This document shows, piece after piece, positions 1-64,000 of a DNA stretch of 64,000 bases (the first letter of the stretch is position 1; every line of letters begins with the position of its first letter). The stretch comes from Thecamonas trahens ATCC 50062 (lineage: Eukaryota; Protista; Apusomonadida). The stretch is taken from contig NW_013657618.1 of NCBI RefSeq assembly GCF_000142905.1, forward strand, positions 124,001-188,000, written 5' to 3'. The notes beneath the pieces were generated by a model. The model ran no database searches and was not told the DNA's origin. It was given only the letters and a program-made list of their open reading frames with translations. The position numbers were made by a program, and so were the translations under genes.

Positions 1-369
1 AGAGCAGCACATCCGCAGACCGCATCACGTCCTCCACAGACTCGTTCATCGAGTGCAGCTGCGAGGCCGTTTCAGCAAGCGAGCTTCCACCGGCACCACT
101 CGCGTACCGCCGGTACCCGCCACCGCCACCGTCTCCGCCGCCACCGCCACCGCGGTCGCCGTGCCCGCTGCTCGCAGACCCAGGCCGCCGACCATACGAC
201 GACGTCGGCCGCCCGCCACCGCCGCCACCTCGTCCACCACCTCCAAACGGCCGACCAAGGTCGTCGTCGTCGTCATCGTCGTTGAACCGCCGCCCTAGCC
301 CGGACCGATACTGGTAATGGTCGTCACCGCCACCGCCACCACCGGCACGCGGAAACTCGAGCGAGTTGG

Positions 370-403
<34 letters not shown>

Positions 404-2662
404 CGACGGAAGCCGATCACCCTCATGTCCACCACCGTACACACCGGACGCATTGGTTGACGCGCCAAACGAGGTTGTCGACGCCGTGTTGACCCAGCGC
501 TGGACGTGTCCAGCTGCCGTGGGTCCGCTCGTGCGCCCACCGCCTTCGCCGTGACCGCCCTCGCCGCCAAACACTACCCGGTCCATCAGCTGGTTCACCG
601 TTCCCTGGATTTTGGTGTTGAAAGTCTTGTTCGACTCCACATACGCCTCGAGCGCCTCGATCGACGCTGTCAGTGCGTCGAGATCCTGATACACCTCGGG
701 GAAAGACTGCGTCACCAAGCCATCCATCTGCTCCTTGAGCGCTACAACATGCGAGACAACCGACGACACATCCGACCGCAGCGTCCCCATCCGATCGTCG
801 AGCTCCGCCACTGTTGCCGCAGTCTCCTTGGAGCTGCTCCGCAGCGACTTGACCCGGTTCTCCACGCCCTTGACCCGCCGCTGCAGTGACCGCGCGCCGC
901 TCGACTCGCCGCCGGCATTGTCCTCGTCCACGCCGGGAGAGAACCCACGGGACTTGTCCGGCGACAGCCGGCTAGCCGTCTCTCGGGCCGCACTCGCCTC
1001 CTCCCGCGCTGCAAGCGCCTCGGCCTGTACCCGCTCCACCGCGCCGAGAACCTCTGTCACTGCCGCCGACGACGACGCGTCGACCGCGTCGACTCGCTCT
1101 GTCAGCTCTGTCACCAACGCGCGGAGCTCAGTCACGTCGTTTCTCGCCATTTTCGAGTGCGAGACGGCCTCCTCCTTGGCGTTGTTGAGCCCCTCGTAGA
1201 CTTGTGCAAGGTCTCGCCGCATCGTCTTGAACTGTGAGACCGTGATGGCGCTCTCGCTGCTCTCACCGCTGCTCGTACCCCTGGCCTCTACAAGTTCCAT
1301 CAGCTGAGAGCGCACCCGCTCCAGCTCGTGGTTACGATCGACGCTGAGGCTTGCCACGTCCTGTTCCACAGACTCGAGCGCATACCGCAAACCGGCCACT
1401 TGCTCGCCCAGCGCCGCAAAAGTGCTGGCATCCACGCCTCCACCACTGCTCTCGTCGCGGACTGCCGGACTATCATCGACAGAACGTGCCGCAGCTACCG
1501 CAGCCAGCTCGGCCCGGAGTTCGGTCACCGCCCGTGCGGCAGCATCCGCGGCATCGCGCACCGCGTCCTCGTTGCTTGCGCTTGTGGCATCTACCTTGCG
1601 CAGAATCCGGAGTTCCAGAGCGTCTAGATCACCCGGCGACACGCTGCTCTCCTGGGCGATCGCGGCAGGGGCTTGAATAGCCGCCACACTCTCCTCGATG
1701 GTGTGCAGAATTCGCCGCTCCAGCGCTTCGAGGTCACCAGGTGAGACTCCAGGGGTGGGCGAGCTTTCAACTGGGACCGGCGCTGCTGCCGCCGCCTTTG
1801 TGGCAACCTCGTCAATCTTGCGCATGACTCGTAGCTCGAGCGCGTCGAGATCAGCCGCCGCTGTCGCGGCTGGCATCGGCGCCGGCGCCTCTCCGGCGCG
1901 CTGCAGGGCGAGCATCGGCGCCCGCTGAGCCTCCAGCGCCGCCTGAAGCGCAGTATTGACCGACGCTGTTGTCTGGGCCTGCAGTGCGTGGATGGTCTGA
2001 ATCGAGGCCTCAATGCCCTGAACAGACTCCTGCAGCGTCCACACCTCCTGCTGGAGGCTCCCGACCTTCTCCTTCTCGCGCCACAGCTCTGCATGGGCGT
2101 CGGGATCGTCGTTGAACGCACGCGACTCTTTCTCAAGCTTCTCGACCCGGGCGAGCAACTCGGCAATGACCTCGTCCTTGCGCGCAGCCTGCTCGGCTGC
2201 TGCAGTCTGGTGCTCCTTGACCCCTGTCATCAGCTCGTGCAACAGCTGCATCTGAGTCTGCATCGCAGGCACGATCTCCGGCGCCATGACGTACTGCAAG
2301 CCCATCCCACCGTTTCCGCCTCCCCCCCCCACGCTTCCACTCTCGAGGCCGATGCCCGAGACCTCGCCGAGCTCACCCTCGAGCTCCTCATCGATCCTCG
2401 GCCTGCTGTCAAAGTGGGACGAGGCCAGCCGCGGGCCGGGCGCCAAGACCCGCTCGTACGCCGAGGAGCCAGCGCTTAGTGAACGGGCAGCTGTCGACGA
2501 TCGCGAGCCAGCACCGCCATGGCCTGGCCCACGGACCGAAATGTTCGAGTCGTCCACCACGAGCGTCCGATTGCCCGACAGCGGCATGGTGAACGAGACT
2601 CTGGACGACGACGACGGCGGGAGACTCGACGGGTGCCCATGCCTTGTTGTCCAGATGGACTT
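1..2662 (-). CDS. Long coiled-coil protein, partial (runs off the left edge; upstream exon(s) unresolved)
   Basis: Absent from the ORF track because no stop was seen before the edge. Segments translated by hand share one frame and give heptad-rich text (KDEVIAELLARVEKLEKES, SLQRRVKGVENRVKSLRS, SQLHSMNESVEDVMRSADVLL). A probable acceptor (tgtag|AAG) lies at 2663 with a gactcac branch-like motif upstream. Confidence 0.7.
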
Positions 2663-3111
2663 CTACATCGCCACCACATATGCCAAACCGAGTGAGTCTT
2701 CCCCCCTCCCCCCCCTCCCCCCCCCCCCTTCACCCTCCGGCACGGCCTTTCTCTGGCAAGTGGCGAAAAGCCGCCTTGATCATGATCGGGAGGCGATCGC
2801 GCGCCAAAGCACCCCCCCCCCCCACCCCCCGCCCGCCCCCGCTACCGTCCTCCCCACACCCCCGGGCCCACTCCCACCAGCAAGCCGCCAAAGCCCACCA
2901 GCACGCCATGTCCCACTTGTGGATGACTGCCACCCTTTGGAGCACCAACCCGTTTAGCCTTGTCTCACGTACAGGAGGTGGTCTCCCAGTCATGGCGCCA
3001 GACACGTGTGGCGGACCGGAGCGAATCCAATGGTCGACACGCCCGAGCTTGCCCTTTGGCGGCGCGAGCGCTGCCAGCGACTCTGCGCGAATATCGTACC
3101 CGATTGGGGGT

Positions 3112-6100
3112 TTATGTCGAGGACGGCGGCTCGCTTGAGGTCGTCGGGACGGGCGTAACGGGCGACGGCGGTGGGGATGTGACAGCGGCGGCAGCAGCGG
3201 CGGCGATGGAGGTCGGCAGAGCGACAGTGCCGCCGGTGACAGTCGGCTTGCGGCTCTTGGACGGCTTGGACGGCGCATTCGCTGTCTTGAGCGATGGACG
3301 TCGGCCGGAGAGCTTGCGAGGTGGCGGAGAGGCTGGTGGCGGACCGGCCGACGCACCGGGCGGAGCGGAGATGAGGACGGGTGACGGCGGCGAGCTGATC
3401 GAGGGCTGGCGGGCGTGAGCAGCGGCGGGGACGTGCGCGGGCGGCTCGGGCAGGGCGACCGGAGCCGGGATGGGCGATTGGGGCGGCGGACTGGAGGCTT
3501 TGACGAGCGCGGCGCGGTGCGGCGGCGGCTCGGGGCCGACGTAAGTCGGCTTGCGGGCCTTGGACGGCTTCTTGGGCGGCTCGCGAAGGATGGTGAGACG
3601 ATCAAGCTTGGCCTTGCGGCGCTGGTCCTGGATGGCAGCCATGCGCTCCTGGCGCTTAGCAAAGAGGCGGGCGACGTTGTTCTCCTCGGAGCGCTCGGTC
3701 TTGTCGAGCTCGACGCGTGCGGCGGCGACGAGGACGCGACGAGCCTCGGTGACGTTGCGGACGCGGTTGAGGATGGCCTTTGTCTTTGCGGCACGTGCCT
3801 TGGCGATCTCCGCCGTGTGGCGCTCCTCCATGGCGGCGAGGACAGACTCAAACTGGGCGCGAAATGCTGTCAGTTCTGCGGCCTGGGCCAGGACAAGGTC
3901 GCGGACGGCGGCGCTGGCGTCGTCAAAGAAGGCAGTGCAGTTGTCGCGGGCGTCGAGGAACTCTGTGAACGACATAAAGACCTCCGGGAGCGCGCGGGTA
4001 GTCTCGCGGGTCCGAGTGTTGAAAAAGTGCATCTCTGCACGGACGTAGTCAGGGATCTCTGCCCAGAAAAGCTCATTGGTCATGGGTGCGGTGGTGTCGC
4101 CGTAACGGAAGGTCGGGCGCGACGGCAGCGGGTCGTCGTCGTCGGCGTACTTGTCAAAGACGGCCCAGTTGATGGCCGACTCCTCGGTCTCGGTCTTGTT
4201 GAGCTTGTCGACGACGGTTGCGTGGAGCGAGGGATTTGCCCGCATGCGCTCGATGTAGGCAGCGACTTCGGCGTGGACCGGCTTCACAAGCTCGAGGGCG
4301 GGGAGGAGCTGGACCTGGCTTTCCTCAAAATGGGTGGGAAAGGCAGGGCCGTAGGCAAACAGGTGGACCGGGTGCTTGTTGACACGCGACGGTTCGGGCG
4401 CGTAGTGTGTGGCGGCGACCTGGAGCGAAGGATCGGAGAGGAAGAGCGCCTTTGCACCACGACCAAGTCGGAGCTTGGACTTGCCCTTCTTCTCGACGAT
4501 GGCCTCGTCAAAGTGCATGCCCGCAAGGTCGACGCCTTGAAAGGCGGCGGTGACCCGCTCCTCGACAAAGAGGTTGAACGCCTGTGTGGCGAGCATGGCC
4601 GAGACAAAGGCCTGGGCCTTGGAGTTCTTGGAGGCGAGCGCGGCGAGCGACTCGAGGAAGCCGTCCTTGTCAAAAAGCGGAAAGTTGTAGTCGTCCATCA
4701 TGGCGGCGTACGCCTCCTCGTCGTCAGCAGTGACGACGTACTTTGCATAGTCCTGGAAGAGCGAGGTGAAGAAGCGGAGGAACGCGTCGCGGGCGGCGTC
4801 GGCGTCGGCGCTCTGCGCCGACTGGCCCTTGAGGCGCAGCGAGTCAAGCTCGGGGTCGTCATTGAGGTCAGGGTCGGGCTCGGCGCTGGAAGGCGCGCCG
4901 GCCGGCGGATGGGAGGAGGCGGCCGAGGTGACGGCGCGGACACGGAGCTCGTCTGATCCGACCGAGATGGATCGAGCAGGCGTGCCGCGGCTCCGGAGAC
5001 GCGAGGCGTGAGTGTCAATGCTCTGCCGGCGACGGTAGGCAGCCATGGAGCGGTCGACAAGGGCCAGCTGCGGCGACGAGTCGTGAATCGAGTCGGAGAG
5101 AAGCTGAATGGTGGGCGTGCCGTTGGTAGACGGCGTGTCACGGGTGGAGGCGATGGAGGAGCGGCGCGAGGAGAGCGGAGACGGGCCGGTCTTGCCACCA
5201 GCCTGGCTCGGCGGCGCACCGACGAGAGTCGGCTCGAGCAGCGAGTTGTCTGCGTCAAGGGTGACCGGGGCGACTGCACGGGCGACATAGTGCGAGTGAA
5301 CCTTGCGGAGCTTGGCAATGTCGAGCGGAGCGCCTGGGCGGCGCATCCTGATGGCAGAGAGGCGCTTGACGAGCTTCTTATGCACGTACTCGGGGAGCGG
5401 CTCGATGTCGAGCGGGGCGCCGGACGAGACGGCACCGGTATCGATGTTGAAGCGGACGACGTCGTCAGAGAGCTCGTTGCGCGGGAGGTACTCGTGGAGC
5501 ATGCCCATGACAAACGGGACCGGGGCATGGACAAAGTTGACGAGCGGCTTGGGGACGAGCGGGATGTACACGTGGTCCCACTTGAAGGGGTAAAGGAGCG
5601 AGAGCAGGGCCTCGGCGATTGGGGTGAGGAGCCAGGCGTGGTCCGAGACGAGGACGAGCTTTTGTTCGAGAACGAGGGCGTGGAAGAGCTGGATGAGGGT
5701 GTCCTGGTCGGCGACCATGAGGAGCAAGTCCATGGCGACATCGAGGAGTGGGAGCTCATTAAAGGCCGGCCTGCGGAGGAAGAGCTCAGACTGGCCGATC
5801 GAGACCGAGACTTGGAGCTTGCCGCGCGGCGGCAGCGGGACTTGTTCGAGCAGGTTGCACAACAGGTCGCGGTAAGGGATGCGGAATGAGACCGGGAGCG
5901 ACTCGGTCGGGGCGGCGACCTCTTCCACGCGGCGGAGATGGATGTCGAGGAGCGAGACGAGGTACGACTCGATAAAGGCGTAGACCGGCGCCTTGCAAAC
6001 GAGGACCAGCGCCTTGGGCACAAGGACCCGGACGCGAATGCGGACGGCGTCGGGCCGCGGATCGGCGGCCGGCGGCGCGACCGACTCCAGCTCGTCGTCG

Positions 6101-7103
6101 GTCAGGTACGAGCCCGAGCTCGAGTCTGAATCCGAGCTGGCGGGCGCGTCGGCTGCAGCGGTGTCGGCGACCGGCTCGCGCGGGACCGAGACCTCGAGGT
6201 AGGCCTCCTCGTAAAAGGTGATGCACCCACCAAACGAGTGACCGCCCGAGAGCTCTGTGAGGACAAACGAGTGGAAGCGCGGCTGCGGGAGGCGGGAGGC
6301 AGCCGAGCCGGCGGTCGAGTCCGGACGGCGGATCTTGGCGGAGCGCGGGAAGCAAAACATCCACAAGTTGTCCGGGACGACGACCGAGCCGTCGCCGGCG
6401 TCGGCCTCGGGCAGCCGCAGCAGCGTTGTGCCCTGGTACTCGCCAGCGAGGACGGTGTCGAGGACGGCGGCACTGGCGCGCGAGCCCCAGCCGGTGCGGG
6501 TGCTGACACGGCGGCGTTTCTTCTTGTGGCTCCGTGTGGGCGACGAGGCCGAGCCATCGACCGAGTCGACCGACGGCGACGACGGGAGTGACATGGGCCC
6601 TGTGATGCCGAGCGGCGACGTAGCTGACGCCGAGCCGACAGACGAGCCAACCGACGTTGCCGAGCCTGCGCGCTGTCTGGAGAGACCACGATCGAGCTGG
6701 CTCGGGAGCACAAGGACCGGGTTGGGCTCGATGGCAGCCTCAGCCACACTGTCTTCCTCATTCACCGCCACCGAGCGGACCGCATTGGCGTTGATCTCTG
6801 CAGCCTCAACCAGGGGACCAGGCGACATGCCGACAACAGCAAAGAACGAAGCCACTCGCATGCCAGGAATGGCCACCTCTGGCTCGATTTCATCAGAGCT
6901 GTGGATGATCACATCATCGTCTTCCTTGTCGACGATGATGGTGACGGGACTGTCTGACTGCTGAAGATCTCCCGACTGACTGGCGATGGCTTTCAGAGGC
7001 GTCTCATCAGCATTGGCCATGACCGTGTTGTTGTTGTTGTTGTTGTTGTTGCTGTTGTTGTTGTTGTTGTTGTTGTTGTTGCTGTTGTTGTTGTTGTTGT
7101 TGC

Positions 7104-7154
<51 letters not shown>

Positions 7155-7302
7155 GGGTCGTGGCCATCGTGGTGGTGGTAGTGGCAGATTCTGTGACCTG
7201 TGCCTTGTTGTCACCACCAGTCATGTCCGAGCCCGTGCTTGACTCCATGCCCATCATGCCCACCATGTCCTTGTCCGGTACTCCTTCACCAGAACTAGAC
7301 AT
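3112..7302 (-). CDS. DENN-domain protein (Rab GEF family) with N-terminal poly-Asn and C-terminal coiled coil/Pro-rich tail
   Basis: uDENN/cDENN/dDENN motifs: LWMFCFP, FHSFVLTELSGGHSFGGCITFYE, LFHALVLEQKLVLVS, LLYPFKWDHVYIPLVP, HAPVPFVMG, FLRFFTSLFQDY, TQAFNLFVEER. The likely start is MSSSGEG at 7302; the ORF extension upstream is a C-rich tract. Confidence 0.9.
7027..7153. repeat. (AAC)n microsatellite encoding ~40 Asn
   Basis: gttgttgtt run with three gct interruptions, inside the DENN CDS. Confidence 0.95.
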
Positions 7303-7700
7303 GGAAGGTGGTGGGAGTGGTGGGAGTGTGTGTGTGGTGGTGGGGGTGGGGGTGGGGGAGGGGAGGGGAGGGTGTGTGTGGGGAGGGGAGGGAAGGAGGG
7401 GGGAGGAGGGTGTTGTGTGTGTGTGGTGTGTGGTGGTGGGGGTAAGGTGGTTGGTTGCTGTTGGTGGTGGTGAGCGGTGGTGGGGGTGGTGGTGTGGTGC
7501 CTGCACCTGGGTGTCTGCGCGTGTTGATCATGTTTGCGCGTGGGGTGGGTGAGGGGGGGGTGGGGGGTGGGGGGTGGGGGGTGTAGAGGAAAATATTTTA
7601 TGTGTCCTAGGCGTGCTCAGCCGATGGTGGTGGACGAGAGGCGGTGGTCGAGGGGCACGAGACACACGGCTCTTGAGCGAGAAAGAAGAGACAAGAGAAG

Positions 7701-8488
7701 ATGGCGAGCGCAGGACGGTTTGCACTTGTGACGGGAGGACGGCAGGGCATTGGCGCAGCTGTGGTGCGGCGGCTGGCGGAGAAGGGCTACTCGGTGGCGG
7801 TGGCCGACTTGCCCAACCGCGACGAGACCGAGGAGAAGGCAGGGGTGGTGCCTGCCGGCGGGGCGTTCTTTGGCTGCAACGTGGGCGATGCGGAGGATGT
7901 GGCGCGGGCGATGGGCGAGGTCCATGCCTGGGTGGCCGAGTGCGATCCGGAGCGGAGCGTGGGAGCGCTGGACGTGGTGGTCAACTCAGCGGGCGTGACC
8001 CGCGATGCCATGGCGCTCAAGGTGGAGAGCGCGACGTGGGACGCGGTGATGGAGATCAATTTGCGGGGATCGTTTCTGGTAGCGCAGGCGGCGGCGCGGA
8101 GATGGTGCGGCTGAAGGAAGCGAGTGAGGGCGAGTGGGCGGGCGAGCAGGCCATCGTCAACATGTCGTCGATTGTGGCGCTGCACGGGAACGTGGGCCAG
8201 ACGGCGTACTGCGCGTCCAAGGCCGGCGTGGTGGGCATGACCAAGGCGCTGGCCAAGGAGCTTGCGCCGTCAGGCATCCGCGTCAACGCAGTGGCGCCGG
8301 GCTTTATCGCCACCCCGATGACGGCTGCTGTGCCGGACAAGGTCATGGCCATGATGCGGCAGCAGATTCCGCTAGGCGAGGTCGGCGAGGCGGACGACAT
8401 TGCGGCGGTGGTCGAGTTTCTGGCTTCGCGCGATGCGCGGTACGTGACAGGTGCGGTTATTGAGGCGACAGGCGGACTGTTTATGTAG
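7701..8488 (+). CDS. HSD17B8: Short-chain dehydrogenase/reductase, HSD17B8/FabG-like 3-oxoacyl reductase; split by a one-base frameshift at ~8098
   Basis: Frame 1 has ALVTGGRQGIG and VVNSAGVTRD. Frame 2 has IVNMSS, YCASKAG, GIRVNAVAPGFIATPMT and C-terminal TGGLFM as in HSD17B8. Adding one G at cgg[g]ag joins them (AAAR-EMVRL). Confidence 0.85.
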
Positions 8489-8511
8489 TAAAGGCGGTTG
8501 AGGATGAGCCG

Positions 8512-11500
8512 CTAGGCCCGGACGAGGGTGACTGCGGCGGCGGGGTCGGCATATGCGCGGAGGGCAAAGCCGGAGTACTCTTCGGGGTTAAAGGTGGTGG
8601 GGTAGATGGTGTACACGCCCGGCGAGAGGAAGAACGAGGCGGTGTTGAAGAGGCCGCGCGACCAGTTGCCGGTCTGGCCGAGGATCTCGTCCTCACCCTG
8701 GCCGGTGATGAGGAAGCCGACGGCGAGGCCCGAGGCTGGCGAGTCCTGGGCGAGGAGAATGGTGACGTAGACCGAGTCGCCTGCGCCGGCACCGACGGTG
8801 AGGTTGTACTTGGGGTTTGACGTCCACGACTCAAAGTTGTTGCAGCCGCCGGCGCAACCCGGGGCCCACGCGCCGTCGATCTGGGTGTACCCGGTGTTGC
8901 CCGTGCCAAGCGAGATGGCAAAGCCTGCGGGCGAGGGGAGCTCGGAGCGGTAGGCGTAGACGTCGAGGGTGAAGGAGCCTGCGGTGTCCGGCTGGAAAGT
9001 TGTGGGCACGATGATGTAGCGGCCGGCGTCGAGGCGGCCGCGGAGGCAGATGGTGCCCTCGTCTGTCCAGGCACCAGGCTCGAGGACCGGGGTCATGTTG
9101 AAGGTGTAGTCTGCCGAGTCCTGCGAAGGCAGGAGGTAGATGTTGACATGGCTCCGCGACTCTGGCGCGGCGTGCTGGGTGAGGGTGATGGAGAGCTGGA
9201 GCGAGGCGGGCAGCTCAAGGACGTACTGCGGGTTGTCGATCCAGTGCCAGGTGTTGGCGCAGCCGGCGGCGGAGGCGCCAGCCCAGGAGCCGGATGCCGA
9301 GAGGTGGACGTACGAGCCTTCCATCGACGGCGCCGGGGTGAGCGAGAACTTGGAGTGATTGAGAAGGACGCGGACCATGTAGTCGGACTCGACGCCCGGA
9401 GCAAAGGTAGAGGCGGCGAGGATGTACTTGCCCTTTTCGAGGACGAGGAACTTTGCGATTTCGCGGGCGTCGATCCAAGGATCGGTGTTGATGATGCACT
9501 CGTCCTCATGAAAGTGGATGATGCGAGCGCCTGTGGGCGCCTTCATGAGGTGCATGCCGATGTGGACGTTTTCCAGCTTGTCGTCACCGGTGAAGCGGGC
9601 CTCTTTTTGGCGGAGGGCGACAACGGCAACGCCGCGCTGCTCGACGTCGAGGAGGAACTGCGGGTTCGGCGCCGGGGCGTAGTGGAATCGGCCGGCGGCC
9701 GACTCACCCTCCCACTTGCCAACCTGGACCTGGGTGGTCCACTTTGCTTCAGGAAAGACCTTGACGATGTCGATCTCGTCAAAGTGGGAGCAAAAGTCGT
9801 CAAACGACATCCAGAAGAGGCCGTCATCGGCATCGGTCTGGTCGAGAGCAACCTTTGCGTCGACGGACCACTGCGGAGCACCGTCGGACCAAGCGCCGTT
9901 CCACTCGACAGAACCCCACGGGTTGCGGAGGTGGATGAGGCGCTCGCCGTTATAGACTGCGGTGCGCATGATGCCGTACGCGTGGAATTTGAGCAGGCCG
10001 GTGTTGTCGAGCTCGCCCTCGCCGTTGCCGTCGCCAAAGGCGACGCAGCCCATGAGGCGCGAGTACGAGGCTGGATCCTTGACAAGGGTATCCCACAGCT
10101 CGTTGGCGACGGTGGAGCCCGGCGTGCCGACCTCGATCTTGTCCGAGACGCCGCCGGTGAGGTCGACGAGAGCGTCGCGCATGAGGCCACGCTCAAGGGT
10201 CTGGAAAGTGCCGTGAACCTTGGCATAGGCCTTTTCGATGAGCGAGACCCAGAACTCGTTCGCGTCGGCGCAACGGGAGAAGACGGGCTTGCCCTTTGCG
10301 TCGCAGGGGAGGCGGTCGTCGATGACCACGTCCTTCCATGCGCCGTTGACAAAGAAGCGCATGCGGTACTCGCCGCGGTGCGGGGCGCAGTACTGGAAGA
10401 TGCGCTTCAGCAGGTCCATGCGGGTACCGATGCACATGAGAGCGCCGAGGAACCAGCAGTCGGCGAGGCCACCCTGAACAATGTCCCCGGCCATAATGCC
10501 GTCGACAAACAACTGTGGGTTGGGGTGGATCTCCGAGAGGCGGAGCCACTTGTCGATGCGAGCGACGCCCTCGGGAATGATGGTCGACTCGGAGAGGTCG
10601 TACAGGATGTCTTCCCCGGGCGAAAAGTTCGGATCGCAGAACAGCTCGCCCTTGCTCAGGTCGACCACCATGTCGAGATCCTGCAGAATAGGGAGTGGGG
10701 GGTGGGGGTGTGGGGGGATGGAGTGAGTCAGGTACGCGGGACCGGCCGAGCTTTGTTTGCACGCCGGGCCGAGTCGGGTACGGATTCAGGCAGTGTCGAT
10801 CTCAGGTCTGAGCGCAGGCAGACAGGGCCGAGTCCGGGACAGACGCAGGGTCGACATCAAGCACGGATGCAGACCAGGTCAATCTCAGACAGGTAGCCAG
10901 ACAGGGCCGATCTCAAGCAGGTAGCCAGACAGGGCCGATCTCAGGTAGGTAGCCAGACAGGGCCGATCTCAGGTAGGTAGCCAGACCAGGTCAATCTCAA
11001 GCAGGTAGCCAGACAGGGCCGATCTCAAGCAGGTAGCCAGACAGGGCCGATCTCAGGCACGTAGCCAGACAGGGCCGATCTCAGGCACGTAGCCAGACAG
11101 GGCCGATCTCAGGCACGTAGCCAGACAGGGCCGATCTCAGGAACGTAGCCAGACAGGGCCGATCTCAAGCAGGTAGCCAGACAGGGCCGATCTCAGGCAC
11201 GTAGCCAGACAGGGCCGATCTCAGGCACGTAGCCAGACAGGGCCGATCTCAGGAACGTAGCCAGACAGGGCCGATCTCAGGCACGTAGCCAGACAGGGCC
11301 GATCTCAGGCACGTAGCCAGACAGGGCCGATCTCAGGCACGTAGCCAGACAGGGCCGAGTCTAGCGAGAGAGGGAGAGAGTGCGGCACGATTAAGAGGCA
11401 CGGTTGGGCACGGGGACAGAGACAGGTACAGGGATACAGCCACCACAAAACATACACACACACACACACACACATACACACACATGTGTATATACATATA

Positions 11501-11838
11501 CTGCAATACACATCATGTATACCCCCCCCCTCCCCTCCCCTAGCCCCCCCCTGACACCAACCATGGGAGGGGAGGTCATGCAAGGACTCGCGGGCTTCCT
11601 GCGAAAAGGGAGCACCTGTCACCAAAGAGAAGACGAGGAGGAGGAGGGGGAGGGGGAGGAGGAGGGGAGGGGGGGGGGGTATGGGGATGCAGCAGGTCAC
11701 ATGGGTGTGGGTGTGGTTGTATGTACATGGGTATGTGGATGGGGTGGGTGGGGATGGAGGTGGCTGTGCTCCGGCATGGTGGCGTACTTGGGCGGTGGCA
11801 AGCATCTCGCGCTCCGAGTCTGTTTGTGTTGCTGCCAT
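8512..11838 (-). CDS. Calpain (CysPc catalytic core + three C2-like domain III repeats); spliced, predicted exons 11838-11788, 11598-11562, 11360-11341, 10680-8512
   Basis: Catalytic triad QGGLADCWFL / HAYG / LRNPWG, plus DDRLP, EFWVSLIEKAYAK and DGLFWMSFDDF. The small upstream exons have GT/AG borders and consistent phases (0,1,0). The core is certain; the small exons are inferred. Confidence 0.88.
10790..11358. repeat. 28-bp minisatellite (gtagccagacagggccgatctcaggcac), ~16 good copies plus degenerate ones, in the calpain intron
   Basis: Direct head-to-tail repeats with no spacers. Confidence 0.95.
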
Positions 11839-13054
11839 GATCGAAATGAGAGTCAAGTGCGATGAGGGGAGAGCGTGAGAGGGAGGGGAGGGGAGGGGAG
11901 AGAGGGGAGGGAGGGGAGGGAGGGGAGGGAGGGGAGGGGAGGGGAGGGGAGAGAGGGCGGACGGGTACAAGGAGATGAGCTTTCTGTTCTGGCTCTGGGA
12001 TGTCTGTACAAGGATGATCATTGCAGATAGAGATGGAATGTGGAGACTCGGTGACCTCTGCAGCGCGAGGAGGCTGTGTGACACACATCCGTACCGGTAG
12101 CTATGCCTGATGTATGACGGTGATTGTGTAGGTGAGGTTTGGATATGAAGATGGATGTGGATATGTCTGTGCTGTCGGTGTAGCGTGCGATAACCCATTT
12201 AACGAGCGGCCCCATTTGTGTCCTCCACCACATGACTACCACACACACTCTCTTACATCGAATGCGTTCATCCTATGCTGAAAATACCCGATCCCGTCTC
12301 GCTCTCGGAAGTCAAGCAGCATGAGGCTTGGTTAGTACTGTGGTGGGGGACCACACGGGAATACCGAGTAACGCATTCTTTCTTCTTTTTGCCCAACTAC
12401 ACACCCTCCTTGCCTGCATGCATGCCTCGATACCATTCCATCGATCAACCATACTTTCGTTCCTCACCCTGGTATGCGGGTGGAGCAGCGTATCGAGGGC
12501 GCCCAGCCCCCAACCCAGTTGTTTTCGAAGCGGTGGATGATGGATGTCTCCGCACTCTTCCCAGAAAAACAAAGCGGTGCACAAGCAAGCGCGGCAAGTT
12601 GTCCTCCAAGATGCCGAGGTCACACTCGCCCCGAGTCGTTGCTGAGGAGAATGCCGTCCGAGTGGATGGCGCCGAAGAGCGGCCCGCCGTCGAGCCACTG
12701 GCCCACGTTGTCCCGGGCCATCTCCAGCAGCAGCAGGCCGTGCGTGCTCATCGTCGAGACATGACACAAAGTACATCATCGTCGCCCCACGCCAGTGTGT
12801 GCATCGCATACCGCGTCGATGCAGACGTCGCAAGTGCGTGCTCGGCCAGCCGGAGACACTCGCACCCGTTCCGCGCAGCAAGTGTGAGGGTAGCGTGGGT
12901 TGTGGTGTGTGGCGGCGGTGAAGGAGCCGGCGACGCGTGGGTTGACCGTGGTCGCCAGCCATCTCTTGTCTCGCGCTCGCACGAACGTCAACATGGGCCA
13001 AATGCGGACTCGTGACCGATCCATGTCCAGCAGTTCATCGTCGCCCGTTCGTAC

Positions 13055-36930: not shown

Positions 36931-38301
36931 CTACTCGTCGTCGTCGTCGTCGCCGCCGCCGCGGTTGCGCATGATCATGGAGGCGACAAAGGCCGTGCCG
37001 GAGATGGCAAAGAGCGAGTGGTAGCCGGTGTGAAGTGCGCGGACAAACCAGCCGCGGAACCAGGTGGTGAGGCCTTCCTGGGCCATGCGGGCGCGCATGA
37101 CGGTCATGACGCTTTCGGACGACGAGGTGGCGCCCTGGATGACCGGGAGCAGGCGGTCGACAGGCATGGTGACCGAGACGGAGAGGACGCCGCCGAGGAA
37201 TGTGATCATGCCGGACTCGGCATGGGTGAAGGGAGTGCCGTCCTCCTTGGCGAAGAACTTCTTGAGATAGAGGATGAGGGCAAAGCGCGAGCCCCAGTCG
37301 AGGGTCCGCTTGGCGACGCAGGCGGCCATGCCGGGCATGATGGCGCCGCGGATGAAGCCCTTGGCACGGACGTCCTCGTTCATGACGCGGAACGAGAACT
37401 TGATCTCCTCCATTGGGCCCATGGGCGGGCGCGAGACGAGGGCCTTGTTGACCCGGGTCCGGGCGAGGAGGAGCGGCGAGATGAAGACACCCTGGGTGGC
37501 ACCGGCGAGCGCGCCGGCCACCAGCTCGCCCTGATCCTTGGAGAGGAACGAGACATTGTCAAAGACGTTGTTGTAGAAGGTCTTGGCAAAGAGCAGGACG
37601 GCGCCCTTGGTGACACCGAGGACAACGCCCCAGGGAAGGAGGCCGGCCTCAAAGCCGATGATCTTGTCGGCGATGTTGCCCTTGAGCAGCTGGCGGACGA
37701 GGACCGGGTACGGGTTGGACGTCCGCTGCTTCTCCATCTTGAGGTTCTCGAGGAACAGGCCACCGGTGACCATCTCGGCTGCGTGAGCGGGTTAATGGGT
37801 GATCATGATGGCGGACGATGATGGTCATCCCGATGGCGTGCGGGGCGATGATCGACAGAGAACGTTGGTCGTCGAACAATTACCACCATCCGCAGCGGGT
37901 GAGGCCGTGGCGGGGCATCCATGGGCGTAGCGGGAGAAAGGGGCCAGGGAATGGGATGAAAATAACATTAGCATGGAGATGAGTAAGTGATCATGACTAG
38001 TACCAAATATGGAAGCAAGTGGGCAGGTATTGCGTGTAGGGGAGGGCAAGAGGTGCAACGGCAAGGTGTGTGGTGGGCGGCAGGGTGGCTGCGGTTGGTG
38101 GCCGACGGACAGCAACGTACCGATGACCATTCCAGCGCCAATGGTGGCATTGAGCAGTGGCGAAGCACCGGCGACAGCAGCGGCATGAGCGACCGGACGG
38201 CGGTACGAATCAGAGCCCTGACTCGGAGCAGCAGTGCCCGCAAGGTTAGACATGGTCTGAGGAGGGCCCACACGCATCATCTCTTGCACAGTGCTCAGCA
38301 T
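36931..38301 (-). CDS. Mitochondrial carrier, YHM2-like citrate/oxoglutarate carrier; exons 38301-38121 and 37778-36931
   Basis: The phase-matched intron (ATC G|gtacgt...cag|CC GAG) gives LLNATIGAGMVIAEMVTGG. GLLPWG..TKGAVLLF is Yhm2-like, and three degenerate carrier repeats are present. Confidence 0.75.
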
Positions 38302-38739
38302 GATGCCTAAGGAGCGAGGCAGTGACGTGGACCGCTCTGAGTCTCTCTCTCCTCCTCCTCGCCGTTCGCCGCAAGGAGCATCGCTTGGCGCCATCAATAT
38401 TAATGGTACCGCCATCGATTAATCTCAGTCGTCCTCGAACCAAATTTTTTGGTTTTCGCCGTCGTAGGTTGTCTTGGGCGGACATTCTCTGCCCGAGACC
38501 GGGCGTAGGGATGTGGAAGCCGGAATACAAGGGATCGATGGATGGGAGGCAGAAGAGAGGCAGTGCGAGAATGATTAGGTGTCTGGAACCATGAAGAGGG
38601 GGAGGATATGGTGTGTGGCGGGCGTAGAAGGACGGCGAGGGTCTGGCTCTGCACGAGCACGTGGTCTTGCCGGCAGCCTTGCGGGCGCTGCTCAGCACAT
38701 CAGAATCTGGGCTGAGATTGTTGCCAGTTGCGGACGATA

Positions 38740-39050
38740 GTCAATTGTGATCACGACAACGATCACGATTATGGTCACCATCACGATTATGACCACGATC
38801 ACGATTGTGGTCACCATCACGATTACGACAACGATCACGATTGTGGTCACCATCACGATTATGACCACGATCTCGATTATGACCACGATCACGATTATGA
38901 CCGCGATCACGATTATGACCGCGATTATGACCACGATTGTCCTCGATTATGATCACGATTGTGGTCACGACAACGACCACGTTTGTAGTCACAATCACGA
39001 TTACCACCGATTGCGACCACGATCACGATCACGATTACGACCACGATCAC
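38740..39050. repeat. Degenerate hexamer satellite (cacgat/tatgac)
   Basis: Repeated cacgat, tatgac and tgtggt units between the divergent carrier and ATG12 genes. Confidence 0.9.
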
Positions 39051-39299
39051 CTACCCCTCGCCCCCACCACGCCAGACGACCTCCGTCCGTCCCGTGAGCT
39101 GTACCCCCCCCCTCCCCCCCCCTCCCCCCCCCTCCCCACCACCAACCACGATGACGACCACCTGACTCCCCCCCCTCCTTGTGTCCCCCCCGTACCCCCC
39201 TGCCCCCCTGCACCCCACACATTGTACCGTGTGCGTGTGCTTGACTGTGTGTGCTTGACTGTGTGTGGCTGTGCGTGTGTGTGTGTGTGTGTGTGGGGC

Positions 39300-40165
39300 A
39301 TGGCTTCCACAGGTCCTGCCGAAGGCATTGTGCCCCAGACACGGAGCATCACAGGTACGGACAAAGGAGAAGGGGGGAGGGGGGTAGGGAAGGGGGGGGG
39401 GGGGACTCACGGAGATGAGGATGTGTGGGACATGGATCAAACTGGACGGGCACTCTCTCGGTGGGACATGGATCAAACTGGACGGGCACTCTTTCGGTGG
39501 GACATGGATCAAACTGGACGGGCACTCTTTCGGTGGGACATGGATCAAACTGGACGGGCACTCTTTCGGTGGGACATGGATCAAACTGGACGGGCACTCT
39601 TTCGGTGGGACATGGATCAAACTGGACGGGCACTCTTTCGGTGGGACATGGATCAAACTGGACGGACACTCTCTCGGTGGGACATGGATCAAACTGGACG
39701 GGCACTCTTTCGGTGGGACATGGATCAAACTGGACGGGCACTCTTTCGGTGGGACATGGATCAAACTGGACGGGCACTCTCTCGGTGGGACATGGATCAA
39801 ACTGGACGGGCACTCTCTCGGTGGGACATGGATCAAACTGGACGGGCACTCTCTCGGTGGGACATATCTCGGTGGAACATGGATTGGGGCGGATCTCAGA
39901 CGACAAGGTGGTGATCAAGCTCAAGGCTGTCGGCTCAGCAAAGCTTCTCAAGCGCGACAAGTTCAAGGTCTCGGCGAGCAATGCATTCTCACACGTCGTC
40001 GCCTTTCTCCGCAAGCAGCTGCATCTCGCGCCGGCCGACGCTCTGTTTGTATACGTTGACAAGTTTGCGCCGCCGCCTGATGCCAACGTCGGCAAGCTGT
40101 TCCTCGCCTACGGTGACGTCAAGTACCTCGTCATCCACTACTGCAACAACCCCGCGTTTGGCTGA
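39300..40165 (+). CDS. ATG12: Ubiquitin-like autophagy protein ATG12; exons 39300-39354 and 39900-40165
   Basis: KVVIKLKAVG, FLRKQL, LFVYV, FAPPPD and LVIHYCNNPAFG* with terminal Gly. The intron G|gtacgg...cag|AC is phase-consistent. Confidence 0.92.
39424..39864. repeat. 36-bp minisatellite (gtgggacatggatcaaactggacgggcactctytcg) x12 in the ATG12 intron
   Basis: Head-to-tail near-identical copies with no spacers. Confidence 0.97.
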
Positions 40166-40166
40166 T

Positions 40167-41246
40167 TCATTGAACGGATAGCACATGGTACTTGGGCAGC
40201 CGCACCTCGTCCGACGCCACATGCGACGGCGACAGGCCAAGGAGGCCCACGCGGAGCCACCTGTCAATGAGGCCCCCCATCGCCTCGTCCTCGCAGTAGT
40301 TGGCGCTGCCGCGCGCGTGATGCAGCCAGTGGTACCGCCCGTCCACGCCCCACGGCAGCCACCACGGCGCAACATCGGCCGGAATGTACAGCCCAGAGTG
40401 GTTGATCGCCGCCTGTACGTAGTTGGCCGCATACACCAACGTCACAGCCACCGGCGGAACAACTGGAAGAAATGCTAGCACGCCGATGCGAAAGACAAGT
40501 CCCTCTACCACCACCCGCTCCACCCAGTGGTCGTCGATCGTCGCCGCGCACCATTGCGTGAGCGGAAGATGGTGGGTCTTGTGGACCCAGACGTACATCT
40601 GCTTCCACGCGTGCATGCCCTCGTGCACCAGCGAGGCAAGCCCGTCATTCACCATTGCCACCACATACACCACCCCCACTACCACCGCCCATCCCACAGC
40701 TTCATCCAGCACGCTCAGCAACCCGACCACCTCAACCCCACCCGCCATCGCCGCCGCCGTCGCCGTCTGCCCGTCCCAGCATTCGTCCAGCGCGCACCCG
40801 GCCAGCCTTCCCACCACCACTGTGGCATTGCGCCCGAGGCCAGCCAGCGCACACGCTGCCGATCCATCCGGCGGAACCTTGGCAATGGTCTTCTCCATGG
40901 CCAGAGCCCAGAGCGCCGAGGCCGAGACCGCGCGCGTCATGGTCTCGCTCGCCAGAGCCCTCCAGGCGACCATCAGCGGAGCCTCCAGGAGCACCACATC
41001 GGCAACAACCGCCGGCAGTGGGCCGAGATACAGCGACCATCTGGGAGTTGTCGATGTCAACCGATACCGAGCCCATCGTCCGTCCATGTCCACTACCGCC
41101 AGCACCAGCACTGTCGCCAGGTACGCCAAACACGGTCCGCCCGAGACAGCTGCCACAAAAGACGCCGAGCTCAACACGCTCTCGCTCCCACACCCGGCGA
41201 CCACACACACAGCCAGCACCACACCAACCACTACGTTCTCGAGCAT
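40167..41246 (-). CDS. Fatty acid hydroxylase / sterol desaturase superfamily membrane protein
   Basis: His boxes HEGMH, HKTHH, NHSG and HWLHH..NY, with several hydrophobic segments. The start is uncertain. Confidence 0.8.
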   Translation of the reverse strand: MLENVVVGVVLAVCVVAGCGSESVLSSASFVAAVSGGPCLAYLATVLVLAVVDMDGRWARYRLTSTTPRWSLYLGPLPAVVADVVLLEAPLMVAWRALASETMTRAVSASALWALAMEKTIAKVPPDGSAACALAGLGRNATVVVGRLAGCALDECWDGQTATAAAMAGGVEVVGLLSVLDEAVGWAVVVGVVYVVAMVNDGLASLVHEGMHAWKQMYVWVHKTHHLPLTQWCAATIDDHWVERVVVEGLVFRIGVLAFLPVVPPVAVTLVYAANYVQAAINHSGLYIPADVAPWWLPWGVDGRYHWLHHARGSANYCEDEAMGGLIDRWLRVGLLGLSPSHVASDEVRLPKYHVLSVQ

Positions 41247-41816
41247 TGTCAGTCAGTCAAGTCTAACCCTCTTTCTGTCGTCTTCTCAGCTTCCTCTCCC
41301 CGCCAGCGGCTTGCAAAGCCACCTCTCGCTGCCGAGCCTCTCATCGCTGATTCGACCCGGTCCATGGCCACTGCCCAATTTGGCAGCTCGCTCTCCCGAG
41401 ACCACAAGCATGCCACGTGCATCCGGACCTCTTCTCCCCACTCCCCTCCCTTACACCAATGGCCTCCACCGATGATGACTCTGCGGGCTGATACTCGTCG
41501 TGGTCCTGCCCGCAGTGCCATCGATCACCCTTATGCCCGCCCCGCCCCGTCTCCTCTCACCTCACCCTGCCATGAGAACCGCATTGGTAGCACATCGCGG
41601 CGGCTGGCACGGCGACCCGTGTGCACATGGGCGCCCATCGCAAACTCGCGCACACCCGAGATCAAGGTCGTCGACGTCGCGCACCGTTATCACGAGGGTG
41701 TGGATAGGTGGCTTCCTGCCCCTCTCGAGCCTGCCGTGTCAACGCCATCGGACGACCTCCTCCAGCCCTTGATCACACCTCTCTCTCCCGCTCTCCCGCT
41801 CTCCCGCTCTGCCACC

Positions 41817-42836
41817 ATGGATCGCCTCCCGGCCGAGCTCATCCATCGCATCGCCTACGCGAGCTCGGATGCCAAGACTGTTGTCGCCCTCGCTACCACC
41901 TGCCGCTCCTTTCACGCCATTCTCCTTGGCTCGCCGTATCTCCGTAACAAAGCCGCTGCGCTCATGGGCGCGTGTAGATGCGGGCGACTGGGGCTCTATT
42001 CCGCCGCCGCCCGCGCCCTCCGTCACATCGATGGTTCGCCCGACTCGGCGGCAACGCTCATCGCCGAGTGCATCTCGGAGCGAGGCCCCATCGATCCGGG
42101 CTGGCTCGACCTTGTCGCCGCCGCCGCCGACCTCTTTGCCTCTGGCCCTGCCGTCTCGGAGCGGAGCTTCTCGTTCCTTGTCCTGGAGATGATGAGCTGG
42201 GGCATCGAGTCCGAGGTGAGCACCATCGTTACGGCCATGACGCCGCATCTTGTTCCCCAGACCGCCTACAACCTTCTCCTCACCGCCGCCAGCCTGGGCT
42301 CTCCCAGCGGCATCTATGCTACGCTTCCTCTGGCTGCTCTCCCGGCCGCCGGCGACGATGCGGGCGACGAGCGGATGCTGGTCTCGCGTAAGCAACTCGA
42401 GATGGCGCTACGGGTGGCGGCGGAGGGCTCGTCGGAGGAGGTTGCGCTGGTCTTGCTGGATGCTTGCCTTCTCACGCTCTCACCCGCAGAGTGTACGCGG
42501 GTGCTGGCGGCGGCGGCTGGGTCGGACATGTCGGAGGTCGTCGCCATTCTGCTAGAGGACGGGAGGGCGGACCCGACGTACATCGACAGCGCACCACTGC
42601 AGGTGGCGGCCGAACGCGGCTTTGTCGAGATTGTGGATTTGTTTCTGGCAGACTGTCGGGCTGACCCGGCGGCGGACGAGTCGGCGTCGCTGCGGTGGGC
42701 GACGCGGCGTGGGCACGTTGCTGTTGTCGCCGCCCTCATTGCCGACGGTCGGGTAGACGTCGGCGCGCGCAACGGAGAGGCGCTTGCGTCTGCGATTGAG
42801 CTCGGTAACACAGAGCTCATCGATCTCCTCACCTGA
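41817..42836 (+). CDS. F-box-like + ankyrin-repeat protein
   Basis: gccaccATG start. MDRLPAELIHRIA..LATTCRSFH is F-box-like. Ankyrin repeats: LQVAAERGFVEIVDLFL, LRWATRRGHVAVVAALI and LASAIELGNTELIDLL. Confidence 0.85.
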   Translation: MDRLPAELIHRIAYASSDAKTVVALATTCRSFHAILLGSPYLRNKAAALMGACRCGRLGLYSAAARALRHIDGSPDSAATLIAECISERGPIDPGWLDLVAAAADLFASGPAVSERSFSFLVLEMMSWGIESEVSTIVTAMTPHLVPQTAYNLLLTAASLGSPSGIYATLPLAALPAAGDDAGDERMLVSRKQLEMALRVAAEGSSEEVALVLLDACLLTLSPAECTRVLAAAAGSDMSEVVAILLEDGRADPTYIDSAPLQVAAERGFVEIVDLFLADCRADPAADESASLRWATRRGHVAVVAALIADGRVDVGARNGEALASAIELGNTELIDLLT

Positions 42837-42850
42837 GCTGCAATCTGCAT

Positions 42851-45800
42851 TTACTCGGCATGGGCCTGGACGGTGGCGACCCGGAAGGCGTCGCCAGAGA
42901 GGGCGACGTACATGCGCTGGCCGAGGGCGAGGCCGCCCTCCCACGGCAGGGCCTTGCGCTGGCGGATGATAAACTCGCGGGTGGCGGCGACAGCCTTGGC
43001 GCCGTTGTCCTCAAACACGGCGAGGACCGGGTCTCGGAGCGCGGTTGGCACGAGTCCGACCTCAGCAACGAGGACGTCGTCGAGGAGTGCCGCCATACCA
43101 TCGGCGTCGCCCATCTTGTACAGCAGTGACGCCGCGAGCGCCACGTCGGCCTCGAGCTGGGAAAACGCAGCGAGAAAAGCGAGCGCCTGGGCCTCGAGCA
43201 CGGCGCCTTGCGCATTGAGCTCAGCGGCGCGGGCCATGAGGCCCGGTCGCATGCTGCGCGACCCGCCGCTGTTCGCGGTGTAAGCGGCGCGGGCTTCAAA
43301 GGCCTGCGCGTTGACCGCATCGAGCTTGCGGAAGAGCTTGCGGCACTTTTTGACAACCGCCGCAAAGGTGGTGGCCGCGGCGCTGACGTACGACAGCTGC
43401 GCGAGGCGGGCATCGGCAAAGAGGGCCTCGGCGGCGCGGGCCCAGAGGCACGGCAGGAGGAGCTGGACGAGGAGCGCCGGCGAGAGATGCTCCAGAAAAG
43501 CCAGCGCGTGCTCGGCCTGCTTCTCGCAGTCAAAGAGCGGCTCTTGCTCCCACATTGGTGCCGGCTGCGCCTTGTCCCACAGCCGCAGCCAGAGGTTGTC
43601 GCCGGCGTCACCGGCAAAGCGGACCGAGAGCGAACGGCTCTCCTCGTCAAAGTCGCGCGGCGAGTGCCATCGGACAAAGTCCTCCACCACTGCACCCGGG
43701 TTTGCCGCCTTGAAGCCACACATGTCTGCATACAGTGACGCTGACTGCATCTCGGCCCGCTGATCAGCAGCCTTGGGCGAAGTTCCGAGCTGGAACAGCA
43801 GCTCCTCGAGCTCCTCCATCAGGTCCTCGGTCATAAAGTTGTGCACCGGTGCGAGCGGGACGTAGATGGCGGCATCGCCCGAGCCCGGCGCCGCGTGCAG
43901 CAACTCGCGCCGCGGCTCCATCGGCCACAGCGCGCCACGGCGAACAGCCGGCATGGGTGTGTCGGACGCGTCAAAGAACCCATCGCCGTCCGAGTCGGCA
44001 CTGTCCCTGGCCCCGGCGTCAAGCGCGGCTGCAGAGGCGTTACCCTCAACAGAATACTCGACCGGGACCTCGTACTCGATGCCAGCAGTGTCGGCAAGGT
44101 GTGCGTAGAACTTGCGGGTGAGGATGGCAATGGCAACCATCTCAGTCTTCTGGGCGAGGACCGAGGCGCGGGTCTCGATGTGGAGGTTGGGCGGAAAGAG
44201 CGAGACCTGGACGTGGCCGCGGGCGGCGGCGGCGGCAGCTTGCGGAGTGGAGAACACGTCGTGGCGACAGAATGAGGGGAGGGCCGGGAGCCGCGGCATG
44301 CCCGGCAGCGGCTCGTCGGCCTCCCACGCGCGGCGAAGCTCGGCGGCAAACGCCTCCCAGACCATGGCCACACCCTTAACGCCGTAGTCGAGGACCGCGC
44401 CGGCAAGGTCGGCGACGAGCGAGCCGCGCGGGGCAGCCTTGAACGTCCCGGTGCCACACAGCGCCTCCAGAGGCGGCGGCAGTGGCGGGTCTGGCGACTG
44501 AGGCGCAACATTGGGCCGGTGCTGGAAAAGAGTCCGCATCAGCGAGCCGAGCTCGATCTGCGACGGGACGGTCGAAGGTGAGACGAGCTGCGAGGAGGAG
44601 GCACCGGCCATGGCAACAATGCGGTTGATGAGCGGTTTGGGCGTCCGGCGTGCGGCGGCAATAGCTGGCGGCGGCGGCGGCAGCAGCTCGGCAAGGGTGA
44701 GCACGGTCTGCGCGTCACGGAACGTGAGGAGCGCACCGTGGAGCGCGGCGGTCAGCCCACCGTCACTCTCGCGCGCTCGCTCCAGACGCAGCGTCCACAT
44801 CGGCGCCGCGCGCGGCTGGAGGTCCGAGTACCTCTCCGAGTCGACAAAGGTGTCGTGCGGAAACTGCGGCCAGGTGGTGAAGAGGTAGACGCCGAGGAGC
44901 GGGTCGGTGCCCGGCCCCCATAGCTGGAGCGAGGGCGCACCGTCGCCCCAGCCGCAGCGCCCAGGCACCGCAGCGCCGGGAGCGACCGCACGCTTGGCCC
45001 GCCACGCCACCCACTCTGGGCCACGCACAAACGTGTACTGGATCGAGACAAGCGGGGCCGAGGCGTCGTCGCCGGCGGCACCCGGCGGGCGCGGCGGACG
45101 CGGGACGTTGGGCGGGAGGTGGCGCTGGGCAAAGAGCGCACCAAAAGCAGCGAGCAGGCCATCGAGATGCTGCGCAGCCGGCGGGACGGTGGCCACCGCC
45201 GACGACTCCATGCGGAGGACGGCCGAGCCGTGGGCCATGTATCCAATGTACGCAGACTTGGCCGAGCCGTCGACGGGCACAAAGTGCGGGAGGGTACACG
45301 CAGCGTAGTCCATGGCGACTGTGAGCGCCGAGAGGAGCTCAGCAGCAAAGGCATAGTCCTTGACGGCATCATCGGGCTCGAGGACGGCAAAGTCCTTGGT
45401 CCCAAACCACCGCGTAATGTCCGGCACGCGGTATGCAAAGTCGTCGCTCGGGTCCATGTACCCAATCATGGCCCGCGGAAAGTGCTCGGCCTCGGGCGGC
45501 GGGACCGGGAGCGAGCCCGGCGGTGAGCCAAAGACCACCGAGAGCGTCAGCATCTTGCCCTTGTACTCAACCGCGCCCGACGCCGTCGTGAGCGCGTCCG
45601 AGAGCTCCGAGAAGCCAAAGAGGCCCCACTCGCGGAGCAGCGCCTCGAGCTTGGCCACCAGCTTTTCAAACGGCGAGACGGTGGTAAAGTCGACGATCTC
45701 AAACGGCTCGTCGCCCACATCGCCAGAAGCAGCCATGGGGGATGCGGCACCACCGCTGTCGTCCGCGCTGTCGGCAGTCTGCGGGTGATTGGCAAGCAAC

Positions 45801-46012
45801 TGTGACGTCGATGCCTTGTCATCATTTCCTTCATCTTTGATGGCAACAACCATCCTTTCATTCTCCTCGCTCAAGACGTCGATCATGTCGTCCGTGCCCG
45901 TCTCCACCTCCAGCGACTGTCGCATTCCTTGTGTCGCCAAAGAACCCATGGCCAGGTCGTCACCACCGCCCAGGTCGTCGGCAGCCGCCACCGCATCCGC
46001 AGGCGCAGACAT
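42851..46012 (-). CDS. RAB3GAP1: Rab3 GTPase-activating protein catalytic subunit
   Basis: FEIVDFTTVSPFEKLVAKLE..W, MTEDL, RAEMQSASLYADMCGFKAANPGAVVEDFVRWHSPRD, QEPLFDCEKQAE and REFII..QRMY. Confidence 0.92.
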   Translation of the reverse strand: MSAPADAVAAADDLGGGDDLAMGSLATQGMRQSLEVETGTDDMIDVLSEENERMVVAIKDEGNDDKASTSQLLANHPQTADSADDSGGAASPMAASGDVGDEPFEIVDFTTVSPFEKLVAKLEALLREWGLFGFSELSDALTTASGAVEYKGKMLTLSVVFGSPPGSLPVPPPEAEHFPRAMIGYMDPSDDFAYRVPDITRWFGTKDFAVLEPDDAVKDYAFAAELLSALTVAMDYAACTLPHFVPVDGSAKSAYIGYMAHGSAVLRMESSAVATVPPAAQHLDGLLAAFGALFAQRHLPPNVPRPPRPPGAAGDDASAPLVSIQYTFVRGPEWVAWRAKRAVAPGAAVPGRCGWGDGAPSLQLWGPGTDPLLGVYLFTTWPQFPHDTFVDSERYSDLQPRAAPMWTLRLERARESDGGLTAALHGALLTFRDAQTVLTLAELLPPPPPAIAAARRTPKPLINRIVAMAGASSSQLVSPSTVPSQIELGSLMRTLFQHRPNVAPQSPDPPLPPPLEALCGTGTFKAAPRGSLVADLAGAVLDYGVKGVAMVWEAFAAELRRAWEADEPLPGMPRLPALPSFCRHDVFSTPQAAAAAARGHVQVSLFPPNLHIETRASVLAQKTEMVAIAILTRKFYAHLADTAGIEYEVPVEYSVEGNASAAALDAGARDSADSDGDGFFDASDTPMPAVRRGALWPMEPRRELLHAAPGSGDAAIYVPLAPVHNFMTEDLMEELEELLFQLGTSPKAADQRAEMQSASLYADMCGFKAANPGAVVEDFVRWHSPRDFDEESRSLSVRFAGDAGDNLWLRLWDKAQPAPMWEQEPLFDCEKQAEHALAFLEHLSPALLVQLLLPCLWARAAEALFADARLAQLSYVSAAATTFAAVVKKCRKLFRKLDAVNAQAFEARAAYTANSGGSRSMRPGLMARAAELNAQGAVLEAQALAFLAAFSQLEADVALAASLLYKMGDADGMAALLDDVLVAEVGLVPTALRDPVLAVFEDNGAKAVAATREFIIRQRKALPWEGGLALGQRMYVALSGDAFRVATVQAHAE

Positions 46013-46039
46013 GTATGTATGGATATCTGTGCGTATGTA

Positions 46040-46080
<41 letters not shown>

Positions 46081-46319
46081 GTGTGTATGTGGTGGAGGAG
46101 GGAGAGGTGGTGGTGGCGGTGTTGGTATGTGTGCGTGTGTGTCGTCGTCGTGGTCGTCGTGGCCGTGCCGCGATTGACACACGTTGCGACGTTTGCGGAG
46201 CGTCCCAGAGCGAGCGTGGCTTGCGCGATGGACGTATTTGTCCATTCCGCACCGCAAAGGGATACGGGATTCACTGTGTTGGGCAGTGCCTGGCTCGGCT
46301 CGGCATCATGTACGGCATT

Positions 46320-46920
46320 ATGTACGGCATCAATGACGGCATCAACGATGGTGTAAACGACGGGGGCAACGACGGCATTCTCCTACGGCATCAGCTATAT
46401 CATCAGCTACGGCAGCATCAAAAGCGTCATCTACGACATCAGCTATATCATCAGCTACGGCAGCATCAAAAGCGTCATCTACGACATCAGCTATATCATC
46501 AGCTACGGCAGCATCAAAAGCGTCATCTACGACATCAGCTATATCATCAGCTACGGCAGCATCAAAAGCGTCATCTACGACATCAGCTATATCATCAGCT
46601 ACGGCAGCATCAAAAGCGTCATCTACGACATCAGCTATATCATCAGCTACGGCAGCATCAAAAGCGTCATCTACGACATCAGCTATATCATCAGCTACGG
46701 CAGCATCAAAAGCGTCATCTACGACATCAGCTATATCATCAGCTACGGCAGCATCAATGACGGCATCAACGATGGTGTAAACGACGGGGGCAACGACGGC
46801 ATTCTCCTACGGCATCAGCTATATCATCAGCTACGGCAGCATCAAAAGCGTCATCTACGACATCAGCTATATCATCAGCTACGGCAGCATCAAAAGCGTC
46901 ATCTACGACATCATCTACGG
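46320..46920. repeat. 48-bp minisatellite (ctacggcagcatcaaaagcgtcatctacgacatcagctatatcatcag), ~10 copies in two blocks, each preceded by the same ~55-bp leader
   Basis: Direct repeats. The leader catcaatgacggcatcaacgatggtgtaaacgacggggg occurs at ~46328 and ~46752. Confidence 0.95.
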
Positions 46921-46938
46921 CTCGCCGTTTTACTCGGA

Positions 46939-49900
46939 TCACCAGTACTTGGAGAGCGAGTGGCCGAGAACAGCCTCGATCATCTTGACCAGCTCTGCAG
47001 TCTTGCGTTCGACATCGGAATCGTCGTCCTCGGTAAGTTCGGCGAGGAAGGGGACGGTTTCCGGGAGGAGGATGAGGTAGTCGGACTCGAGGAGGGCGTA
47101 GAGGCGGATGAGGACCTCGACGACGACGAGGCGGATGGCTGGGTTGGGCGAGCGGGTCTGCATGAGCAGCTCAAAGTTGAACGGCTTCCACCAGGCGTCG
47201 TTGGAGACGCAAACCATGAGCTCGCCGACGGCGTCGACAAAGAGGCGGTGAACGTCGCCGCGCTCGGACGCGACGCGCGGGACGAGGGCGACGAGCAGCG
47301 GGTAGAGCTCGTTGTACCGCTCGCGGTTCATCATGCCATCAGCGTCGTAGCGGAAGACCCGCTTGAGGAGGCGGAGGGCGAGCTCGAGCTCGCGGGCCGA
47401 CGACGTGTCACCGCTACTGTGGACGACGGCCTTGGCCTTGGCTGCCGTCTTGCGGCGCTTTTTGCCGCGACTCGCCTCGTCGGCGTCGGCGTCGGCGTCG
47501 TTGCCGCGCTTGAGCACCTCGACGACGACAGCCATGAACGACGGGACGTAGGGGACAAAGATCGACTTGAGCGCACCGGCGAGGGCGGCGAGGAACGAGA
47601 GGAAGGTCTCGGTCCGGGCGCCGCGCTCGGCCCAAGTGCAGAGCTTGACAAAGAGCGGCTTGAAGGTCTTCTCGTTGAGGCGGAGGACGAGCCGAACGAG
47701 CGTGGCGAGGAGGCCTTCCCGGGTGTCGTCGGCGAGCGCGGGCGCGTCCGAGGCGTCGAGGACAAAGTCAAAGACGTCGGGAGCAACCTCGAAGACCCGC
47801 TTCTTGGGCATGTGCTCGAGGGCAACGCCGAGGACCTCGAGGATGGCGACGGCGGCGGCCGGCGAGTCGGCGCGGGCAAAGGCGGCAAAGAGGGCTGGAA
47901 TGAGCTGGCGCGGTGGGACCTGCTTGCCAAACACCCGCAGGACGCGGACGCCCTTGGAGCTGCCAAGATGGTAGTCCGAGGTGAGCGCGGTGAGCAGCGG
48001 GATGAGGTACGGGTTGAGGAAGGCATGCAGCTGGGCCACAACCATCTCCACGGCGGTGAGGAGCGCCTCCTGGAAGTGCTTGGCCATGGCCGGCTCGGCG
48101 ACGGCGTCCGGGCCAGCCTGCAGAGCGGCGACGAGCCACGGGAGGAGAACCGGGACCTGGGCGAGGACCTTGACGCCGAGGGTGGCGGTGAGCGAGGCGA
48201 CGCAGAGGAGGGCCGACATGTGAACTCCGCCCGAGCTGCCGGCCTCGCCGGTCAGCTGGCCGACCACCAGCGGGAGGACCTCGCCAAAGGCCTCGCGCGA
48301 GACGTGGCCAAAGGCGCGAGTGACGATCGAGAGCGAGAAGAGCGCGTTCTGGACCGCCGACTCGGACGTCGACTGCGAGATTAGCTCGCCGAGCTGTGGG
48401 ACGGTGGCCACAAAGCTCGCCTGCTCGTCCGAGGTAAACTCGCCCTTCTCGCGCTCGATCTTGGCGTTGAAGAGCTCGAGTGCAGACTGCTGGATGAGCA
48501 CGTCGTCCGAGGCAAAGAGCGCCGAGGTGACCTCAAGGAACTGCTCGACCGAGAGCAGCGAGTTGAGCTGGTCGAGCACGTTGACTGCCCGGCCGTAGAG
48601 CTCGCTCCAGGTGACAGCGAGCGCCTTGTCGCCGGCCTTGGTCCCGCTCCGGGCCTGGTGAACAAGCTCGAGACCACGGCCAAAGAGCGAGCGATAGAGC
48701 GCCTGCAGTGCAGCCTCGAGCTCGTCGCGCGAGAGATCGCGGGCCTCGGCCGAGTCGACGACGTCGACCAGGGCCTCGAGGAACTCGTCGAGCGCCACAA
48801 ACTCGCCCACAAACCGGGTCATGCCGAGCTTGAGCGCCAGGCCATCGTCAAAGCTGTGCTTGGTGTAGTCGAATGCGGCCGAGCCGCCACCGACCATAGC
48901 AACCTCGCCACGGTGGAGAGCGGCAGCGTCGTCGTCGGCCTCGGCCTCGGCCGCCATCCGGGCCGAGTTGTACTCGGCCTTGGTGGAGGGAAGCGCGTGG
49001 ACAACGTCGAGAACTTGTGCGAGCGAGTTGAGAGCAGTGAGCGGGTGGAACTCGAGGAGCAGCGCCGATGTCATGTCCCAAAACGCGCCGGCCTCGTCGC
49101 CCGAGCCCGACGTGGCTTTGAGCACAAAGTAGAGGGCGAGGAAGGTGAGCGCCGAGCCGCCGATGGTCTCGACGAGGACGCGGTAGAGGAACCGCTGGCG
49201 GTGCTGCGGAATGTAGCCAAAAGCATCGCCAAAGATGACTAGGATACCCGAGGCGTCCAGGCCGACTTCGAGGAGCGGCGGGAGCACCTGGCGGAGCGTG
49301 GCCTCGATGACCGAGTAGGTGTACGCGTCGTCGCGCTTGACCGCTGACGAGCCCATAAAGGCAAATACCGGCATGATGGTGTGGAGGACCCGCTCCGGCA
49401 CAATGCGGGCGAGCTTGGCCAGGAGCTGCAGCGCATGAGTGTGAGTCGCTGGCGACGAGCTCTGCGATCGGAGGACGGCAACAACGATCTGGATGTCAAA
49501 GTATTGTGCGAGCGCCGACAGAGCCGCCTCGTCGCCGACCACCTCATCCTGCTCCAGCGAGAGCCGGAGCGCGCGGAGGAGGAGCTGCTTGGTGTACTCG
49601 CCGTCGAACGAGGCACCCGAGCTCGCGCTGCTCGCTGAGCTGGACGAGAGTAGCGACGAGAGGTGGTGGAAGAGGACCGGAACAAGGTGCGAGAAGCCGC
49701 TCACACCGCGGATTTCAAAGATCCACTCGAGGACCTTGGCGAGGGTGACAACCCGCCACGAGCCGGCCGGCTGACTCAGCTGGGCCTCGGCGTGACCAGG
49801 CTCGGCGTCAGCGGAGCGGCGCGAGCGCTTGCGCGCCGAGCTCTCGGCGGCGTCATCATCGCCGTCGAGAGTGTCGAGAGCGGTCGAAGCGTCAGCAGCC

Positions 49901-52900
49901 GAGCGCTCGGCGGCCCGCATGAGCGCCTCGAGGAGCGGCGCGGAGAGGACGAGCGAGTGGAGGAGGGCGAGGATGGCGCGCGGGACGACAATGTGCGCGT
50001 CGGCTGCGTCGAGTTGGCCGGCCTTGGCGCGCGAGTTGGCGATGATGAGGGCGTGAACAACGGCGACGCGCTGAGAGTCAGAGGGCAGCTCGTCAAGGAC
50101 CTGCTGTGAGAGTACGTTGACGGCAGCGGCGACAACAGCGGCCGACGACGCGGCCGAGAAGAGAGTGACAAACGGCTCCGGGTCCGAGCCGAGAAGCTGT
50201 GGGACGCCGGGCGCGCCGAGCATGTCAAGCGACTCGACGAGGAGGAGCTCCGACGACGCGTCCCACTCGGTGTTCTGCGAGGCCTTGCCCGCAAGCTGGC
50301 CGAGGAGCTTGGAGCCACCCGAGGCATAGACGAGCGACGAGCGCGAGGCGATCATGATCCGGACCAGAACAGCCTGCGCGACAGGGTGGGCGACAGCCGG
50401 CTGAGAGCCGAGCATGGCCGAGAAGAGAGTGGTGATCCAAGCCTTGAGGCGAGCCTCGGCGGTCTTGCGGCCCTTCTTGCCGGCCGACTTGGCGACGGTG
50501 TTGGCGGCGGCGTCGGCAAAGATTCGCCCGAGGACGCCGCCGTCGGCGGCAATCTCGCCGGAGCGGGCAATGACCGCGTCGGCGAGGGCGGCGATGGGGG
50601 CAAGCGCCTTGGCTTGCTTGGCGGTGACTGCGGCACCCGCCGGCGGCTTTGCAATGGCAGCGGCGACTGCGGCAAAGGCCGAGACAGCGAGGCTGCGGAC
50701 CGGGGCAAAAGCTGAGGCGGCGGCAATGAGGAGATGCGCGACAAGGCCAGAGAGGAGCGACGGCGACTTGGGCGAGAACTTGGCCGAGACCAGACCAGCC
50801 GCGGCGGCCGGTGCCTGGAGAAGGGCGAGGACGTGGTTGACAGCGCGGATGTGGACGAGCTGGAGTGACGAGCGCGAGGCACGCGGGTCGATGCCGACAA
50901 GACTTGGTAGCTGAAGCGGCGCGTGGAGGAACGGAAGCGCATCAGCGAGAGCGCCGGAGGGCGCGGCGCGAGTGAGGAGGACGGCGACAAGAACGAGGTG
51001 GAGACGCGGAGGGAGGGTGGCGCAGACCACGACAAAGATTGGCGCGAGCGACGGGCCGTCGGCCACTTCGGCGACAGCGCGGAGGACCGAGGCGGCGAGA
51101 AGAGCGCGGGCCTTGCGCCAGCCGGAGCGGTGGGAGGCAAGAGCAGTACGGACGAGGGCACCGAGGCGGCCAGTGGCCGAGCCGCGGGGCAGATCGTCTT
51201 CGGTCAGAGCATCAAGCGAGGCAAGCGCGAGGTTCGGGGTGACGGTCTCGCGGACGAGCGCGAGGACCTGCGGGAGGAGGGTGGTGGCAAGATGCGGGCG
51301 CGGGAGCGCTGCAGCCTCGGCGGGCGAGTCGGCGCTGAGGAGGGCGAGGCGGGTCCGCTCGAGGGTGACAATCGAGGCGGCAAGGAGAAGCGGGAGGGCC
51401 GACCAGGCTAGCGGCGAGGCAACGCCCGATGCCGCAGACGAGAGAGTAGCCGCGAGGCGCGGCGAGTCGGCGAGGCCGGACGCGAGACCAGCGAGGAGCA
51501 CAGCGTAGACATCGTCGAGAGCGGCCGAGTCCGCCACCTTGGGCGGGGACTTGGCAGCCTTGCGGAGCGAGGCATGCGTGGTGAGGCCGGCAAACTCGGG
51601 GAGAGCGCCAGCATCGGCGAGAGCCATGGCGGCGGCAAGAGCAGCAGAAAACGAGGCCGGCGACTTGGTGGTGGCGGCGAGATGGGCGGCGACGAGCTGG
51701 AAAGCAACAAGCAGCGTGCCCTGCGACTCGTCCTCGGACTCGAGCTCAACAAGGGCATCGGGCGCGAGGCGCGAGGCCGAGTCGGCGAGGGCGGCAAGGG
51801 CGGCAACAACGACAGACCGGGTGTCGGCCGACGACCAGGCCGATGGCGGCGAGGCCAGAAGGGCGGCGATGGTTGCGACGAGCTCGGTGATGGGGACGAG
51901 GGCGGTGATCGGGGCGGCGGCGAGGGCGGCTGCGACGATGGACGGCTCCGGATCGGCGAGCGCGGAGCGGAGGGTGTCCTGCACAAAGGCGCGCTCCTTG
52001 GCGTCGGGTGAGTCGTCATCGGCGGCAAGGAGGTCGGCGAGGCGGTCGTCGGTGGTGAGGAGGTCAGCGAGCTGGACAAGGGCGTCGACGCGGAGCGAAG
52101 TCGAGCCGGAGTTGAGCGCGTAGTACAACGAGCCGGAGCCAACCTGGGAGACGCGGAGCGAGGACGGCATGGCAAGGTCGAGCCAGGCGGAGAGCGTCTG
52201 CGGAGCGGCGGCATCCGAGGAGCGGGCGCGGGCCATGGCGGCGTCGAGGGCAAGCTCAAAGGCGGAGCCGAAGCGGAGTGAGAAGAGCGAGATGACGGCG
52301 GTGAGGTCGGTGGCAAGCTTTGGCGCGACGGCTGACGGCGGCGCGGCGGCGAGGGCGTCAAAGAGCGGGTCGAGAAGCGAGGTGGTGGCCGCCGACGAGA
52401 GGGCCGGAAAGAGCGATGCGACGTCGGAGAGGAGCGGGGTGATTTGCGAGGCCAAGTCGGCGGCGTCGGGCATGGCGTTGGTGAGGGCGGCGGCGTAGAC
52501 GTCGACGCACGAGGCGAGGAGCGGGAAGGCGAGGGCTGTGGCCAGCTCAAGCGAGCCGCCCGACGCCGAGGCGATGGCCACGAGGTGGGTGGCGACAGAG
52601 CCTGCGCCGATGGCGCGGTCGGCGTGGAGGAGGGCGCGGGTAGCGTCGAGAGGAAGGCGGCGGACGCCCTGAGTCCCACACACCACAGCCAGGGTGTGCA
52701 TGGCGTAGCGGGCGTGGGCCGAGGGCACCGCGGCAGCGAGGAGGGTGAGGAACGGCTCGAGGACGGTGAGAGCCAGCGTGGTTCGGGCCGAGATCTGGGC
52801 GAGGAGCATAAAGGCCGCGAGCTGCAGGTCCGGGACGGCCGAGGTGGCGGCGGTGACGACCGAGGGGAGGAGGACGCCGAGCTTGCGCTCCGAGAGGCGC

Positions 52901-53640
52901 TGCGACGAACCCGCAATGCCGGAGAGGAGCGAGAGGAAGAATGAGGCACCGATGGACCAATCGGGAACGAAAGAGAGGACGTGGGTGACGGCCGAGGCAA
53001 TCCAGTTGAGGGTGGCGAGGTCCTTGACCAGCCACTTGAGCAGGTTAGCGCGCTGCAGCGGGACGCCGCTCCGCTTGACGCCAACAAGCCAGGCAAAGTC
53101 GAGCGAGGCGTGATGAAGACGCAGCGGCGAGGCGGCCGAGGTCAGGTTGCCGGCCGAGCCCGATGAGCCACCCAGATTGAGGACCATGACGAGGCGGGCA
53201 AAGAGCGGAGTGGCGTGATAGGGGAGATAGGCACCGACGAGGGCGGCGACGTTGTGGGTATGGATAGAGTAGCGACGGATGAGGAACTCGAGGACTTTTC
53301 CGGTTGATTTGAGGAGAAAGTACGGCGCGGTGAGAGCGATAAACTCCTCGAGATGACCATCGAGTTCATCGGCTTGTTCCTGCGTCAGCAGCGAGCGACG
53401 AAGCGGGGTCAGCTCTCGGGGAAAGAGCACGGCTTCAAACTTTGCCAGACGAGGTTCAATGCGAACAAGTGCCGCGAGACCATTGGTGGCCAGAAAATGA
53501 AGCGAGGCGAGGTCCACATCAGCCGCCTGCCGCATGGTGAAGAGGAACGAGGTGTACACCGGCACGCCCGACTTGCCCTCCCGCGAGTGGAGGTCACGCG
53601 GCCGGAGCGCCTTGAGCTGCTTGGCGAGATTGGACGACAT
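46939..53640 (-). CDS. HEATR1: HEAT repeat-containing protein 1 / U3 snoRNP UTP10
   Basis: N-terminus MSSNLAKQL..SFLF..AAD, KVLEFLIRRY and LPYHAT..F. Middle HTIMPVFAFMG..RDDAYT and IPQHR. BP28CT-like RLNEKTFKPLF, LKSIFVPY and LLPETVPFLAELTEDD. Confidence 0.95.
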   Translation of the reverse strand: MSSNLAKQLKALRPRDLHSREGKSGVPVYTSFLFTMRQAADVDLASLHFLATNGLAALVRIEPRLAKFEAVLFPRELTPLRRSLLTQEQADELDGHLEEFIALTAPYFLLKSTGKVLEFLIRRYSIHTHNVAALVGAYLPYHATPLFARLVMVLNLGGSSGSAGNLTSAASPLRLHHASLDFAWLVGVKRSGVPLQRANLLKWLVKDLATLNWIASAVTHVLSFVPDWSIGASFFLSLLSGIAGSSQRLSERKLGVLLPSVVTAATSAVPDLQLAAFMLLAQISARTTLALTVLEPFLTLLAAAVPSAHARYAMHTLAVVCGTQGVRRLPLDATRALLHADRAIGAGSVATHLVAIASASGGSLELATALAFPLLASCVDVYAAALTNAMPDAADLASQITPLLSDVASLFPALSSAATTSLLDPLFDALAAAPPSAVAPKLATDLTAVISLFSLRFGSAFELALDAAMARARSSDAAAPQTLSAWLDLAMPSSLRVSQVGSGSLYYALNSGSTSLRVDALVQLADLLTTDDRLADLLAADDDSPDAKERAFVQDTLRSALADPEPSIVAAALAAAPITALVPITELVATIAALLASPPSAWSSADTRSVVVAALAALADSASRLAPDALVELESEDESQGTLLVAFQLVAAHLAATTKSPASFSAALAAAMALADAGALPEFAGLTTHASLRKAAKSPPKVADSAALDDVYAVLLAGLASGLADSPRLAATLSSAASGVASPLAWSALPLLLAASIVTLERTRLALLSADSPAEAAALPRPHLATTLLPQVLALVRETVTPNLALASLDALTEDDLPRGSATGRLGALVRTALASHRSGWRKARALLAASVLRAVAEVADGPSLAPIFVVVCATLPPRLHLVLVAVLLTRAAPSGALADALPFLHAPLQLPSLVGIDPRASRSSLQLVHIRAVNHVLALLQAPAAAAGLVSAKFSPKSPSLLSGLVAHLLIAAASAFAPVRSLAVSAFAAVAAAIAKPPAGAAVTAKQAKALAPIAALADAVIARSGEIAADGGVLGRIFADAAANTVAKSAGKKGRKTAEARLKAWITTLFSAMLGSQPAVAHPVAQAVLVRIMIASRSSLVYASGGSKLLGQLAGKASQNTEWDASSELLLVESLDMLGAPGVPQLLGSDPEPFVTLFSAASSAAVVAAAVNVLSQQVLDELPSDSQRVAVVHALIIANSRAKAGQLDAADAHIVVPRAILALLHSLVLSAPLLEALMRAAERSAADASTALDTLDGDDDAAESSARKRSRRSADAEPGHAEAQLSQPAGSWRVVTLAKVLEWIFEIRGVSGFSHLVPVLFHHLSSLLSSSSASSASSGASFDGEYTKQLLLRALRLSLEQDEVVGDEAALSALAQYFDIQIVVAVLRSQSSSPATHTHALQLLAKLARIVPERVLHTIMPVFAFMGSSAVKRDDAYTYSVIEATLRQVLPPLLEVGLDASGILVIFGDAFGYIPQHRQRFLYRVLVETIGGSALTFLALYFVLKATSGSGDEAGAFWDMTSALLLEFHPLTALNSLAQVLDVVHALPSTKAEYNSARMAAEAEADDDAAALHRGEVAMVGGGSAAFDYTKHSFDDGLALKLGMTRFVGEFVALDEFLEALVDVVDSAEARDLSRDELEAALQALYRSLFGRGLELVHQARSGTKAGDKALAVTWSELYGRAVNVLDQLNSLLSVEQFLEVTSALFASDDVLIQQSALELFNAKIEREKGEFTSDEQASFVATVPQLGELISQSTSESAVQNALFSLSIVTRAFGHVSREAFGEVLPLVVGQLTGEAGSSGGVHMSALLCVASLTATLGVKVLAQVPVLLPWLVAALQAGPDAVAEPAMAKHFQEALLTAVEMVVAQLHAFLNPYLIPLLTALTSDYHLGSSKGVRVLRVFGKQVPPRQLIPALFAAFARADSPAAAVAILEVLGVALEHMPKKRVFEVAPDVFDFVLDASDAPALADDTREGLLATLVRLVLRLNEKTFKPLFVKLCTWAERGARTETFLSFLAALAGALKSIFVPYVPSFMAVVVEVLKRGNDADADADEASRGKKRRKTAAKAKAVVHSSGDTSSARELELALRLLKRVFRYDADGMMNRERYNELYPLLVALVPRVASERGDVHRLFVDAVGELMVCVSNDAWWKPFNFELLMQTRSPNPAIRLVVVEVLIRLYALLESDYLILLPETVPFLAELTEDDDSDVERKTAELVKMIEAVLGHSLSKYW

Positions 53641-54015
53641 GATGTTGGGTGGAGAGGTTCCCGGTGGTGGTGGGGTGGTTGGGCGGTGGTGGTGGTAGGA
53701 GGTGGAGGAGGGAGAGTGAGGTAGTGGTGGGGGAGGGTGTGGGTGGTGCGTTGATGGCGGATGCGGTGATGGATGGAGAGAAAGGGGTCGGTGTGGGGGG
53801 TGGGGGTGAAGGTGTAAAATTTGTAGATGGTGGTGGTAGCCAGACGGTGCAGAACATGGTAGCAGACTCAATGCTTCCGCTGGATGTGGTGGGCGGAGGT
53901 CGGCACGGTGTGACGGTGGTATCAGACGGGGCGATGTAGTTGATCTCGGTGGCGGTGGGGACGTGAGCTACGGGACCGGCTTCTCGTTTACCGACGCAGC
54001 CGGAGACCGGCCAGC

Positions 54016-56136
54016 TCACATGGCGTTGCCGGCGCCGTCGCGGCCGGCCTTGGAGGTTACCATGACGCGGATGGCGCCTTCTGCGACGAGGGCGATGGCA
54101 GCCGAGTTGTGGCCACCGGCGTAGTGGGAAGAGGAGAAGATGGTGATGACCTGGGCAGACTTGGCGTAGGAGACGCCAAGGCTCGGGGCTTGGTGGGCGC
54201 GGATGATGTGCGAGCAGCCCGAGGTGGCGAGGAAGGCGGCGACGGCGTCGTGACCAAAGACGGCGGTGCCGCCACCGCGATCGCTGGGCGCAAAGCCGTG
54301 CGGAAAGCCCGGGGCGGGCGCAGCGGCGAGCTCGGTCTCATCTTCGGCCGGGTCGGACCAGAGGAGGTCCATTGCGGCAACAAGGCCCGCAGCGGGCGCG
54401 TCGGCCGGAGAGTCGGCTGTCAGTTCGGCGGCGACGGTGTCGTCCATGATGGAGGCGATGGCATCGGCGGAGAGCGGGCGCGGGAGGGCGGCGATGGCAG
54501 CGAGCGGGTCGTCACCGCAGGTCCGCGGAATGCCGCCGTGGACAGCAAAGATGCGCGAGTTGATGACAGCGGCGAGCGGCATGGTCTCGCATACCGAGTT
54601 GAGCTCGGTCCAGAGAGCCTCGCCGCGCGACTCGGAGCCGAGAAGCTCGTGGCACTGGGCACGGAACGATCCGTCTTCGTAGACTTCGATGTCACCGTTG
54701 ATGTCAGCGAGCTCGTGGTTGCCACGGAGGGCCACCACGTGCTGCGGATACGCGGTGGCGAGGGCGAGGACAAAGGCAAGGGTCTCGACCGAGTGCGGGC
54801 CGCGGTCAACGTAGTCGCCGAGAAACAGGATCTTGGCCGGGCACATGGGGACGCCGGCGCCCCAAAAGGTTCGTGCGAAAAAGGCAAGGTCCGAGTAGTT
54901 GCCGTGCAAGTCGCCGAGGACGTAGACCGGGTCCGGGAGCGAGACGAGCGACGGATGGGTGAGCATGGTGGCGCGCGCGCCGGGGACGAGACGGCGGAGC
55001 ATGAGGATAAAGGCCTCGCGTTCGCCGTCGGAGCGCCAGCCGTGCGACGGCTCGTCCCAGGCACCGCCGGTGCCACCGCCGTCGGCAAGCGGGAGAAAGG
55101 CGTCACCGAGGAGCGAGAGCACAGCCTCAGCCACCTCCTTGGCTGCGCTCAGCGCGTCGGGCTGGGCGCCGAGCGCCGATGAGGCAAACACTTCTTGTGT
55201 TGAGTGGGTAAAGTTGCGCGTGGGGAGGGTCCGGCGCTCACGGACCATGCCCGATGCCTCGAGCACATGGTAAGTTGGCGAGACCGAGTACTCGGCGGAC
55301 GGGGCCGGGGCCGACTCAGCAGGCTCAGCAGGCTCGGACGCGGGCGGTGCAGGCTGCAGCGCCGGCAACGGCGACGACGCCATGAGCGCGTAGATGGCAA
55401 GCGTGTAGACGGTGAGGCCGGCGGTAGCGCCAAGCGCCATGGTGGGAGGATCAAGAGCATCGGTGACGTGACAGATGGCCAGCCAGGCGCCGAGCGCGCC
55501 GGCCACCGTCAGTGAGACCGTCAGCGGCAGCAAGGCTTTGACTGGTCGCACCGATGAAGCTAGCCGGTCCGGACCCAGGTGATGTTGACCTGCCTCTCCC
55601 GTCACCGCCGCATCGGACTTGCTCTGCTGCATCCGAACCGGCGAGTCGGCGATGGAGAGCTCGGACATGCGCATGGCCTCGAACGAGTGGCCCTCAAACG
55701 AGACCGATGCCTCTCGCAGGACGCTGTCATTGGGTGAGAGCGAGGTGGTGGTGTCGGTGGGGAGTGGCAGAGGTGGAGGCGATGAGGGAGATGATGACAG
55801 AGAAGAGCTCTCGGTAGAGCATGAGCTCTCGATCGACTCGTCGAGTGATGACAAGATTGGTTTGGTGGTTGTGGTTGTGGTTGTGGCGGCGGCTTCAGCT
55901 TCAGCTTCAGTGACTGCGTCATGGACAATGTCGATGAGGGTGGCCTTGCGGGCTTTGGAGGGGAAGGTGATCTGGGTGCGGGAGGAAGGAGGGGCGGTGA
56001 GCGGGGTTGAGCGGGGGGGGGGGGGGGGGGGGAGGGGGGAATGGGAGAGGGTGCGTACATGGTGCTTCTTCAACCATGTCTTCAGCTGCTTCACTGTGTG
56101 CTGCTCTGGTGCTCGTGCCACAGCTGTCTGCTCCAT
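54016..56136 (-). CDS. PPP-family Ser/Thr phosphatase with N-terminal HeH/LEM-like domain and two transmembrane helices; exons 56136-56059 and 55971-54016
   Basis: PPP motifs GDLHG, GDYVDRG, LRGNHE, HGG, DLLWSDP, IIRAHQ and ITIFSS. The spliced N-terminus reads TVKQLKTWLKKHHITFPSKARKATLIDIV. Two hydrophobic helices lie at ~55530-55380. Confidence 0.85.
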   Translation of the reverse strand: MEQTAVARAPEQHTVKQLKTWLKKHHVRTLSHSPLPPPPPPRSTPLTAPPSSRTQITFPSKARKATLIDIVHDAVTEAEAEAAATTTTTTTKPILSSLDESIESSCSTESSSLSSSPSSPPPLPLPTDTTTSLSPNDSVLREASVSFEGHSFEAMRMSELSIADSPVRMQQSKSDAAVTGEAGQHHLGPDRLASSVRPVKALLPLTVSLTVAGALGAWLAICHVTDALDPPTMALGATAGLTVYTLAIYALMASSPLPALQPAPPASEPAEPAESAPAPSAEYSVSPTYHVLEASGMVRERRTLPTRNFTHSTQEVFASSALGAQPDALSAAKEVAEAVLSLLGDAFLPLADGGGTGGAWDEPSHGWRSDGEREAFILMLRRLVPGARATMLTHPSLVSLPDPVYVLGDLHGNYSDLAFFARTFWGAGVPMCPAKILFLGDYVDRGPHSVETLAFVLALATAYPQHVVALRGNHELADINGDIEVYEDGSFRAQCHELLGSESRGEALWTELNSVCETMPLAAVINSRIFAVHGGIPRTCGDDPLAAIAALPRPLSADAIASIMDDTVAAELTADSPADAPAAGLVAAMDLLWSDPAEDETELAAAPAPGFPHGFAPSDRGGGTAVFGHDAVAAFLATSGCSHIIRAHQAPSLGVSYAKSAQVITIFSSSHYAGGHNSAAIALVAEGAIRVMVTSKAGRDGAGNAM

Positions 56137-56533
56137 GCCGGTGGCCAGTGGCTTTTGGCGCCAAAAGTTCGCGCGACGAGTGTCTGTCCGGAATGGTGAT
56201 TCGGACAATGGCGTGACCTGGGACAGCTCATGCCCGACTCGGCAACCGGTGGGCAGGCTTGGTTGGGTGTGGTCATGACGGCTGATGTGCCTGGATCTGC
56301 GCGGTGGCGTGCAGGTGATCGTCGACATGATGCCGGGGATGTTCGGGCTCATAGTGTACAGCTCGGCCCAGAAAGGGACCGGACTCGGATCGGCCTGCGC
56401 ATGACCCGCGCCTCGTCTGCGCCTCGTCTGGACATGTACAGAAGTGGCCTGACAGGGGGAGGACGGTGGGTGGGCGGCGGTGGTGGCGGTGGCGGCGGGC
56501 GGGCGGCAGGCGGGCGGCAGGCGGCGGGCGCTA

Positions 56534-57409
56534 CTATTTCTGCGACTGGTTGTAGACAACGAGGAGCATGACGAGGAAGACCATGAGGAGAATAAGATAC
56601 ATGCACATCTTGTCCTTGCCGACCTTCTTGAGGATCTTGGACAGGCGCTTGTTCGAGTTGCGGATGTGCTCTGTGACCTCGGCAGCACGACGGTTTGTCT
56701 CGTCGAGCATGATGTTCTGGCGGTCCAGCTCGCCACCCATCTCAACGGCAATGTCGCGGAGGGTGGCAACGCCGTCGGCAATGGCGTCGAGCTCCTGGTC
56801 GATGTCCTCGTTGCGGGCCTCAATCCGCATCAACGCCGCCTCGACTTCTTCATCATCGATGGGCGCCAGCTGCGACATGGTCGGGTCGTCCGGAAGCTCT
56901 GCCGCGCCGTTGCGGCCCGAGCGCGAGCCTGCAACGCCGACACCCGCGGCAGCAGCCCCCGCCATCAGGCGGGACCTGTTGTCGCGGTCGACCTTTGAGG
57001 TATACCTCCGCTTCTCTAGCCGCTTGCACTCGCGCAGGTGCTCCTTGACCACCTTGAGCTGATCGCCACGAAGGGCCAGCTCTTCGCGCTTGTCTTCGCT
57101 GGGAGACTTGCCAGCCTTCTTCTTCTCGGCCTTGAACAGCTCCTCTAGCTCATTGACCTCAGCCTCGACCTTGACCAGATCCCTTCGAATACGAGAACCA
57201 AGCTCAATGGTGCTCGGGGCAGCAGCAACGGCAGAGCCCAGCAGCTGGTCCCGCTCTTTGAGCGACTCGCGAATGGCTCTCAGCTCGTTGGCAATGGTCT
57301 TCTTCTTGCTCCGGAACGGGGTCGCCTGCGCCCGCTTGGCCTGCTTTCGTCGCAACTCTACAGAGCATTCCTCCTCTATGTACCGCAGCTTGCCAAGGAG
57401 GACGTTCAT
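56534..57409 (-). CDS. Qc-type t-SNARE (SYP7/syntaxin-like) with C-terminal TM anchor
   Basis: Helical N-domain, SNARE motif IDQELDAIADGVATLRDIAVEMGGELDRQNIMLD with a Q layer, and TM MCMYLILLMVFLVMLLVVY. Confidence 0.88.
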   Translation of the reverse strand: MNVLLGKLRYIEEECSVELRRKQAKRAQATPFRSKKKTIANELRAIRESLKERDQLLGSAVAAAPSTIELGSRIRRDLVKVEAEVNELEELFKAEKKKAGKSPSEDKREELALRGDQLKVVKEHLRECKRLEKRRYTSKVDRDNRSRLMAGAAAAGVGVAGSRSGRNGAAELPDDPTMSQLAPIDDEEVEAALMRIEARNEDIDQELDAIADGVATLRDIAVEMGGELDRQNIMLDETNRRAAEVTEHIRNSNKRLSKILKKVGKDKMCMYLILLMVFLVMLLVVYNQSQK

Positions 57410-57422
57410 GGTGGAGGTGGAG

Positions 57423-57480
57423 GTGGGGTGGGGTGGGGTGGGGTGGGGTGGGGTGGGGTGGGGTGGGGTGGGGTGGGGTG
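57423..57480. repeat. (GGGGT)n pentamer run immediately 5' of the SNARE start
   Basis: About 11 perfect ggggt units. Confidence 0.95.
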
Positions 57481-58036
57481 CCATCGTGATCGACGGCAGC
57501 CGCAGCGAGCGGGGGCGTGACCGTTGGCAGTTGTCAGACGGGGGAGGTGCGTGGTGGACGTCGACGTGGCGATCAAGGAGATGGTGGACGGCTGGGTGCG
57601 GAGGGGTTGGCAGTCGGGGTAACAGGGTTGATCGGAGGTGATTGGTAAAGGGGCGGGGAAGGGGGAGGGAAGGGGAGGGGAGCGCGCGGTGGAGGTGGGA
57701 CCGAGTGGATGGCTGGGTGTAGAGGGGCTGATCAGGCCGCCAGTCACAGTTCGCAAACCACGATCCTCAACTGTTTAGCCCCAACGTACACCGATCCCCT
57801 CCCTCCCTTCCCCCCTCCCTTTCCCCCCTCTCCATCCCCTCCCCTCCCCCTTTCCCCCCCTCTCCATCCCCTGCCGCCCCAATGGAAGAAAACGAGGCGG
57901 CTGACAATTCCGACAACTTTCCATTGAGCGGCGACAGCAGCCGCCGCCGCAAAGACACAGGGACAGCACTCGACTCGGACAAAGGCGGCGAGCATAGGCA
58001 AGAGGAAGAGCAAGAGTGTGATCGGAAGTGACTACG

Positions 58037-60476
58037 ATGGGCAAGACTGGTGGTACTGGAGCTGTTGCGCGTGTGTACATTGTCAAGACACACTTCCTTG
58101 ACAAGAATGAGCGCATGGCTCTGGCACGGGCTCTGGCTCGCGGCAAGCTCGAGCTTGTCCTTGGCCGGTCGGGCAGAGTGGATGTTGTTCTTTTCCGGCT
58201 TATCTTCATTCGCCTGCAATGCTCTCATCACGTACTCGAGCCGATGATGAGCGCATTGCTTCATGTGGCCATACTATGTGGAATCTCGACCACATCGAGT
58301 ACGTGCTCGGCCTCCGTGGGGCTCGCTCGTCCCACGTCTCCGCCTGCTCTCTTCCATCTCGCTCGACAACCTCGCCGACGTCGCGCCAGAGATTAGAGAG
58401 ACCGTCGGCATGGTCAAGCGAGTGGCCGACACTGCTCGTGGCTTTGCTCCCGAGCCAGGCTGCGACTACTCGCTCGCCGACCTGTTCGACAGATTTGCTC
58501 CCGCCATTCAGAAGAGGGCCAAGTCCAGCATTGGCACCTCGCAGGCTCCGACCCGGCGGATGGACAGCACTGACAAGGTCATGGACGCGCCCGCCGACGC
58601 GCTCGTCATCCGCGACACACTGCAGATGACCAACATCAAGTCGAACAACAACAAGTTCTACATCCTCGAGCTGCTGCTCCTCGACGACGGCGCCGCTGCC
58701 GTTGTGACCAACTACGGGCGGACCGGCGCTAGCGGCGGCGGCGTCCGCAAGGAGGCCCGCCTGTACCCGACCGTCGACGCCGGCTTTCGCGGCTACGCCT
58801 CCATCTTTGTCGCCAAGGTCAGCAAGGGCTATCGGCCGGTCACCCTCGCCGCTGCCAACCTCGGGTCACCCGCCGCTGACGCTCGCGCCGAGGCCGAGGC
58901 TAGGTTGGTCGCCGCCGGTCCAGTCCGCGGCGGTGCCGCCGTCGCTCGCCCCGCCGGCGCGCTGCCCGACGCCGACTCGGCCGTCCTTGGCTTTGTCGAC
59001 GTCATCGCGCGCGAGGCCCTCGACCGTCTGTTGCAGGTCATTCCGGGCAAGATCACCGTCCGCGGTATCGAGACCCCGCTCGGCGTGCTCTCGGCCCAGC
59101 AGGTGGACGACGCTCGTGCCGCGCTCGAGGCCATCCGCGCCGCGCTCGAGGCCGACGCCAGCCACAACGAGCTCGCCACGGCCTCGTCGGCCTTCTACTC
59201 GATCGTCCCGCACGACCTTGCGCGGAGCTCGCTCCTCGAGCACATCATTGACACTCCAGCCAAGCTCCGCGCCAAGGTTGAGCTCGTCCAGCTGATGGAT
59301 GACGTGGTCAACGTCGGCGCCGGCGCAGGCAGTGGCCCCTCGGGCCCTGCCGCCCTCATCGCCGACTCGCCGCAGGTCAAGTACGCCGCCCTCGGCGCCG
59401 ACCTCCGGGCCGTGCCCGACGACTCGCCCGAGTACGTGCAGATAGCCAAACACGTCCACATCACCGACCTCAAGGACTTTGGCATTACTATCAAGGGGTT
59501 GTACGCTGTGACGAGGCCGGGCGAGCCGTCCGACGACGACCTTGCCGGTCTCGTCGGTCCACGCGGCGTCCGCAGGCTCTTCCACGGCTCGCGCGCCTCT
59601 AACTGGATGGGCCTCCTTTCGCGTGGCATCCTCCTCCCGCAGACCATTGTCTCGCGTGGCGGCCAGCGAACCGACGCCGGCGCGCTGGGCGCGGGCGTCT
59701 ACTTTGGCTCGGACGCCTCCACGGCTGCCCAGTACTGCACCCCAGTTGCAGCCGCCGGCCGCCCGCCGCGCCGCTTCATGGCCATCGCCGCCGTCGCCGT
59801 CGGCAACGCCGCTCGCCTCACAGAGCCGAATCCGCTGCTTCTCTCGCCGCCGCACGGTGCTGACTCTGTCCACGGCTCGCGCATTGACGAGCACGGCGAG
59901 CCGACGTCATTTACTGACGATGAGTTTGTCGTCTACGCTCCCGGCCGCTATGCGCTCCGTTACATTGTCGAGTTTGAGGCCAACGTCGTCGCCATGCAGA
60001 CGCTCAAGCCCTCGCCCAAAGGCTTTGTCTCGATCAAGAGCGCACCCGCACCCGCGCCCTCGCCCGCGCTCATTTCTCTGCCTGCCGACGCCCCCAGTGG
60101 CGACGCCAGCCGCGATGGGCCGCACTTTCCCCCGCGCGTCTATGCCCATGGCTCGAGGGACAGCCTCGGGTTTGAGCCGGCTATGATCCCGCGCCCGAAC
60201 GGGCTTGTCATCGGGTCGATGCCGCAGCCGCCGCCGCTCTCGCGCGACGCGCTCATTGTCTCAGAGCTTCTCCGCCGCTGTAGGCAGCTCTACCGCGGAG
60301 GCACCATCTCTCGCGAATGCTACTCTGAGTTCAAGGACGCGATCCTCTCGGATGGCCCACTCTCCCAGGTCTGGACGAGGGTGCTCACCGTCCTCGGCCC
60401 GACATCACACCCTGTGCTTGGCCTCCAGCCCGCTGTTGCCACCACCATCCTGGAGTTTGCCGTCACCGCTATGTAA
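58037..60476 (+). CDS. PARP4/vault-PARP-like poly(ADP-ribose) polymerase: putative BRCT-like N-terminus (split by frameshifts at ~58195 and ~58320), WGR, regulatory and catalytic domains
   Basis: WGR-like NNNKFYILELL..TNYGRTG and regulatory SSAFYSIVPH. Catalytic LFHGS, RTDAGALGAGVYF, QY, DSVHG and DDEFVVY give an H-Y-E triad resembling PARP4. Confidence 0.88.
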
Positions 60477-60784
60477 ACCATCGCCGTCTACTGTGTCGTG
60501 AGTGGCAAGAACTGAACGCGTGCGATGGTGTGTGCGATGGCGTGGCATGTCTCACAAAGGACACGCGACAGCGAGCGGCAGAGAGCGGCGGTTTCGCCCG
60601 ACGCTCCCGCAGGCACCACCGCACTCGGGGCGGCTGCCAACAACGCAGCGACTGGTGTGGGTGGTTTCAGGAATGTACCGACTTGTACGTTTGACAGCAT
60701 GTTGCGCATGCATAGTACTTGATGTGTGCCGAGTTTGACTCACGTGGCTTTGTGCTTTCATCTTGGCGAGGCTGCTGAGTGTAG

Positions 60785-63700
60785 GCGGCTGTCGGCCCGC
60801 AGGGTGGCGGGAAGACGGCGCTGGCTGTTCGCTGGGCGAATGGCGACTTTGTGGCGGCGAGCGAACTGGCGCCGACCATCATTTCCGAGTTTGGTCCGCG
60901 TCCGATGCTCGCGCAGCAAGGGCATGGAAGAGGGGAGCAAGGTGATAGTGATCAAGACCAGGTCGTGGTTGTCGACATCTCGGGCGATCGCGCAACATGG
61001 CGGGCGGTGTACGCCGAGTGGCTCGGCGATGAGACCATCGATGGCTTTGTTCTTGTCTTTGACGTCTCGGACGAGGCCTCGTGGCGCGCACTACCAGAGT
61101 ATTGGCATGCGGTGCTGGCTGCAGTCTCACGTGGCCATGTCCAGGCCGCGCGGAAGCTCGTTGCGCCGCAAGCTGGCCAGACCGTGCCTCGGGCTGACAA
61201 GGCCGGGCGGCAGGCGGCGGCCAAGTTGCGAAAGAAAGCTCTGGCCAAGCTCGGCAAGCAGCGCGGCGGCGGATCACTGTTCAACGATCCGACGCGCGCT
61301 GCCATTGATGACTCGCAAGCGAGCCTCGCTGCGGCTGGCCACCACTCGCTGGTGGAGGAGCTCGCGCCACCGCCGATGCTGGTGGTTGGCACGCATGCTG
61401 ATCGCCCGCAGCGGTTTGCAACCGTCGCCGACATGGCGGCCGAGGTCTGGGCCATCTTTGGCGCCCCATACATCGAGGTTTCTGCGCTCAGCGGAGCCAA
61501 CATCGATGCCGCCGTTGCCAAAGCGGTTGGTCACGTCCGGGCGCGGCATGCTGCTGCGATCCGGCTTGGCGCACCGCTGCCGGTCGAAGCAATCACTCGC
61601 TCGGGGTGGGTGCATGTTGCGCGGGCCGGGGGCCGGCGAGCCAAAGCGTACACCCAGGCCAAGGCGACCAAGGACATGACGCCGCGGTGGGTGGTGTACA
61701 CGGCGCCCGGGGTGTGGCGGATGTACGCGTCAGAGGCCGACGCCGCCGTCAACGTGAGGTCTGAGGTAGTCCTGCTGGAAGTTGCGCCGGCATCGCTACC
61801 TCTTGGCCGGCCACAGTGGGTGGCGCAGGGCGGGTTTGTGGTGGCGGGCGCCCTTGGTGCTCTCGACGTTGTTGCGCCATCAGCCGTCGACGCGGCAGCC
61901 TGGGTCGATGCGCTCAACGCAAGCGCTGGAGCTGAGGATGAGGGCCGGGTCACGTTTGATGCTGTTCAGGTTGTGAGCAGTGACGAGATGACACCTGCCA
62001 GGCAGCAGCGGCTGGATACGACGCGGGACCCGACAGTACGGCGTGCGCCGCGGATCGCGACTAGGCTCTTTCCCTCGGATGAAAGTATGTCGAGCTGCAG
62101 CGCGGAGCAGAAGCTGGCTCCTCTGGCCACGAGCGACAACGAGTCGACGAGCTCGAGTGGTGTGGGGCTTGAACCTGGTTCGTCGTTAGCTCCCAGATCT
62201 GAGAGTGAGGATCGAGCTGGGCCGGGTTCGAGTTGGCGGGTACAGCAGCAAGAGCGTAGCCAACTTCGGAGTCCGGGCCGCACTGAGCGAGAGAGGTTTG
62301 ATCAGGCTGCGCATCGCGAGCGACGAACGGCGTCGAGGGAAAGTAGCAGGAGTCGGAGTTGTGGTCGCGATCAGAGTGGAGAGTCTGGCGGTGAACGTCG
62401 AGCGTTGGACGGAGCAGGCACGACAAGGCTGCGCATCGCGAGCGACGGACGGCGTCGAGGGGAAGTAGCAGGAGTCGGAGTTGTGGTCGCGATAAGAGTG
62501 GAGAGTTTGACAATGGCCAGGGTAATGCTGAGGGAGGGAGGCACGACAAGGCTGCGCATCGCGAGCGACGAACGGCGTCGAGGGAAAGTAGCAGGAGCCG
62601 GAGTTGTGGTCGCGATCAGAGTGGAGAGTTTGACGATGGCCAGGGTAATGCTGAGGGAGGGAGGCTCGACAAGGCTGCGCATCGCGAGCGACGAACGGCG
62701 TCGAGGGAAAGTAGCAGGAGTCGGAGCCTCAGTTCCCATCAGAGCAGCGGCTTTGGTCGGAGCTGTCCGACACAAAACGATTTCGATTGTGCTGCTGTGC
62801 CGACCAGGCAGGGTCACGACCGCGTCGCAGCTCGCCGGACGGTGCGTCATGGTCCAAATCAGCACCAAAACAGCCCCCGATTCCGCGATCGCTCAGCAAC
62901 GTCGCGCGATGGACGCCCAGACCAAAGCTGGGGCCGATCTGAGCGGAAGCACGACAGCTTTGGAGGCCGCTCTGCGAGACGCTTGTCCTCACCTGTGCTG
63001 ACAGACCAAGGCAGAAGCCAAGACAGGCGTCGGGGTGAGCACGAGCGCGTCAATCGTGACAGTAGTGGATACCTCAAGTCATACACCCGCATCGCTCGCG
63101 ATGAACGCAGCCCCTACGTGGATATGGCTTGTCCCAAGCCGGACCTGGCGGTCCTTTCAACCGCAGCTGCACGCATCCTTCGATCGCGTGAGCTCGGTCA
63201 CACTGCTGCTGCAAGCCGGTCGCTCTGGAACAGCCAGGACCCGCGTCCACTCTTCCGCAAGTCCCCGATGTCGGTTCCCGACAACGGATCGAGTCGCCTC
63301 GACGGCGTTAGTCATCGACCGTCGGTTATGAGCCCGGACTTGAGCCCCATAGCACCCCGCGGGAGGCAGTCGAGCGTATCGGTGACCATGCCGCGGGTGG
63401 CCGTTGTGGAGCCGTCGGTTCTTGATCTTGATGAGCTCGCCCTCCTTGAATCTGAGGCTTTCGTCGCTCTTCCCAATGTTGATCTCGGCTCAAGCGAGAC
63501 CTCCAGCGGGCGGGCGGAGAGTGTCTGCCTTCCTAACGTGCACACATCGACGGACACCACCGGCGATGTGCTTTCTTCTGTTGATGAGGATGCGACAAGG
63601 CCTACATCTACTGGTGTCCTTGTGGGTGTAGCTGGGTCTAGTGTCACCTCCGTCGCCATGCCTGCTTTGCCTACTGCAGGGCATGCTGATGCGCCTGCGG

Positions 63701-64000
63701 ATCTCCATGCTGCGCACGGTACACCTGCATACGCCATTGCACCGACTACCGCACCTCCATTGCATGCACCTCCCGCCGCGACTGCTGCCACGCTTGCTGC
63801 GCCTGCTGCAGTGCATGCTGATGCGCCTGCAGATCTCCATGCTGCGCGCGCTACACCTGCATACGCCATTGCACCGACTGCTGCTGCTGCATTGCATGCA
63901 CCTCCCGCCGCGACTGCTGCCACGCTTGCTGCGCCTGCTGCAGTGCATGCTGATGCGCCTGCGGATCTCCATGCTGCGCGCGCTACACCTGCATCCGCCA
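60785..64000 (+). CDS. Ras-like GTPase domain + PH-like domain + long repetitive tail; frameshift at ~62412; runs off the right edge (probable first exon ~60525-60675)
   Basis: After acceptor tgtag| the frame reads AAVGPQGGGKT (P-loop), DISG, GFVLVFDVSD, LVVGTHAD and YIEVSALSGANID. PH-like RSGWV..RWVVY..AAAWVDALN follows. The shifted frame is open from ~62416 to the window end. Confidence 0.7.
62300..62730. repeat. 123-bp coding tandem repeat (~3.5 copies, Arg/Ser-rich)
   Basis: aggctgcgcatcgcgagcga starts at 62304, 62426, 62549 and 62672. Confidence 0.9.
63680..64000. repeat. 132-bp coding tandem repeat (Ala/Pro/His-rich, 44 aa)
   Basis: catgctgatgcgcctgc starts at ~63682, 63814 and 63946. 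Confidence 0.9.

What the first reader, a model, noticed from the sequence alone, without database searches (positions are those of the whole stretch)
54016..56136. LEM/HeH domain + two TM helices + PPP phosphatase: a possible self-contained inner-nuclear-membrane phosphatase
Seen: removing an 87-nt in-frame intron (CAT|gtacgc...cag|ATC, 56058-55972) gives TVKQLKTWLKKHHITFPSKARKATLIDIV. A Ser/Thr-rich linker, two close hydrophobic helices and a complete PPP catalytic domain follow. Established: this N-terminal pattern resembles the HeH/LEM helix-extension-helix of Src1/Heh1/Man1, whose architecture is HeH-linker-TM-TM-nucleoplasmic domain. Animal LEM proteins recruit phosphatases in trans (ANKLE2-PP2A, MAN1-PPM1A). 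Inference: here the phosphatase is fused in cis, on the same membrane side as the chromatin-binding domain. I do not know of a described protein with this architecture. The intron hides the domain from the raw ORF.
Basis: partly seen in the sequence, partly recalled or inferred. Interest (0 to 1): 0.8.

Follow-up and report, generated by a model that had tools for sequence, protein, structure and literature searches.

The report
Membrane-anchored phosphatase with DNA-tether motif
A protist gene joins a small chromatin-binding-type motif, a two-helix membrane anchor and a complete Ser/Thr phosphatase in one protein. This looks like a phosphatase built into the inner nuclear membrane, a job that animals do with separate proteins, but where it sits in the cell is untested.

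Summary
On the minus strand, 54016-56136, an 87-nt intron (56058-55972, GTACGC...CAG) splits an N-terminal helix-extension-helix (HeH/SAP-type) motif. Next come a disordered Ser/Thr/acidic linker of about 130 residues, two hydrophobic helices 8 residues apart, and a complete PPP phosphatase.

The intron is backed by comparison:
- A 51%-identical relative on a marine metagenome contig has an intron at the same codon boundary. It is 92 nt long and shifts the frame, so it must be spliced out.
- A second gene in the same genome carries the same split HeH cassette (191-nt intron with a stop), fused to a PI-synthase-like enzyme.
- Intact HeH domains of this genome align to the unspliced ORF with one gap of exactly 29 residues.

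Limits:
- Neither exon alone reaches Pfam's HeH threshold.
- Pfam's HeH model also scores a Ku70 SAP domain above threshold, so the call holds only at superfamily level.
- True LEM is not supported.
- The joined protein was never searched or folded.
- Inner-nuclear-membrane location and DNA binding are inference.

A profile search of 1.84 billion proteins found the N-terminal half only in this gene and one metagenome lineage. The scan noted this same stretch twice, not on other DNA.

Verdict: a new domain architecture built from known parts.

The parts
56059..56136 (-). Exon 1 (26 codons): start Met plus helix 1 of the HeH motif (residues 14-26, nt 56059-56097)
   Evidence: Sequence. The exon-1 peptide is conserved in L001 and L009. 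hhalign aligns it to intact HeH columns 2-17, prob 82%, E 1e-5. Codon score is best in frame 0.
55972..56058 (-). Intron, 87 nt, phase 0, GTACGC...CAG, C-rich, in frame and free of stops
   Evidence: Introns sit at the same position in L001 (92 nt, frame-shifting) and L009 (191 nt with a stop). MAFFT opens a 29-column gap exactly here. Codon score is poor in all frames.
55924..55971 (-). Start of exon 2: extended loop and helix 2 of the HeH motif (ITFPSKARKATLIDIV)
   Evidence: Pfam HeH profile 17-33, 21.8 bits. Genome search gives 21.7 bits. hhalign aligns it to intact HeH columns 18-33, prob 95%, E 2.7e-8.
55537..55923 (-). Disordered Ser/Thr/Ala/Glu-rich linker, about 129 residues, net acidic (8 K+R, 18 D+E), no basic NLS-like cluster
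   Evidence: Composition. AF2 pLDDT is below 50 for exon-2 residues 31-149. It aligns poorly with L001.
55465..55536 (-). Hydrophobic helix 1 (exon-2 residues about 146-169)
   Evidence: Kyte-Doolittle peak 1.77. AF2 helix 147-172. The counterpart in L001 peaks at 2.01.
55441..55464 (-). Short loop between the helices (8 residues here, about 14 in L001)
55372..55440 (-). Hydrophobic helix 2 (exon-2 residues about 178-200); borderline hydrophobicity
   Evidence: Kyte-Doolittle peak 1.54. AF2 helix 175-198. The counterpart in L001 peaks at 2.09.
54952..55287 (-). Structured pre-catalytic region shared with an unnamed PPP clade (motif WDEPSHxW)
   Evidence: Conserved with P0002-P0030. AF2 pLDDT 79-97.
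54052..54951 (-). PPP-family Ser/Thr phosphatase catalytic domain with GDLHG, GDYVDRG, GNHE, HGG, RG, RAHQ and SSSHY motifs
   Evidence: Pfam Metallophos E 2.8e-25. Best PDB matches are BSU1 at 5e-38 and PP1 at about 1e-31. Invariant catalytic columns. AF2 pLDDT above 90. Foldseek to PP1 gives TM 0.86-0.88.
54016..54051 (-). C-terminal tail and TGA stop

Best explanation
This is one two-exon gene encoding a 677-residue membrane protein. In order it has an N-terminal HeH/SAP-type helix-extension-helix motif, a disordered acidic Ser/Thr-rich linker of about 130 residues, a tight hairpin of two hydrophobic helices, and a 451-residue (47 kDa) C-terminal part. That C-terminal part is a structured pre-catalytic region plus a complete, presumably active PPP-family Ser/Thr phosphatase. 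The loop between the helices is only 8-14 residues and there is no signal peptide, so both ends must lie on the same, non-lumenal side of the membrane. The most likely working model, by analogy with Src1/Heh1/Heh2/Lem2/MAN1, is as follows. The protein inserts in the ER. It reaches the inner nuclear membrane by diffusion, since both extralumenal parts are under about 60 kDa. There the HeH motif binds DNA or chromatin and holds it, which places a dedicated phosphatase at the membrane-chromatin interface. Shown: gene structure, domain content, catalytic residues, and conservation in a second lineage. Inferred: splicing in vivo, topology, DNA binding, nuclear-rim location, and substrates.
For: Gene model. 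The relative L001/P0002 (51% identical) has its ATG, a conserved exon-1 peptide, a GTACGC donor at the same codon boundary and a 92-nt intron. That intron shifts the frame, and a TAG closes the exon-2 frame right at the acceptor, so splicing is obligatory there. A paralogous cassette in the same genome (L009) has a 191-nt intron with an in-frame stop at the same boundary. MAFFT of five intact HeH domains from this genome against the unspliced ORF opens a single 29-column gap that equals the intron. Codon scores favour frame 0 in exon 1 but not in the intron or upstream.

HeH motif. Pfam finds a half-hit at E 1.5e-4. hhalign places exon 1 on template columns 2-17 and exon 2 on columns 18-33, so the halves abut exactly. 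Exon 1 of the paralogue hits Pfam HeH positions 1-17. A profile search of the PDB finds SAP/HeH-type domains.

Anchor. Both hydrophobic helices are conserved in both lineages and AF2 models them as helices.

Phosphatase. all agree. HeH half, linker, helices and phosphatase lie in one uninterrupted frame in both species.

Precedent. LEM-family envelope proteins pair with phosphatases in trans: Ankle2-PP2A (PMC11835388) and MAN1-CTDNEP1/NEP1R1 (PMC11992160).
Against: Neither exon alone reaches Pfam's HeH cut-off (21.8 versus 28.9 bits). Exon 1 alone gives no Pfam hit, and the HeH half of L001 is not recognised by Pfam at all. The joined domain was not scored. Pfam's HeH model also scores a Ku70 SAP domain above its cut-off, so the motif does not by itself imply nuclear-envelope function. 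Helix 2 is only borderline hydrophobic in this species (1.54), so a monotopic hairpin is possible. The linker has no basic NLS of the Heh1/Heh2 type. There is no MSC domain. No expression, localisation or activity data exist. AF2 on the unspliced N-terminus was uninformative (pLDDT 64).
Confidence: 0.6

Rival explanations
1. The architecture is real, but the protein is a general ER or other endomembrane-anchored PPP phosphatase. Its SAP/HeH-type N-terminus would then have a non-envelope role, such as protein or RNA binding, or chromatin capture only during mitosis, rather than making it a resident inner-nuclear-membrane enzyme.
For: The motif is assignable only to the HeH/SAP superfamily. The linker has no NLS-like basic cluster. 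There is no MSC domain. The tandem-HeH protein on contig C23 of the same genome has no hydrophobic segment at the threshold used, so an HeH hit does not imply the envelope.
Against: An N-terminal HeH followed by a long unfolded linker and two membrane helices is the layout of Src1/Heh1/Heh2/Lem2/MAN1. Both extralumenal parts are small enough to pass the pore membrane. A DNA-binding-type motif on a membrane protein has little use away from chromatin.
Confidence: 0.25
2. The 87-nt segment is retained, always or in a regulated isoform. This would give a full-length protein whose HeH motif is interrupted by a 29-residue Pro-rich insert.
For: The intron is in frame and free of stops, so retention would not truncate the protein. 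AF2 still models both flanking helices.
Against: The homologous introns are 92 and 191 nt, frame-breaking or stop-containing. The insert is not conserved and has a poor codon score in every frame. In DNA this GC-rich, an in-frame stop-free 87-nt stretch is not unlikely by chance (my rough estimate, about 1 in 4).
Confidence: 0.05
3. The gene model is wrong. The phosphatase would be translated from an internal start, as in the automatic 474-residue call P0001 that begins inside helix 2, and the upstream HeH-like coding is not part of it.
For: The collection's own gene call for this contig starts at the Met of helix 2.
Against: That call comes from a caller blind to introns. HeH helix 2, both hydrophobic helices and the pre-catalytic region upstream of that Met are conserved with L001 in one open frame. 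Exon 1, with its ATG, is conserved at the same distance.
Confidence: 0.05
4. The resemblance to HeH is a chance match of two short amphipathic helices.
For: Each half is only 13-16 residues, and the Pfam score is below threshold.
Against: The two halves map independently to adjoining halves of the template. The same pattern with the same intron occurs in a paralogue whose halves both hit Pfam HeH. It is conserved at 51% overall identity in L001 while the adjacent linker is not.
Confidence: 0.03

Closest known systems
Src1/Heh1, Heh2, Lem2, MAN1 (HeH/LEM-MSC inner nuclear membrane proteins)
   Same: N-terminal helix-extension-helix motif, a long unfolded linker, two membrane helices, and both ends on the nucleoplasmic side.
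   Different: The C-terminal MSC/winged-helix domain is replaced by a PPP phosphatase. The lumenal loop is only 8-14 residues instead of a sizeable lumenal segment. There is no basic NLS in the linker. The genome's single MSC gene lies elsewhere (contig C10), and no HeH hit was found on that contig or seen in the ORFs of the 1.5 kb held upstream.
Ankle2/LEM4-PP2A and MAN1-CTDNEP1/NEP1R1 (also MAN1-PPM1A) complexes of animals
   Same: A LEM-family envelope membrane protein brings a protein phosphatase to the chromatin-membrane interface (PMC11835388, PMC11992160).
   Different: In those systems the phosphatase is a separate polypeptide recruited in trans, and it is of another kind (PP2A holoenzyme, HAD-type CTDNEP1, PPM1A). 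Here a PPP catalytic domain is fused in cis.
CTDNEP1/Nem1-Spo7 nuclear envelope phosphatase
   Same: A membrane-anchored phosphatase of the nuclear envelope and ER.
   Different: It has an unrelated HAD/FCP fold, no DNA-binding-type motif, and its main known substrate is lipin.
Unnamed PPP clade with an FSSSHYCGG motif (e.g. Monosiga brevicollis MONBRDRAFT_34386, Pelomyxa, arthropod EF-hand forms, protist Kelch forms), near PPKL/BSU1
   Same: The catalytic domain and pre-catalytic region are 35-45% identical. The window gene sits inside this clade (SH-aLRT 99). BSU1 is the best solved match.
   Different: None of the 112 relatives carries HeH, going by the Pfam lists precomputed for them. None of the 17 read in full apart from P0002 shows the two hydrophobic helices. 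Their accessory domains are Kelch, EF-hand or basic N-termini.
HeH-PI-synthase-like gene of the same genome (G000:C50, L009)
   Same: The same N-terminal HeH cassette, split by an intron at the same codon boundary, followed by a linker and a membrane enzyme.
   Different: Its linker is Lys-rich and NLS-like, and its enzyme is a multi-pass CDP-alcohol phosphatidyltransferase rather than a phosphatase.

Membership tests
HeH/LEM-like domain (Pfam PF12949; HeH/SAP/LEM superfamily) | About 35-residue helix-extended loop-helix matching the family profile above its curated cut-off | tested here: inconclusive
   Exon 2 alone scores 21.8 bits against a 28.9-bit cut-off. Exon 1 alone gives no hit. hhalign maps the exons to columns 2-17 and 18-33 of intact HeH domains. 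The joined domain was not scored.
HeH/LEM-like domain (Pfam PF12949; HeH/SAP/LEM superfamily) | Distinguishable from SAP domains | tested here: not met
   Pfam's HeH model scores this genome's Ku70 C-terminal SAP domain at 30.5 bits. The PDB profile search returns SAP-type domains. Only superfamily membership can be claimed.
LEM domain proper (Pfam PF03020) | Match to the LEM profile; BAF-binding motif | tested here: not met
   There is no LEM hit at E up to 10 in the ORF and none in the whole genome. LEM proper is reported as Holozoa-specific (PMC5630835).
MAN1/Src1/Lem2 family | C-terminal MSC (Man1-Src1p C-terminal) domain | tested here: not met
   There is no PF09402 hit in the protein. 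The only MSC gene of the genome is on contig C10.
MAN1/Src1/Lem2 family | N-terminal HeH, linker and two membrane helices, with both ends on one side | tested here: met
   Topology is inferred from the 8-14-residue loop.
MAN1/Src1/Lem2 family | Inner nuclear membrane localisation and DNA/chromatin binding | not testable with these tools
   This needs tagging and microscopy, plus EMSA.
PPP-family Ser/Thr phosphatases | GDxHG, GDxVDRG, GNHE, HGG, RG, catalytic His (RAHQ) and a SAPNY-like motif; PP1-like fold | tested here: met
   Pfam Metallophos E 2.8e-25. The motifs are seen and are invariant columns. AF2 core pLDDT is above 90. Foldseek to PP1 gives TM 0.86-0.88.
PPKL/BSU1 phosphatases | N-terminal Kelch propeller; placement within the PPKL/BSL clade | tested here: not met
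   There is no Kelch hit. The tree places the gene in a separate 39-row clade (SH-aLRT 99), apart from BSL/PPKL.
PP1 | Placement within the PP1 clade; STPPase_N domain | tested here: not met
   It falls outside the PP1 clade and has no PF16891 hit.

The most novel reading that the evidence does not exclude
In this lineage the intron-split HeH exon pair acts as a portable cassette that retains membrane enzymes at the inner nuclear membrane. It has been attached to at least two of them, a PPP phosphatase and a PI-synthase-like enzyme. The inner nuclear membrane would then have its own hard-wired protein phosphatase and phospholipid synthesis. The phosphatase fusion would be a natural 'Rosetta stone' for the LEM-protein/phosphatase partnerships that animals build from separate proteins.
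Probability: 0.35. Interest if true: 0.75.

Novelty: new variant of a known kind. Interest (0 to 1): 0.6.

Why it matters
LEM/HeH proteins and phosphatases cooperate at the animal nuclear envelope, but as separate proteins (Ankle2-PP2A for post-mitotic reassembly, MAN1-CTDNEP1 for SMAD shut-off). A natural single-chain version would be independent evolutionary evidence that placing a phosphatase at the membrane-chromatin interface is a selected function. It would also be a compact tool: one gene to express, localise and assay. An earlier scan note, not verified here, names the genome as the apusomonad Thecamonas trahens, a sister lineage of animals plus fungi. If that holds, the gene also bears on how the opisthokont envelope toolkit was assembled. 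The paralogous HeH-PI-synthase fusion suggests a general way of targeting enzymes to the inner nuclear membrane by exon-cassette transfer.

Tried and rejected
1. Joined (spliced) protein. All evidence is exon by exon by reference, so the Pfam score of the complete HeH domain is unknown.
2. AF2 of the unspliced 80-residue N-terminus with a 6-row alignment. Mean pLDDT was 64, with helices 15-24 and 60-79 and the intron-encoded part as coil. It says nothing about helix packing.
3. Pfam on exon 1 alone and on L001 exon 1 and exon 2. No HeH hit.
4. JGI metagenome scan with the two-sequence alignment. 159 pattern matches, none confirmed as a relative.
5. ESM Atlas. Only generic PPP clusters, all below 0.9, none with HeH.
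6. Profile search of 1.84 billion representatives with the N-terminal 340 residues. It found only self, P0002 and P0113, a frameshifted near-copy of P0002.
7. GTACGC donor motif. It is only mildly enriched in the window (33 against 20.8 expected, 2 of 100 shuffles reach it), so it is not usable as proof.
8. One of 14 FA_hydroxylase loci was inspected (C65) and showed no HeH in the ORFs listed.
9. Organism identity. It could not be checked, because the names of the window's own proteins are masked.
10. PPKL/BSU1 or PP1 membership. Rejected on the tree.
Full report
WHAT IS IN THE SEQUENCE. The window is GC-rich (about 65%) eukaryotic DNA. It comes from a 28.7-Mb, 131-contig assembly and corresponds to contig C62:124001-188000. 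On the minus strand an ATG at 56136 opens a frame that runs to TGA at 54018-54016. That segment starts with GTACGC at 56058 and ends with CAG at 55972. It is 87 nt long, C-rich, and has a CTCAC branch-like site about 25 nt before the AG.

IS THE INTRON REAL? No transcript data are available, but four independent lines say yes.

(a) The nearest relative is P0002, 51% identical, on a 6.7-kb Tara Oceans contig (L001). The DNA upstream of that truncated call holds an ATG at 4484 and a 25-codon exon whose peptide (..HTVKEIKAWLEAHN) matches exon 1 of the window. A GTACGC donor sits at the same codon boundary, followed by a 92-nt intron ending in TAG, and then VEYNKKARKAVLVSLV.. runs straight into P0002. 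Because 92 is not a multiple of 3 and a TAG closes the exon-2 frame right at the acceptor, the two conserved coding pieces can be joined only by splicing.

(b) A whole-genome scan with Pfam HeH found a second gene, on contig C50 (L009), in which profile positions 1-18 and 16-33 lie on two pieces 183 nt apart. Reading the DNA shows exon 1 (..KVVELREVLKKNG), GTACGT, a 191-nt intron with an in-frame TAA, ACAG, and then ISAPSRARKAEYIEIL... That is the same cassette with the same phase-0 intron.

(c) MAFFT of five uninterrupted HeH/SAP-type domains from this genome against the unspliced N-terminus opens one gap of exactly 29 columns. That gap coincides with the 87 nt.

(d) A codon-usage log-odds score, trained on the neighbouring 2,310-codon ORF, prefers frame 0 in exon 1 (-0.05 against -1.33 and -0.53). 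This is similar to the first 150 codons of exon 2. The score is poor and frame-indifferent in the intron (-0.88, -1.55, -1.18) and in the upstream 225 nt.

The start codon is also conserved: the Met lies 12-13 residues before the TVK of helix 1 in both the window and L001.

IS IT AN HeH DOMAIN? Everything here is exon by exon.
- Pfam on the unspliced ORF reports HeH positions 17-33 of 35 at 21.8 bits (E 1.5e-4), below the 28.9-bit cut-off. Exon 1 alone gives nothing.
- Exon 1 of the C50 paralogue does hit HeH positions 1-17 (14.7 bits).
- Profile-profile comparison places the three exon-1 peptides on columns 2-17 of an alignment of intact HeH domains (prob 82%, E 1e-5). It places the three exon-2 starts on columns 18-33 (prob 95%, E 2.7e-8). 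The halves therefore abut precisely.
- A profile of all these pieces finds SAP/HeH-type domains in the PDB: FluMu gp35 C-terminus at 4e-8, SIZ1 SAP, and the CDNF SAP-like domain.

Two cautions apply. First, Pfam's HeH model scores this genome's Ku70 C-terminal SAP domain at 30.5 bits, so a hit places a motif in the HeH/SAP superfamily and no finer. Second, the true LEM profile hits neither this protein nor anything in the genome. That agrees with the report that LEM proper is Holozoa-specific while LEM-like/HeH is ancient (PMC5630835).

THE REST OF THE PROTEIN (exon-2 numbering).
- Residues 17-145 are Ser/Thr/Ala/Glu-rich and net acidic, and AF2 models them as disordered.
- Two hydrophobic helices follow, at about 146-169 and 178-200. 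Their Kyte-Doolittle peaks are 1.77 and 1.54, so the second is borderline. The L001 counterparts are clearly hydrophobic (2.01 and 2.09). The loop is 8 residues here and about 14 there.
- AF2 models both as helices (147-172 and 175-198, pLDDT 57-70).
- With so short a loop and no signal peptide, the N- and C-terminal parts must face the same, non-lumenal side, whether the hairpin spans the bilayer or dips into it.
- Residues 229-340 form a structured region (pLDDT 79-97) shared with a wider phosphatase clade.
- Residues 341-640 are a PPP catalytic domain. The evidence is Pfam Metallophos at 2.8e-25 and best solved relatives BSU1 (5e-38) and PP1 (about 1e-31). All metal-binding and catalytic residues are invariant in a 48-sequence alignment. 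AF2 pLDDT is above 90, and Foldseek TM-scores to PP1 structures are 0.86-0.88.
- The C-terminal extralumenal part is 451 residues, 46.7 kDa.

WHICH PHOSPHATASE? A maximum-likelihood tree of 59 sequences pairs the window gene with P0002 (SH-aLRT 100). The pair sits inside a well-supported clade of 39 rows (SH-aLRT 99) that is separate from PPKL/BSL, PP1 and calcineurin. That clade has an FSSSHYCGG motif in place of SAPNYC. It is found in choanoflagellates (Monosiga), Pelomyxa, arthropods and many unnamed protist sequences, with varied accessory parts such as Kelch, EF-hand or basic N-termini. The Pfam lists precomputed for the 112 relatives show no HeH. None of the 17 relatives read in full apart from P0002 shows the two hydrophobic helices.

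HOW WIDESPREAD IS THE ARCHITECTURE? The N-terminal 340 residues were made into a profile with L001 and scored against 1.84 billion representative proteins. Only the gene itself, P0002, and P0113 (a frameshifted near-copy of P0002) matched. A JGI metagenome scan and the ESM Atlas added nothing. Within the genome, only the window gene and the C50 gene carry this split cassette. Full-text searches found no paper describing an HeH- or LEM-phosphatase fusion. So the architecture is known from two lineages only.

HOW IT PROBABLY WORKS. HeH, then unfolded linker, then two membrane helices, with both ends on one side, is the layout of Src1/Heh1/Heh2/Lem2/MAN1. Here the MSC/winged-helix domain is replaced by an enzyme. 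From general knowledge, inner-nuclear-membrane proteins with extralumenal parts under roughly 60 kDa can reach the inner membrane by diffusion and are retained by binding nuclear components. Both parts of this protein qualify. I therefore favour a chromatin- or DNA-tethered inner-membrane PPP phosphatase acting on substrates at the membrane-chromatin interface (confidence 0.6). The architecture itself I hold at about 0.9. Animals achieve the same placement in trans with Ankle2-PP2A (PMC11835388) and MAN1-CTDNEP1/NEP1R1 (PMC11992160). The main rival (0.25) is a general ER or endomembrane phosphatase whose SAP-type N-terminus does something else. It is supported by the lack of an NLS-like cluster and by the fact that the motif cannot be separated from SAP.

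CONTEXT.
- The genome's only MSC gene is on contig C10. No HeH hit was found on that contig or seen in the ORFs of the 1.5 kb held upstream.
- The C50 paralogue fuses the same cassette, through a Lys-rich linker, to a CDP-alcohol phosphatidyltransferase that looks like PI synthase.
- Together these suggest that in this lineage the HeH cassette was moved, intron included, onto membrane enzymes.
- An earlier follow-up note of this scan (s1-746494) names the genome Thecamonas trahens. I could not verify this.
- The scan had noted this same stretch twice (s1-756551, s1-751745), not on other DNA.

VERDICT. It is a new variant of known kinds, namely a new domain architecture built from known modules. 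Interest 0.6.

Noticed in passing
G000:C50, locus L009:1229-2559 (+): A second gene with the same HeH cassette, split by a phase-0 intron at the same codon boundary. Exon 1 is 1229-1315 and the 191-nt intron is 1316-1506 (GTACGT..ACAG, with an in-frame TAA). A Lys-rich NLS-like linker and a CDP-alcohol phosphatidyltransferase (PI-synthase-like) multi-pass enzyme follow.
   Followed up: yes
window 56154-56165: A perfect palindromic E2F-type site, TTTGGCGCCAAA, lies 18 nt upstream of the ATG. It is unique in the window and none of 100 shuffles produces it. This hints at cell-cycle-regulated transcription. No such site was seen upstream of the L001 orthologue.
   Followed up: partly
G000:C17:252295-252417 (+), locus L024:1549-1710: A sub-threshold match to the BAF family (PF02961 positions 24-65, 21.5 bits). 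The peptide ..LLGQYLALADEDAFVQW.. resembles the BAF core and may be one exon of a BAF-like gene. The genome has no LEM-profile hit.
   Followed up: partly
G000:C26, locus L003:1-1614 (+): The C-terminal SAP domain of a Ku70-like protein scores 30.5 bits on Pfam's HeH model, above that model's 28.9-bit cut-off. HeH hits therefore cannot be read as envelope-specific.
   Followed up: yes
G000:C23, locus L002:1234-2904 (+): A 557-codon open frame has two tandem N-terminal HeH-type motifs (51.9 bits together) and no hydrophobic segment at the threshold used, so it is a soluble HeH protein. Its first motif (TVKQLREALKERG..) is the closest intact match to exon 1 of the window gene.
   Followed up: partly
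G000:C10:378217-379080 (-), locus L010: This is the only MSC (Man1/Src1 C-terminal) domain gene of the genome. No HeH hit fell on contig C10 in the genome-wide scan. None is evident in the ORFs of at least 150 codons within the 1.5 kb held upstream. The canonical MSC protein may lack HeH, or may carry it on a distant exon.
   Followed up: partly
window 54019-55440 (-), protein P0001: The public collection's automatic gene call for this locus is a 474-residue protein starting at the Met inside hydrophobic helix 2. It misses exon 1, the HeH motif, the linker and helix 1.
   Followed up: yes
protein P0113 (101 aa): A second metagenome fragment is nearly identical to the N-terminus of P0002 but frameshifted after about 75 residues. 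It is probably the same population or an assembly error.
   Followed up: no
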